From: Guillardia theta CCMP2712
Lineage: Eukaryota; Protista; Cryptophyta
Length of the DNA stretch: 64,000 nucleotides
Assembly: GCF_000315625.1 (NCBI RefSeq)
Contig: NW_005434654.1
Span: 252,273 to 316,272, forward strand
Direction of reading: 5' to 3'
Positions within the stretch are counted from its first letter, which is position 1. Each line of letters begins with the position of its first letter. Under the pieces are notes generated by a model that was not told where the DNA came from, did not search any database, and worked only from the letters and a program-made list of their open reading frames with translations. This document shows positions 1 through 64,000 of the stretch, in pieces. The translations under genes were made by a program, and so were the position numbers.

Positions 1-1253
1 AGACGCTGTCTCAGCAGATCAATCTCCTCCATCTAACTTCCTCGCCTGTACATCAGAGAGGCTTCACTGTCTCTCCCTGTCTGTGACAGTAGACATCCAT
101 AAAGGTTCATACACTCAGAGTCCTTGGGATTGATCTCTAGCGCACTCCTAACATAGTGCCGCTCAACAACAAGGAACGTGAGAGAGTTCATACCGCAGAA
201 GAGCCTCCGCTTCCTTCCTCTTGCCGATCCCAACCTTGAGAGATGCCAGCACTGTCCTCGCTCCTGTGTGCTTCGGATTGAGCCACAACGCCCTCTGCAG
301 CTCACGGTCTCAGCGTCGCCCTTTTAGCCCCCCACACAAACTTTGAGAAGCTCGTCTGCCTTGAGGATGTCTCTCCCTTTCTTCTTGATGTACTCTGCCT
401 TCATCTGTCCAACAGTTCAGGTGCGGAGCATGGCGGCTCCTGCCAACCACCTGCGGGAGGTAGGAATGGATTTTCCTGCGTGTCCGATTCGCAGGATGAC
501 CGTGCTGCTGCTGCGCAGCCCCTATGACACCGGAGGAGTTTGATTGGAGCTTCAAGGATGAGACGTTTCTCTCAGTGGGGGGCCTGAGACCAGTACAGGA
601 GCGTCACGTATGCGAGGATCGACCTCCTCGCTTGTACTCCACGTTTTGGCTACCTCAAGACCAGGAACTCAGCATAGGCCACCAGCGGGAGCGAGTGATT
701 CTGAAAGAGATGGATGGCCCCGTTGAAGATTCGCTCAGCCTCTTCGTAGTCAGGGTCTTCCCTGAGCTTGAGATCAGCGAAAGTCAAGTGCAGGCTCGCA
801 GAAAGCTTGCCTGTGCCAAAGAATGCTGGCAAGGTTCAGCAGAGGAGCCAAAGAAGAGTTGAACGGTATCATCGAGCGGATGGCTCCCTCCGCCCCCGTC
901 AGGTTCTTCCAGTGCACTGCCTGGATGTATGCAAGGTTGTTCGCAGCTAGAGGAAGCCCTGGGGAGATGCGAAGGGCGTTCTCGTAGCATCGTGCTGCTT
1001 CCAGATAACGACCCTCGTTCATCCCGTCCTGGGCGGAGTTCAACCATGGCAGAAGACTTGAGTTGCCGCCCTCGATGTCGAGCTTGATGGTGGATACCGC
1101 CCCATCTTCGTCTTTCAAGTCTCCAAGGGGATACGCATGGAAGAATCCATGCTTCTGCCTCCGTCCTGCTAGGCTGGGCGCAGAAACATCAGCCGGCTCG
1201 AGACGCGAGATCGCGAGCACGAGCAAGAGCAGTCTTGCCGCCACGTGCTCCAT
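1..1253 (-). CDS. TPR-repeat protein with N-terminal signal peptide (multi-exon, runs off left edge)
   Basis: Hydrophobic leader MEHVAARLLLLVLAIS. TPR-like helices in successive exons: EAARCYENALRISPGLPLAANNLAYI, EEAERIFNGAIHLFQNHSLPLVAYAEFL, RHYVRSALEINPKDSECMNLYGCLL. Confidence 0.75.
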
Positions 1254-1497
1254 CGGGAGACGGGGAAGCATGCGAGAGGAGGACAGTGATCATATCATGT
1301 CGCCAGCTGCATGGCGCCGATCGCGTCGGGCGCGCTCCTCCTCGCTCTCCATTGCGCCTGCTCTGACTGCCGCAAACTTGTCTGCAGCCTCGATACTTAT
1401 TTACGCGGGGCAAGGGAAGCAGGCCTGGGGAGGGGAGGGGGAGGGGGAGGAGGCAGGAGAAGGTCATGGCGAGCTCTGTGGATGAAGGGAGGATGAG

Positions 1498-2817
1498 ATG
1501 ACGACCTCAGCAGCATGTAGCGGCAGGGCGAGGAGAGGAGACGCGGTGCGGCTCTCTTGCTTCAACCTCTCTCTGCCTGGAAGCCAGAGGAGCGAAGAAG
1601 AGGAGAGAGCAGGGGAGAGGCGGAGGCCATTGGTCGGGAGGCTGGTGAAGCCAGGAGTACTGAGATCCAGCTTCTCGTCCATTGAGTCAGAGGCGCACGC
1701 TGCGGCTGGGCATGCCAGAGCTTGCAAGCAGGAGAGAAGGTGCGTGTTTGTTCGAACCCGGACCGCTGCACAGTCCTTGAGCCCTACAAGGAGGCTCGAC
1801 CAGGCCGCAGGCCGCTTGCATGAGAGGGCAGGTCAGAGCCATGCACGGAAAGACGATGTGAGATCGCAGAACCAGAGGAGCCACCTGGATGGAAGTCGGC
1901 GAGCGAGAACGAGCCGGCCTGCCGCGGCTTCAAGGGAGGACGAGCAAGCGCTCGGTCAAGCTATGCAGGGAAGTCAGAGCAGGGAAGTGAGCATGAGACT
2001 GGAGCCCTTCAGAAGCAGCGAGATCATCCCGCACCGGCTGCTGGAGAGAGTTTCCATCCAAGGGTGTGGGCTAAACACCATCCCTCCTTGTATCGTCAGC
2101 TTGAAGCTGCTGACGTCGCTGGATTTGTCGTGGAATGGGATACGATCTCTGCCTTCGAGCATCAAGATGATGAAGGTACAAGCAAGGAGGTGTGATGCTG
2201 ACCAGCATGTCTTGAACTTCCTGCCAGTCTCTCCGTTGGCTGGACGTTTCCTTCAACTGCCTCACGCATGTGCCCGAGGTGATCCAGACTGGTCCTGCTC
2301 TCGTCGCTCACTGACAAGAGCTCCTCCTCGCAGGACATCGGCAAACTGACACAACTGCAGACCTTGAAGCTAGGCGACAACTTCCTGTACCGACTGCCAG
2401 CCTCGCTGGATGGACACTTCTTCCGGCTCAGCCAGCTGCACGCGCAGTACAACGATCTCTCAGTAGGTTGCGATGGAGGTGGCGAGGGATGTTGACGACA
2501 GACTTCAGCGAGTGCCGAGACAAATCTTTCAGATCCCGAGCTTGACATACCTGGATCTGCGGGGAAACTCGAAACTCCCGGGTATGATCCATCAAGCCAG
2601 CACGTCAACAGCAGATGTTGTAAGGGCATTGAGAGAGGAAGAAGGAGGTACGCGCAACTTGAGAGGGCGTGAGGGTTGACAAGCTGTCTTCACAGATATG
2701 TCGGCAAGGTCGTTGTCGGATGCCAACATCGTGCGCAAGCTCATCAGGGAAATGAGACCAAATCTGCTCGGGCTGTTCAATCGACTGTCAGCTGAAATCG
2801 ATGAGGACGAGCGGTGA
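1498..2817 (+). CDS. Leucine-rich repeat protein (multi-exon; start uncertain)
   Basis: LxxLxLxxNxLxxLP repeats across exons: LKLLTSLDLSWNGIRSLP, LRWLDVSFNCLTHVP, LTQLQTLKLGDNFLYRLP, LTYLDLRGN. Stop TGA at 2815-2817. Confidence 0.8.
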
Positions 2818-2887
2818 TTACGGATTGTGCTGAGAGCTCTACATGCAGGGATTGTACACGTCTCGCCATGCTCCGGGTACCTCTCCT

Positions 2888-3823
2888 TTACTTGTATAAT
2901 GATAGCGTAGAATCAGGATCAGTCGGAGCGAACTCTCCGATTGTAAGTGTAGACACTGGGTGGAAATGGACTGTCGGTAAATCAGCTTCTTGTAAATTTG
3001 AACCTTTTCGAAGTTTCTGCAAGGTCAAACAAGATCAGACACACGACAAGACTAGAGCTGAAGATACCTTAATGACGCCCCCAAGCGCTAGATTCTCGAT
3101 CGCCAGGATCAGGTTGATATAGGTGCCCTTGCTGCTGTCCGGCTCACACGGGGGGAGGTTGAGGCAGAGAGGGGTAGGGAGACGATGGGCAGGGACGATG
3201 CAGAGAGTTGTTTCAATGCCCTTCTCAAGTTTCAGGAGCTGAACAAAGGCTGACATGAAGCTGTCGTTCAATCTCGTCCGCGGATCGAACTCCGGCAGGT
3301 GCTGGTGCTCAATGTTGCTCGGGCCAAGGGAGGAGAAGTGGACTTTATCTTGGAGGCTGTCTGCTTTCGGGTTGAATCTCAAGCCGCATAGCAGATAGAC
3401 TTGTTTCACCTTAGATTTGTGTCATGCACCTCCACCCTCCCAACAGAAAAATCCTACCTCATCCTGTATGATCTTCTGCACCAGGCTGAGAGCTACCGAC
3501 GACGTGCTCTTCTCAACGATCTGTGAGTTGAGGCATATCAAAGACAGCACTGCTTCTCCGCTATCATTGTAAAATGTATCGACGTAGAGGTTAGCTAGAG
3601 GATCGACCCCCGCCCATGCTATCGCACAATCCCGCTGTACTCCGTTGTCATGGCGATACCACAGGGTCCCCGTTGATCCTGTCCTCCTTGCTTCCGGAAC
3701 TTCCTTGTTGAGGAGCTCTCTCAGGAGCATGACGGCCCGCGCGCCCGAGGAAGAGATGTCGGCATAGCCCAGCACTAGACATGGTGCAAGCGCAGTGTCC
3801 ACCCGAACGCCACCCGCCGCCAT
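2888..3823 (-). CDS. Hypothetical protein, possibly proteasome assembly chaperone (PAC1/PAC2-like), ending in HbYX-type motif LYK*
   Basis: Three exons (ORFs 3422-4027 from MAAGG, 3035-3409, terminal exon ...PDSTLSLYK*). Alpha/beta pattern (CLVLGY, VKQVYLLCG). C-terminal hydrophobic-Tyr-X. Confidence 0.45.
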
Positions 3824-4188
3824 GGCGCTGTTTGGTTGCAATCGAACTGAATCCTTTAAACCAGGGAGGAATTTTTCAAGAAAGTGTAATGAGTGGATTT
3901 CAATCGAATGAAATCGTGCTGGAGGCCATGCCGGACCACGATAAGGTCTGAGGAGGACGGGGAGAAGGAGCAGGAGGAAGAGAACGACGAAGACTAGTGC
4001 AAGGAGGACAAACAAGAGGAGAGACATGGAAGAAGCGCTCGATCGACACGGGAGGTGATATCGAGTGAGCTGAAGATGCGTGGATAGAAGGAATGCGGAA
4101 GTGGTCTCGAAGTTGAAGCAGCCAGTCTGAAGCAGCCAGGTAGACTTGGACTCAGAGGATCATCCAGCAGAAAATTGTATCATCAAAG

Positions 4189-5663
4189 ATGTTTGGTGGT
4201 AGAAGTTGTTCAATGGCGATGGTTGTCGTGGTTTTGGGGACGGTGGACTTGTCGTCGTCGTTCCGTATGCCACTGGTCGTTGAGCAAAGAATGCAACTGA
4301 GAGGAGGAGCTGAGAGGATGAGCGATGTGAAACAGATCGAGTTCTTCATGGACAAGTCAGAGCTGTCTTCTTTTCCTGGTGTACAGTCGGTCGCAGTGGT
4401 CGGCTCATGGGACGATTGGCAGGTGCAACAAAGTCTTAAGTATGTTTGGAAAATGACGGTGCTATAGAGCAAGACGGAGTTGCGGCAGGACGTACAGAGG
4501 TGATGCGGATGTTTTGTACTAGAGAGCAAACACGGTACTAGTGCGTGAGAAGAGAAAACTTACTGCGGGTCATGCAGGTGGGTAACAAGTCTGGATTTGG
4601 CACCTGGAGCTTACCAGTACAAGTTTGTCATCGACAAGGCAACATGGATTTGCTCTACTCAGGTGTGGGTAGAGTTCTTGCCATGTTTGTTCCCACTGAC
4701 TTGTCTTCTTTGCTCAGCAAACTTCCATCACAGCCAACGGATTCAAGAACAACGTGATTGAAATCAGCCAGCTGGGCGATCAAAAGGTGGTGCCCTTGCC
4801 CTAAGGCTCGAAATTCTGACCAAACCATGCAGGACGAGGGTGGAGATGAGGAACAGTCGATGGGTGAGAGTGAGAGGAAAGGTTGGCAAGAAGATGGTAT
4901 GCTGTTCGGAGTTGTACGGCCATTTGACATGAGGGTTGAAGGGATAGGAGTGTCAATGCAAGGAATGAGATCTGGGAGAGTGGAAGCATGGAAGAAGGAA
5001 GAAGCGAAGGAGGAGGAGGAGGAGGAGGAGAGATCATCAAGAGCAAGGTGACTGTGGTGAGAGGAAGAAGGTTTTCACTGATGGAGGAGCATCCCAGCAT
5101 GTTGGAGCGTAGGGAGCGCCTGAACAGTTTGAGGGCTCGACGAGACATGCTGCAATCTTTGGACGAGAAACTTTCGAAGCTGGAGAACAGGGTGAGCTGT
5201 TTTTCTTGTTGCCTTGCTATCACTTGGAACTTGTTTATTTCGATCTGACCAATTGCAAAAGAATAATGGCCTTCAGGCGGTGCAGAAGGTGGAGAGCGTT
5301 GAAGAAGAAAATTTGGGCTCGCTCAGCATATCTGATGATGATGTCGATGTTGATGGAGAGGAAGAGATCGATGTTGATGAAGAGATCGATGGAGATGAGC
5401 AAGAGCAAGAGAAAGAGCAAGAGCAAGAGAAAGAGCAAGAGAAAGAGAAAGAGCATCAGTATGGCAAACGACAAGATCAACAGCAGCAACTGAAGCAGCA
5501 ACACCACCACCACCACCAGCAGCAGCAGCAGCAACAACAACGACAACAACAACACCAGCACCAGCAGCACCAGCACCACCAGCACCAGCAGCAACACCAG
5601 CAGCAGCAACAACAACACCAGCAGCAACAACAACATCAGCAGCAACACCACCAGCAGCAACAC

Positions 5664-5726
<63 letters not shown>

Positions 5727-6160
5727 AATCAAAAGCTGCGGCTGCAACTGCAGCAAGACGATCAAAAACTTGCCGCGAAGGATGTTGCAGATGCCATCAA
5801 AGACCTTGATGAAAATGGGAATGGAGCAGAGAACAAGGAAATCGACGACGACGAAGCAGTCGGCACCCGTGAAGACAATGACGAGGATGTAGAGGATGGG
5901 GAGGAACCTTACAAGAACTTGTATTCACTTGAATCTTTATCATGTACTTTCTCTCTGAACCATGTCAAACAGAAGAAAGGATGGGAACGAGTCCCCGTCC
6001 AAAAAATGCATGTCGACGATAAAATCCCTTCTAGCACCCTCCAGGTCCTGAATTAATATTTTTTGCTACTGTTTCTGGGAATCAGTTATGATTGCGTCAA
6101 GAGCTGACTGTCTTCATTGTTTCACAGATTGGTTTTCGCTCTGATCTCAGCAGGAGGTGT
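4189..6160 (+). CDS. Signal-peptide protein with CBM48 (AMPK-beta-type starch/glycogen-binding) domain, coiled coil, acidic tract and polyQ/H tract (3' end uncertain)
   Basis: VAVVGSWDDWQ ... LAPGAYQYKFVIDKATW ... GFKNNVIEI across exons matches the AMPK1_CBM pattern. Leader MAMVVVVLGTVDLSSSF...QLRGG. Downstream ORF 5214-6056 is E/D- and Q/H-rich. Confidence 0.75.
5395..5760 (+). repeat. Coding microsatellite: GAGCAAGAGAAA units, then CAG/CAA/CAC triplets and (CAACAG)n encoding polyQ/H
   Basis: Directly visible. Translates as EQEKEQ... followed by QQHHHHHQQQ...Q. Confidence 0.95.
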
Positions 6161-6169
6161 GTCATGTGT

Positions 6170-9100
6170 TACATGATTGTTCCTGTCGCTGCTGTGGCTG
6201 TGATTGTGTCTGTTGCTGCCGCTGTTGTTATTATTTCTGTTGGAAATGATGGTGATAACGACGATGATGTTGATTTTGACAATGTTGTTGATGTTTTGAT
6301 GATCGGACGATTATGATCGCAGTCATTATCTTTCAACGGGCTTGAAGTCTCAACCGCCAAACTTCTGCTGAAACCTGTGAGTTGAAGAAAGCAGAGAGAG
6401 GGCCACGAGCAAGTGGCAAAAAGGCCAAGGAGCAGCAGAAGAGGAGAAGGCTGAAGCAAGCGAGGAGAAGGGCAGAAAGAAGAGGATGTTGATATAGCAT
6501 AAGGGTGTGGAACGTATTGAGAGGGCTAGGGAGGGAGAAAAGGAGCGAGGAAGAGGACCAGGAACGAGGAAGAGAAAGAGGACGAGGAAGAGGACGAGGA
6601 AGAGGACGAGGAAGAGGACGAGGACGAGGACCTCGATAATCTTGTGACAGGTCTTGATGGACTTGATAAATTCTTCCTCCTCCCGCCATTCACCCACCGC
6701 CAGCCCACCACTGAAGGATTGGAGATGGAGGAGGAGGATGCAAAACAATTGAGGAGGCGAAAGAGTTGAAAAAGTTGCATGGTTCGTGGAACAAGGAAAG
6801 GGACGGAGAGAAAGTGACGGAAGAAAGAAGACACGAAGAAGGAGGCAGGAAGAGCAGGGGGAGCAGGAGATGGAAAGAAATGAGCATCGGGACGACGAGC
6901 GAGGACGAGGACGAGGAGTGACAGTCAGTTCTCAAACGTGCACACCAGAGCATGGCAAAGTCTTCACCTCTTCCGACATGTAGGAAGGACGATCGGACAC
7001 TGCTGGAAGAATTCCTGGAGGCAGCTACAAGGAAGTTTCAGGGAAGTGCTGGGATTCAGGAGAAAGAGAAGCAGGAATGAGATGAGGGACGGTAAACACT
7101 TGAGAAAAGGTAGGAGGAGGAGGAGGAAAAGAAGGAAGAGGAGGAGACTACTTAGGGAGGAGGCGGGGAGGGGGAGAAAGGTGGGCGGAAAGAGGAAGGA
7201 GGGATCGACCTTGCAGCGGGGATGGTTGAATTGTCGTGCCCCAACTTTGAGAGTCCACGTCACCACCTCTCCTCTTCCGCCAGGACCTCTTCACCTTCAG
7301 TCGCCCTCCATGGACTCCCTCCAGCGCTTCCTCGACCTCCCTCCTCCCTCCCTCCCCTCCCTTGTGCAGCAGAATCCCGCGGGACGAAAGGAGACGCAAA
7401 ATCTTCACTCGAGACCCTGCAATGCCGCAGGTTTGCGCCTGTCAGGCCTGATCAGGAGGAGAGCTGGAGAGGAGCTGGGGAGGGGACCTGCTGGAGCAGG
7501 ATATCCTGCACTGCCAGCTCTGCTTGCTCGGGAGGAACTTGGGGAGGAAGGCGGACGCTGAGGTAGGCGGAGATCTGGGGGGGCGAGTGCCATGGCGAAA
7601 AGAGGGCGATGAGTTGAGAGTGAGGATAAGTAGAGGAAAATAAAATGTCAAACGTCTCACCGGCTGGTCCGAAGGTTGAGAGATGCCGTGGAAGGAGACT
7701 GAAGCTTGCATAAGCTTGGAAGGAATGTCGTCTGCTGACTTGATGGAGTCTTTGAGATCAAACCCTGCTAGCTGCTGTCACATGCCGAACAACAGAGTCC
7801 TTCACCATCGCACCTGAGAAGACTTCGTCGTCGAGGCTGACATGGCCCGCGGTATCATCCTCCGGAGCAGACGGGAGTGCAAGGTCAAGTTGGAGAGAGA
7901 GAAGGGGCTGGCCAGAGAGTGAGAGAGCTCGGGAGTGTTTGATCGGAAATGTTCAAGTTCACCACAATCATTCTCAACAGAACGTCACTCCTTCGGTCCA
8001 CCCCGTCGTCTCTATCCAGCAGGTAGCACGTGCACTTCCCTTCATCCCTCGCCCCTGCGTCTTCCAGCTGGAGTTGAAAATAGTGGATCAGACGTCTTCC
8101 AGCTAGTCCTGGACATGGAGGAGGAGGAGGAGGAGAAGGTAGAAGAGCAAAGGAGCAGACCGGGACGAGAGGATGGACGGCGATATTGAAGAAGTAAGGG
8201 AGGGAAAGGAGGAAACAGAGCGAGGACTGAGACAGCGAGCAGGAGCCGAAGGTTGAGTGAGGGCGTGAGAGTAACGGAGCCGAAGAAAAGTCAAGAAAGG
8301 AAGAGGAGGAGGAGGAGGAGGAGGAGGAGACTCACGGAGACGGAGAGGTAGAGCAGCCCCGGCAGCTCTTGAGCATGCAAGCTTCGATGTTGTCCGAAGG
8401 ATTGAAGGAGGAAAAGAGCAGCAACGTCGATGGCTGCAAGATATGCTCGTCTCCTGATGGAGCGGACGGGGACTTGAGAAACTTCTCCTTCACCTCCTCA
8501 AGTGTCCCCTGCATCGTCGGGCTGCCGATCTCAAAACAGCTATCGAAGATGATGACAACCTGCGAAGCCAGTTAGCATGAGAAGAAGGAAAGAAAAGGAG
8601 GAGAGGACGGGAAGGAGGAGAAGAAGGAAAAGGGAAGTGAAGAGTGAAAGAGGAGGAAAGGAGCGGAAAGGCAAAGATGGGGAAAGGCAAAGGGAAAGGG
8701 TTGAGGGATCTCACAGAGACTGGGAGGTCTCTTGCTGATGTTCGATATCTCTGTGTTCCAATTCAAAACTTCTTGCACCGGTTGACGTCATCATTCACCT
8801 CGATCACGCTCAACCATGCGACGATGTCACATTTTCCTCCCATCCTCCCGCTGAGCCTCTGCTTGAATGCATGAGGCATCGTCGCCGTGGCATGTTGTTG
8901 ATTTGATCACCTTGTCTTCGTGCAAAAGCAAGAAAGGATCCTGTTTCCATCCATCTTCTCTGTTTCAATCGTCAGTTTGCAATGCAACCAACTCCGTGTG
9001 TCACTCACGAGTATGCAGCCTTCACATCAAAGTGTAAGTGAACAAGAATCGGCTCTCTCTTTTTGCCTTTAAACATCGCAACAAGGTTTGGCGTCAAGTT

Positions 9101-10400
9101 CTTATTCGGAGATTTTCCCATGTTTGTCTGAAACGGAAGAGTCAATACATCTAGCATGCACTCCAATCGGACAGGATCTTGCTGGAGCACAGGTTGAAAT
9201 CTCAAATTTCATCTCCATCAAATCGAAACAGACTTGCTTCGATTAGTTGGTATCATGACAAAGCTATAAAAGGTTTCTTCTTTCTGAAACAAGCTTCTTC
9301 TTTCTAACACCACGAGGCGCATACAAGAAGCTCCAAACAAACAACCTGAAACGTTTCTGCACCCAGATCGTGACACCAAGCTTCTAACCAACTGAGCATT
9401 TTCCCGCATTCGGATCTTTGAGAATCATTGTCAAGGACTGTGAGATTATCGGGGAGAAGTTCCACGGGCCTACCTTCGCTGTCTTTCTGTGCTAACAGAC
9501 TGAATGGCAACAATTTCACGCAGTCTTACGGAAAACTTCAGACAACAGATGAGGCAGGCAGGGATCCAACCTGAGGATTGTTTCGCTCCTCCTGTAATCA
9601 AACAGGGCATCATCTTCTTCGTCGTTGGCATGTTGATGTTCAGCATGCGAGGCTTCCACTGCTTGCGGGTTTCTAAGGCGAACGCGCAGAAAGTTTTCTT
9701 GATGTAATCCAACGCTTTGTGGTCTATGGAAAAGATCCGGCAGGTCAGGAAAAGATCCGGCAGGTCACCCAAGGAGTAGTCGAGGATCAAGAAGAGACGT
9801 CAGCGGTTAGAAACATGGCAGATGTACGTTTCACCTCAAGTTAAATCGACATCTTCGGAATTGAACAATTCATCAGCCTTGAAGACCTCGGTCACCGGGG
9901 TGCTCACAATACTTTCATTGGGCAAACCTCTTGTAGGGATACGCTCTCTAATGACCTCCCGCAAATTTCTACAATCTCATCGCCCGGGAACAGCATGCTG
10001 GTGCATCAATGAGGACCTCGATGCTCCAGCACATGCATGGTTCGCTCACCAGGACGAAGATGCGATGCTGTTGACCTGGATATCACCTCAGACTCTTAAC
10101 TTGCTCGACCATTCCACACCCTCACCTTCACATTGGATACTTTGATCCTCGAGCCATCCTTCGACAGATTGATCCCAAAATCCTCTGCCTGGAACTCCAT
10201 CAACGCAATGCCCAGGGAAGATCAAGTACGAAACAGCATATTCCGAAACCAACCATTCTCATCCAAGTGCAAATCTTTGATACAAAGCAGCAACAAGCAC
10301 CTGGCTAGTGTAATCGGGATCTCGGTCTTAAATCACTTGATATGACAACATTACATGCATCATCGTCATCCCATCTTCGAATTTCTACACCGAAATCCTG
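6170..10400 (-). CDS. Large multi-exon hypothetical protein with N-terminal PDZ-like domain (extent uncertain; may be more than one gene)
   Basis: Splicing three exons, including a 26-nt exon at 10050-10075, gives EDFGINLSKDGSRIKVSNVK|VNSIASSSC|MLFPGDEIVEICGRSLESVSLQE, a PDZ pattern. Further minus-strand exons (9470-9790, 9218-9409, 9005-9205, 8332-8514, etc.) are separated by pyrimidine-rich introns. Confidence 0.5.
6576..6632 (+). repeat. (GAGGACGAGGAA)n 12-mer tandem repeat, probably intronic
   Basis: About four consecutive copies visible. Confidence 0.8.
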
Positions 10401-11201
10401 CTACAGTCCTGAGGCCTTGCTCATCAAACTTTGTACTCAACCTTTTCTTCAGCTCTCCCATCTTCTCCGTCCCTCTTAGCACTCATCCCCTCCCTCAGCT
10501 CCCCCATCTTCGTCTGTCGCTCCCTCCCTCCCTCTCCTCGTCTTCATGTCTCATTCTCATCATTGCTTCGTCGCCATTACCTTCATCTTGACCATCTCCG
10601 ACAAGGTTATGGACCCCACCTCACCATCTTCCATATGCTCTTCACCCCTACCCCCTCCATTCCATGAATATTAAAGGCCAAAATACCCCTATTTACAAAG
10701 AATGAATAATTCACACCGGTAGCCAAACGATTGTACCTCTACCCCTATAAATTGGCCACAAGCAATAGAAAAGTACCGGTGATGGAAACGTCCACCCCCA
10801 CCGTGGTTCATAACAGTTCTACAACCGGTACTACTTCCTTCTCCCCCGGCTCCCCTGCCGCCATCCGCCCGCCGGCTCTCGAGGAACCTTGCCGGCTCTT
10901 GGCCATCGCTCCATCTCAACAGCCCCGCTCCTCCTCCTCACAGCTCTCACCTCCCTCATCTTTGCGTCCAGGTTCTCATTTTCTACCATCCCTCTTGCGT
11001 CTTTCCCTGACGCTCAAACTATCAGAGGAAATCAGACCCGGGGCTCTGGCTCAACGAGGTCTTGTGCGACTCTGAAAGTGCACGAGTAGATGTGTTGAGG
11101 AGCACTGAAAACAATTGGTTGCCAGGTGATTGAACATGCACTTGTTCTGATCTTCTTATTGATGCTGCCTGTCCAGCACTGTATTTATTGCATTGGCGAC
11201 G

Positions 11202-13765
11202 ATGGTGGCTTTGGTGAGAAAGGGAAGCATGCTGAGAATCCCGCGCACTAGAGGACCTTTAGAAGTTGCTGTCTTGTCCGTCCTTCTTCTCCAATCCTTT
11301 GCGCCCTCCTACATCCCCATAGCTGACGGCAGCCAACAATTCACACCCTCAAATCCTGCAGCCGTGAAGTGGAGGTAACAAGATTTGTTGGGACTCTTCT
11401 GTATGTAATTAGCTTCTTACTTTTACATTTTTCCAGCTTTCTATTGTCTAATCCTGAGGAAAGCGACTTACGTCATGCATCGTATAAGCCTCGTGCAGAC
11501 TTCCTGCGATTGCGAGGAGGGTCTGGGTTCAGAATCGGTGGAGCGTGGGGCTCGCCAATAGAGTCGAGGATCTCTTCGGAGGAATTGAAGAAAAACATGC
11601 AGACATTGCTGGAGAAGAATCCGTCTGGAATCATGGGACGAGACCTGAGGAGGTTGTACAAAGAGGTCAGACTCCGAACCCTGCTATGACCCTGCGATGT
11701 TTCAATTGAGTTTCACGGCAGATGTTCTCAAGGGAATTGCCTCTATCTGACTTCAACGTTCAAAGACCCATCGAATTGATTGAGAAAGAACTTGCAGACA
11801 CCGTCTACTACACGCGTGAGGTATGGTCTCAGTCGGAAAGAAAACAGATTTTCAAGTTCTTGCAGGGCGATGGAGATGTGAAATATTTCTTGAAAAAGAA
11901 GACTTTGGACTCCGGGCCAAGCCCTCTCTGGCATTTGACATGTCATGGAGATGATAATTGCATTTCTGTCGTACCTGGAGACACCAGCTTTGAAGAAATG
12001 AAATTACAGGTGAGCAATTTACATACTGATCTCTGGATTTTGCGAATCTGATTTTGAATTTTTGTGAAGGCTTACTGGTCGATATGGTGCGGACAAAATG
12101 TTCAGCAGATACAAGAGAGAGAGAAAAAGATGGAGCAAGAAAGCAAGCAACGGTTTGACAGTTACCAAGCTTCTAAGAATGCTCAGGCCAACCAACAATC
12201 AAACTCGAATCCTTCAAATCCTTTTGGATCGAATCAAAATCCATTTGCATCTGCATTTGGACAACCACAGGCACAGAGCAGCATTTTTCCTGCATCAGGA
12301 AATTCGTTTGGCAATAGCTTAGGAGGAGGCCTTTTCGGTCAATCCAGCCAGCAGCAGCCTCAAAACCCAATGCAGCCACAGCAACAGTCCAGCATCCAGC
12401 CAATTTCAGGGTTCCTGACCAACACTCCATCAACAACTGCAAACAGTGGCAACAATTTGTTCTCGGGTGGAATATTTGGATCACAATCTCAGCCAGCAAT
12501 GCAAAAACAAGAGCCGCTGGTCCCTCAGGAGAATAGAAATGTGCAATCTGGATCTTTGTTTTCGTCGCCGCAACCTTTCCAACAGTCGAATTTGTTCGGA
12601 TCTTCCACCGCAGGCCAGAGTTCAATCTTTGGGAGCAACCCTCCTGCACCTGCGGCTCAGAATCCAACCGGAACATCTCTGTTTGGAGGTTCCCAGCAAC
12701 CGGGAGCATCAAACTCGTTGTTTGGTGGTACAAACCCGCCCCAGCCAACTACCACCGGAGGTCTCTTTGGGAGTAACAATGCTCTTGGAGGCGGAAGCGG
12801 TGGATTATTCGGAAACCCTGCCAACACAGCATCGCCAACTTCATCGGGCGGTTTGTTTGGGTCGACTATAAATGCCCCCAAACCACCGCAGACAAGCCTG
12901 TTTGGAAGTGGAAGTAGCAATTTATTCGGTCAAGGACCTCCTACAACCACGCAGAGCAACCTTTTCGGCGGTAGCGCACCGACTTCAGGTCTGTGGGCGA
13001 AACTTTGAAAAACTCGTCCTGATGTGAAAATCAAGGTGTTGGGAACACAGCCACTGGAACGTCTGGGGGATTGTTTGGCAGCACAAATCCTACGTCTTCC
13101 TCACTTTTCTCTTCACCAAATAGTAACTTGTTTGGAGGTGACCTTTTGCCAATTGTGTGCAATTGATAGTATCTCACTGACGCTGGATTTGCTTGCTCAT
13201 CGTGCAGGGTCGACACAATCAGGTGAGCAGATAGCACCTTTTGTCGTGCTTTTGTTGTGTATACATCGGTAATGCATGTGTAGGTGGAGGGCTCTTCGGC
13301 GGCAGCATGAATCCGCAGCAACAGCAACAGCAACAGCAACAGCCGCAGCAACCAACAGGATTGAGCGGAGGATTGTTTTCGAGTGGAGCCCAACCCTCAA
13401 CAACTGGGGGATTATTCGGAGGTCTCTCGCCTGCCCAGCAGAATTCACAGTCCTCCAGCTTCCTCGGTAACACTCCCTTCGGAGGAAATACGCAGGTACG
13501 AGCTCTATGCCGTGAAAGATTGATCTGATGCCGAGCTTAGCAGGGTGGCCTTGGTTCGATCTTTGGCTCCCAGCAGCCTCAGCAGCAGCAGCAGCAGCAG
13601 CAGAGCACACTGAGCCCTATTCCAAACGGTGCACAGGTCTGTACTCCCTGAATGATATCTATCCTGCGAGTGAAAGACCTTCAGGCTGGTGCTTTCGGCC
13701 AACAACAAAATCCCAATCCATGGAACCCAAATCCAACAAATCCTCCCTCCCCCTGGACCCGATAA
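11202..13765 (+). CDS. FG/GLFG-repeat nucleoporin-like protein with signal peptide, LRLRGG, LOTUS/OST-HTH domain and NUPL2/GLEBS-like motif
   Basis: Leader AVLSVLLLQSFA, then FLRLRGGSG. LLEKNPSGIMGRDLRRLYKE|MFSRELPLSDF...IELIEKELADTV resembles LOTUS. PLWHLTC...GDTSFEEMKLQAY follows. More than 20 GLFG/SLFG/NPFG repeats. Stop at 13763-13765. Confidence 0.75.
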
Positions 13766-14009
13766 GATGGGATGTTTAGATCATGAATGTCGCGGAAGTT
13801 ATGGCTCGCTGAAGAACTTGTAGGAATGTGACAAACTGACAAGCAATACTTGAATGAATCTGTCTATCATGCTTGCCAATTCGTTCAGCTGCAAACCGAA
13901 TGACAGTACTTTTCCGATTGCGGATAGAGAGCAGTTGACCGTACCTGTGACCGACTGCGATCCTAGAAACGATGCTTTCAAGTTCCACAGCCGCGTGACT
14001 GACCGTGAA

Positions 14010-14610
14010 GGATCACAGATCAGGCTCATCACTGAGTCACCAGGATCGGACCGTTAGCCATAGATCACGGGGGAGCCAGTCACTGCACAGTGTCAGGGCC
14101 CTCTCTGCTTTCAAGTTTTAACCTGAGTAGCCCAATCGGATCAGATCCGACGGTCCGGCGGGCGCCGGCCCGGAGGATCCGATAAAAACATTCATCAGTT
14201 ACTTAGTTACCGTCCGGCCCGGGGGCGGGCCTAACCCGGTGACTGACCGTACAGGCTCAGGCTCGCTGTCTTTTCTCTTCTCGCCGTATGGCCTGTGCGC
14301 CGGACAGTGTCAGGGTCAAGCCTCTCAGTCCACTCACGGGGGCATGCCATTGTCCACGCACTGATTTTTAATTTGCTTACTAAGTTACCTTCAAGTTGAG
14401 TAAAGCATTCGAAGCCCAAGGCTCGCTCCCGTTGAACCATACAAAGTTGAATTCGAAAATCCGGCCCGACGGTCCGACTCGGCATAACTTACCGTGCCGC
14501 GGCGAGTCCCAGGCCGGCACCCGGCCGCGTCCGGGCGGCGGCGCGGCCGGCCCGTTTAAGCCTGAAGTTCGACCGGGCCCGGCCCACTGCCGGGCCCGCC
14601 GGACGATTAG
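14010..14610. other. GC-rich palindrome-rich intergenic island
   Basis: Dense CCGG/GGCC/TGAC words; hairpin TCGGATC-A-GATCCGA at 14136-14150. Lies directly upstream of the + gene at 14640. Confidence 0.6.
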
Positions 14611-14639
14611 ATTTATGAAATTTGAGGCGTTTGGCGGGA

Positions 14640-17600
14640 ATGCTGGGATGGGTGCATCGGCTGCGGGGGACGCGAGAGCGAGCGGAAGACGAGGTGCAGC
14701 TGACGGAGCTGCAGAGGAGAGAGGAAGAGGAAGACGCCCTCTACGATGACCATGAGAGCGCAAGAGCCTCTGGATCTCATGCAGAGGACGCGCCGCTGGA
14801 TGGACACGGGATGGATCGGGGTGGCAATACAAACGACTTTGTCAGTGACAACGCGCTTGCAGGAACAGATTGGCAGCTCAAGATGGGGGGATTGTGTTTC
14901 GCTACTCTTTCTTTGAGGCACTTTGTGCCGCTGTTTGTAGTCTATTCATTCTTCAAAGGTCCTGTCGCTACTGGGCCCTTTCTCTTCAGAAGCACTTTTG
15001 GTCTGATGTGTGGCCTTCTGTTACTGAAAATCCGATCAGGAGGCTTCAAGTACTGCAGCTCTCTTCGTGCTGTCTGTCTGTGCCTATGCATAGTGTTCGA
15101 CTTGGTATTTGCAATCGTGATGATGAACTTCACTGTGATGGTAATGGACGCTCTGTTGAGGGAAACGAGCCCGTCTAGGGAGGTCAACATTTACTGGCAG
15201 GGGACTTACTACTTCTTCTCTTTCGTCTCTGTTTTGGATGTTCTCCTTGCTCCGCTTCCAGCAATATTCCTTCTTCGAGCGCTACACACCTCACGGTACA
15301 GCTACTGGCAACCCAAACGCGATGAGGGGTTTCGAAGGCTGCTCAATGCCTTTCTCGTCCGTCCTTCTCTCCTTCCCGATCGTCACTCTGTATCTGCTCT
15401 CAGACTCTTAACTCCTATCTGCCTCTTATTTTTCATCGTAGCTGCAGTGATATCCCTAATGGTTGGTGCTGTCTTTCTTGGAGTTTTCGGAAGTTGGATT
15501 CCAGGTCAACGCTGCGACACTACTACCATGGGGGACGCTAACTGCTATGTTCTGGACGGTGCATGCGACATGATCGATCCTTCTGAATGTTTGTTTCCTT
15601 TTCCATCATCTTTCTTCATGCGTCCAGACTCGGAATCCTCAACAGGCTGGAAAGTCCGTATCCCCATTGAATCATCCCTGCCTCTGAACAGCGGGGGCCG
15701 CGTCACGCTAGATCTTGATGCATGGAATGTATTGGATGGTTTCTCTATTCTTGCTCCAATGCTCTTTAGACTTGGAGACGGAAAAATTGATGTAGACCGC
15801 AAAAGTTTGCGGCCTGACAATAAGGTTTCAGAGCGCCCGGAGGACTCCATCCCGTTCTCAGTCAACTTGGCAGAAAGCCACACATTACTGATCGACGTCG
15901 AAACGGCACGGCCTGTACCGCACTTTGTTGAGCTTGATTTTGCCTTGAAGGAAGAGGGATTTGGCTACGTTTTGATACTTCAGCCGGCTGCTCCGCTTCG
16001 CTATTCAGCTCATTACGTTGTCGCAGTACGACGGCTGCGCAACGTGAAGGATGGCCAGTTGATCCAGCCATCCACCACGTTTACGGCTCTTCGAGATGGT
16101 TCAGGAGACCCACAACGGCAAGCAGTATTCGAAGATACGGTAATAATTGCCAAAGTATGCATATTGCGAAGTGACGGAACATGCTGTAGGTTTTCGGCAC
16201 CCTAGCAAGAGTTGGGTGGCAGAGGCAAGAGCTGCAGATTGCTTGGGATTTTCGTACAGGGTCATGGGAAGGGTCTGAAGGCAGGGCGAGACACATGGTA
16301 CTCGATTCGCTGGAGCAGATGCGTTCTTCCTTCTTCATCCCCAAGTTTGAAGTCCAGGACGTCGTGGCAGAGCAATGTGATGCCGTCATCAGCAGGGGCA
16401 GACAAGTTTGGGGCAGAATGAAGATCCCGAGCTACACGAGTCAACCAGGTCCAGGTCATGATCTTTTCACGATTTTTAAAGGAGGTGTACCTATCCGTTC
16501 TGGCGACGTTGATGTCCAGTTTGCTTCATTGATTCCCTGTAGCGTGCTCAAGAGGAAGAAATCTGAATTCATCCTCAATTATGGTCACGGGATCTTGGGC
16601 ACTCGTGCTGAAGCTGTCCAGCAGCGATGGTTGGAAGGTCTCGCAAATCGCACTAATTCCATCTTGTTTGCCGTCGATTTTGCAGGTGGGGTGGAACCCG
16701 ACGATTGCCATCGAAAATCCTGACTTGAACCGGCAGGCATGTCCAAGTTCGACCTTCCGATCGTCTTTAAGATCTTGCTGAGTGACCTCAGCGCCTTCAA
16801 GGTGGTTCCAGCACAGCTGATGCAGAGCTTCGTCAACGGAGCCTGCGGGATATGGTACTTGCGCAACTTGCTGCGAACGAACGCTGCCTTCAAGTCAGCA
16901 GGCTCCGAGACCATCAGCAGCTCAACTCCTGCGTACTTTTACGGGGTCTCTATGGGCGGTGTGCTGGGTGCTGGATACACGCTCTCCTCTCCCTACTTGA
17001 CAAGATCAGTCTTGAGCGTTCCAGGAACTCCCCTTGCTCTGCTACTCATGAGAAGTCTGGACTTCAAGAGCTACTTGAAGATCCTCAAGATCCAGGTTTT
17101 ACGGCCAACTCACCTTCGGCTTGCGCTGTCTCTCATGCAACAGGTATGAATGATTCTTGTTGAGGACTGAGAGACTTATGCTCTTCCCCTGTCTCTTTGA
17201 CAGCTCTGGGACCCAGGAGAGTCATCAGGCTGGCTGAGCCACAACGAGTCCTTTGCTGGGAAACGCTTCCTAATTCAGGCCGCAGAGGGCGATGCGCAGG
17301 TTTCAATCATCGGAGCTGACATCCTCGCACGTGCGCTGGGAGCTGTTAGATTCCCGTCTCCCCATCACAAATACGGCATATCGGAGATTGCACCAGCAGA
17401 GGATGGATACCTCACGGGCGGCAGTGCTCGGGCCCTCTTCACCGAGTTTTACTTTGATGGAGTGAAGCCGCAGCCGCAGCTAAATCTGCCGGCAGCGGAG
17501 GAGACGGACCCACATGAGCTTCCTCGTCGAGACGGCAGAGGACTCAGACAGGTACAACCAGTGGACAAGGTCGCCCCTGGCTGACGTACAGACTACAGGT

Positions 17601-17688
17601 CGCGGCTTTCCTTGAAACGGGTAGGTTCTTGCAGACATGTAGTGCCGACGGCTGCGTTGGACCCTTTCAGCCGATGTCGGCACTGTGA
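14640..17688 (+). CDS. Multi-pass membrane protein fused to a bacterial-type alpha/beta hydrolase (lipase-like)
   Basis: About five hydrophobic helices, then CLFPFPSSFF..D..S.TG and LDGFS. Oxyanion-region YGHGILG, nucleophile elbow YGVSMGG, EGDAQV and DPHELPR give a candidate Ser-Asp-His triad. Stop at 17686-17688. Confidence 0.8.
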
Positions 17689-17864
17689 CCAAAAGCCCTG
17701 AGAGTGCTTCAAAGGAACGGATTGGCCGTCTTGTGTGATCTGCTGTAAACTAGAGTGAGGCGCGAGGTGTGCGGGTTAAAAGTGTGAGAGGCATACTGAT
17801 GGGGAGGGAAAACTTTTCTAGACAACACATGAAACCGGGAAAATCATCTTGAGAGGAGAAGTCA

Positions 17865-18416
17865 CTACAAAAGATCCTCCGAAAGAGCTGTTGCCACGTA
17901 GCAGGCGGTCCAAAACCCAAGGATCACGTAAGCTCCGTTGAGATAGTGTACATCCAGGCTCAAGAGAAGCATGGCACACCACACTGTCATCACCGATGCC
18001 ACGTACTGGGGATGCCTCAAGGAAAACTTGCCTCCGTAGGGCCACTCATGCGACCATGGTACCTTCTTGCCGTACTTCACTCCGTAATAGATTCCATTTA
18101 ACCCTAGAGCCTTGTAGCATGCTACGTTGAGGAACTGTCCAGCACAGAAGAGTACAACTGCAAATGCTCTGTAGAGGTTAAAAGTCCACGTCTCCCACCA
18201 TAGCCTCCCACTACCACCTTCCACCTTCCAAAGCCACAACAGCACTGCAATCGCCTGTATCCCTTTCATTGCTACCATCCACCAGGCCATCTCCCTGCAA
18301 GGATCCCTTCCTATCCTCTTGCATCGTCTCAACCATATCTCTGGTCGGGTCCACATGATGAGGTATACGACATGCGGTACCGCTATGGCAGCGCAAGCGG
18401 CTGCCGTCCCTGCCAT
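17865..18416 (-). CDS. PLMT: Phospholipid N-methyltransferase (PEMT/PLMT family), intronless
   Basis: GQFLNVACYKALGLNGIYYGVKYGKKVPWSHEWPY...LRHPQYVAS matches the plant-type PLMT/PEMT pattern; 183 aa, hydrophobic. Confidence 0.85.
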   Translation of the reverse strand: MAGTAAACAAIAVPHVVYLIMWTRPEIWLRRCKRIGRDPCREMAWWMVAMKGIQAIAVLLWLWKVEGGSGRLWWETWTFNLYRAFAVVLFCAGQFLNVACYKALGLNGIYYGVKYGKKVPWSHEWPYGGKFSLRHPQYVASVMTVWCAMLLLSLDVHYLNGAYVILGFWTACYVATALSEDLL

Positions 18417-19248
18417 TGCGGCTACTCGGTCTTATCCGTTACGATATCGTTATGACAAGGAACTTCGATGCAAGGTGGTCACATAGGGGATGCGGTCAGT
18501 GAATTGATGAGTTCTTGAAATAATTCAAATCAACACATAATAGTTTCAAATTTTGGAGTAAATAATGAGAATCACTTGGCCCGTCAGTCCACTGTGAAGA
18601 CATTGTTGTATGGCCGAAGATAGTGGGTGGGAGGAGGAGGATGAGGAGGATGAGGAGGATGAGGAGGATGGGGAGGGGAGAGGTTGAGAGAGCAGAGTAC
18701 AACGGAGATGTCGAAGTTGATGAAGAGGACTGGCAGGGCATCCAACGAAGGGGAAGGAGGAAGGCAACTTTAAAGGGGTAAGGATCCGGGCGAGGAGAGG
18801 ACAAGAAAATCTTGAGTGTGTACTTATCAGCTCGTGAAGAGGGTACCAGAATTTTATGCACATTTGTGGAGCTAGAAGACTTTGTAGAGGAGGACTTGCG
18901 GATTAGAAAGGAAGAGACATATGATCGAGCATGGTTAGGAACGAAACCTGTTGTTCTACCTTTGAGCTGTTTCTAGCTTTTCTTCATGAGCAGAGCTATC
19001 CCGAAGCAAAATTGTTAAAAGCTGAGCATGTTCTACAGCACCATTGGAATCGAAATAGTAGAATGATGCAGGGCACGCGAACGTTAGACGAGCCGATAAG
19101 TAGGCAATGCTAAGACATTCATTGGGAGTGACAGAAAGACGTTTTGCTGTTCATTGACATCTTGTCCATAGGAATGGGGGCAATGCCATAGGATCATTGA
19201 TTCTTACTCTGTTCTCCCTGGCCTGTCTACATTGTTCGAAGGGAAACC

Positions 19249-21241
19249 ATGGCAGATAGTTTGCGATCTTGCTCGTTTGTGATGTCCTTGAGATTCCTTT
19301 GTTTTTGGGCGCTCATGGTCTCAACAACAACAGTACAATTTTCTTTCGCAGACAGCGCTGTCATTCAAACATCGACATCGAACTACAATAAAAACCTCGC
19401 AGCATTCACCTGGCAGCAGGTCTGCGCCAGACGGATGCCGTCAGTGCGATCACGAGGGACAGTGACGTGCGGTCTTCGAGACAACATCGCTCGCGGCATT
19501 TCTCGTCGCCTCGACTCCTTCAAGAGCGTCACAAAGCGATTGAATCCCTTCGGGTCGTCGGACAAGGAAGCGGTCCGCCAGCAGTGGCAGGAGGGTCTTC
19601 AGTCCAGAAGGACCTCGGAGCCCCTTGTGAGCAAGCCGGTGGAGCAGAGCGAAGGCAGACAGAGTGTTCCCACGATCAAAACCAACCCAGAAAGATCGAC
19701 AAAAACTCTGTCTGTTGCTGCTGAGAAGAACTTCGATGTCCTCTCGATCGAAGATGACGAGACAGAGCGCAAAGCCAGGGAAGAAGCAGCAGCAGCAGAC
19801 ATGGCGAGAATTCTTGGCAAGAAGTTGATGGCGCAAAGAGAGAATGACCTCAAAGCTGCTGAAGCTGCTCGAATCGAGGCGAAACAGCGAATGGTGAGAA
19901 CTGATGTATAGAACCCATTTTTTGATATTCTTCTCTGGAAGGAACGTGTAAGATTCCTCCAAAGGGAAGCGTCAAAAACGTTGGGCAAAGATCAAGCGGA
20001 GGCTGTCTTTTCGGTAATAGATTCTAATTTGTTGGATATGATGATTCTCACATGACTTTCAACAGGGAATCAAGAGAAATAACAACGGGACTACAAATAT
20101 CTCAACCATTCAAACTCCATCATCCACAGTAAAGGTTCCGATCATCTTTCTCTTTGCAAAGATCTGAAATTCTTTCTATCAGCTCAGCAAATTGAATGTC
20201 TTTCGTGCCGTTAAGGAATCAAACACGAATACGGTGAGCTGTTTGAATCCTTTTTCGGTTTACAAGGCCTTCTCATCGCGATTCAGGACAACGAGGAGGA
20301 AAACTTTTCTTCTTCTCCTTCTTACAGCAGTCCAAGCAGTCCCAGCGTCTTGAGAAGCACGCCCCTCTCTTCAAGTGCACAAGGTTGGTCGGAGCAGTCG
20401 GAAGAAGCGACGCAAGCAAAGCCGCGGGGTTCCTGGGGCCCTTCTAGATACATCACTCGGAGATATGAGAACCTCGACCCCAAAGCCGGTATGTCATCTC
20501 CTCATGACATCGCAAGATTATGACATGTTGTGCGTACAGTGAAGGTACAAGGAAGACACCTCGGTCCTCGTGCAGACGAAGAGGAGGAGACGGCAGAAGG
20601 CGGAGAGACATCTAAGAGTAAATGACACGTCACGATTGCCCCTCACTGACAGGGAGGTTGGCGACAGGTGACACTGAGAGCATTGAAGACAAGGAGAAGA
20701 CCATTGATATGTCGGCGGCTCCTGCTCTGGAGGCAACTGCCCAAGATCTCGTTCCTTCCGATATAGGTTGCATCGCAGAACAACAAGACGTTCTCACTGA
20801 CCCATGAACAGTGAAAACAGAGGAAAAAGACATGACTGCTACTTCAGCCCGAACTCTTGCCAACTCGATGAATCGTCTGCAATCTCAGAGCAAGCCACAG
20901 CAATCGCGGTGGAAGGTTGTGGCTACCAAAGGCGTCGATCTCCATGCAGATGCAGAGGGGACGGCAGACATTGTGGGTCACCTCAAGAGGTACGCTCTCA
21001 ACTCTGCTCAGCTCTATTCCTCTCTACACGCTGATGGCTCTTTTCACGTCTACTTGCTTGCAGTTACGCGCTCGTCACGGTGGAGCAAGAAAAGGAAGGC
21101 TGGCTCTACATCCGAAGCCCGATGGTACCAAGAAGGTAGAAGTTTGAGAGTCTGATTGCTGCGCAGATTGGCTGGGCGAAAATGAGGAACGAAAGGGGTT
21201 TACCGCAGTTCATACGCCTGGGAAAAACACTGAAGGGATAA
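19249..21241 (+). CDS. Probable plastid-targeted protein with coiled coil and C-terminal bacterial SH3 (SH3b)-like domain
   Basis: Hydrophobic leader and AAF motif followed by an R/S-rich transit-like stretch. C-terminal exons WKVVATKGVDLHADAEGTADIVGHLK..ALVTVEQEKEGWLYIR...IGWAK. Confidence 0.55.
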
Positions 21242-21378
21242 CACGATGGATTTAGAGAACAGAACCACTGTCAGCACATTGTAGACTAAGAATGTTGTCA
21301 TTGAATTGATTTAACTACCACAATCGTGTATAAAGTGTGCAAGCATTGTTGCTTTTGTTGGATTTGAATCCTTCATAC

Positions 21379-21864
21379 TTAGGAGCGAATTACTTTCTTG
21401 GAGCTTGCTTTGTACATCTCATTCTTCTGCGAGAGAAGCTTCAGAACAGTCTCAATGTTCTTCCTGCGAAGAGAAAACGTCAGCGAGAATAAAGAGCTGC
21501 TATGACAATCTCAAACTCACTTGTTCTTGAACATATCTCCTTCCCCAATGCGCGACACGCTCAGTCCTTTGACCGTCACTCCGTCTCCACTGCTGATCAC
21601 CGTGAATGCGATATCGTCAACAAACTTCATGAGAGGACTGGTGCAGGTCCCGACAACGAGCAAAGCGTTGGGGTCTACCACCGAGTTCAGGTAGGCATGC
21701 TTGATGTCATGCTTATCTCCAGGACGTTTGAAGAGCGAGTCAGCGTTGTCCATGAGCGCATAATGCTTGGTGCTCTTGATGATCTCTCGGATGGCGTCTG
21801 CCACCTCCTCTCTGCTCCCCTTCATCGTCGCCTCCACCTCATACACATGCGTCAACCACCCCAT
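21379..21864 (-). CDS. DUF1499-family protein (2 exons)
   Basis: TSPLMKFVDDIAF...VKGLSVSRIGEGDMFKNKKNI matches the FxDD...SxSRxGxxDxxxN signature. Second exon ends KKVIRS*. Confidence 0.75.
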
Positions 21865-21979
21865 GGCGCGGCGGAGCCTTTATGAGAGGGGGCAGTTTTT
21901 CTTTAGTTGGTAGACCCGGAGTCGCCTGAATTTATCGCCTTTCAAAGTTTTAAAACCCGAGTCGTAACTTTCAGCCCTC

Positions 21980-22600
21980 CGAGGGTACTCAGGCCAGGCT
22001 CGCCGCCCGGCCCGGCCGGACCTCGGACCCGGCCGTCAGGCTAGCCCGGGCCGCATCACTGATACCAAGGCAGATACTGACTAGTACCCGGGGACCGTAC
22101 GGCGGTAGTACAGTACCCGGGGCCTCTCCATTGCCGCCGCCGGTCCCGGCCCCGGGCGGCTCAGGCCGGCTGAGTCCCTCATCCCCGCTCAGTCGTCCGA
22201 GTGGCGACGAGTGGCTGGGCGCCCGGCCGGGCCGGACCGTACCGTACAGTACGGTACTACACGGTGGCGCGGCCGGGCCGACTGAGACGGCCGGACTGGC
22301 CGGGCCGAACGGTCACCGGGGCGCACTGCCGCACTGAGTCGCGGCCGGGCCGGGCCGGCGGTTATCAGTTATCCCGGAGTCCGTCTAAAGGGATTCCCAA
22401 CCTTTCAGGGCCGCTCCGACCTCACCGTCGGAGCTCAGAACTGCGCCGGCTTGCCAGCGGCCCGGGCTTTTACGGTGCCACCGTGAGTGACTCGATCATG
22501 ATCGGACTCACGGTGAATGGCCGAGGGTATGAGGGCTGATATTCACGGAAGGAGAAGAGAACACTAGGCTGGGGCCCCTGGGGAGTCCGAGACTGAGACT
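21980..22600. other. GC-rich palindrome-rich intergenic island
   Basis: GTACCGTAC-A-GTACGGTAC (22239-22257), GATCATGATC, and many CCGGCCGG units. Confidence 0.7.
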
Positions 22601-24750
22601 GATACTGTGCATGATATTCGACAGCTAAAGCTAAACATGCAAGAAGTCGTGCCAATACGTCACGTTAAATTCAATTTCCTGGTGGTTTTCCTTCGATTCA
22701 AACGATTTCACCGAACCCACGTACTTCTGCCAACCAGCAGCTTGTCAAATCAAGAAAGTCATGCGCGATCTCACCATTTGCCCTCCTGGTTTTGAACAAA
22801 CATCCAAGACTATTCGATGCGTCACCATTTGCTCCCACCTGCAATTGGCTGAGTGTTGCGACGGGCAGGGAACGAGCTTGAGCAAGAGGAAGATTTCAGA
22901 TTTCAGGACAGACCTCCGACTGAACACATCCTGTCGCCTGTGCCCATATATCAATGGTGCATAGAAATTCAAGTGGAATTACATCATATTCGTCTTGTGC
23001 ATGGAATAATCCTTGTCCAAAGCATCCGATTTCTGAGAACGCTCAGCTCGTAAAACGAAAGCTCTCTGCTCACTTTAGCTGTAAACCACCGAGATGCAAG
23101 AATGATCAGGTTGTATTGTTTGGCGAGCGAATCTAGCCAAAGGAAGCACGAATCCAGCTGGGCAGAACTCCCGTGCGAATCCTCCTTCTCGTGAGCTTTT
23201 TGTTCGACCCTGCTGTACCATTGCAAGACCGACAGCTGTAAAATTGTTACAAAAGCACGGAAAAAGCAAGATTGCAGCATACACAGTCAAACGCAACAAT
23301 CTGTACATTTCCGCACTGCAAAAAATCCTCTGCAGGTACAGTCATATTCACAGACACCAGAGATGATAATTTACCCATGCTTCGTATTGCACAAAAAACT
23401 TCGAAGGCATTGTAGCAAACAACAAAGTGAATGCGGGAAAGGCAATCTAATATCTGTTGTGTTCCATCACAAAGGAACCAGAAACCTAACTTCGAACTCA
23501 CAAAGGCACGGGTCCAACTCTGAACATCGAGGTTCGATTGCTAGTACATGGTCAGAGACTTGACATACGTCCCTCATATTCGAGGATTGACAGACTCACA
23601 TCCACGAATTGGATCACCTTCCTTGCGTGCATATCTAGCAATGTTACTAACCGCGATATGTACAGACTTCGAGATATGAATCAGCAAGGAAATTCTTCAA
23701 AAGAATCATTCCGAATACCTTGATGTGCACCCGATGCAGAAGAACAACGCTGATGACTTGCTGCCACCCACGATGATACCTTGGAATTCATCGGGTATAA
23801 CACTTTGCGCACAAGCCTGCGATAATTCGAGTTACAGAGAATCAGTTGTGTTTGCAATGCAACATTACATTCAACAACAGCTCGCTCTTTCCACAAGCGC
23901 TAGAGCCACATATTTCCAAGCACAGAGTCTTGGAAAGGTTCTGAACCATCACTCGATCCAATTCTTTCACACCGAATGTCAAAGATTTCTTGTGAAATCT
24001 GAATGAATATCTTCGTTAGGTTGGACCAGAGGCTAAAATGAAGTTTTACCTCAAGAATGTCAATGCAGTTGTGTCGCAATTTGCTGGTGCTGGTCGTTCT
24101 CGCATTCGGAAAAGTTTTGTTGGCCTTTGCAGAGGTTCAGAAGCTGCAGAACTTCTGCTAGACCTCTCTGCGTTGATTGCTTTTAACAGCAAGCAATCAA
24201 TATCTTTCGAAGCGCTTCTCTTCGTCACTGATTCTGCTCCAGCTCTGTTCTGAACTGCCGACGAGTAGGGAGATGCAGAGTTGAGGATTTCAGGATTCAG
24301 CAAAGTCGTGGCGTTGTCTCGTTGTTGTACTGTCTTGGAACAAGACAAGCTATAACTTCGTTAACGCAGCTTTCAGGAAATTCAACGACATACTCTCTGT
24401 CTGAAGGCGAAGAAACATTCAACGGAGTTTCCAAGGTATTTCTCAACAGACTCCCCCCACACTGTTGAGGACTCATGAAAAACTTAGGAAACAGTAAGTC
24501 AGAATCGAACAATCTGGAGAATGCTGGACCTTTGCGTCATCTCTGATCGTTCTGGCTCGAGGAGAAACCAAGGACAGATCTCGTGACGAATGAGCTCCCG
24601 TCTCTCTCTGGCACTGCATGTGAAGGGGAACAGCAAGGCTGGCTGTAGTATTGTGTCAGTATATCAACGAAGAGCTTGCAGAACAAAGAACAAGATATTG
24701 GGCATCCTTCCAATGACTCTCATGGATTCGAACAGATAAGAAATCGCATT
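22600..24750 (-). CDS. Hypothetical multi-exon protein
   Basis: Chain of minus-strand ORFs (24297-24512, 24046-24348, 23681-23896, 23247-23501, 22984-23280, 22745-22972) spaced like exons. No recognisable motif. Confidence 0.3.
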
Positions 24751-25242
24751 CTTGCACTTCTTGCGTTCCCATCACTCTCACTTACGACAACTATCAATCT
24801 TTCTCCCGCCCCTTCACTTCCCTCCCCATCGTCCTCGTTGCCCCGGAATGCCCCAGGCTCCTCGCATGGCGGGAAATATTTCGGAAAGGAATCCGAGTCT
24901 GCCTCAGAGCCCTTGTGAGCGACACTTGAGACTCAAGCTTGAACTCGGAAATCCTCTCAGTCTACGGTGCCCGGCCGCCCGGGCCACGGAGGCCAGTGCT
25001 CTTACTAGGCCGGGTGATCGGGCAGGCTACTGACTAGTACTTTACTTTGAGTAAAGACTAGTAGTGGGTTGGTCGCCTAAAGATTCCGGTCACCAGTTGC
25101 TCAGGTGACTGTAGCTGAGCCTGACTCGCGGCCAGTCATTGCAGTCAACTCAGTCCGATCTGGCACCGTTGTAGCACAACCCGGTCACCGGGTACCGCCA
25201 AGGGCCTCGGTCGATTCCCGCAAGGTAAAGGTCACGTAAGGT

Positions 25243-26070
25243 ATGGCAGCCACAACAACAGTTAACATCAGTCTCAATCATCTTTGTGGAAAACAGGTTC
25301 AGCTCCACAATTCGTAGATTCTGAGTTCTCACTGCAGACTTCAACGATTTCCCATTGTAATCTCTCATCTCACGACTCAACAAGACTCGCCGAGCTAGCC
25401 CGAGGCTCAAACAGCGTGGATTCAAGACTGAGACAGATCTCACCGGAGCAAGCGAGAAGGACAAGGTAAAAATGTTTTGGGCATGTTTAAAGCTACCTTG
25501 CAATAATTACGGCGTGAATTGTCGATACTCAGACCGACGAAACTAATGCTTGTGAACAGTATGAAAATAACGGAATCAAAATTTGGTTTATTCGAGATTG
25601 ACATTCCTAATAGCATGCGGACTTACAAATGAACTTCTTTGAAGGAGACCACCTGATTGATGAAGTCATACTCATGTTGACACGATGGAAAACATCCAAC
25701 TTGCAAAACACAAGAACAGGAAAATGGCATGTTGGGAACACTTTGGACCCCAATGCAAAGGCGCAATGCATCAATGCCCAGCAGGTTCCCTCAGACTAGG
25801 ATTCTTGCTTCGTAAACAAACCCACATCTCCATACCCGATCAACATGAGTTGACTGGCGTGAGAAGTGTGGGGGAGAACAATGAAGCTGAAAAGCGGATG
25901 TTTGAGAAACAACAGGTGGCAACAACGCACTGCACTTGCGATAACACAGCTGGCAACAAGGCGATCGAGACAAGACAGGAGATCATCGATGAAGACTCAG
26001 GCAAGTCACCTTAGGGTAGTGAGATGTTCCTCGACGGTAGACGACAAGCTCCCACTGCTTGCTTGAGCAC
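25243..26070 (+). CDS. Possible short hypothetical multi-exon protein
   Basis: ATG just after a GC island, with plausible GT-AG introns joining MAATTTVNISLNHLCGKQ|TSTISHCNL... No motif recognised. Confidence 0.2.
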
Positions 26071-26489
26071 GAGCGTGCGGAGCAACGGTTACAGATCAGA
26101 TGTTTCGCGATAAACCGTTACACTTGCACTGAGGCGGACTGCCCGGGCCAGTCCGACTGGCGGGTGACTCGGACTTGCGGCCTCGTCGGAGGGCCTGCCA
26201 ACGTCCCGGGGTCCCGCCGCCGCCGATCGGACGGACCGTATTGGGCGGAGGCTGAACGGTCCCGGGCCGCAGCCCAGGCTGGCCCGGGCCCTTTCACCAC
26301 TGTGACCGTCGGAGTCCCACAGAGCGGCTCAATCAGTTTACTCGTGATCCGCAAGTAAGCCAACAAGAGTCACATCTGCCTCTCCTACCCTTTTCACTAG
26401 GTAAGAATATCTGTACGGCTCCTGATCGGGCCAATCGATCAAAAACGCAGTGCTGAGAGTCAACCCGGTTCACCCCGGTCACTTCACTC

Positions 26490-28322
26490 ACCTCGAGTGG
26501 ATCTTTGAAAACCTGTTTCGCACAAGATCAGAACAAAGCAGTCTCGTTTCAACACATGGCTCCGAGAATCGCTCTCACCTGTCCTTCATGCTGAATCAGA
26601 CCCGATGCGAAGGTCCAAGTCCTTGAGTGGAAGCAGACGCTGAATCAAACACCTCAATCAATCGACAACACGAAGGGCTTCATAAATTCACTTGTCTCCC
26701 ACTCTCATGAAGAAAGCCGTAAACTTGAACATGTCTTCGCGCGCCATCCAGTGTCCTACGAGTTTTACAGTTTGGTAGGCATCTGGGTACAGGTGAAAGG
26801 GTCACCAAATTAGGAGTAGGCCCCCGAAAATGTTCATACCTCCCATTTCTTTCACTGCTGTGCCATCCAACGGCTGTTTGAGTAGGCAAGTCCACGACGA
26901 CTTGAACCCTCCAAACATCTGGATGCCACACGTCACAGGAACGCTGCTGCTATGCCCTAGCCTTCACCCGTGGCAGAGCAATCCGCACGTGGATATGAGC
27001 GCATATCCTCCCACTGCTATCCGGGTCGAACATCATATGTGCTTCATGCTTTGTGGCTAAGAATGCAAAAATAGCCTCCTGCACTGAAGCTGTTCGTAGC
27101 GTCATTCTACCTTGTCCCAGGAAAACCTTTCCCGTCTGTTACCTAGACGAGCCATGGCTCCTTCTTTTATCCACTGGATGATCGACGTTGACTCTTCCGT
27201 GTTGTGTAAAGCTGGCATGTATAGCGAAAGGAAGTTCCTTTCGCTATGAAAACACAATGTAAGGCTCCCGCAAGTTTGACAAACAGGGCTTGAGCAAGTT
27301 CATCAGCACAGCGTTTGGTGTCTTGTCATCCCAATGAATCAGCAACTTGACATCCATTTTTCTCTCTCATCCCCCTTCCCCTCCCTCTTTCGCTTGTCAT
27401 CAACCTTACCTGGGAAAGCCGTATGATGTCATGGCCGCGTCCACTCTCCAGGGTGCTGAGTTGGAGCCCTCTGGACTAAACAGATAGACTCCAAACAGAG
27501 GCCGCAAGTTGAGCCTGATCCAGTCAGGTTCTGTTACTCTTTCCATTCTTCCTTCTATCACAAAGATTCCAATCCCCCCATATCTTGCCCACAACGGCAC
27601 AATCGACGATCCCACCGTCACGATGTTGTGTCTTCGGAACACTCTAAACATTACGTCGATTCGACTGCTCAATCGTCTTTCCTGCTGCATTCCTAGGCTC
27701 TGATTACTCCGCAATCTCCTGGCGAAGTCCCGCATCCTGTCAATGTAGCTGCTTTCCACAAAGTGCATCAAGCTCTGTCCAACCTGCTCGCAACAACCTG
27801 TCAAAACTCTCTGTAAAAAAACATCATCGTACTCACGAGGGTTGGGCTGAACACTGATTCGCGGTAGTCGTTCTCGAAGGCGACGCTCATCCTGCATATC
27901 CTCCAGCTTGGGAGTTCCACTACGACGATTCGATCTACATGGCTTGTGAGCAAGGCTTCAATGAGGGCCTCCCCTCCGCAGCTCGAGAGAAGTCTACTAG
28001 GCCTCTCGGCAGCTTCGCTAGAATCTGCGGATGCATCCGCAAGATCACGTGAGCGGAATTTGTTCACTTCCCTGACATGAGCAATGACATCTGAAAGGAG
28101 CTGGGCTCGATTTCTTCCCGATGACAGCTGTCCAAGAGCTGACAGCTCGGCCGGACGTTTCACCGGCGTCATCGCATCCAACTGACCTATGAGGTTGCTC
28201 GTGATCGAGCGTTCCTTTGACTTGCATTGTTTCTGGCGTTGTCTCTTCAATGCTCTTCGATCGCTCGTGATGTCCTGCTGATAATGGTCCCACTCGACTG
28301 CTTGCATTGGCGCAATGAGCAA
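26490..28322 (-). CDS. bHLH-like transcription factor with downstream PAS-like segment (multi-exon)
   Basis: Basic RRALKRQRQKQCKSKERS, helix 1 ITSNLIGQLDAMTP, helix 2 RNRAQLLSDVIAHVREV. Then IVVVELPSWRICRMS...VGQSLMHFVESSYIDRM (PAS-like). Confidence 0.55.
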
Positions 28323-28818
28323 ATCGATCTAGCGAGATTCGGGTTTCACGCAGCGGTGCATTGAATCCTTGTTCCAACAGCTAGTACATCAATACACATG
28401 GCATGATTGTTCTTCGCGACCTGTCTTCAGGCCAGGTCCGTTCACCTTCCCCTGCCTCCCTTCATCGAATCCGCACCCAATCCGCTGTTTGCTGGTGTTG
28501 TTGAGTAAAACAAAACAAGGATTAAAAACGACCGCGTAACGTATCCACAATGTAACGGATATGCAACGGCTCTGGACCAACGGACTGCCGGACGTTCGAT
28601 GGCAGCGGAGGGGAGAAGAATGGCGGACAGGAAGGAAGGGGAAGAGGAGAGGAAGTGAATTGAGGTTATTGCTGAACGCAGTTGTTAGAGGAGGAACCCC
28701 GTCGATCCGTAGAGAGCCTGCTGAGATCTCCATCGGACGAGTGGGTACAAGCAACGGTCAAGGGCAACTGAACAGGACTCGGCTGTGTGGCAGGAGACGT
28801 TAGAGCCGATCTCCCGCC

Positions 28819-31800
28819 ATGGCCGACGGAGCTGTACCAGAGGACCCAGCTCCCTCTCAAGTAACCGAAGCTGAAGAACCTGGAGAAGGTGCCGTCGTAG
28901 AGGAGGGCGACGTCCTGGTGGGTGACGGGGCAGTGGAGGCGCTAGGGGAGCAAGCAGCTGGTACACAAGAAACAGATTCTACTCAGGTGGCGCCGACTGA
29001 AACGGGGGATGATGGAGGAGGAGCTGCTCCTGCTGATGCCGTAGATGCCGCGAATGATCAGACCTCGACGACGGACAGGACCGCTGAGGAAACAGAAGGC
29101 GCAGGGGAGCCGGTTGAGGCTGAAATGGAAGGACAGGGTGATGCTGGGGATGGGTTGCAGGACCAAGACCTTCCGAGTACAGAGCAAGTGACTGAAGGAG
29201 GAATGCCTACCGAAGCTGAAGCTGCAGCCACGGGTGAGGAGTCATCGGCGGAGGCTGTGGCAACTGAAGGTGATGGCGACGTTGCAGCGAATGTTGAGGG
29301 AGTTGAAAGAGACAATGGGGACGCGAGCGAGCCAGCTGCAGGGACTTCAGGGACAGAAGCAATGCCTGAGCCAGCAGATCAAGGAGCAGAAACGGAGCAA
29401 GGAGCTGAAATCCAGCAAGGAGCAGGGGGTGAGGGTGGAGAAGAACAAGTAACGAGCAACGAGCAGAGCAATTCAAGCGCAGAGATGGCGGACATTACTT
29501 ATGATGTGGAGAAGAAACGGCAGGAGCGTTCGTCGCTCGGCAAGGAGTTCATCAAGAGGGAGACTGTCTTCCTGCATCACTCCTACGGATGGGAAACCCA
29601 GAGGAGAAATAATCTCCACCGCCTCGGGGAGGCGAAGTTGTTGACTTGCGCAGGGAGCACGGTGGTGATCCTTGACCTGGTCACGTTGGAGAAGGAATAT
29701 CTCGAGGGAATCGACAACGGAGGCATCGGAGCCATCACCGTCCACCCATCAGGGAACTACTTTGCTGTAGGCGAGAAGCACGTGGGGGGAAGCCCTAACG
29801 TCTACATCTATGAGTATCCCTCCCTCCGGCTGATCAGGATCTTGAAGGAGGGAACCGAACGTTCCTTCAGTGATCTGCGATTCGACAAGACGGGGGAGAT
29901 GCTGGCGACAGTGGGAGGCTTCCCTGACTACCTCCTCCATGTGTGGGACTGGAAGAAGGAGGCAGTGATGCTGAGAGCCAAGGCCTTCTCACAGGAGGTC
30001 TTCAACGTCTCGTTCTCTGATCGCTTCGATGGAACTCTCTACACTTCCGGGACAGGTCACATCCGCTTCTGGAAGATGGCGCACACCTTCACAGGACTCA
30101 AGCTGCAGGGAGAGATCGGAAAGTTCGGCGCCATCGAGCTCTCCGACATCTCTGCCTACCTGGAGCTCGCGGACGGGAAAGTGCTGACAGGAAGCGAGTC
30201 TGGGAACCTGCTGCTGTGGGATGGAGGCCTTATCAAGGTTGAGATCTTCACCAGCAAGGGGCAGTGCCACAACGGGATGATTGAGATGCTGTGGCAGCAG
30301 GGAGACTTGATCGTCTCTGCCGGCATGGACGGGTTCCTGCGCTACTGGGAGTACCCCAAGATCGACCTTGCTGAGCCGGAGGAGGACGAGCCAAGGTGCA
30401 CCATCAACCCAGTGAAGGAGTTCCTGATCACAGAAGGCGGCAAGGAGGAGAGGAGGGTCAGCGTGAAGACCATGCACTTGGATCGAGAGGGAAAGTTCAA
30501 GGAGTGGCTGGTGCAGGACGACTCAGGGGCTCTGTGGCGCATCGGGACGGGGCAGGAGGAGCTGAGTGCTTCGAAGATAATGTCCTTCCATGCTGGAGGG
30601 ATCGCGGGCTGTGAAGCTTCTCCCCGAGGACCGTTCTTTGCCACCGCAGGAAGCGACGGGTCGATCCGCCTGCACAACCTTGTGGACAGGAAGACTGTCT
30701 TCCAGCAGACGTTTCCGCAAGCTTGCTCGTGCATGATGTGGGGGCCTCTCTCCGTGGACGAGGAAGGGACCATGATCGCTGTGGGGTTCGAGGACGGGGT
30801 GGTGCGCATGCTGAAGCAGCTCCGCGACAGTTGGCACTTGCAGTCCGTGTCGAAGCCTCACACAAAGAGGGTGAACATGGTGAAGTTCAGTCCTGACGGG
30901 AGGAAGATCGCGTCCTGCTCGCAGGACAACACCATCTTTCTGCAAAACGTGGTGAAGGATGAGAAGGAGGAGTTGAAGATGGAGCCGATAGGCTTCATCA
31001 GTTGCAATTCGTCCGTCTCCTGCATGTCGTGGTCGCCGGACTGCGAGAGTCTGCTGGCGTGCATCGACCCGTTCACAGGCAGCGAGGGGGAGATCATAAG
31101 CTTCAAGCTGCCTCCTGTAGAGGAGATCAACACCTCCACCACCTTCGACATCACCTCCTCATGCCAACAGAATAAGTACAACTTCGAGAGGAAGATCGTC
31201 CTCCCTGAGAAGCCGGCGAAGCCCAAGAAGGAGGGAGAGGATCAGGGAGAGGAGCCGGAGGAGGAGGAGGAGCCGGAGCCGGAGCCGGAGGTCATCCCCA
31301 ACGGAGCGCCCAAGAGCTGCTTGTTCATGACGGACTCAAGTTTCCTCCTTAGCTTCGACGGGCCGGAGACGAGAGGGGTCCTGTACGAGTGCTCCTTCGA
31401 CTACAAACACCCACTGCAGGAGCTCACTACCCACACCTCCTCCATCGTCTTCATGCGCCTCTCCCACTCCGGCAGGTACCTCATCACAGGAGGGAGCGAC
31501 GGCTCTGTGGCCCTGAGAGGCATCGGAGAGCAGCTGGACTCCTCCTTGAGACTCGCCTCCAAGTGCTGGAGGGGGAATCTCCATGGGTGTGACGCGGCCA
31601 TCACAGGAGCAAGCATCTCCTTCGACGAGGAGGCGCTAGTGTCGTCGGCGGTGGACGGGAACGTGCTGCAGCTGCGGATAACGGAGGACTTTCATGCCTC
31701 CATGGCGCAGGTGCTTGCGCAGGACGCGTCCGCCCTCAAGGAGAAGGAGCTGATGGCAGAGGCAGTGAGGCTGGAGGAGCTCAAGGCACAGGCGGAGGTG

Positions 31801-34704
31801 GCGGAGGAGGAGAAGGTGGAGGACATTGTGGACCCGAAGCATTATTCGATTCAGCAGGAGAAGATCCAGGCAGAGGAAGACAGGAGGAAGGCGGAGGCGG
31901 AGAAGAAGAAGGAGCGCGTCCGTGAGACCATCCTGCAGATCCGTGAAGAGTTCGAGCAGCTGGTGCAGGCGAACGAGGCCCTTCCTCCCGGTGAGCGACT
32001 GGACAGGGACGAGTTCGAGGTCGATCCTGAACTCAGGATCATCCTGGAGAAGGAGGCGGCAGAGAAGGTGGAGGAGGCGAGGAAGGAGCTGGCGTGGGAG
32101 AGCGAGAAGAAGAGCAAAGCTCTGGAAAAGCTCAGGAAGGCCTTCATTGATAACGTAGCAGTAGAGCACATCGTCCTGCATGCTCTTCGCTCCCCGTACG
32201 CGGTCCACAGCTTCCGCACCCCGAAGCTCACGCAGGAGCAGAAGGACAACATCGCAGCCGTCCACCAGCTGATCAACCAGGAGGAGAGGAAGGAGAGTCT
32301 GGCAGAAGGGAAGGAAGGAGCAGAGGGGGTTGCCACGGAGACTGGGCAGGCAACGGCAGGGGGGGCAGAGGAGCAGGACGTCCGGGACCTGACGGCAGAG
32401 GAGCTGGAGGAGAAGGGGGTATCGAAGCAGGAGATCCGCAAGATCCTGCGGCAACAGAGGCAGCGGAAGTGGGAGCAGCTGCTGGCGATGAAACCCGACG
32501 ACAAGTACGAGGACCCCAAGGACGTGTCGGCTATCCAGCACGCGCAGACGCACATGGGGGACTACAAGCTGAAGACGGACGAGGACTACGTGGTGCCGGA
32601 GCACCTGAGGATCGACGCGGAGAAGAAGAGGAGGCAGATGGTCCTGCTGGAGGAGAGCATCCACTCCATCAAGATGGGCTTCAACGACCGTCTGCTGGCG
32701 CTCAGGGACCTCAAGAAGCGCATCATCAGCAACATCGAGGCTGACAACCAGCGGATCCGAGAGATCGATGCGGAGCTGGGGATCCCCACCGGGGAGCTCT
32801 GGCAGCCCTCCATCCTAGAGCAGGACGAGTTCCCCGAGCTGCGGTTCACCCGCGGTTCAAAGCTCCCTTCCCTCGACATCCCCCAGCAGGAGACGCTGAA
32901 GAAGCACCTGGGCAGCGAAACCTCGAGCGTCGTCAACCAGACGAGCTCGATGGATACCTTCCGGTCGTCGGGCACGCACAGCTCTGTGCACGAGACAGGA
33001 GGAGCAGGAGGGGGGGGAGGAGGAGGAGAGCTCTCAATCGACGAGTACGAGATGTCCGAGCTCGAGCAGATAGAAGCTCACATCCGCAAAGTGCAGCTGC
33101 AGTACGAGAAGGAGAAGATGATAGAGAAGATTGAGCAGACGGTGCAGGCCTACGACGAGGCGATCCGCAACCTGCGGCGGGAGAGGTTCAAGCTGGAGGC
33201 GGACATCAAGATGATGGACCTGAGGATGCTGGTGCTGCTGCAGGAGCTGCAGCTGCTCAAGGAGTTCGAGAAGCGAGACAACGCTCTGGTCACCAAACTC
33301 AACGGGAAGAGGGAGGAGAAGGCGGACATCGCGTCGAAGATCAAAGAATGCAACGACAAGATCGCTACCAAGAAGCACGAGATCGAGAAGTTGAACCCCA
33401 AGCAGGTGATGATGGAGTTTTCCCAGCTCGTCCCCGACTCGAACAAGTTCCATGAGCCCCTGCTGAAGATCTTCAAGAAGAAAATCAAGAGGATGAAGAA
33501 GAAGGCCAACGAGGGTGAAGAGGACGATGAAGAGGGAGAGGACGAGGACGAGGACGAGGACGACATGTCGGACTTCGATGAGGAGGAGGAAGAGGAGGAG
33601 GAGGAGGAGTTCTGTCCTCCAGGGTGCGACCCCTCGCTCTTCGAACAGGTGTGTGAGCTCAGAGAAAAGCGTCTGGATCAGGAAGAGATGCTGGCAGAGT
33701 ACCAGAAAGGGGCGGATCAGCTCAAGAAAGACCTGGACGGGCTGGTGAAGAAGGAGAAAATCATCGACTCGGCCCTGCGGCAGACAGAGCAGGAGATCCA
33801 GCAGTTCCAGACTTTCAAGCAGCAGAAGTTGAACGAGATCAGAGTCGTCATTACTCTCAAGATGCATCAGATCAAGTGTCTGGTCGAGGATAAGCTGCCT
33901 CCCGACCTCTCCAACACCATCGTCTTCACCAACTCTGGCCTGAAGAGGTTGAGGAGCAGGATAGATGAGCTCAAAGAGGAGAAGGAGGAGCTGCGCAAGA
34001 ACCAGAAGCTGCTCAGGAAGGAGCATGTGAACCTGCTGAAGAGCAAGAAAGTCAAGGAGGAGAGGCTCCGGGAGCTGGAGGCTCGTTCCCGCGATGTTCA
34101 GATGTTGAAGTTCGGGCAGGAAGTGGACTTGGATGTGCTGGAGAAGATGGGGGTGAACAAGACAGCGGAAGAACTGAGAGAGCAACTGAAGCAGCTGGAA
34201 AAGAAGAACGCCAAGGAGCTACGAGCATGGCAGAAGCAGATCGATCAGGCGGCAGGAGAGCTTGCTGGCGTTACCAAACAGGTAGGATGCTTCCTCCCTC
34301 TTACGTCACAGTTTTCATCATCGTCTCCTCTCCTGAGTTTGTTGCTCTTCTCTGTGTTGACTTGTCTGTAGAACACGGAGAAGCTTGAGAGGGTGGCAGA
34401 GCTTACAGCAGCTCAGCATCGTTTGGAGAAGGAGCTCAACTCCACACAGTCTCGCATGGTGGCAGAAGTCGGACCTTCAAAGGAGAAGGTGAAAGCTGAG
34501 AGGGAACAGGTGAGACAACAACTTTGCGGGGGGGGGGATGGCGAGACTGACTGGTTGCGGCAGCTCGTCAGTCTGGTGAAGCTGCAGGCGAGGGAGATGG
34601 AGGCACTCAAAGCAGAGATCAACATGTTGCGACGGAAAGGCGGTCACGTCTACACGCCTGTTGTGCGGCGGGCCCCACCTCCCTCGTCCGGAGAACAGAA
34701 GTGA
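28819..34704 (+). CDS. CFAP44: Cilia- and flagella-associated protein 44 (WDR52)
   Basis: Acidic N-terminus, two WD40 blocks (WKMAHTFTGLKLQGEIGKFG...SESGNLLLWDGGLIKVEI), long coiled coil (GDYKLKT..DYVVP, LLQELQLLKEFEK, CPPGCD), end EINMLRRKGGHVY. Exons 28819-34281, 34372-34509, 34564-34704. Confidence 0.92.
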
Positions 34705-34974
34705 CAAGAAGTTACAGAAGCTGCTGAAGCTGTCTCAAGTGAACATGCCCTTGTTTACTGTTTCCCTTCTCCCACCCTTGCAAGCTCTGCCGTTAACAAA
34801 GAGCGGTGCACCTCCAACCAGAAGTTGTGTAGGTATCGAAAGCCTTGCAGGGCTTTCTTGGCCAGTCTGGAGAGATTCCTCTGAAGGTGGTTGTGATAGT
34901 TTGGATGAACCACTTTGCCGTCTTGCCATCTGATTGTCAAGGGTTACAACTGAGAGTTGAGAACTGTCACAATC

Positions 34975-35583
34975 TTACTTGAGTGCCATCTTGAATATTC
35001 TCTGACAGTACTCCCTCTCAGCAGCGTTGTCTTGCAGCCTGTAGTAGCTCCCAACATCTAGCATCAGAGACCCATAAGCATTCAACGCCGCAAGGTCGTT
35101 CTCGTCCATGTCAATGGCACGCTGGATGCACTCTGAAGGAGCAAGAGTCAGCACAGGAGGGAAAGGCGATGGAAACTAGCCTGACGCTCCGATCCAGTCC
35201 GAATGAACGTGGTGCTTGAGCATGCCGTACACCACTAGCTCCTTCCCTGACACAACGTTGTTGGGTACCCTTGTCCGCTCGTACATCTTCTCTAGCACGC
35301 TCAGCTGATCCTTGATGCCTCCTGGTAACTTGGATGCGCTCCCTTGCATGCATGGGAGATCTTGGATCAAGTCGTAGTACGTCAAACTGTTCAGCTCCCG
35401 CTCTGTAGGAGGGTCTAGTCGCGTTTCAAAGACGCCGTTGAAGTCTAGGTTCTGCACACTTCCGTGGGAGTGAAGGGGGGAGGACGCCATGGAGGAGTGA
35501 GCCGTCGAGGATCGGCTTTCCGCTGGTTCATAATTGTCCAGGCTCATCTGCGTCCTCCATTCTTTCGAGATTGGACCATACAT
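34975..35583 (-). CDS. Hypothetical protein with a C-terminal TPR-like repeat (2 exons)
   Basis: ORF 35176-35589 plus exon ECIQRAIDMDENDLAALNAYGSLMLDVG...FKMALK*. Confidence 0.55.
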
Positions 35584-36169
35584 TGTCAAACAATAGACAG
35601 AACCGGCTTCTGCACAGCGAGTGGAGGTGGGCCGATGTTACCTGACCGAATTATCTCCTTCAGTCTTGTCTTGTTTGTATGGTCTGTCTTTCTTAACTGC
35701 CTGTACTTGTGTATTTCCGACTGTCTGTGTCTATCAGCCTGTCTGTCTTCTTCTTCGTTTCTTTCTTTTCTCTCTTCTCATTCACTGTTTGTCAACTCAT
35801 AGCAAACCTTGCTCCGCTTCCGCCAGCATTGCTCTCCCTAGCCCTCGTACCCCTACCTCCCCTGGCACCTCCAGTACCTCCGAACATTATCAAACCGTAT
35901 CTATCGCCTGCCCGCAACAGCTTCCTCCCCCCTTCTACATTATCTCCTTGACTCTGAAAGGATAATCCTGTACCTTTACCCCATCAGAGATCACTTCTAT
36001 CTTATCTTTCTGCCCGAATTTACCGTCCCCGTAGGTCCCGCCAACCACGGGATAAATCTGACCACCCCCACCCCTCCATATATCCTTATTTTCACGGGTT
36101 CCACTTAGGCTACTGACCCCCCCTGATTCATTCTTAGTGCTCTCAAGGCTGGTCAAACCACATGAAGGT

Positions 36170-36870
36170 AGAGCCGGGCGGCCTCCGGCCCGGATCCGAT
36201 CATGGTCCGACCGTCGGACGGTCCGACGGCGGATGATCAGGATGGTGAACACTGAGTCAGCGGGCTGCGGCAGCGTTACTGGCCCGTCAGTGACGGCGGT
36301 TTAGTACCGTAGTACTAGTACCCGGCAGTACGGTACTACGCCGTAACTCAGACCGTTCCGGCGAACCGTTCGGCGTCCGAACTCGCCGGGACTTGAAGCC
36401 GGGGGCCCCCGGGCCGGAGGCCGGGATCGGCTCCCCCCCCGGGGGGCCCCGGCGGCGGGGCCGGCGGCGGGGCCGGCGCGGGCCCCGCGGTGCGGCCCAT
36501 TGCGGCCAGTGAGGGCCGGGCCAAGGTGCACAGCGGCGGCCCCGGGGCCGCGCCCCGCGCCGCGGACTCCGGCCCCGCCGTAGTAGCGGCGCCCACCTCT
36601 GAGTCTCAGGCTGCCGATCCGACTCGATGATCATGGCGAGTCAGGCCCTTACTCCGTGACTCGCAGTCACCGTGCCCCGCGCACACGGTGCCAGATCAAG
36701 TTGATCCGACGGTCCGATCAGTAGCACTGTGCCCGCTCGGTCCGAGCCTGCCTCGCCCGGCCTCAGATGGTGGCGGTTTCAACGGTCGCGTCAAAAGACC
36801 CCTGCCAGCCACCCCCCGGGCGGTAGTTCTATGCGGTGATGGTACCGCCGTACCCCCCCTGTCCCCCGGC
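36170..36870. other. GC-rich palindrome-rich intergenic island between divergent genes
   Basis: Overlapping hairpins GTCCGAC-C-GTCGGAC and CCGTCGGAC-G-GTCCGACGG (36205-36229), GTGACT-CGC-AGTCAC, GATCAA-G-TTGATC. Almost pure G/C at 36400-36580. Confidence 0.7.
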
Positions 36871-37371
36871 TAACCCAGAGGCGTCCTACCGTCAGAATGA
36901 ACCCCACCCCCTCAGGGTGCTTGTCAAGTTGTCCGAGGTACATCACTTAGTACCCCCTGCTTGCGTTAAGTTTAAAAGAACCCCCTCCCCTTGATGTCTA
37001 AAAGTCATTATCTCTAGTGACCCCACCCTCCCTCTTCCCACGCCTTTCCTCTTTGTTGCAAGGGTGAGACGACCTACCCTTCATCCTACTACCCACCCCT
37101 CCGATCTGGCTGAACCCTATCTACTGCACGGTTTTCCTACCGCCTGTGCCCTCAACTGAACCCTGCTGGCATGGCGGGTTCAGATCTTCGCTACGATGGC
37201 GCAAGGAGCCCGCCGAGGAGCGCGGTGAGAGATGCTTGCTGTCACTCCTGACCTTCCCTCAACCCTCCAAGCGTGCAGCCTCCTTGTTCTCTCCCTCTTC
37301 GAGCACTGTCACCTTCAGCTCCAATGCTCTCACCCCTTTGCAAAGAAGACGCACTGATACTGTGTCTAAGC

Positions 37372-40350
37372 ATGGAAGGGATGGTTGTTGATGTCGCAAT
37401 GTCCACTAGTTCACCTGAACATATGCATACGAGAGTGTTCCATGATTACGTCTGCTTGAAACCATGAAAAGCACTTCTCAACTCACCACGATCATTTCCC
37501 ACTCCAGGTCAAGAAACTGTTGAAAGCAAGGCCATGGTCAGCGAAGGATGTAGCGTCAACGAGACCAGTCGGTCTCGACTCCAAGTCCAACACATTCTCT
37601 GGAAGGCGATTCCTCGGAGATCTGTCTCATCGAGACTCTGTGAGAAGCTTTGGTTCTACGTCGATTCGGCCGTCAACAGCCCCGGCTATCCGAAGGCCTA
37701 TCAGCGCATATACCCCTCATAACCCTTCAGCAGTCCCCGAATTCCCCCTCACTGCTCCGATCTCAACCTTCTCTACTTCAGAGGTGTCTATGATCCGGAG
37801 CTTGTACTATGCAAAGTGTAGAGACGTAGGCATCAAGCCCAACACGAATCAGTTCGACAAGTTTTCTTCGCTCTTCAACAACAGGTTCAAGCCGAATGAC
37901 TTGTACCTTAGCGGATGTGGAGTTGGACTAGAATTTGTGAAGACGCTTGTCAAGATATTTTCTGTTTCGAGTCTCTTGGTTACATGTCAGAAGTTGGACG
38001 TGTCGTGTAATCGCATAGGAGATCTGGGAGCAGAAGAGTTAGGGAAAATCCTGGTAGAGCCCGGGGTTCGTTTGGAGCATATTGACATGAGCTCGATCGG
38101 CATTGGAGCGAGTGGAGCTTCGCGACTCTTTGATTATCTCGCCCACAACAACACGTATGCTGCATCGTGCTTTCATTGCCGTTGGCTCTGTTTGTTCGCT
38201 GATCGTTGCTGCAGGGTGAAGGTGTTGATGTTGGGCACAGCGTCAGGGGACAGGAACATCATTGGGCCTGCGGGAATGGAGTCACTTTCTAACTGCCTAG
38301 CAGTCAACACGACCCTTACGAGTCTGAAGTTGGATGCAAACAGCATTGCCCTCAGGGTGAGTAGCGCAAGCGGAGCATTCCTTCATTCTGCTAATTTGCT
38401 CTGCCAGGGCATGCGATCATTGGCCCCAGGTCTGCACCTCAACACGTCCTTGCGATCATTGGATCTCTCATCCAACGGCCTCAAGAACAAGGCGATCAAG
38501 CTCCTGTCCGACACTCTCGCTGTCGGCGGCTTGACCTCGCTTGACCTCAGTCGCAATCAGATCTCGGACGAAGGAGCGAACTTTCTTGCAGACGCGTTGA
38601 AGGGAGACAACATCCTCCAGAGCCTCTGCCTTGACTTCAACGACATCGAGGGGCCCGGAGGGCAGGCGCTCGGACTCGGGCTGAAGTCCAACACTAGGCT
38701 GACGAGCTTATCCATGTGCCACAACAAGTTGGGATCCGCAGGGTTGTCAGGGCTAGCGGAGATGTTCCCGATCGTGGCCCCGTCGCCGACGAAAGCAGGA
38801 GGGAACGACACAGAGGGATCGTTCTGCATCATGGAAATCTTGAAGCTGAGCAACAACTCGATTTCCAACGAAGGAGCGAATCTGCTCTTCAACCGTCTCC
38901 GTGACAACTTCACTTTGAAGACGCTGGACTTGTCTCAGAACGCGATCTCGCAGCATGCTGCAAGAGAGATCGGCAGCTGTTTGAGGTCCAACTGCTGTCT
39001 GACGTCACTGAACCTGTCCATGAACAAGTTGCACTCTTTGGGAGTCTCGATGATCAGTTCGGGGCTTGAGCTCAACACAACGCTGAAGAAACTGTTTCTA
39101 AGGGATGTAAATATGAAAGATGAATGCGTCGGTCAGCTGGCTGTGTCTCTGAGATCAGGTGGGTAGGTCTGGGCTGGGATCGATGCGATGCTGAGTTTCC
39201 GAGCAGGAAAGAGTTTGATTGAGCTTGATATATCTTGGAATGACGTGTCTTACTCGAACAATAACATGGTCGTGGAGGTTGTCGAGGAGAACAAGGTGAG
39301 TGTTGATCATGGTCGATGCAACATCCACACATGATGAACGTCTCAGGCGCACTTTGAGTCGACGGCGATTCCCAGATTGACGAAGCAACTCAAGCATCTG
39401 TCCCCACTCGCTGACGAGTTGCCGAAAGTTCAGGCAAAGTGAGTGACGTGCATATGGCGGTTGCAAGTCTCACGTCGAATGCTCGTCCAGGATCAACAAC
39501 GAGATCATGATGAAACAGCAAACTCAGGAAGAAATTGACGACATCAAGCACAAGGTCCCTGCGCCCTTGCTGACACCTCGCCTTGTCCATCTCTTCTGCT
39601 CATGTGACAGCAGGCGGATGAGGAGAAGGTTGATGCTCAGGTACAGCTCGACAGCATCCGAGAGGATGCAGAGGCCACCAAGGAGAACCTGTTGAGGATC
39701 GAGAAGGTTATGTACCCCTCTTCCTCCCTCCTCCTCTCATCTTCTTGCCCCTGCCCCGGCAGGCCCTGAGTGAGGCGATCGAGTCGTTGAGGTCCAAGGA
39801 GCGGAAGTGCAGGGAGAAGGAGGAGAGTCAGGTGACGAGGAGGAGGTTCCAGCGTTGCTCCTCCACTCATCCCAACCCCCCAGTCGCGACTGCTCGAGGC
39901 TGTCCAGAAGTCGCACGAGCGGTTGCACGAGAGGCTTCAGGGGCTCAGAGATCGGCTGGCCGAGCAGGAGGACGGCGAGACAGGCGAGCTGCTCGCCCAG
40001 CTGGAACAGAGCAGGGAGGGGCTCAAGAGAGCGATGCAAGTGAGTCGTCCTTGCTAGTTGCGAATGCTAGCAGTGAGAGGCTGCAGGAGCGGGATCATGC
40101 GCAGGAGCAGCTTCAGAGGAGGGAGGGCGAGACGGCTCAGGACTCGTTTGTGATGACAGCAGCTCATCAGACGGGCAAGGGAGGGGACGACAAGGTAAGC
40201 ACTGTGAAACTCCGCCCAACGTTCCCTGACTTTCCCGCTGCCTCAGGCGAGCAAGAAGAACCAGGGCAGGATGAAGATAAGTCGTTCGCCCCCTCGATCC
40301 CCCAAGTCGTAGCGGGCGACGAGGCCCACTGCTCGAGTTCTTCTCCTCGT
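37372..40350 (+). CDS. Ribonuclease-inhibitor-type LRR protein with C-terminal coiled coil (ends approximate)
   Basis: Repeated ~28-aa units NxxLxxLxLxxNxIxxxGaxxL (e.g. LTSLDLSRNQISDEGANFLADALKGDNILQSLCLDFNDI), followed by E/K/R-rich exons. Confidence 0.85.
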
Positions 40351-40575
40351 GTTTCCATGTTCGCCTCCTGTTTATTCTTTGAATGTTCAAGTCCGTACAC
40401 AAGATTCTTCGCAGCTGCCATGATCTTGTTCCTCCTCTGCCCCTTCCACTTCCTGTCTCTGCCGTTACCCCCCCCCCGCTCCCATCCTCCCCCCCTCCCC
40501 CCCCCACCATCTTCATCCTCTTCCCTTCCCCGATGAATAAAAGTGGTCCCTCCCGCTGGTTCATTTTGAGCGCGG

Positions 40576-43396
40576 ATGCGTCCCATGGCGGCCTTCATGC
40601 CGGCGGTGTCGGTGATGATGGCGGAGAGCGCGCAAGCATCGTCCCGCCTCCCAGTCATGGCATGGAGCCATCGCTGCCTGCCCCCCCGTCCTCATCTCCA
40701 TCGCACCCGCCATCGTCTCCTGTGTCGCGCGCGCCCCAACGACGTCGGGGACTTGGGCCTGGTGAACAAGAAGGTTTTCCTTGATGCGCTGCAATGCTCG
40801 AGGCTCGGATGGTTTCGACGAGCAGGACAGATCGACGCATCCAAGGAGATCAGCGATAACGATCTCTACCTCATGCAGCTCGGCCAGCAGTTTGAGCAAG
40901 ACTGTCTTGCGCACATGTACCCGGAGTAAGGATGCACAACTTGCTCATTCAGAGGATGCTGATGTCTTGCTTGTGTTTTGGACTGCAGGGCGACGAAGGT
41001 GGAGAGTGTAAAGCTGAAGAAAGCATGCAAGGAAACGATGGAGCTGATGAGAGACATCGAAGCTGGCAAGGTCGAGCATGACAGTCCTGCCCTCTGTCAG
41101 GCTTCTTTCGTGTTCAACGAGGCGGTGGCAAGAGCGGATGTGCTGGAGTACCTCGGAGACGGTGAAGGAGGAGAAGGCCAAGAGAATTATCGAGGGTGAT
41201 GCTGCATGCATTCAGGAAGATGGGAGCTTGTAGAGATTAAGTGCTGTTCGGAGATGTCAAGGTCAGACTTGTTCGCCAAGTTGCCAGAGGGAGTAACGTG
41301 ATGGAGACAGCAAGGATTACCTTCTGGATGCGGCATACACCGCGGCGATCTTGAATTTGTCAGGAGTCAACATCGTCAAGGTGTATGAGGAGATTCTGGG
41401 AAGGGACGATGACTGAGAGGTCGAACGCAGGCGTCTATCATTGCCGTCTCCATGTCGTATAGGTTGGGGATGGACAAGAAATCTTTGTAGGGGAAGGGAG
41501 AGGTGAGAGGCAGAGTGATATGACTTGTTTTGCAAGGTTTGTCAAGTGTGATGTTTCCCAAGATCTCTTTGGCACAGAAGACCTGGTAAAGGTGACCAGA
41601 CTCCGCAAGTTGTTGAACTCTCAATCTTGCTGCGGCATCGCCAGAAAATTTCATCGGACAAAGGAGGGATCTCCCTATCTCAGACCATTGATGTGCGCTC
41701 GCCTGAGATCCAAGTTGGATTTTCTTCTCATGTCTTTCTGCAGATCACCAGAAGTGAAAATTGTCCAGACGCCATCCCGATGCCTTTCTGCAAGAAATGC
41801 CCTCAATTTCAGACCTGGTGATTTGTTTACCTCTCGACAACTCCCTCTCTCACGTTAGGAAACAGCTTTGAGAAGGATCTTAAGAATCCGATCTGGCAGC
41901 TTCCCAGGTGTGCGAGGTCAAAGATCTTTCCCTTTGACTGTTGACGCTCTTTCCAGGCTCACGGGCAGCAGGTTTGACCAAGTTGCCGCCCATGGCCTCG
42001 AGGTCCGTGTCGTCCATCATGTCATCACCCCTTTCCGTGCCGTTGAGATGCCGCAGATCGAGAAAGTCCCGCCCACACTTCTGACGAAGGATCAGCTGAA
42101 GTTCTATGAGAGTGTTATGAAGAAGGAGGTGATCGTCGATGTCAGAAAGCTCAAACAGGTAGAGGAGGGAGAGTATCCTGTGAGGTTCTCATTGCTTTTA
42201 GCACCTGCAAGAGACGAAGGGACCATTCCTCTACCTAGACTTCGAGAGTATCAATCCTCTGTATCCCTGGTTGCTGTGAGGGGAGTCAACGCCTTTGGTG
42301 ACCAGTGAAACAGGTTCGACGACCTCGCTCCCTGGCAACCGATGGTAATGTGAATGTGCTCTATGAAAGACAGCGGAATGACGATCGGAGGCAGATCACA
42401 CAGTTCTCTTTGCACAAACGAGCTGATGTCGACAGTGAGTTGCAACATATGGAGTTTCTCGCCGACGCCAAGTCAGTTGATGCTTCCACATGCTGGAGTC
42501 CTAAATCTGCTCAGGGCAGATTTCCGTCTTGATTTATGTGACTATCTCCTTGAGTGCCTTGGGGATCAGGGATCAATCTTTGTCTACTCGTCGTTTGAGA
42601 AGACACACTTGAAGGTCATAATCCCTCCTCCTCCTCGGTCAAAATCCTCCCCCGACCCCCTCCCATGCTGTTATCTAACAACCTCTTACGCTTGCAGGCA
42701 TTCGCTCAGAGGTTCCCCTCACGTGCACAGCAGGTGAAAGCTGACGCATCTTATCATAACGTGTAACGGTTCTTTACAGATCGAGGAAGTGATATCCCGC
42801 CTCTTCGACCTCGAGAAGGCAACACAGCAAACCATCCCAACACCTGGCGCTTATCCCTTCTTCTTTCTTTCAGGTCATCAGGGAGACTATAACGCACCCG
42901 GAGTTCAAAGGAAGCTCTTCCCTCAAAGTCACTCTTCCCGTCCTCGTCCCATCCTATCAGTCTGCCTACAAGGTCAGCGAGTGTGTCCGAGCGAGTTTTC
43001 CTCACCTACCGGAGCAGGAGATGTCCATCAAGAACGGTTTTGAGGCCTCCAGTGCATTCCAGCGCCTTCGAATTGCAGATGCAGAGGTAGGCGATGTTCT
43101 GATGCTTCCGCTCTCATTCACCCTATGGCCCTCCCTCCCCTCCACTCCTCCTCACCCGCCTTGTTGTGATGATTTCTCCACCTGTACTTATATCTCGAGT
43201 CTCGCTCAACTTGCTCGTCGCCCCCTTTCCCCGCCTCCTTCCTGTCTTCCAGCATTTTGCACCATTTGACCCTGCTGTCAAGGAATCGAAAGAGATCCGC
43301 AAGAATCTGAAAGATTATTGTGCCTTGGATACTCTGGCGATGGTCGAGTTGCATTCTGCCATCTTGGCGATCAGTGGGAATTCGGCCAAGTTGTGA
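40576..43396 (+). CDS. DUF2779-family protein: Cas4/RecB-like PD-(D/E)xK nuclease plus RNase H-fold DEDDy exonuclease (many introns)
   Basis: KKVFLDALQCSRLGWF, LGQQFE, QASF...ARADVL, WELVEIKC, FCKKCPQF, FLYLDFES..PWFDDLAPWQPMITQFSLH, GSIFVYSSFEK, SRLFDL, SLKVTLPVL, IKNGFEAS, IRKNLKDYCALDTLAMV. Confidence 0.85.
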
Positions 43397-43639
43397 TCAT
43401 CCTTCAAACCCGTTTCTTCCTCTCAACTCATGTCGCTCTCTTCTCTCCTCATTCCTTGTCATGTATGCTACTAGTCTCCTCGTCGTAATCCTCAACTCTT
43501 CCTGCTCTCTCCTCCTGTTTCGTTTGCTCGTTTAACGGTTCTGTAAAAGTGAGCTAATGTCATCCAACTTGGTTCGTTTCGATCTCATCCATTTTTCTCT
43601 GCGCAGAAGCAGCTGTAATCGATTCTTTGCAGATCTTAG

Positions 43640-44520
43640 GATCTCTTGTTTTCAAACATGTCCGCATACCATCCAACAACATTCCGGTCGTCTGAGCATC
43701 CCAAAAGTATCAGGAAACCTGATGCGAAAGCAGAAGTGAAACTGACCTGAAGTATATTGTCGACGTGTTTCTTCTTCTTAGTCTTTGAAAGTCTGTTGGC
43801 AGCCCTTAAGTGTTCAAGTTGTTTGCAAGCTTGAAACAAGTGAGATGATGAAGCTCGCTCTAATTTCACCTAGAGCAGATCCGCCGATGCATTCCCTTCC
43901 AAGAGCTGTCTCTTTCTGGGCATCTTTCATCTCATCGTCTGCCTGCAAAGACCCAGTGTTAACAGCGGCTCATCTTTGTAAGTTTGTTCACTCAGCAAGC
44001 GCTCTTAGATGTTGCTCACCTCTTCTCCTTCCAAATCTGCTTGCGACTGTGCCAGTGACGCCTGGTGCAAATACATGCTCGCAAGATCCTTCTCCTTCTT
44101 TGTTGCACTGCGTCGCCGCTGTTCTTTCTCCTCCAGCCGCTTCTCTACTTCTTTTGCCCTCTCTTTGGCCAGGCTCAGCCAGATTTGACCCAAATGGGAA
44201 CTTTCCTTCCGGGCCTCGTTCGAGATCCGCTCACAAGCGTCAACATCCATTTGCCTGCATGAAATGCTAGCTTTGATCAAGCTTGTGTCATGAGGTCTTG
44301 GTTGGGTCTTCTTCACCTCATGATCATTCGGCTTGGATGAGAACATCTCGCTCAACGTGTGAGAAACAGTATCCCTTGCTTCTTCTGCCATGCGGTAGAT
44401 CGTTTCCTCTTCGCCTTCCTGCCCTTTTCGTCGTCCTCGTCCTGCGCTCTCTAGCGGCTCCACAAGCATTCCCATGATGAAAACTATCAGCAGGAGCAGC
44501 CCTCTTTTTGCCCGCGGCAT
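43640..44520 (-). CDS. Signal-peptide hypothetical helical protein (multi-exon)
   Basis: MPRAKRGLLLLIVFIMGMLVEPLESA leader followed by charged helical exons. Confidence 0.5.
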
Positions 44521-44619
44521 CTTCACTCCCTCCCTGCGACATGTGCAGTCAACCATGTCAGTGCGAGGGGGACAGGATGAGCAAAACCATGTCAGCTCAT
44601 TTCGCCACTTTCTTCCAGG

Positions 44620-45100
44620 CAGTACGGACTGCCCGGCCCTGGGCCGGGCCCGGCCGGGCCGCAAGACGGTTTCAGTTTGTCCAAGTCACCGTGCCACACT
44701 GTGTCCCTAAAACTGTGTCACTGTGTGTGGCAGCGCCGAAGCCTTGTAATCATTAACTTGAGTAGTAAAATAGAGCGGCCCGGCCGCTTGACGAACTTGC
44801 CGAACCTGAAAGCTAGGCACTAGCAGGTGACGGCGGACGGTACGGTACTACTCGGAGCAACTTGTACTCGCCGGTGAGTCGGGCCCGGCGGCCCGGGGCC
44901 CGCCGGGCGGCTCAGCTCAGCCTCCGTGGCGCGGCCCGGCGACCGCCGACTGAGTGCGGCCCAGCCAGCGGGCCGGCCGACTACCGTACACGGTACACTG
45001 CCGTACGCCGGTACGCCTCTCGGTAGGGCGTCTGCTCGTTCGATCGAAGGGACATGCGCGGTCTTGTACTACCGCCGCCTCGGACCGGCCGACTTCTCCG
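44620..45100. other. GC-rich palindrome-rich intergenic island between divergent genes
   Basis: CCGGGCCCGGCCGGGCC, GTACGGTAC and CTCAGCTCAG words, as in the other islands. Confidence 0.6.
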
Positions 45101-45528
45101 GACTACACAAACCTTGTAAAATATTTTATTTTAAATAAGTTTTACTTCCGTTGGCCTGTATCGATCGTAAAAATCAAAAGTAAAAAATGTACAAGTCTGT
45201 ACCCTGTGGAACCCACCGTTTTGTAACAAGATTAAGAATAAAGGTACAAATATACATCTTATATAAACTGTGCGGTACTACACATATTATTATTATTTTT
45301 CCTACCCCAAGGCTTTTGAATCCTTCCACCCACCTACCCATGCAAGCCACCCTCCGGTCTATTTCGAAACAGAACCCTCGTACCCCTTGCAAACACCAAT
45401 CGAACCCCTCATTCTTAAACTTTTCTACCCCGACCCCCCCTATCTTTGTTGGCACCCCACCTACCCCTTTCCGTTGAATCTCAACCCTGCCAGTGCGTCG
45501 CGTCTCCTCATCCGCCCCATTGGCTGCA

Positions 45529-46578
45529 ATGCCCAGAACACTTCGCCTTCCCTTCCGCCTTGTCGCCTCCGCTGGAGAGCTCACTTCAGGAGCTGTGAAC
45601 TCTTTGGTTGACACGTCCTATGCCTATGGCAAGAAAACCTCCTCATTCATCTTTGAAAAGTAAGTTGGTCAATTCTCTCTTGGTTTTGGATGGATTTATA
45701 GTATATGCCTTTCTGCCTCTTCAACCAAGCGAGATTTTGGATTCAGCCCCACAGATAGTGTTGGATTTTCTTGTCGTGTTCGATATCTCCATGTTTACGA
45801 ATGTCCTGTGCCAGCGCGCTGATTGTTAATATCTGAGCATTTCCCTGCATTTGTTTTTCATAACAACCTTCTCATCTCATTCTTGAGTTTCGTGGTAATT
45901 TCCAACTGAGAAATTTCCCTTTGCAACAGTAAGATTTCCAAGAGCATCTCCAAGAGCATCTCTGCCATTGAAAATGAATTTGCCACCAAGGTACTTTTTT
46001 TTTTTTGCTACAAGCTTTTTGCTCTTTTTGAGCGTTGTTATCCAGACTAAGCCGTACACTGCTAAGGCGAAACCATACATCCAACCGGTCGTTCCATACA
46101 TTGAGAAGGCGAGGCCATATGTGCCATATGGTTTCCTTGCCGCTATGATCGCAATGGCCATCCCAGTGATGATGGGACTTGCTTTCTTTGCCTTCATCAC
46201 CGCACCGGCAAGTTTTATTCTCCTCTGTCTGTGCATAAAATCTTTGTTTTTTCAAGGCGTGTGACCTGATTTTTGACACTTTTTTTGCTCAGGTATGGAT
46301 GTTTTTCGGCTTTGTCACCTCTTTCATTTGGGTCCCTTTGGTTTTTGTTGGTACCATCTTTGCGGTAAAACTGTTCGACAGAATGACTGCAGCAAAACTT
46401 ACGTTCATGCCAGGGTGTAATATTCTCTTTCTTTGTTTTCGTGTCCACTGTTCGATACTTCTCTCAGCCTAAGGGCAGAGCTATTCTACTCAAGTATTGG
46501 AAAAAGATTTCCAGCACTCCGATGGGACAGATGCTCTTCTTCTGTGACACCTCGGCACCAGCTGGCAGCAAGATGTAG
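45529..46578 (+). CDS. Small protein with long hydrophobic hairpin; candidate lipid-droplet protein
   Basis: Spliced model MPRTLRLPF...VDTSYAYGKKTSSFIFENKISKSISKSISAIENEF...KPYxxKxKPY repeats...GFLAAMIAMAIPVMMGLAFFAFITAPVWMFFGFVTSFIWVPLVFVGTIFAGVIFSFFVFV...KM*. Requires a GC-AG intron at 46208-46292. Confidence 0.55.
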
Positions 46579-46784
46579 AGTGTCTGTGCGGGATGCATCG
46601 TTGCTTTCACTAGCTCTGCTTATGAGCGTGTGAAATTCTTGTAACTCTATATGTGACTAAGCTAACTGTGGATCTGCTGCAATGTTACCTGGTAACGATG
46701 CATGTAATGATTTGTTTTTAAAACCAATAATTAGAAAAGGGACGATCAGTCTTACTCGAGTCATGTCTTGGTGTACAAACACAT

Positions 46785-47897
46785 CTACAACCTCTTCCCG
46801 TGATACTCCGTATGCTGGAATGCAGAATAACCCCAGTAAGTAGAAATCTCGAACGGTTCTCCGATTTCAACTCCTTCAGCAGAAACAGTGGCGATTTGAA
46901 TCTGAAATATGTTAACAAATATAACACACACAATGAGATACAATACCTTAGTGCTGGACTTCGTGTTCCTGTAATACAGAACTCTGAGACAGTTTTCCAT
47001 CACTTGCTTCGCTTCCTCCTTGCTCAAATTTGTGCCAGCCTTTCTCATTAGGGGCAAGCAAACATAATTTCCAAAGCTGGTTGCAATGATGTCGTCCTCA
47101 TACATGGTGCCAATCAAATCCACCGCTCCAAGAAATCTATCCGGAACTCAATCAGAAGATCGTATTAATTCAAGCGTTAAACTCACGGTTTCCCATCACG
47201 AAATCCAGCCACAACCAGCTCATTCCAGAGCGGATCAAACTTATTACGTCTATTCCAATGAGTTACGATCTATACATCAAGAAATCTCAAAGTTAATCAC
47301 CTGTTGTACATGACTCTTCCAAGGTACTGATGGATATCTCGAGGGGTCATGTTGCATCCATCATCATACGCTGAGTCTGAAGTACTGCAACGGGATCAGG
47401 AAGAAAAATCTCAGGGGATAGTGATAAACCTCATCTCTCTCAACATGGAGGAAATCTTTTGAAAGTCACTAAGATCTCCACTTGCACCGACAACAGTAAA
47501 ATCTCCAACTTTTTCCAATCGTTTTACTGTTCTAAATCTCGCAAGACTTCCATATGAGCCTGTGGCAGCTTGTTAGCGGGCCAAGGAGGTATAATCTCGA
47601 CAGAAATGAAAAAAAGATGGAAGTGATCTTGCTGATATTCTGAAATAAACAAAAGAGAAGACAATAATTTGAATTCGGTACAAAAGACTCACCAAGCGTG
47701 TCACAAGCCAGCATCACTCCACCATTGTACTTGATACCAAGAACGCCCGTTCCAGTCACAATAGGCTGCTGTGTGCGGGTGGAAGGCTCAGCAACTGGCT
47801 TTGTCTTCATGAAAGGCTGAGAAACAAAGCCAAAAGGCCGGGAGAGAGACTGATCTCCTCCTGGGAGGAGCGGATTGTGTGCACCGAACGCTGCCAT
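46785..47897 (-). CDS. PSMB4: 20S proteasome subunit beta-7
   Basis: TQQPIVTGTGVLGIKYNGGVMLACDTL|ASYGSLARF ... DLIGTMYEDDIIATSFGNYVCLPLMR...CLRVLYYR. Confidence 0.93.
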
Positions 47898-48456
47898 CTT
47901 GAAGGACAGCTGTCTCAGGTTTCGTTTTAGTCAACAAGAAGACCCGCCTCTGAATGATCATGGACCCGGTGCCCTTCCGGGTTCCCGGCCCGGACCCTTC
48001 AGACTCAGTTGGTTCGAATGATTTCATTAGTGGCTCCCCGACGGGTTTTAGTCAATTTTGGCGCTAAATTTTGGTTTGAGGTTCCATGTAGTGCAGCATG
48101 GTGGTGGAAGGCACCGGAAAACCATGGCGGCAGGAAGGAACGATACAGGAGGAAGGAGGATCAGAGACAGATACAGAGACAGCTGAAGAGGAGGGAAGGA
48201 GGAATAGAAACAGAGACAGAGAAAGATTTGAAATAGAGAATGCGAGAGCGAGTTTGGGCTGGACGGCAGATCAATATCAATAAGTTTGGGCTCTTCTTGG
48301 ATTTAAGAAGGTGGCTCACACACCAGTCTCAGATCGATATAGACAAGATATACTCAAAAGTAATGTATCAATCTATCGGGCAACACCAGACCAGCAATGA
48401 GATCGGACTGTGCAATCCCTTCAGCTCTGACCCTTGTTCGCTACCAGGACGATCCC

Positions 48457-51400
48457 ATGCCTCCCAAACGCAAGGCAGAAGAGGCCTTGGATGAGCACAA
48501 CCACTCTAGCAGGCGCTCCAAGTCAGAGCAGCAGGTCCACACAGCCTTCCTCTACACCTCTTCCTGACTTGAAGCAGGGGAGCGCCAGTACCCATGAGCC
48601 GAATGCAGATGACAACGAATACCCCTGGATTCGACGCATCCGCTTGGACAACTTCATGTGCCATAACAAGCTGACGGTGGACTTTCACAAGTACATCAAC
48701 ATCATCAATGGTCAAAACGGAACGGGCAAGAGCGCTGTGCTGACGGCGCTGGCTATCGCGCTAGGCTGCAGGTAAAACTCATGACAACAAGAAGCGTGTA
48801 TGTTGTAGTTTGTTTTCCTCTCTTACGATGTGCTTGGTCTGATCACGCTCCTAGGCCTAAGCTGACTGGTCGGTGCGATGCTCTCAAGGACCTGATCGGG
48901 CCATATGCGGACAGGAGCATCGTTGAGGTTGTGATTGTACAGTGTAGAGATGATCCTTATCGTGGAAGCAACTCCCGTGAGAACTGGGACTTTGGGAAAG
49001 AGGTCATCATCGAGAGAATAATCCAAAAGACAGGCGCCTCAGCGTTCAAGATCATGACAGAGGATAGGACCGTGGTGTCGACCAAGAAAGAAGATCTGAT
49101 GAAGATCCTACAGCATTTCAACTACCAGATCGAGAACCCCGTGCATGTTCTCTCGCAGAAAGACGCCAAGACTCTTCTGCAGTCAGCGACCAAGAAAAGC
49201 TTTTACGACTTCTTTTTCGAAGCAACGAGGTTGAAGAATGCGTATGATCTTATCAACGAGAACAAGCATCTCTCCGAGCAGCTGATGGAAATCATCAACA
49301 CGAAGGAAAAGAAGAATGCAGATTGGGAGCAGAACATCTTCACGCCAGCCAAGGAGGCGTATGACAGCATGGTAGACGCCAGAAGATTGAGTGAGGAGAA
49401 GTTCGAGCTAGCGAGAGAGCTGGCCTGGGCTGAAGTGCATGAGAAGAAGCGTACTGTCAAGAAGTGGCGATCCAAGGCTGAGGTTGTAGAGGAAGAGAAA
49501 CGATCATTACACGCAGATCTTGAACAGAGCGATAGAAAGATTGAACAACACAATGCAGTCCTTGAAAAATTGAGCTTAAAAATTGTCGAGACGAATAAGG
49601 CTACACCTGAAATCAACGAGAGGAAGGCTGCCATCGAGCACACGATCAAGGAACAAAAAGAGGAGTACAACAAGCTCAACTTCTCTCGCAACGAACTGCA
49701 AACACAGAACATGACTCTTGAGAAGGATATCGATCTCCTTGAGCAGGAAGTACAGTCCAAGCAAGCTACCGGATCTAAGCCAGCCAAAGTGTCACTGAAC
49801 GCACTCAAGGTCCGAGACAGAGTCCCTTGGACGCTCAAGGCGGTGATTGATCGATTTGCAACAGGTCAGAAAGGAGGAGCTCGAGGCAGAAATAGAAGAT
49901 TACGGTACACAAAGACAGGAAGCAGAAGTACAAGTCGTCTCGCTACGAAATGAGCTGAGTCAGGCTGAGGAAGAGGTAAGCTTGCACGTGCAGCCCTGGC
50001 TGGGCTGATACGCTTGCGTTGATCACGTGGATGCTGGAGTCTCACTTGGAATGCAGTCATCCATCCTGAGACGAGAACTCGACAGAGATGAGAAAGAACA
50101 CGACAGGTTGAAGCTCATCGGAAGCGGAGACAGACTTGCATCTTTCGGGCCTGAGGTGAAGCAGATGGCAGAGCTCATCTCACGTAATCAAGCTCGCTTT
50201 GGAGGGAATCCCCCCATAGGACCCGTGGGAGCTTACATCAAGCTGAAAGACCAGCGATGGTCCAAAGCCGTCGGGAATGCTCTGGGTCGGTTTGCATCCT
50301 ACTTTTTGGTTCGCAAGAACGCAGACAAGGACACCTGCATGTCTCTTTGGGAAGAGAAAAATCCCAGACGGAGATCGGACGGGAGGTCGTCGCTACAGTT
50401 TGCAAGCATGAACTCCGACCAGTTTGACAAGAACATCTGCCCGTACCGTGATCACAATACTATCATGGACGTGATCGAGATCGACAGTCAAGACGCTTTC
50501 ACGAAGAATGTGATCCTCAACTTTCTGATTGACACTTGTTCGATCAATGAGATCCATGTGGCTGTTAGCTTTCAAGAGGCTACAGGCATTATCCGCAGAC
50601 GACTAGAATCAGTGACTTTGTCCAATGGTGTTATGCACGAGATTCGTAGAGAAGCGTACAGCTTGGACTCAGAGCAGCGTAATGTCGATCGCTGGCAGAG
50701 GGCAAAGCGGGATGGATCGGAAGTGACGAAACCTGTGTACAGCAAAGCTTACTTCTCCGTCGACGTGTCGGGAGAGGTTGAGAGAGTGAAGAGAAAAATC
50801 ATCGACACCAAGAGCAAGCTGGAGAGCGCGAAAGCAAAGCTTGAGTCTCTGAAGTCTGAGAGAAGCGAATGGGAGAGAAGAGCAGTGGGAGCTACGAAGG
50901 AGCTGAACAAGAAGCAGAGGTACGGAGGGAGTGCTCAAGGCAGGCACGAGATGGAGAGGCTGACACGCGTGAGCAGAGAGCTGCATGAGTTGAGAGAGCA
51001 AATCGAAGAAGTGATGAGCGAAGAGAGCCTGAATGTCAACACCGATGGAACAGCTGTCTTGCAGGAGGTTTGCCTTGACTCTCATTGCCTCTCAGTCGTG
51101 AGTGCATGGAGCTGACTGCGAGATTGCAGGAGATCGCAACCAAGCAAGATAGCATCTTCAGGAACAAGAAGGTCATAGCAGAGCTGTCGAAGAAGCTTTC
51201 GGAACAAGAGGATAGGATCAAGACCTCGATGAAGAACAAGGAGGAAATACAAAAAGAAATATCGGTCGTGGCAAAAGATATCAAGCTTATTCAAGAGGAG
51301 CTCCAGGATACTCGAGAGAAGCTTAGCAAGGCAACGAGTACGAAGAACAAGATTTCCATGAAGATCAGCGACCTGGAGGGCAGGCTAGAAGCCGCAAGGA

Positions 51401-52658
51401 AGAAAGAGGAGGAAGCGGACCAGGACCTGCAGGTAGAGAAGGCATGGAGGAGGTTGAGACCTGCTGACACGGCCAAAAGCTCTACATGGAAGAGCTAGAG
51501 AAGAACGCAAGCGACTGGATCGAGAACGAGTTCACTGACCCGAGAGAAAGGTCGGCGGTGGAGGAAGAGATCCGAGCGATGGAGTGAGTATGCAGGAGAG
51601 GATGGGAGAGAGAGCACTGATGGAGATCGCCAGGAAGAAGATCAAGGAGATCGAGAAGGGAAGAGACTCGCACGTGATCGAGATGGAGTACACGCGGCTG
51701 GTGATCATCGTATCTCACACATTAGAGGCAGTACCAGTGATTTTGATGGTCTGCAGGAATCCGAGAGGAAACGACGAGAGCGGCTGTTCCAAGAGATCTC
51801 CGAGCTGTCGCACGTAAGGACTTGCATGTTGATTGTTGACCATCAACGCGTCGACATCGTCGTGACCATGGTCATCCGCAGAAACTTGTGGAGAGCCAGA
51901 AACTGAGACAGAAGAGCTTCACAAAAAACAGAAGACTGTATGGGGAAATGACCTCCCAGAAGTTTGCTCGCTTCGTATCACAGAGAGACTTCAAAGGAGA
52001 ATGTCGCTTCGATCACAAGGAGATGGAGATGACGGTGTGAGACCCTACACAGACATCTCATCTCTTTTCCTTGTGCTGAGCTTCTTGCTTCTTATCCTCT
52101 CTGTTCCTTGCATGGCGATGTTCTTGTTGTCTTGGGACCTGCTCCCTTTCGCTGGGCTCTCCATTTCCCGTCCATTTCTACTTCCTGACGTCATCTTACA
52201 GCCCGTGGTGAGGACGGAGTCTCGAGAAGAGGAAGCGGGAGAGACAGATGCAGTGGAGATTCGCAACCTGTCCGGAGGAGAACGCTCCTTCTCGACCATC
52301 TGCCTGGTAGAGGAGGGAGGCGGGGTGCTGTAGCTGAATCCAATCAGGTACTATCCCTCAACCAGGTGGATTGTGCACCCATCCTAGCAGTAGACGAGTG
52401 GGATGTCTTCATGGATGAGCGGAATCGTCGGCTCTCCCTGGACATCATTCTCAAGGTTCTCTCTCTCTCTCTTCTGCGAGCTGCTGCAGGATCAGCCGGC
52501 ATGTCTGGTCGCTGAACATGCGGCAGGTGTTGGGTCATCGCCCTCTGTCGCAGGCGATCATCATCTCTCCTCACTCCGTCGACGCTGTGGCTGACGGGCC
52601 GAAAGTGAAGAAGATCACGATGAGGCCTATCGACCGCCTTCAACGACGGATGGGTTAG
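48457..52658 (+). CDS. SMC6: Structural maintenance of chromosomes protein 6
   Basis: NFMCH...GQNGTGKSAVLTALAIALG (Walker A), NPVHVLSQKDAKTLL, hinge PPIGPVGAYIKL, signature LSGGERSFST, Walker B VDEWDVFMD; long coiled coils. Confidence 0.92.
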
Positions 52659-54471
52659 GCACATCTCTGGGATCGCGAGCTGCATTCATGTGGTCCGTCC
52701 AGCGCCGGGCTCTGTCTCAGACATACGCATGATTTCAGCTACAACACGATGAATACACAACTTGTGTTCTTTTTTAAAGATTAGTTTGCCACGTTAACAG
52801 GCTGGGTACGGTGAACTCCAACGAACTCTGACAATAATTATCAGCTGTAGCTCTGTTGTAACTTGAATGTCTACACGCGGCGTCTGTAGCGGACACAGAC
52901 ACAGGCACCGTGCATAGCTGCTCGCCAGGCTTCAAAGTTCTTACTCGCCTGTGACTGCCCTTAAAACGCCGGACTGCGCCAACTATCCGGGGGGCAGCGA
53001 CCGTCATGCCCTGTGCGATGCGGGCAAAAATGGGTTCGCCACCCAGGCCAGACTTACTTTTTTCCAAGTTTTGGGCCGCATTTTTTGTGCTCCTCCAAGT
53101 CACTCCGGCTGCATGGCACTGACTGTACGGGCTAATGCTGATTGTTGATAATCCCAAGCTGTGCACGAAGTTGAATTAACTGGTCAGACGTGTGCCTTAT
53201 GCCTGCACGTAATGTTCCGGTTGTTGCTTTTTAAAGAGCTTCCAGAAGTCACAAACAAGCAGCTCAGGAACCCTCTGCTGCATTCCCATCCTCAAGGACC
53301 TTTAATTTCAGCCGCACTTCAAGCAAGGATGCATTGCGACAAGAACCATTTGCAGCCATGTTGGGTAACCACTAGACTTATTGCTCGGCAAAGAGCGAGA
53401 AGACAAGTCTTAAAAACACTTTTAGCAATATAAAATTACTTTTCCTTATAAATATAATGTAAAAATTTGCGGTACCGGAGTTCGTACCTTATCCTCAGGA
53501 GTCGGAGGACCGGCTTACGAACATAATTCTTTTCGTGAAGCAGTTTGTACAGATCAGCCGATGGAAACTGTTCAAAAGAAGTGTTTTCGAATGGAGATTG
53601 GAATGGGATTTCTGGCCGTGTGGCCATGTGGCATCTGGAAGGGGTACAAAGTGCTGTACAAAAGGGGGTCCAACTCACACCACCCTCCCACATATCTCAG
53701 GCTGCGCCCGTCAATCTTATAATCAATTTACATCAATCGTTTTGATTTCAATATCCAATAGGCCTAAGAATGTCCCTACCACCCCCCCCCTCCCTCCCTC
53801 CGAACCCACCCAATCACGTGAGATGAAGGTCGATGACCCGTACTGATGAGGTATTGAACCCTCTGATTTCCCATCCAGTATCACCACCCCACTCCCTCAC
53901 CCTCGTTGTTGACCAGACACTTCAGAACCAACAATGTTTTTATCTTATATATATAACAGTACTATCGTCACGACTTCTTGAGTAATATTAATATAGAATA
54001 TATAAACACCCCACCCTTCCTTCAACTTCGAGTAAACTCAAATACCGGTCATTTTCTCTTGAAGTGCAGTTCATTACATGAGGTCTCAGGGGTCCCACAC
54101 CCCATCCCCACCCCCACCATCCCCCACCCACCCCATTCTGCCTTGCTACTGGCGAAGCTGCATGCGCGCAGGGCAAGGACAGAGGAAGAGGAGCTTCTGA
54201 CGTCTACGAGTCTGCTCGCGTCTTCCCCCCCCTTCCTCTCAGCTCCTTTTCCCTCCCTTTCAACGATCAGAAACAGAAACTTGGTGTGCTGCAAGCACGT
54301 ACTTTCTCATTCGACCACAGCAAACAATCTTGTGCGGGCACCCTGCCGACTTGGGTGGGAGTACGTTCGATCGTTTACTTCTGTTGGAGTGAGAACCCAC
54401 GACAAAAGATGCTTCGAGCCCATAAGCAAACACAACTGCCTTGTGGTAATTGAAGCTTGAGGAACTTCTTC

Positions 54472-57345
54472 ATGCTCCAACTTGAAAAGATCCCATCCGG
54501 CATGCCTCTGTCCCCTGTCAGCCCGGATAGCGAAGATGGCAACCAATCGAGCCTCGGTCTGCAGAACTCTATCGGCAACGACTCAATTGAGTCCCAAACA
54601 AACAGAACGGTGAGATGCCCGTGAATTCGATGGTAGTGATTGAAAATGTCGAACGGCCAGGGCTCAATGGCGTCTGAAATCCTGGGCCAAGGCTGTTGTA
54701 ACGAGCAGGACTGGGACTACCTAGAGGATGATTATTATACCAACGAGGTAGCTATTTCATTCCTCGTGTTTCAGTAGATAACATGTCCGCAGGAGCGTGA
54801 AGAACTGAAGGAGACGGTCCTACAGGAGCATGAAGAGCGGCTGAAGGAGAAAGAGGCTTCGGGTGGACGAAAGTGTGTTGCTTTGGAGATTTTAACGACG
54901 TAATCAGATGCTGTCCGACACTGGCACAAGTCAGGAACAGAACTTGGCCGTGGAACTTTCGGAGTCGTTTATGAGGCGATCGACGCGGAGACTGGAGAAA
55001 TCTTTGCAGTGAAGGAGGTTTCAAACTGTGCCACATGTGATATCTTTTCTGATTTCTCGGCTTCTTAGGTGGATTCTATTTCGATGAGACCAAAAGCAGT
55101 GAAATCACTTGAAAAAGAAATGGACACTTTGAGACAACTGAAGCATGTCAACATTGTCCGTTATCGGGGAATGCAGTTTGAGAAGGGCAGATTAAGCCTT
55201 TTCATGGAGTTGTGTACTGGTGGAAGCATTTCTTCTGTGCTGGATACATTTGGACCATTGACTGAAAGCATTGTGAGAAGGTAAATTATCGCGGAATGCA
55301 GATTCATGTCATGACTATTGGGTTTCACAGGTATACCTGTCAAATGCTCTGTGGACTAGATTACCTGCACCGGCATTGCATCGTTCACAGAGATGTTAAG
55401 TGTGCAAATGCTTTGCTCAACAGTGCTGGACAGCTCAAACTAGCAGATTTTGGTGGATCAAAATGGTTGTCTGAATGTTCTACTGGATCTCTACATGGAA
55501 CAGCAAGGTTGCCCGTCAATTACATGAGTGTCACAGCATTCTGAAGTGATGGTACAGGTATCTTGCGCCGGAAGTTTTGCGTGGAGAGCGCATTGGGAGA
55601 CAGGTCGATATTTGGGCTGTAGGCTGTTGCGTTGTAGAAATGTTGACCAGACAGGTATATCAAGTTTGCAATGCGTATGTCTTTTTGACGAAGTGGATTT
55701 CGCAGTTGCCTTTTGTTGACCAGTTCAGCAATGATTTTACGTTGATGCGAGGGCTTTCTAAACTCGATTTACCGCCTGAACCTCCAGAGAACTTCCCGAA
55801 GGATGCTGCGATGTTTGTCAAAGAGTGCTTCGTGATGAATCCGAAGCTACGGCCATCCGCGTACAGGTTGCTCAAGCACTCGTTCTTCAACAACGATGAA
55901 GTCGAATCGCCTCATCGGAGGGTCGATGCTACATCCATGTCAGGGGAAATGGGAAATGGAAATAGTTCTTTGGACAACGATATGGGAAGCTTTGGAGAGT
56001 CGATGCGTAGATCTTCATTGAAAATGTCTGCTATGCATGGTAGTGCACGGTATCGTTCAACCAATTACGATTCTCTAGTATCTTCAAATGGCTTAGCTGA
56101 CTTTCTGGATCTGGATGAATCGATCCCGGAGCAGAAGCAGCTAAAAGAGTGGATAAAGGAGAACGATAGAGAAACTTTGTCCTTCGCTGTTGACGACGGC
56201 GATGTGGTTCCATCCTTGGGTGCTGTACTTGGAGTTGTTTGGTCCAGGACGGTTCGCTCCAGAGAGGCTGTATTTGTTAATGTAGATATATCGGAAAGCA
56301 AGACTCCAGCTATCGAATGGCCTACAGAGAAGATTTTCCCAGCGGATCTTGAACAAGAGTGAGTGATATGATCGCTCATTGTTATGGCTGACTTTCAACG
56401 CTGCAGATATGAATGTTTCCTCAAGAAAACCTTTCCAGGCAGAATAAAGAGGACTGCACTCTTCCTTGATGCAGTATTGGTTGTCTCGTTGCTCAAGGCG
56501 ATATTCGAGATTGCAGTTTACAAGAATGCTCATGATATTGTGAACATTGCCCGAATAACTGGATGTGCTTCTTGGCGACTAATGACAAGAATCCCTGAGG
56601 AAGTTTGTGCCAAGGTATTTGCATTCATGGACTGAATGTTAAGACTTGAGCGTATCTTGACCATTTTTCAGATTTTCTTTGGCATGCGATGCTTTACATA
56701 TTTCTGTATCTTCGTCGTCTTACGATCCACGTGGAATGGGGACGGTGCCGCTTGGTTTTACATCAATCAATTGGGTATCTTCGTTTTCTTCCAGTGTTTC
56801 TTGCCATCGCTCACAGAGGTCTTGTGAAGCTAAGGATAGTCTGCTTTGTTGACGTGGATGTTGCAGAGCTGTATCTGGGTTGTTGTGCTGTTCCTCACCC
56901 GCTTTCTGGTGGTGATCGATCACTATCTAAAGGGATATCATGCGTTGAATACAGTAAGACGGAGAAGCTGAAGCCTGCGCGATTTCTGATAGTTTGCTGC
57001 AGCAGGAGTGGAGGGATAGCGAGAAATCCTTTACTCGGACACTCACTGACCTGGTATAAGAAAGATACAGCCAATTGATTTTCGCTGACTTGGAGATGCT
57101 CAGACGCTGTTGTTCTTCTCTTCTGCGATGATAATTCAGCTGCTGCTCAGTGATAGAATGCTCTCACGAATCAAGTTCGCTCTTGAGGTGAAAAGTCGGC
57201 GGTTGCCGATTGTAGCTGGTTGAAATGTGTGCAGGTTCGCCGGAAATTTATCAAGCGCAACCCTGGCAGCGAGGCGAAGCAGTTGGATACTGCACGAAAG
57301 AGCGCGGAGTATGGGATCAAACAAAGGAAGCACTTTGTGCAGTGA
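54472..57345 (+). CDS. STE11/MAPKKK-like Ser/Thr kinase with C-terminal multi-transmembrane region
   Basis: [10 protein letters not shown]...[46 protein letters not shown]. Later exons are hydrophobic ([42 protein letters not shown]). Confidence 0.85.
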
Positions 57346-57524
57346 GGTCCAAGGATGTTGTATATGTCAAAGGGGAGATAGGGTGAGATGGCAAGGGAGG
57401 AGGATCGATAGATCATTGTACAAAGGGCAGCTGGGTCAAATAGTGTAATTTGATTGAAAGATGTTGAAGAATGCTGTGTGTGTGCAGGCGCAGAAGAAGA
57501 AGATTTGACATCAGACAAATATGA

Positions 57525-59900
57525 TCAAGACTGTCTGCATCCTGCTCGCTGCTGCTCGATTGCTTGCTGCAAGGTGGAGAGTGGGAGCAGCGAAACGCAA
57601 CCTAAGCGGCACAGTGAGGCGGAGGAAAAGGGATGAAAATATTTTTCTACCGGACTCCTCCATCTGCACACGATTGCTGTCAGCAATCCGCTGCGCCTCT
57701 AAAGGCCATCCACATCAGATCAAGATCAGGGGCGAGAACGCACAGAACCTTCGAAGTCCCAGCAAGGTCCCTCGGCGCAAGGAGACCACAACCTGACGTC
57801 TCTTCCTTGCCCGGCTGTCGCTAGTAGCATTCGTCGGGGTGAACTCTATTCCTCCAACAGTCACAATCCCTCACTCCAATTACTCAGCGACGAACCCTCG
57901 TCCCTCCCATCGCCGCTCCCCCCCTCCACTCATCCACTCCTCCACCTCCCTCCCTTCTCCCCTGCCTCCCTCCCCGTTCTCTGCTCATATGCTCATCTAC
58001 CCCTTCTGACCTGAACGCGGCTCACGATCTCTTCACCAGCACTGAATGACATGCACAGCCTCCCGCTTGCTCTGTCCCAGATGTACCTGACGCGGCGTCA
58101 TGATCGGAATTCTCGCATCAGTGGCTTACACTCTCCCATCGTCGCTCCCACTCACGACGTACTGCTCCTCAGAGCCGAAGAAAATCACGTTATGCAACTG
58201 CCAGTCAAGGGCGTCAGACTCACGAAGCAAGCGAGGCGGAGCGAGAGACTTCTCACCCCCCGCACGCTGAGATGCCCCTGGTAGCGCATTGAGAACTTCC
58301 CTGTCTTGCTCTTCCTCTCCTTCTCCTGCTCGTCTGGCTTGTTCCTTCCCGTCTGCTCATTATGTCCCGATTCCGCATGAGTTTCTTCCTCACATCCGTC
58401 ACGCTCTGCCGCAGCATGCAAGGAGCGCCCTGCTGCCGCATGCTCCTGCTCTGCCCTACTCGGCACGGGACGCTGCAAGGACCGGTGGATCAAGTCGGTG
58501 GAGTTGAAGCGGAGCTTTCCATCCATGTCGACCGTCAGGTTGCTGTATGTCCCTTCATCGTCAGAGAGCACAATGGGGCGACGTTGCGCTACTGCCTGGA
58601 GGGTTTGGGACAAAAAATTGAGGGCTGGGTTGCCCGAGTCGGTGAAGTGCTCCTGCTCTGACCCGCGCTGCGATGGCTGTGACGGAAGGGCCTCGCCAGT
58701 CGCCTCTTTGTCCTCGTCAGCAACAAACTGTGTAAACTGATCCCCGTGGTGAGGGTGGAGGAGGTAGATGCGATCTCTGTTGAAGGAGGCGAGGAGAGAC
58801 GTCCCCCCTTCATCGTACTTCACGCACGTCACCACCTTGCCCTTGAAGCTCCTTCCTTTGTGGCCGCTGAGATGATGGGGTGACCAGCAGCTGACCGGCT
58901 CGACCTCACGGGCCTCGTAGCTCGAGGACGATCCCTTCACGCTCAGCATCCTCCGATCGAAGGACCGGACGACGCTTTCGTTCCCTCCCGTGGTCAGCAG
59001 CTCCGGCCGACAGGGGTTTATGTCCATAGTGAGAACTTCTGCCGATCTCTTCCCTTCCGCAAGCCTGCGATGATCGATGAGCACGTTTGCTCTGTTCTCC
59101 TCCTCCTCCCCGCAAGACCCTGGACTTCTGCTGTCTACTTGGCGGACTGTGCCTGCGCCGCAGTTAGCAACCCGCACATCGAAAATGAGTCTCACCATCA
59201 CTGCTGCAGCTCAAGACCACATGCGGATACAGCGGATCAGTCAAGACTTGCAGGGCGCTCTCCGAGTGCCGGATCGTCGGTCTCTCCGAGCAAACTCCGT
59301 CGACGTGCGAGAGGAAGATGGTGCCGTCCTTGGAGCAGGACCATATCGAGTGATCCATGGCCCCCCTGGCGAACTCCAGCCCAAAGATGCAGCCGGAATG
59401 ACGTGTGCTGATCGAGCTGACGAGCCTGGAGGCTCCTGCATGCCAGATCAAGACACGGCTGTTAATGCAGCCCGAGGCGAGAAGGTCGCCGTTCCTGTTG
59501 AAAGCCAAAGCATTGACACAGCTGCTTGTACAAGGAGTCAACGGCGAGACAGCAGAGGGGAAAGGACAGGAGGGGAGGGGGGGATGGAATGGGAACCTCT
59601 GATGTCCCTCGAGCTTGCTCTCAAGATCCAGTCGAGTTAGAAGAGAATCCGAAGCTCGGCGAATGGTTAGAGTACACCTTGACAAGAATCAGCAGCTCGC
59701 ATGCTTGAGAACCCACGCTGCATGCGCATTGTTTGAATACCCGCTTCTCTCGTACATGCTCTCTTCTAGATCTACTATCCTTCATCTTCCTTTCTGTTTC
59801 ATCTAAGTTCTACATCTACTAGAACCCTTGGGCGTCTCGAAGAATCCTCGTCCTCCAGCACCTGCGAGTACCTTGATGGTACCTCTATGTATCAACAAGC
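57525..59900 (-). CDS. WD40 protein, DCAF8/DCAF6/WDTC1-like CUL4-DDB1 substrate receptor (start uncertain)
   Basis: KLEGH|SCVNALAFNRNGDLLASG, HSGCIFGLEF, VRSFDRR, LLASFNRDRIYL, RYQGH, YVVSGSDDG, LLATAGQGRDVRLWSP; C-terminus ...GCRQS*. Confidence 0.8.
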
Positions 59901-60540
59901 TGATCTAACCATCCAAGAGTTTGAGTGCTCATCATCATCGTGTGTTCGTGTTGCTTCTCTTCCTCCCTCTCACTGCTCACCTGCCATCTCGCCGCCGCCA
60001 TCGCCCGTCTTCCCTCTCCCGCACCGCTCGCATCATCTTGCAGGAGCCAAAGTTTCAGTCAACCCCACATGAGACTTGTACCACATACTTTACTCATCAT
60101 CAGAGAACTGACGCTCAGTAAGGCATGTCGGGCCGTGCAGCTTTTGTCCGATGCCGGGTGAGCCCGCCTATGAACGCCAACTGTGAGACGCTCAAAGACA
60201 ACGAAGGCGGATCACGAGGGGTGGGTAGTCTACTATCCCAAAGGAGGGTAGAGGTGACAAGTAAGGGGGTAGTAGCCTCCAGGGAAAACCGTTTTTCACG
60301 TCTGTATTTTGTAACGGTCACGAGGTCGACCGAAAACAGAGCGAGGTGGGGGTGGGGGTGGAATTGCAAGGGGGTCAGGGTCACCATTAGGGGAGCAGGG
60401 GGTAGTACAAGTAGGGGTCATTTTGTGTGAAAAATTCCTCCAAAGGACCAGTAGGGTGTTACAACGTGCCAATTGTCGGTATGAGGGTAGGGGTCATCAA
60501 AGTTGGGTAGGGTGTGGGGGAACAGAACGGCCTCCAATCA

Positions 60541-62061
60541 ATGGCGGCCACGATTGCTAAGTATGCGGCGATGGCAGCGATCATGGCTCCCACGATGGCC
60601 TACATGCCACAGGTGAAGTCTATATGACGACATAGAGTAGAGGGGGAGAATAAGTCAAGCAGAAAACATGCGCCGAAGGAGTGGGAGGTAGGCAGGTGAC
60701 GGGAATGTGAAGGGGTTCCTAGTAGGTTCAAGGATGAAACCCTGAGATGTGAAGTGGAGACATATGAGATAGCCGGCATCCTCTTGTTGGACATTTGATC
60801 CGATACAATCGATTCTCTTTGTGCCTAAGACCAATGCATTTCTCATAGAGAAACAAAAGACACCACTAGTAGTGATGTGGGGGGAGAAGCAGGGAAGGTG
60901 TCGATGTATACTTGGAAGCAGCACAGTTCAGAGGATGGTTATCTTCCTATTGAGATCCTCATGCTTGATATTCTGTCATGAAGTCTCTTCCCGCAACTGC
61001 GGCCACCATTTCCTCAACATGACGCTTCATCCTACAGTTTGCTGGAACCGGTGTTAGCCTCCGCTCCGCTGTTTGCAATGTTCCAGTCGCGCATGCACCC
61101 AGACACTCTCTTGCATTGAGAATGTCGGACGATGCTGTGGCTGAGATTGCGGGAGTGAAAGAGGTAACAGCAGTCACATCCTTTCATGTCTCGTGTGTAG
61201 CTCACAGATTTCCTCCCGCAGGAGACCGATGGAGAGCAGCGCTCGTTGAAGAAGACCAGGACAAACAAGCGCCGCACTCCTTCCAAGAACAAGAAGCCTC
61301 TCTCTGACTACGAGGTTGGCAGCACTGTCCCTGGCAAGGTTGTCTCCATCATGCCGTACGGAGCCTTCGTCGACATCGGCGCTACCACCGACGGTCTTGT
61401 CCACGTCTCTCAGCTTGCTGATGAATTTGTCTCGGACATCGAGAGCGTTGTCAAGGTTGGAGATGAGGTTCAAGTGAGGATCACCGAGATCAACGCGGAC
61501 ATCAACAAAGTCTCTCTCAGTATGCGGTCAGAGAACGCTCCCAGCCGAGGGGAGAGGAACGAACGCCGCTCGGGTGGCGGCGGGAGGTCCGAGCTTCCAG
61601 AGAAGTTTAAGAACTTCGATGACAAGGAGTTCATCAAGGGAACTGTCGCAAGCTTGATGGAGTACGGAGCGTTCGTGACCATCGGCGAGGGTGTCGACGG
61701 GCTTGTCCACATCTCGCAGATCTCCGAGGAGCGAGACACCAAGATCGACAAGGTCCTGACCGTCGGCCAGGAGGTGAACTTGACGTTGCATGAGATGCTG
61801 GGAGTGACTGCTGGCACAGGTGAATGTCCGCATCATTAACTTCGACCAGAAAAGGAAGAGGCTCTCGCTGTCCATGAGGGAATGGAGGGAGCCTGAGGTT
61901 AAGCCTGAGGAGGATGAGATCAGAGGCTACATCGACGAGGTCCCAGCTGACGCCAAGGTGACCCTTGTTCTCGATTAAGTCGCTTCCTTTCTGACTCGTC
62001 CTTCTCGCAGAGCGCTTTCCAGATCGCTTGGGAGAAGGCTCAGGCTGCAGCGGCCAAGTAA
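60541..62061 (+). CDS. Plastid-targeted tandem S1-domain RNA-binding protein (similar to the S1 part of the plastid PSRP-7/EF-Ts polyprotein)
   Basis: Signal peptide MAATIAKYAAMAAIMAPTMA-YMP. Two S1 domains (GKVVSIMPYGAFVDIGATTDGLVHVSQL; GTVASLMEYGAFVTIGEGVDGLVHISQI). End SAFQIAWEKAQAAAAK*. Confidence 0.85.
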
Positions 62062-62205
62062 TTTGTTTCGCGATTCCTATGATACCTCGTCGTCGGAGAG
62101 CTGTAATGTCTTTCTTGTTTTGCCACTACAACAGTGGTAGTGCTTGTCTTTCATTGAATCCTGCAAACATTGAATTTAACTCCTCCGCTCCCCCATCCCA
62201 GCTGT

Positions 62206-63965
62206 TCACTTGAACCCCTTGGCTGGGCTAGAGCTTCCCCCGCTTTTCTTCTTAGCTGCTCTCCTTGATGCACGATTGCTGCAGACAAGATCATATTGAG
62301 CTGGAAACGATTTGAAGCCTCACCCTTCAGCCGCTGAAAAATCGGAGAACGACTGACTCGCGACCGGTTTAGGCTTTGCCTGCGGATCCTCAGTTTGAAC
62401 TTCCGGGATAAAAATGGGGAGGGATACCTCAAAGAGCGAAGGTTTCAATGCTCGGAGATCTCTCTCCACAATCTCAGGCTCGTCCAGCGCAGAGAAGATG
62501 TACTTGATGGCATCCACCTGCTCGAGCCAATCACGTATGGAAGGATCGACTGGGTCAAAGAGTACCTCAACGGGCTTGAGCTCGGGGTGCCAGACTCTCA
62601 ACATCAGGATGTATCTCATCCTGCAATCATGGCTCATGACATAGCTACTCGAAACAGCCCAATGCACCGATCAGCAGAGTTTTCGGCTTCATGATACAAG
62701 GAAGTGTCAAATACGAGCACTTCCCCATTCTTCCATTCCCTGACATGAAGTCAAGATCTTGGTGGCAAGAAAAAAATGAGTTTTGCCTCCGATCCTTCCC
62801 CACAGCAATCCAGCATTGACCTTCAGGAACATCCAAGGCGAGATGACTGAAATGGTACAAAAAGACATCTCAGTCGCGCCCAGGCAGCAAGCAAATGCTG
62901 ACTAATCACCTTGTCAGCGCGAAATTGCAGTAATCGGAGTGTGGATTGATTTTGCTACGCATGAAGTTAGATTGTCATGCCAAGCAACCCCATAACTTGC
63001 CTCTTGGGAGTCATTCTTGCAAAGAAAGCCTCAATGCAAGGAATCTTGCGGGCCGTGTTAGTATGATCGGTGCACAAACTTTCTGAATGCACCTCAAGGT
63101 CCTTCAGGATCTTGGTGGTCTTAGGGAACAGATGCACATTGATAGGATCCTGCTCAAGAAACAAAATATCAGATGTCTCCTTGCAAAATGCTCCAGCTGA
63201 CTCACCCACACGCAACGATCCATGAGCGCCAACGTCTTCCAATCAGGACCATAGCTCTGAGCTTTTGGGGGGGGTTACGAACAGTTCAGTGTGATGAAGA
63301 AGGAGACAACCAGAAGTGGAGTTTGCAGCAGTAACCCACACATTGTTTCCTTTGGTCTCTAATTCATCCTTCGACTCGATGGCTACTTTCTGGCAAGTGC
63401 TTCTTGTCACATTTCGCAGAAGCCGCTACGACCTCACCTGGAACTCCTCTTGTATGATACTTGCACAATCTCTCAGGTTCTTGGCCCACTCGAACTCGTA
63501 CGGATCGTAGAAAGTCTTTATCCCCAACCCCTCTATGTATGAGTTGCACTCCTGGTACGTGTCGACCTCCTCCACAAACTCCTTGTGCAGGAACTCTTCA
63601 TCCATCCGCCTCCACGACTTGATCACCCTTGACATCGACTTCGGGTTGAACTTGAGCTTGAGAACTTCCTCTACTGCATCCGCAAACTGGATTTGACTTT
63701 GAAGCTGGATGATAGAGGGAACGGTGAACCTCCTAGCCGCTCGCAAACGAGGAGTGGCGACTGAGAACCCTCTACTTTGTGCTGCATGACAGGATTCGGT
63801 CGTTTTACCCGCCGTCACGAAGCTTCTGCTGAGACCAGGGACGAAAGCGGTTCTTCTGCTGGTAGAGCCGACCATACATGTTCCTTCTCTCTCTCCTACA
63901 ACTTCTCCCATCATCGCCGCCACTCCCATTACCGCCAGCACCGCTGCGCTGCCCATGGCCACCAT
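62206..63965 (-). CDS. Plastid-targeted aspartyl/asparaginyl beta-hydroxylase-like 2OG-Fe(II) dioxygenase
   Basis: Signal peptide + AFVP. FPKTTKIL, AFFARM, IHPHSD (HxD), HLALDVP..CWIAVG, WENGKVLVFDTSLYHEAEN, RYILMLRVWHPEL. Confidence 0.88.
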
Positions 63966-64000
63966 TTGCGATCCACCCCTACCTCCCTCTGTCTATCACC

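What the first reader, a model, noticed from the sequence alone, without database searches (positions are those of the whole stretch)
11202..13765. Signal-peptide-bearing GLFG nucleoporin with LOTUS domain: candidate host-encoded component of the nucleomorph pore/mRNA export system
Seen in sequence: after splicing one intron (~11375-11436), the protein reads hydrophobic leader, transit-like spacer, LRLRGG, a LOTUS/OST-HTH-like domain, PxW...DxSFEEMKLQAY, and roughly 400 aa of GLFG/SLFG repeats. No Nup98 autoprotease domain is evident. Established: FG nucleoporins normally lack signal peptides; SxEELR-type motifs occur in NUPL2/Nup42-family proteins and in the Rae1-binding GLEBS of Nup98; LOTUS domains bind RNA or DEAD-box helicases; cryptophyte periplastid/nucleomorph proteins use signal + transit leaders; nucleomorph pores have very few recognisable nucleoporins. 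Inference: this is an imported FG-nup for the relict endosymbiont nucleus, coupling RNA/helicase binding to the pore.
Basis: partly seen in the sequence, partly recalled or inferred. Interest (0 to 1): 0.88.

Follow-up and report, generated by a model that had tools for sequence, protein, structure and literature searches.

The report
Candidate FG pore protein for the nucleomorph
This expressed gene of the alga Guillardia theta encodes an FG-repeat, nuclear-pore-type protein whose import leader is the kind carried by proteins sent to the alga's relict second nucleus (nucleomorph), a nucleus thought to lack any such pore protein.

Summary
Spliced transcript contigs from three studies give a 2445-nt mRNA and a 689-aa protein (ATG 11202, stop 13765), with 9 coding introns rather than one. 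The order is hydrophobic leader, spacer, LRLRGG, LOTUS fold, SFEEMKLQAY helix, and a 428-aa almost uncharged GLFG domain. There is no Nup98 protease domain. The public model (GUITHDRAFT_105374) starts at Met106, so it lacks the leader.

Every cryptophyte ortholog with N-terminal sequence keeps a signal-peptide-like leader followed by RLRGG.

New here: LRLRGG closes a whole class of presequences in this genome. Of 73 sampled sites, 42 lie 28-109 aa after an in-frame Met plus hydrophobic stretch; shifted frames gave 1-2 of 73. The cargo is cytosolic or nuclear in type: eEF1A-like, eL22, HAT1, Rae1 and a histone H2A. That H2A is probably the one shown by immunofluorescence to sit in the nucleomorph.

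Periplastid/nucleomorph targeting is therefore well supported. A role at the pore, and binding to Rae1, remain inference; similarity to the Nup98 GLEBS motif is limited to a 12-residue core.

The scan had already noted LRLRGG presequences elsewhere in this genome (s1-430491, s1-434697).

The parts
10834..11201 (+). 5'UTR in three exons (10834-10971, 11026-11125, 11177-11201), with introns 10972-11025 and 11126-11176
   Evidence: Spliced contigs of X1 and X7. One short uATG only; in-frame TGA at 11106.
11202..11303 (+). Signal-peptide-like leader, aa 1-34. The n-region has 5 Arg/Lys, the hydrophobic core is VAVLSVLLL, followed by QSFAPS.
   Evidence: Hydropathy (11-residue windows average up to 2.65). 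Analogous leaders in orthologs. SignalP was not available.
11304..11503 (+). Spacer (transit-peptide-like), aa 35-80, interrupted by intron 11375-11436
   Evidence: Its length is not conserved: about 10-50 aa in orthologs.
11504..11521 (+). LRLRGG, aa 81-86: the proposed end of the presequence and processing site
   Evidence: Nearly invariant RLRGG in 13 orthologs. It is the recurrent end of SP-type leaders genome-wide.
11522..11557 (+). Conserved stretch SGFRIGGAWGSP, aa 87-98: the proposed mature N-terminus
   Evidence: S87 and W95 are conserved.
11570..11898 (+). LOTUS/OST-HTH domain, aa ~103-178, spliced over introns 11666-11721 and 11821-11865
   Evidence: Pfam OST-HTH 15-18 bits in four orthologs. 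PDB profile top hit is TDRD7. The AF2 model has alpha-beta-alpha-alpha-beta-beta order, and its top Foldseek hits are TDRD7, TDRD5, Oskar, MARF1 and Tejas LOTUS domains.
11914..12090 (+). Conserved GPxPLWxLTxHGDDxC...GDxSFEE(M/L)KLQAYW segment, aa 184-222, with a GLEBS-core-like motif; intron 12010-12069 lies inside it
   Evidence: Invariant columns. Core aligns with G. theta Nup98-type GLEBS modules. Helix predicted at aa 209-222.
12100..12204 (+). Long charged helix, aa 226-260 (EREKKMEQESKQRFDSYQ...)
   Evidence: AF2 helix H151-185 of the model.
12208..13762 (+). GLFG-type FG domain, aa 262-689, over 6 exons (to 12988, 13036-13137, 13208-13222, 13284-13495, 13541-13636, 13685-13762). It ends in the conserved SPWxR.
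   Evidence: Pfam Nucleoporin_FG. 22 FG in the whole protein and 6 charged residues in these 428 aa. Joints.
13763..13877 (+). Stop codon and 3'UTR up to the end of the transcript contig

Best explanation
This is a nucleus-encoded Guillardia theta protein that is imported into the periplastid compartment. There it most likely acts at the nucleomorph envelope as a Nup98-like cohesive FG barrier or mRNA-export protein.

Proposed path. (1) A cleavable ER signal peptide takes it into the ER lumen, which is continuous with the outermost plastid membrane. (2) The spacer acts as a transit-peptide-like signal for the ERAD-derived translocon of the second membrane. (3) The presequence ends at LRLRGG, a copy of the ubiquitin C-terminal tail, and is probably cut off after GG by a periplastid deubiquitinase-type peptidase. 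(4) The mature protein (from Ser87) carries a minimal LOTUS domain (binding RNA or an RNP), an SFEE(M/L)KLQAY helix that may bind the co-targeted Rae1, and a 428-aa uncharged GLFG domain that would form the selective phase.

Shown: the gene model, its expression, the domains, conservation of the leader, and the existence and cargo of the LRLRGG presequence class. Inferred: cleavage after GG, localisation, pore association and Rae1 binding.
For: Transcripts include the leader.

Orthologs share a hydrophobic leader plus RLRGG. They come from Hanusia phi, from a marine cryptophyte whose neighbouring gene is 80% identical to a protein labelled Tamp in EukProt (taken to be Teleaulax amphioxeia), and from freshwater metagenomes. 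A gene call that seemed leaderless has an upstream in-frame MFPLLLLAFFELGVAGASGA.

LRLRGG occurs 353 times against 255 for the reversed control. Of 73 sampled sites, 42 follow an in-frame Met plus a charge-free hydrophobic 9-mer, against 2/73 and 1/73 in shifted frames and 12/219 antisense.

Cargo of that class includes an eEF1A-like GTPase whose canonical start GKEKHH follows GG directly, eL22, HAT1, an aaRS-type OB fold, a glycosyltransferase and histone H2A. It also includes Rae1. Only one G. theta H2A has an SP plus transit-like extension, and it localises to the nucleomorph (PMC5443833).

A second gene on the marine cryptophyte contig also has SP plus LRLRGG.

The FG domain passes the Pfam threshold and is 1.4% charged. 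Cryptophytes have an algal-type Rae1 but no known nucleomorph FG-nup (PMC6411479).
Against: There are no localisation data for this protein, and no SignalP or ASAFind run was possible. No scaffold-anchoring domain (Nup98 protease domain, Nsp1-type coiled coil) was detected.

GLEBS similarity is weak (12 columns, hhalign probability 13%), and phmmer against PDB found no Nup98.

If the signal peptide is cut after APS, the new N-terminus is Tyr, and an aromatic +1 residue would normally point to the stroma. One cargo of the class is RETICULATA-like, a plastid-envelope family.

The H2A identity with the published nucleomorph H2A rests on 'only one has an extension', not on a sequence match. Joining of the presequence exon to the H2A and Rae1 exons was read from the DNA, not from RNA.
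Confidence: 0.55

Rival explanations
1. The protein is imported into the periplastid compartment but is not a pore component. It scaffolds an RNA-protein condensate in the relict cytoplasm, as animal LOTUS proteins do in perinuclear germ granules, with the FG domain driving phase separation.
For: The targeting evidence is the same as for the best explanation. LOTUS proteins and FG-bearing Vasa homologs organise perinuclear granules in animals (papers listed, e.g. PMC8331183, PMC12050070). No NPC-anchoring domain was found.
Against: The long uncharged GLFG arrays are typical of Nup98-class nucleoporins. An SFEE(L/M) core like that of GLEBS is present, and Rae1 is co-targeted. The two readings overlap if the granule sits on the pores.
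Confidence: 0.22
2. It is a host nuclear-pore FG-nup held in the pore membrane by an uncleaved N-terminal anchor, like vertebrate Pom121.
For: It has an N-terminal hydrophobic segment followed by an FG domain. Membrane-anchored FG-nups exist (own knowledge).
Against: The hydrophobic cores are only 9-15 residues long and are followed by small-residue, cleavage-like motifs. The positive charges lie N-terminal to the core, which would put the C-terminus in the lumen. The leader also belongs to the LRLRGG class, whose cargo is periplastid or nucleomorph in type.
Confidence: 0.06
3. It is a secreted, ER-lumenal or plastid-stromal protein whose FG-like repeats are merely low-complexity sequence.
For: A signal peptide alone is compatible with secretion. 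The possible +1 Tyr or Phe after cleavage in G. theta and in P0012 is compatible with stromal import.
Against: LOTUS is a cytoplasmic or nuclear RNA/RNP domain. The repeats pass the Pfam Nucleoporin_FG threshold. Most orthologs have a likely +1 Ala or Cys. The cargo of the LRLRGG class is cytosolic or nuclear in type.
Confidence: 0.05

Closest known systems
Nup98 / Nup100 / Nup116 (GLFG nucleoporins with a Rae1/Gle2-binding GLEBS motif)
   Same: A long, nearly uncharged GLFG/SLFG/NLFG domain. An SFEE(L/M)(K/R)...Y core like the GLEBS C-terminal half. A Rae1 that seems destined for the same compartment.
   Different: There is no autoproteolytic C-terminal domain. The motif lies before, not inside, the FG array and is about 2+2 residues shorter than in G. 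theta's own GLEBS modules. It has an N-terminal LOTUS domain and an ER-type leader.
Nucleomorph-related, signal-peptide-bearing Nup98 of chlorarachniophytes (Irwin & Keeling 2019, PMC6411479)
   Same: A host-encoded FG protein with a signal peptide, in an alga whose nucleomorph otherwise lacks pore proteins, paired with an endosymbiont-type Rae1.
   Different: The chlorarachniophyte protein is a recognisable Nup98 homolog of green-algal origin. This protein has no detectable Nup98 homology outside the repeats and was found only in cryptophytes.
LOTUS/OST-HTH proteins (Oskar, TDRD5/7, MARF1, Tejas; C. elegans MIP-1/2)
   Same: A winged-helix LOTUS fold (TM up to 0.72 to TDRD7) combined with disordered, phase-separating regions near nuclear pores.
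   Different: None of those carries an FG-nucleoporin domain or a secretory leader. The extra C-terminal helix of the helicase-binding extended LOTUS was not predicted here.
NUPL2 / Nup42 (hCG1)
   Same: An FG protein of the mRNA-export face. A SPEELRLEY-like motif in it is recalled from memory only.
   Different: No CCCH zinc finger was detected. The Gle1-binding motif was not tested. It is not filed as a member.
Ubiquitin-fusion precursors (ubiquitin-eL40, ubiquitin-eS31) processed after LRLRGG
   Same: The same hexapeptide sits immediately before the functional protein. In the eEF1A-like gene it replaces the initiator Met.
   Different: There is no ubiquitin fold in front of it: no Pfam ubiquitin hit, and leaders vary from about 30 to 85 aa. 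What precedes it is a signal peptide plus a variable spacer.

Membership tests
FG nucleoporins (Pfam PF13634, GLFG class) | FG-repeat domain above the curated threshold, with uncharged spacers | tested here: met
   72.6 bits against a cut-off of 32.2. 22 FG in the protein; 6 charged residues in the 428-aa FG domain.
FG nucleoporins | A domain that anchors the protein to the pore scaffold | tested here: not met
   A Pfam scan of the full protein finds only Nucleoporin_FG and a sub-threshold OST-HTH.
FG nucleoporins | Localisation at nuclear (here nucleomorph) pores | not testable with these tools
   Needs immuno-EM or a tagged protein.
Nup98 family | Autoproteolytic domain (PF04096) | tested here: not met
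   No hit in the protein. The genome-wide six-frame search was uninformative.
Nup98 family | GLEBS motif that binds Rae1 | tested here: inconclusive
   G. theta GLEBS modules hit the solved Nup98 GLEBS chains 4owr_B and 3mmy_B. Profile-profile comparison with this family aligns only DTSFEEMKLQAY with NYSFEELRVGDY, P 0.002, probability 13%.
LOTUS / OST-HTH (PF12872) | Sequence match above the Pfam threshold | tested here: inconclusive
   15.3-18 bits against 23.8, at the same position in four orthologs. UniRef names the protein 'HTH OST-type domain-containing'.
LOTUS / OST-HTH | Winged-helix LOTUS fold | tested here: met
   The top 17 Foldseek hits are LOTUS domains, with probability up to 1.00, target-normalised TM 0.53-0.72 and rmsd about 3 A. 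The model's pLDDT in this region is only 55-82 and E-values are 0.02-0.2.
Cryptophyte bipartite (periplastid/nucleomorph) targeting signal | N-terminal ER signal peptide | tested here: inconclusive
   The n-, h- and c-region features are present and the character is conserved in all orthologs. No SignalP or HECTAR was available.
Cryptophyte bipartite targeting signal | Transit-peptide-like part without an aromatic +1 residue (periplastid rather than stroma) | tested here: inconclusive
   The cleavage site is unknown. The likely +1 is Ala or Cys in most orthologs, but Tyr or Phe is possible in G. theta, Hanusia and P0012.
LRLRGG-terminated presequence class (defined here) | SP-like leader, then a spacer that puts LRLRGG 28-109 aa after the start Met, then LRLRGG before the mature part | tested here: met
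   aa 1-86 fit. The class is supported by 42 of 73 sampled sites against 1-2 of 73 in control frames, with Rae1 and H2A among the cargo.
Ubiquitin / ubiquitin-like domain | Beta-grasp fold before the GG | tested here: not met
   No Pfam hit in aa 1-98. Ortholog leaders can be as short as about 30 aa.
NUPL2 / Nup42 | N-terminal CCCH zinc finger and C-terminal Gle1-binding motif | tested here: not met
   No zinc-finger family in the Pfam scan. The Gle1-binding motif was not tested.

The most novel reading that the evidence does not exclude
Cryptophytes end many periplastid and nucleomorph presequences with the ubiquitin tail LRLRGG. The deubiquitinase of the ERAD-derived import machinery would then double as the transit-peptide peptidase. 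Among the cargo, this LOTUS-GLFG protein and an LRLRGG-bearing Rae1 would form a minimal, non-canonical transport gate and mRNA-export module for a nucleus that has lost the canonical pore complex.
Probability: 0.3. Interest if true: 0.95.

Novelty: new variant of a known kind. Interest (0 to 1): 0.85.

Why it matters
Irwin & Keeling (PMC6411479) found only host-type, leaderless nucleoporins in cryptophytes, plus an algal-type Rae1 of unclear role. They concluded that nucleomorphs work without a canonical pore complex.

The public model of this gene lacks its first 105 residues, so a leader-based screen using that model would not have seen the leader.

A conserved, leader-bearing GLFG protein, and a Rae1 with the same kind of leader, give concrete candidates for how RNA and proteins cross the nucleomorph envelope.

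The LRLRGG rule gives a simple sequence handle for listing periplastid and nucleomorph proteins. It also suggests a testable link between ubiquitin-dependent import and presequence removal. I found no open-access paper that mentions it.

Tried and rejected
- Ubiquitin-like fold in the leader: rejected. There is no Pfam hit, and ortholog leaders are too short and too variable.
- GLEBS region against PDB sequences (phmmer): no Nup98 hit.
- PF04096 and PF13634 six-frame searches of the genome: uninformative. They returned nothing, or only this gene.
- Synteny between G. theta and the marine cryptophyte contig: none.
- ESM Atlas feature search: no usable hit.
- Rae1 complex prediction: not run. 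I could not obtain a full-length, stop-free Rae1 by reference. 
- Trm112-like cargo (L097): seen by eye only and not supported by Pfam, so not counted.
- Further Pfam scans of 20 other ORF segments downstream of LRLRGG sites: only the histone hit.

Full report
ORGANISM AND GENE MODEL

The window is contig C20:252273-316272 of an 87.1-Mb, 669-contig assembly. The gene corresponds to GUITHDRAFT_105374 of Guillardia theta CCMP2712.

I laid contigs of three presumed RNA runs from three studies (X1, X6, X7) on 10500-14400. They carry GT..AG joints at every intron, including 12 interposed letters that stem from a 15-nt micro-exon at 13208-13222. Joining the exons gives 2445 nt, the exact length of the X1 contig, and a 689-aa ORF from ATG 11202 to the stop at 13763-13765.

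The transcript starts at or before 10834. Two introns lie in the 5'UTR, and an in-frame TGA at 11106 precedes the ATG. So transcripts do not start downstream of the leader.

The same protein, called from a 2405-nt transcript-like contig, is in the protein collection as P0178 (residues 13-701). The public model P0019 begins at Met106 and has a wrong last exon.

DOMAINS

The large exon matches Pfam Nucleoporin_FG (4.9e-20). The protein has 22 FG, mostly GLFG, NLFG or SLFG. The 428-aa repeat region has only 6 charged residues.

OST-HTH/LOTUS scores 15-18 bits (cut-off 23.8) at the same position in four orthologs. A PDB profile search puts TDRD7 first.

An AF2 model of aa 76-263 has low overall confidence (pLDDT 56) but 55-82 in the LOTUS part, with alpha-beta-alpha-alpha-beta-beta order. 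Its best 17 Foldseek matches are LOTUS domains of TDRD7, TDRD5 and Oskar; MARF1 and Tejas LOTUS domains appear further down the list. No extra helix directly follows the last strand, so the model resembles the minimal LOTUS type.

Helices are predicted for SFEEMKLQAYWSIW and for a charged stretch at aa 226-260. No protease domain, zinc finger or ubiquitin fold was found.

ORTHOLOGS

An exhaustive HMMER search with exon 2 found 18 proteins. Sixteen are family members and two are unrelated large LOTUS proteins.

The family members come from three kinds of source. One is Hanusia phi. One is a marine metagenome organism whose full-length, intron-free gene (P0020) sits beside a gene 80% identical to a protein labelled Tamp in EukProt (taken to be Teleaulax amphioxeia), 68% to Rhodomonas and 62% to Guillardia, so it is a cryptophyte. 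The rest are freshwater and marine metagenome fragments that break off at intron positions shared with G. theta.

Every member with N-terminal sequence has a positively charged start, a 9-15-residue hydrophobic core with small residues after it, and a spacer of variable length. Then come a nearly invariant RLRGGS, W95 and the LOTUS domain. One gene call that seemed leaderless has an in-frame upstream MFPLLLLAFFELGVAGASGA.

The gene is single-copy in G. theta.

THE LRLRGG CLASS

There are 353 matches against 255 for the reversed control.

Of the first 100 listed, 73 truly encode LRLRGG. In 42 of these the same open frame holds, 28-109 aa upstream, a Met followed by a charge-free hydrophobic 9-mer. 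The same test gives 2/73 and 1/73 in shifted frames and 12/219 on the antisense strand. This gene is not among the 42, because an intron separates its leader from LRLRGG.

Downstream ORFs identify the cargo:
- an eEF1A-like GTPase whose canonical GKEKHH...GHVDSGKS start follows GG directly;
- ribosomal protein eL22;
- HAT1;
- an aaRS-type OB fold;
- a group-1 glycosyltransferase;
- a methyltransferase;
- a weak CBM20 hit;
- a RETICULATA-like protein.

A histone H2A exon lies about 250 nt downstream of another such leader. Onuma et al. (PMC5443833) report that exactly one of the four G. theta H2A proteins has a signal plus transit-like extension, and they localised it to the nucleomorph by immunofluorescence. 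I infer that this is the same gene.

A second gene on the marine cryptophyte contig also has a leader plus LRLRGG.

I found no paper that combines RLRGG or LRGG with Guillardia, periplastid, transit peptide or nucleomorph. That library covers open-access papers only.

RAE1

A probe for Rae1 hit C12:726932, 1.4 kb downstream of one of the sampled LRLRGG sites. Reading the locus gives MAACRG...CATLFLSCCLLLS...LRLRGGSSWSSWG...NPENDPEV, followed by exons that match Rae1 blade by blade. One exon hits the solved 'mRNA export factor' chains (4owr, 3mmy) over its full length at about 1e-10.

A second Rae1-like gene lies on C272. This fits Irwin & Keeling's two cryptophyte Rae1 types, for which they could not predict signal peptides because the N-termini were incomplete.

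GLEBS QUESTION

G. theta has several FG/GLEBS modules. One of them hits the solved Nup98 GLEBS peptides. A profile-profile comparison with the conserved segment of this family aligns only the 12-residue core (P 0.002, probability 13%). Rae1 binding is therefore a hypothesis. I could not run a complex prediction (see Tried and rejected).

READING

Targeting to the periplastid compartment or nucleomorph is, in my estimate, about 0.8 likely. Within that, a pore or export role is the best fit, for two reasons: the GLFG domain is of the Nup98 class, and the literature reports no other FG candidate for the cryptophyte nucleomorph. A perinuclear RNP-condensate role is a serious rival.

Cleavage after GG is inferred from the eEF1A-like junction and from the conservation of the motif. 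It has not been shown.

Noticed in passing
G000 contigs C1-C22; loci L010-L126 (motif at oriented position 601 of L010-L082): LRLRGG recurs as the end of signal-peptide-type leaders across the G. theta genome: 42 of 73 sampled sites, perhaps 150 or more genes by extrapolation. The cargo is cytosolic or nuclear in type. This looks like an undescribed presequence rule.
   Followed up: partly
G000:C12 about 725,400-727,400 (L127, L107, L049): A Rae1 gene with a complete signal-peptide-like leader ending in LRLRGG. A second Rae1-like gene lies at G000:C272 about 28-31 kb (L129).
   Followed up: partly
G000:C4:101,180-102,000 (L024, L092): A histone H2A exon lies just downstream of an SP + LRLRGG exon. 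It is probably the nucleomorph H2A localised by Onuma et al. 2017.
   Followed up: partly
window 11202-11516 and 13637-13765: The public model GUITHDRAFT_105374 (P0019) lacks the first 105 residues and mis-splices the last intron, which gives it a different C-terminus. The transcript contigs support the 689-aa model.
   Followed up: yes
window 13745-13762; the P0020 C-terminus: The last residues, SPWTR in G. theta and SPWGR in the marine cryptophyte, are conserved after otherwise divergent FG repeats. This could be a docking motif.
   Followed up: no
window 14262-14299: A short stretch is covered on both strands in raw RNA reads and in contigs that continue into unrelated sequence, with a fixed A>T difference at 14288. 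It may be a dispersed repeat or a small RNA-like element.
   Followed up: no
G000 loci L130, L131, L135, L136: FG repeats plus a bona fide GLEBS motif are followed by a conserved non-nucleoporin region (...QFDQGKIKFE...YPLSREYPYFEV...), in several paralogs. The earlier notes s1-431725 and s1-432854 appear to describe these.
   Followed up: no
L007:9940-11340 (- strand), also L008 and L009: The marine cryptophyte contig that carries the ortholog has a neighbouring gene with its own leader + LRLRGG and no Pfam domain.
   Followed up: no

What the first reader, a model, noticed from the sequence alone, without database searches (positions are those of the whole stretch)
40576..43396. Intron-rich eukaryotic copy of a prokaryotic Cas4-like + DEDDy dual nuclease (DUF2779) with an organelle-type leader
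Seen: an N-terminal Cys plus distal CxxC (QCSR...CKKCPQF; the fourth Cys not confidently placed), PD-(D/E)xK-like ARADVL...VEIK, and exonuclease motifs LDFES, YSSFEK and YCALD, all apparently intact across more than 12 short introns. A ~55-aa Arg/His/Ala-rich N-terminal extension begins MRPMAAF. Established: DUF2779 is a mainly bacterial family of unknown function with an RNase H-like fold; split Cys motifs around a RecB-type nuclease form the Fe-S staple of Cas4/AddB/Dna2. Inference: an old horizontal transfer, now possibly an organellar DNA repair or processing nuclease. No CRISPR array or other cas genes are nearby.
Basis: partly seen in the sequence, partly recalled or inferred. Interest (0 to 1): 0.72.

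Follow-up and report, generated by a model that had tools for sequence, protein, structure and literature searches.

The report
Algal double nuclease of bacterial ancestry
A spliced, expressed nuclear gene of the alga Guillardia theta encodes a two-headed DNA-cutting enzyme of a mostly bacterial family (DUF2779), with an extra front piece that looks like an address label for an organelle. The family's build and this gene's database entry were already public, so the finding is solid but modest.

Summary
Window 40576-43396 (+) is a real, expressed gene of 20 exons and 19 short introns (median 50 nt, one GC-AG) that encodes 564 aa. Contigs from two RNA-type runs carry the spliced form, and a DNA-type run carries the introns.

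It is GUITHDRAFT_105385 of Guillardia theta CCMP2712, already named "DUF2779 domain-containing protein" in UniRef. That public model is wrong at three places.

The missing fourth Cys is a codon split by an intron, which gives C...CxxCx5C. Predicted folds match Cas4 (Z 10.7) and the proofreading exonuclease domain of family-B DNA polymerases (Z 16.3).

Eight eukaryotic rows form one clade (98/99) inside a bacterial subfamily (100/100). They include two further G. theta paralogs that share intron positions with this gene. This supports an old bacterial origin, but the donor is unresolved.

Only this copy and its environmental relatives carry basic N-terminal leaders of 25-146 aa. Bacterial homologs have none, and the two paralogs have acidic N-termini. 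Organelle import is therefore plausible but untested, and the start codon is not fixed.

The Cas4-plus-DEDDy build of DUF2779 was published in 2014 and 2026. Another reader of this scan noted a DUF2779 copy elsewhere in this genome.

The parts
40576..43396 (+). Coding part of the gene (GUITHDRAFT_105385), 20 exons, 564 codons plus stop. Exons: 40576-40925, 40989-41161, 41216-41261, 41311-41380, 41431-41486, 41537-41591, 41645-41692, 41744-41817, 41866-41907, 41957-42002, 42057-42158, 42202-42269, 42314-42344, 42395-42471, 42515-42614, 42698-42733, 42780-42818, 42874-42972, 43018-43086, 43283-43396
   Evidence: Frame and splice-site search. Joints and record coordinates of transcript-type contigs in runs X1 and X6. 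Identity with the public protein P0040 outside three mis-modelled spots.
40576..40755 (+). N-terminal leader of about 57-60 residues. It has a moderately hydrophobic start (residues 4-15), a possible A-x-A cleavage site near residue 21, then a basic Arg/His/Pro/Ser-rich stretch.
   Evidence: Hydropathy and charge. There is no counterpart in bacterial homologs, whose core starts at residue 7-24. A near-identical strain keeps the ORF from Met4, and 3 of its 4 substitutions fall in the leader.
40756..42002 (+). Exons 1 (rest) to 10: Cas4-like PD-(D/E)xK nuclease half.
   Evidence: AlphaFold model pLDDT 91.2. VIA Z 10.7 to the Cas4 part of 7mi5_A, 10.2 to 4ic1, 9.5 to MGME1, 8.7 to EXO5. PADLOC Cas4 models E 4.9e-4.
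40789..40803 (+). First cluster cysteine (Cys74) in the N-terminal motif.
   Evidence: Consensus Cys in 32 aligned homologs.
41131..41145 (+). Metal-binding Asp167 of the PD-(D/E)xK site.
   Evidence: Nearly invariant column.
41230..41241 (+). Glu181-x-Lys183 of the PD-(D/E)xK site.
   Evidence: Lys invariant, Glu nearly invariant.
41645..41692 (+). Exon 7, a 16-codon linker exon missing from the public model.
   Evidence: The joint 41692>41744 and record coordinates of the X6 contig require it, with a donor at 41592. Difference to P0040.
41789..41866 (+). CxxCx5C (Cys282, 285, 291 in the transcript model; 264, 267, 273 in P0040). The last Cys codon is split by intron 8 (41818-41865).
   Evidence: The joint 41817>41866 is seen in X1 and X6. 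These columns are invariant or nearly invariant.
42057..43396 (+). Exons 11 to 20: DEDDy 3'-5' exonuclease half (Pfam DUF2779).
   Evidence: PF11074 94.6 bits on P0040 and 23.4 bits exon-wise in the genome. Model pLDDT 94.4. VIA Z 16.3-14 to exonuclease domains of family-B polymerases. Foldseek also finds DnaQ epsilon, TREX and RNase T.
42235..42249 (+). Exo I motif, Asp367 and Glu369.
   Evidence: Invariant in 32 homologs.
42585..42602 (+). Exo II-like motif, Tyr437 and Glu441.
   Evidence: Invariant in 32 homologs.
42819..42873 (+). The only GC..AG intron. The public model reads through it and so loses a conserved segment.
   Evidence: There is no GT in the interval. X6 record coordinates fix exon 17 at 39 nt. 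Comparison with P0040.
42874..42972 (+). Exon 18 with the conserved HP.F.G..S.K..LP segment, replaced by intron-derived residues in the public model.
   Evidence: Both of its intron boundaries are shared with paralogs C64 and C109.
43316..43330 (+). Exo III motif, Tyr539 and Asp543 (the 'y' of DEDDy).
   Evidence: Nearly invariant columns.
43397..43695 (+). 3' untranslated region covered by the transcript contigs, which then leave the genome sequence at 43695.
   Evidence: tables 7 and 8.

Best explanation
Shown. This is the nuclear gene GUITHDRAFT_105385 of the cryptophyte Guillardia theta. It is transcribed and spliced from 20 exons into a 564-aa protein of the DUF2779 family. The front half has the fold and the D...ExK and C...CxxCx5C residues of Cas4-type, Fe-S-cluster-bearing PD-(D/E)xK exonucleases. 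The back half has the fold and the D-E-E-D plus Tyr residues of DnaQ/PolB-type 3'-5' exonucleases. It belongs to a eukaryotic clade nested in a bacterial subfamily.

Inferred. The gene came from a bacterium long ago, gained introns, and duplicated. This copy gained a basic N-terminal leader that takes the protein into a DNA-holding organelle. The complex plastid is the likeliest, either the stroma or the periplastidal space with the nucleomorph; the mitochondrion is less likely. There the two active sites would trim DNA ends from both polarities: 5' strands or flaps by the Cas4-like site and 3' ends by the DEDDy site. That would serve repair, recombination-dependent replication or clearance of linear DNA, much as MGME1, EXO5 and DNA2 do in mitochondria.
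For: - Gene and expression.
- Identity: P0040 and its names; PF11074 at 94.6 bits; colinear exon matches to the family profile.
- Catalytic and cluster residues are conserved across 32 homologs.
- Folds: Cas4, MGME1 and EXO5 at Z 10.7 to 8.7; PolB-type exonuclease at Z 16.3.
- Ancestry: eukaryotic clade 98/99 inside a 25-row subfamily 100/100. The family's nearest Atlas clusters are 80-100% bacterial.
- Age: intron positions are shared with paralogs on contigs C64 and C109.
- Leader: basic extensions of 25-146 aa in this copy and its environmental relatives, several with an early hydrophobic stretch. Bacteria have none, and the two paralogs have acidic N-termini.
- The cryptophyte targeting rule is described in PMC5443833.
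Against: - No biochemical activity is known for any DUF2779 protein.
- No targeting predictor could be run. The hydrophobic stretch is only moderate (mean hydropathy 1.8).
- The two transcript contigs start at 40582 and 40599, after the proposed ATG at 40576, so the true start could be Met4 or, at worst, Met14/15, which would remove the signal-like part.
- Raw RNA reads were very few: 6 reads from about 6% of run X16.
- Cas4 models score below their curated cut-offs.
- The eukaryote label of the environmental relatives is inferred from introns, leaders and a SAP domain, not from named organisms.
- The substrate could be RNA.
Confidence: 0.55

Rival explanations
1. Same enzyme, but not organellar. 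The N-terminal stretch is not a targeting signal, or is not translated. The protein works in the nucleus or cytosol, for example in nuclear DNA repair or RNA turnover.
For: Transcript contigs begin after the first ATG. The hydrophobic stretch is weak. The two paralogs of the same genome clearly lack leaders and have acidic N-termini typical of nuclear proteins. One relative (P0005) carries a SAP DNA-binding domain that is common in nuclear proteins.
Against: The ORF upstream of the conserved core is kept open in a second strain with mostly leader-specific substitutions. Basic extensions recur in most relatives of this copy and are absent from bacteria. There is an in-frame stop just upstream of the ATG, so the extension is not read-through of upstream sequence.
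Confidence: 0.2
2. Same enzyme, targeted to the mitochondrion only. The leader would be a presequence rather than a bipartite plastid signal.
For: The leader is Arg-rich and has few acidic residues. The closest structural analogues with known roles (MGME1, EXO5, DNA2) act on mitochondrial DNA. Relative P0044 has only a short basic presequence.
Against: The very N-terminus is hydrophobic and is followed by an A-x-A site. Several relatives have clearer signal-peptide-like starts followed by 100-aa transit-like regions, as expected for complex plastids.
Confidence: 0.12
3. An immunity-type nuclease retained from bacteria (a solo-Cas4-like role), acting against viruses or foreign DNA rather than in genome maintenance.
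For: A 2026 paper files the family under immunity connections. One close bacterial relative (P0046) sits next to a type I restriction R subunit. One Atlas cluster includes phage members.
Against: No conserved neighbour was found in 80 bacterial loci. PADLOC gives no match other than generic Cas4 models. There are no cas genes or arrays here. The gene is quasi-essential in a minimal Mycoplasma, and in M. bovis a transposon mutant in the gene is listed in the same table as mutants in replication and repair genes; both points suit housekeeping.
Confidence: 0.08
4. Bacterial contamination or a dead gene fragment.
For: None beyond the bacterial look of the family.
Against: 19 spliceosomal introns, spliced transcripts in two studies, an open frame, conserved catalytic residues, ordinary eukaryotic neighbours (an LRR protein, a proteasome beta subunit, an SMC-like gene), and a 934-kb contig.
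Confidence: 0.01

Closest known systems
Bacterial DUF2779 / PF11074 proteins, e.g. MMSYN1_0389 of JCVI-syn3.0 (PMC13621843) and family F.17 of the RNase H-like survey (PMC3985635)
   Same: Same two-domain build and same conserved residues. Full-length colinear alignment at 24-36% identity. The Pfam model is passed.
   Different: Nuclear and intron-split, with an N-terminal leader of about 57-60 aa. All four cluster cysteines are kept, with CxxCx5C spacing, whereas MMSYN1_0389 keeps only two and another bacterial subfamily has Cx5Cx5C.
CRISPR-associated Cas4 (PF01930, TIGR00372; structures 4IC1, 7MI5, 8D3L)
   Same: Same fold (Z 10.7-9.1), the D...ExK site, and one N-terminal plus three C-terminal cysteines with the same x2 and x5 spacing.
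   Different: Scores below the curated cut-offs (16.7 vs 22.7 bits; TIGR00372 did not match this protein at E <= 0.01). No cas genes or array. Fused to an exonuclease. About 60 residues longer, with inserts.
TM0106 / COG2251 RecB-like nucleases (TIGR03491, PF13482)
   Same: A parallel architecture: a Cas4-like domain followed by an RNase H-like exonuclease domain. Weak HMM match of 31.8 bits.
   Different: Far below the cut-off of 97.45 bits. A different Pfam family covers the exonuclease half.
Organellar PD-(D/E)xK exonucleases MGME1, EXO5 and DNA2
   Same: Fold similarity at Z 9.5, 8.7 and 7.4. EXO5 and DNA2 also hold an Fe-S cluster stapled by split cysteine motifs (established knowledge). 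They have roles on organelle DNA ends.
   Different: No sequence-family match at Pfam E <= 1. Those enzymes have no fused 3'-5' exonuclease, and they have a different evolutionary origin.
3'-5' exonuclease domain of family-B DNA polymerases (DEDDy)
   Same: Best structural match: Z 16.3-14, 165-178 residues aligned. Same Tyr-x3-Asp third motif.
   Different: No polymerase domain. The second-motif acidic residue is Glu in the whole DUF2779 family.

Membership tests
DUF2779 (Pfam PF11074) | Score above Pfam's gathering cut-off (23.3 bits) | tested here: met
   94.6 bits on the public protein. 23.4 bits on the exon-split genome match, and 19.1 bits on exon 15 alone.
DUF2779 (Pfam PF11074) | Full-length colinearity with bacterial members, including the N-terminal Cas4-like half | tested here: met
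   Exon pieces map in order to positions 8-488 of a 492-position profile built from 80 homologs. 24-36% identity to the bacterial homologs aligned (42-32% to the eukaryote-type relatives).
DUF2779 (Pfam PF11074) | Conserved Asp, Glu-x-Lys and D-E-E-D plus Tyr residues | tested here: met
   All are present in invariant or nearly invariant columns.
Cas4 (PF01930 / TIGR00372) | Score above the curated cut-offs | tested here: not met
   PF01930 gives 16.7 bits against 22.7. TIGR00372 does not match this protein at E <= 0.01. The PDB profile search finds Cas4 only at E 0.23.
Cas4 (PF01930 / TIGR00372) | Four cysteines, C...CxxCx5C, around a RecB-type site | tested here: met
   Cys74 plus Cys282/285/291 in transcript numbering. 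Cluster binding itself cannot be tested here.
Cas4 (PF01930 / TIGR00372) | Cas4 fold | tested here: met
   Z 10.7 (rmsd 5.0, 181 aligned) to 7mi5_A and Z 10.2 to 4ic1_D. Foldseek E 9.6e-4 to 8d3l_J.
Cas4 (PF01930 / TIGR00372) | Linkage to cas genes or a CRISPR array | tested here: not met
   Eukaryotic nuclear locus. Only short low-complexity repeats lie within 24 kb, and the neighbours are ordinary.
DEDDy 3'-5' exonucleases (DnaQ-like) | DnaQ-like fold with Exo I, II and III residues and Tyr | tested here: met
   Z 16.3-14 to PolB-type exonuclease domains. Residues D367, E369, E441, Y539 and D543. The second motif has Glu instead of the usual Asp.
DEDDy 3'-5' exonucleases (DnaQ-like) | 3'-5' exonuclease activity | not testable with these tools
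   Needs an enzyme assay.
Bipartite targeting signal of cryptophyte complex-plastid proteins | Cleavable signal peptide at the N-terminus | tested here: inconclusive
   Hydrophobic residues 4-15 (mean hydropathy 1.8) and an A-x-A site near residue 21. No predictor was available, and the transcript 5' end is not resolved.
Bipartite targeting signal of cryptophyte complex-plastid proteins | Transit-peptide-like region after the signal peptide | tested here: met
   Residues ~22-56 are basic, rich in Ser/Pro/Arg/His, and have no acidic residue before position 56. This is judged by composition only.
Bipartite targeting signal of cryptophyte complex-plastid proteins | Aromatic residue at +1 of the transit part (stroma) versus none (periplastidal space or nucleomorph); rule as described in PMC5443833 | tested here: inconclusive
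   At the best-guess cleavage site the +1 residue is Ser, which would point to the periplastidal compartment. The site itself is a guess.
EXO5 / MGME1 families | Sequence-family membership | tested here: not met
   No Pfam match at E <= 1 other than DUF2779 and Cas_Cas4. The resemblance is at fold level only.

The most novel reading that the evidence does not exclude
One ancient bacterial DUF2779 gene founded a eukaryotic clade that then split into two lines. One line carries a leader and is imported into the complex plastid. In cryptophytes this could be the periplastidal compartment, where the nucleomorph lies, or the stroma, where the protein would act as a dedicated two-polarity DNA-end nuclease of an endosymbiont-derived genome. 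The other line (the two G. theta paralogs with acidic N-termini) serves the host nucleus. That would make DUF2779 a previously unrecognised organelle-genome maintenance factor of algae with red-type complex plastids, and would give the family its first biological role.
Probability: 0.3. Interest if true: 0.6.

Novelty: new member of a known kind. Interest (0 to 1): 0.38.

Why it matters
DUF2779 is widespread in bacteria. It is quasi-essential in the minimal Mycoplasma cell and still has no demonstrated activity. A eukaryotic clade with targeting-type leaders offers a tractable way to find its substrate: the compartment the protein enters says which genome, or which RNA pool, it works on. For cryptophyte biology it adds a candidate to the short list of host-encoded factors that maintain plastid, nucleomorph or mitochondrial DNA. 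On the practical side, the public gene model of GUITHDRAFT_105385 is wrong at three places, one of which removes a conserved segment of the exonuclease domain. Anyone expressing or modelling the protein should use the transcript-supported exons given here.

Tried and rejected
- My first exon guesses had wrong boundaries. I corrected them with a frame-aware splice search and then with transcript joints. The transcripts added exon 7, moved the donor of intron 6 to 41592, and moved the last acceptor to 43283.
- Pfam on single exons is nearly blind: only exon 15 scored, at 19.1 bits.
- Aligning all 20 exon peptides with one long homolog scattered the fragments, so that alignment was not used.
- The word search with P0005 was flooded by low-complexity words and returned 5 hits.
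The bacterial alignment A3 worked but samples one subfamily only.
- The HMMER profile search of PDB sequences gave only E 0.23 to Cas4, so fold comparison was used instead.
- Cluster look-ups gave no organism names for the environmental relatives. I do not name them as haptophytes or green algae, although I considered it.
- The sister position of Gemmatimonadaceae-labelled proteins seen in the quick tree (support 82) collapsed in the careful tree (49/43). No donor is claimed.
- No conserved gene neighbour was found in 80 bacterial loci.
- The joined spliced protein was not sent to any search, family or fold tool. Those steps used exon references and the public model P0040.
Full report
**Scope and limits.** The spliced model was searched exon by exon, by reference. 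No joined exon model was given to any search, family or fold tool. Inside my own scripts the exons were concatenated from the window file for three purposes only: to check the frame, to compare with the public protein, and to add one row to a local tree. Folding and word searches used the public model P0040, which a cluster look-up returned.

**The gene.** The + strand between 40576 and 43396 carries short open segments in changing frames, separated by stretches of about 50 nt. A search for splice sites that keep the conserved peptides in frame gave a nearly unique solution. The transcript data then corrected it at three points.

The final model has 20 exons and 19 introns of 43-196 nt (median 50). 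Eighteen introns are GT..AG and one is GC..AG (42819-42873). The coding sequence is 1695 nt, or 564 codons plus stop. An in-frame TGA lies 9 nt before the ATG at 40576.

**Expression.**
- Contigs of two RNA-type runs from different studies (X1, X6) carry the spliced form. Fifteen joints are listed, each a GT..AG skip at my coordinates.
- The record coordinates of the 2708-nt X6 contig fix the remaining four joints. These include the GC-AG intron, the extra exon 41645-41692, and the acceptor at 43283.
- Contigs of run X12 keep the introns, as genomic DNA should.
- Weak points: the kind of X1 and X6 is a guess by the tool. The one run on record as RNA (X16) gave only 6 reads from about 6% of its data. 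The contigs start at 40582 and 40599, just after the proposed ATG, so Met1 versus Met4 (or later) is open.

**Public record.** The cluster of the exon-1 ORF holds P0040. This is EKX48756.1 / XP_005835736.1, hypothetical protein GUITHDRAFT_105385 of Guillardia theta CCMP2712, named "DUF2779 domain-containing protein" by UniRef. It also has 564 residues, but that is by coincidence. Compared with the transcripts it has three errors:
- It lacks exon 7 plus 6 nt.
- It retains intron 10 (42003-42056).
- It reads through the GC-AG intron, which replaces 18 conserved residues of exon 18.

No paper in the library cites the accession.

**Family.**
- Pfam PF11074 scores 94.6 bits on P0040, and Cas_Cas4 scores 16.7 bits, below its cut-off.
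- The genome holds three PF11074 loci: this one and two on contigs C64 and C109.
- A profile built from 80 full-length homologs matches the exon pieces in strict order from position 8 to 488.
- In an alignment of 32 homologs, the following are invariant or nearly so and are all present here: the first Cys, Asp167, Glu181-x-Lys183, the three later Cys, Asp367-x-Glu369, Gln-x-Ser-x-His, Tyr437...Glu441, Asp468, and Tyr539-x3-Asp543.
- The eukaryotic rows and their nearest bacterial relatives share CxxCx5-6C spacing. The other bacterial rows have Cx5Cx5C.

**Folds.**
- The N-terminal half (pLDDT 91.2) aligns best with Cas4: Z 10.7 and 10.2. MGME1, lambda-type exonucleases, RecE, EXO5, AdnA/AddB and Dna2 follow, at Z 9.5 to 7.1.
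- The C-terminal half (pLDDT 94.4) aligns with the exonuclease domain of family-B DNA polymerases at Z 16.3-14. Foldseek also lists DnaQ epsilon, TREX1/2, RNase T and ERI1.
- Coordinates are not returned, so the cluster geometry could not be measured.

**Relatives.**
- Exon 1 alone finds only five proteins among 1.84 billion representatives, none of them bacterial.
- Profile and word searches then recovered further relatives:
  - a cryptophyte ortholog from Hanusia phi (EukProt);
  - environmental proteins at 40-58% identity (local alignments);
  - bacterial proteins of about 486 aa at 28-32%, some labelled Gemmatimonadaceae or Terriglobales.
- Two of the environmental genes are interrupted by gaps of 70-130 nt, one carries a SAP domain, and most have long N-terminal extensions. 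I treat them as eukaryotic, unnamed.
- In a careful tree of 56 rows, the eight eukaryotic rows form one clade (ultrafast bootstrap 98, SH-aLRT 99) inside a 25-row subfamily (100/100). The bacterial sister is unresolved (49/43).
- Within the clade, the two G. theta paralogs branch first.
- They share intron positions with this gene at the start of exon 14, both ends of exon 18, and the start of exon 19. The introns are therefore older than the duplication.
- Kinetoplastid DUF2779 genes exist but could not be fetched.

**Leader.**
- Bacterial proteins begin the conserved core at residue 7-24.
- This protein has about 57-60 extra residues: 9 Arg and no Lys against 3 acidic residues, a hydrophobic start at residues 4-15, and an A-x-A site near residue 21.
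- Its environmental relatives have 25-146 extra residues of the same basic, Ser/Thr/Ala/Pro/Arg-rich kind, several with clearer signal-like starts.
- The two paralogs instead have acidic N-terminal regions.
- A second strain keeps the leader ORF open, and most of its substitutions fall in the leader.
- By the cryptophyte rule (PMC5443833), a non-aromatic +1 residue would point to the periplastidal compartment. The cleavage site is only my guess.

**Mechanism.** The shown and inferred parts are kept apart under Best explanation. In short, two nuclease sites of opposite polarity sit on one chain, which suggests trimming of DNA ends. The leader suggests that this happens on an organelle genome. 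A conserved partner gene is not seen in bacteria, and no defence-system model other than generic Cas4 matches.

**Known versus new.** The fusion of a Cas4-like and a DEDDy domain in DUF2779 was noted in 2014 and analysed in 2026 for a Mycoplasma protein. What is new here:
- the corrected gene model;
- the three-copy family in G. theta with shared introns;
- the single eukaryotic clade;
- the leader restricted to one lineage.

Noticed in passing
window 43695-43760: Both transcript contigs (X1, X6) leave the genome sequence at 43695 and run on for 255 letters. By eye, their first letters read like the window from about 43751, which would mean a skip of about 55 nt in the 3' UTR without a canonical GT..AG.
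   Followed up: partly
window 40300-40439: A separate 329-nt contig of run X6 covers 40300-40439 and then continues with letters that, by eye, match the + strand near 40138. That is a backward joint in the region between this gene and its upstream neighbour. It could be an assembly artefact, a repeat or a back-splice.
   Followed up: no
G000:C64 about 170800-174060 (L004 3832-7059) and G000:C109 about 160340-163500 (L005, minus strand): Two further DUF2779 paralogs, 45-60% identical to this gene exon by exon. Both keep the Cys and catalytic motifs, have acidic N-terminal regions instead of a leader, and contain long microsatellite-rich introns.
   Followed up: partly
L091 855-6464 (groundwater metagenome contig): One of the closest bacterial relatives (P0046) lies two genes downstream of a type I restriction enzyme R subunit, which hints at a defence-island setting in that bacterium.
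   Followed up: no
L006 101-2143 (P0005): A relative on a 70% G+C, intron-free, gene-dense contig carries a C-terminal SAP DNA-binding domain in addition to both nuclease halves.
   Followed up: no
window 37520-39166, 46785-47897, 48434-48775: The neighbours are ordinary nuclear genes: a leucine-rich-repeat protein upstream, and a proteasome beta-type subunit (minus strand) and an SMC-like ATPase N-terminus downstream.
   Followed up: no
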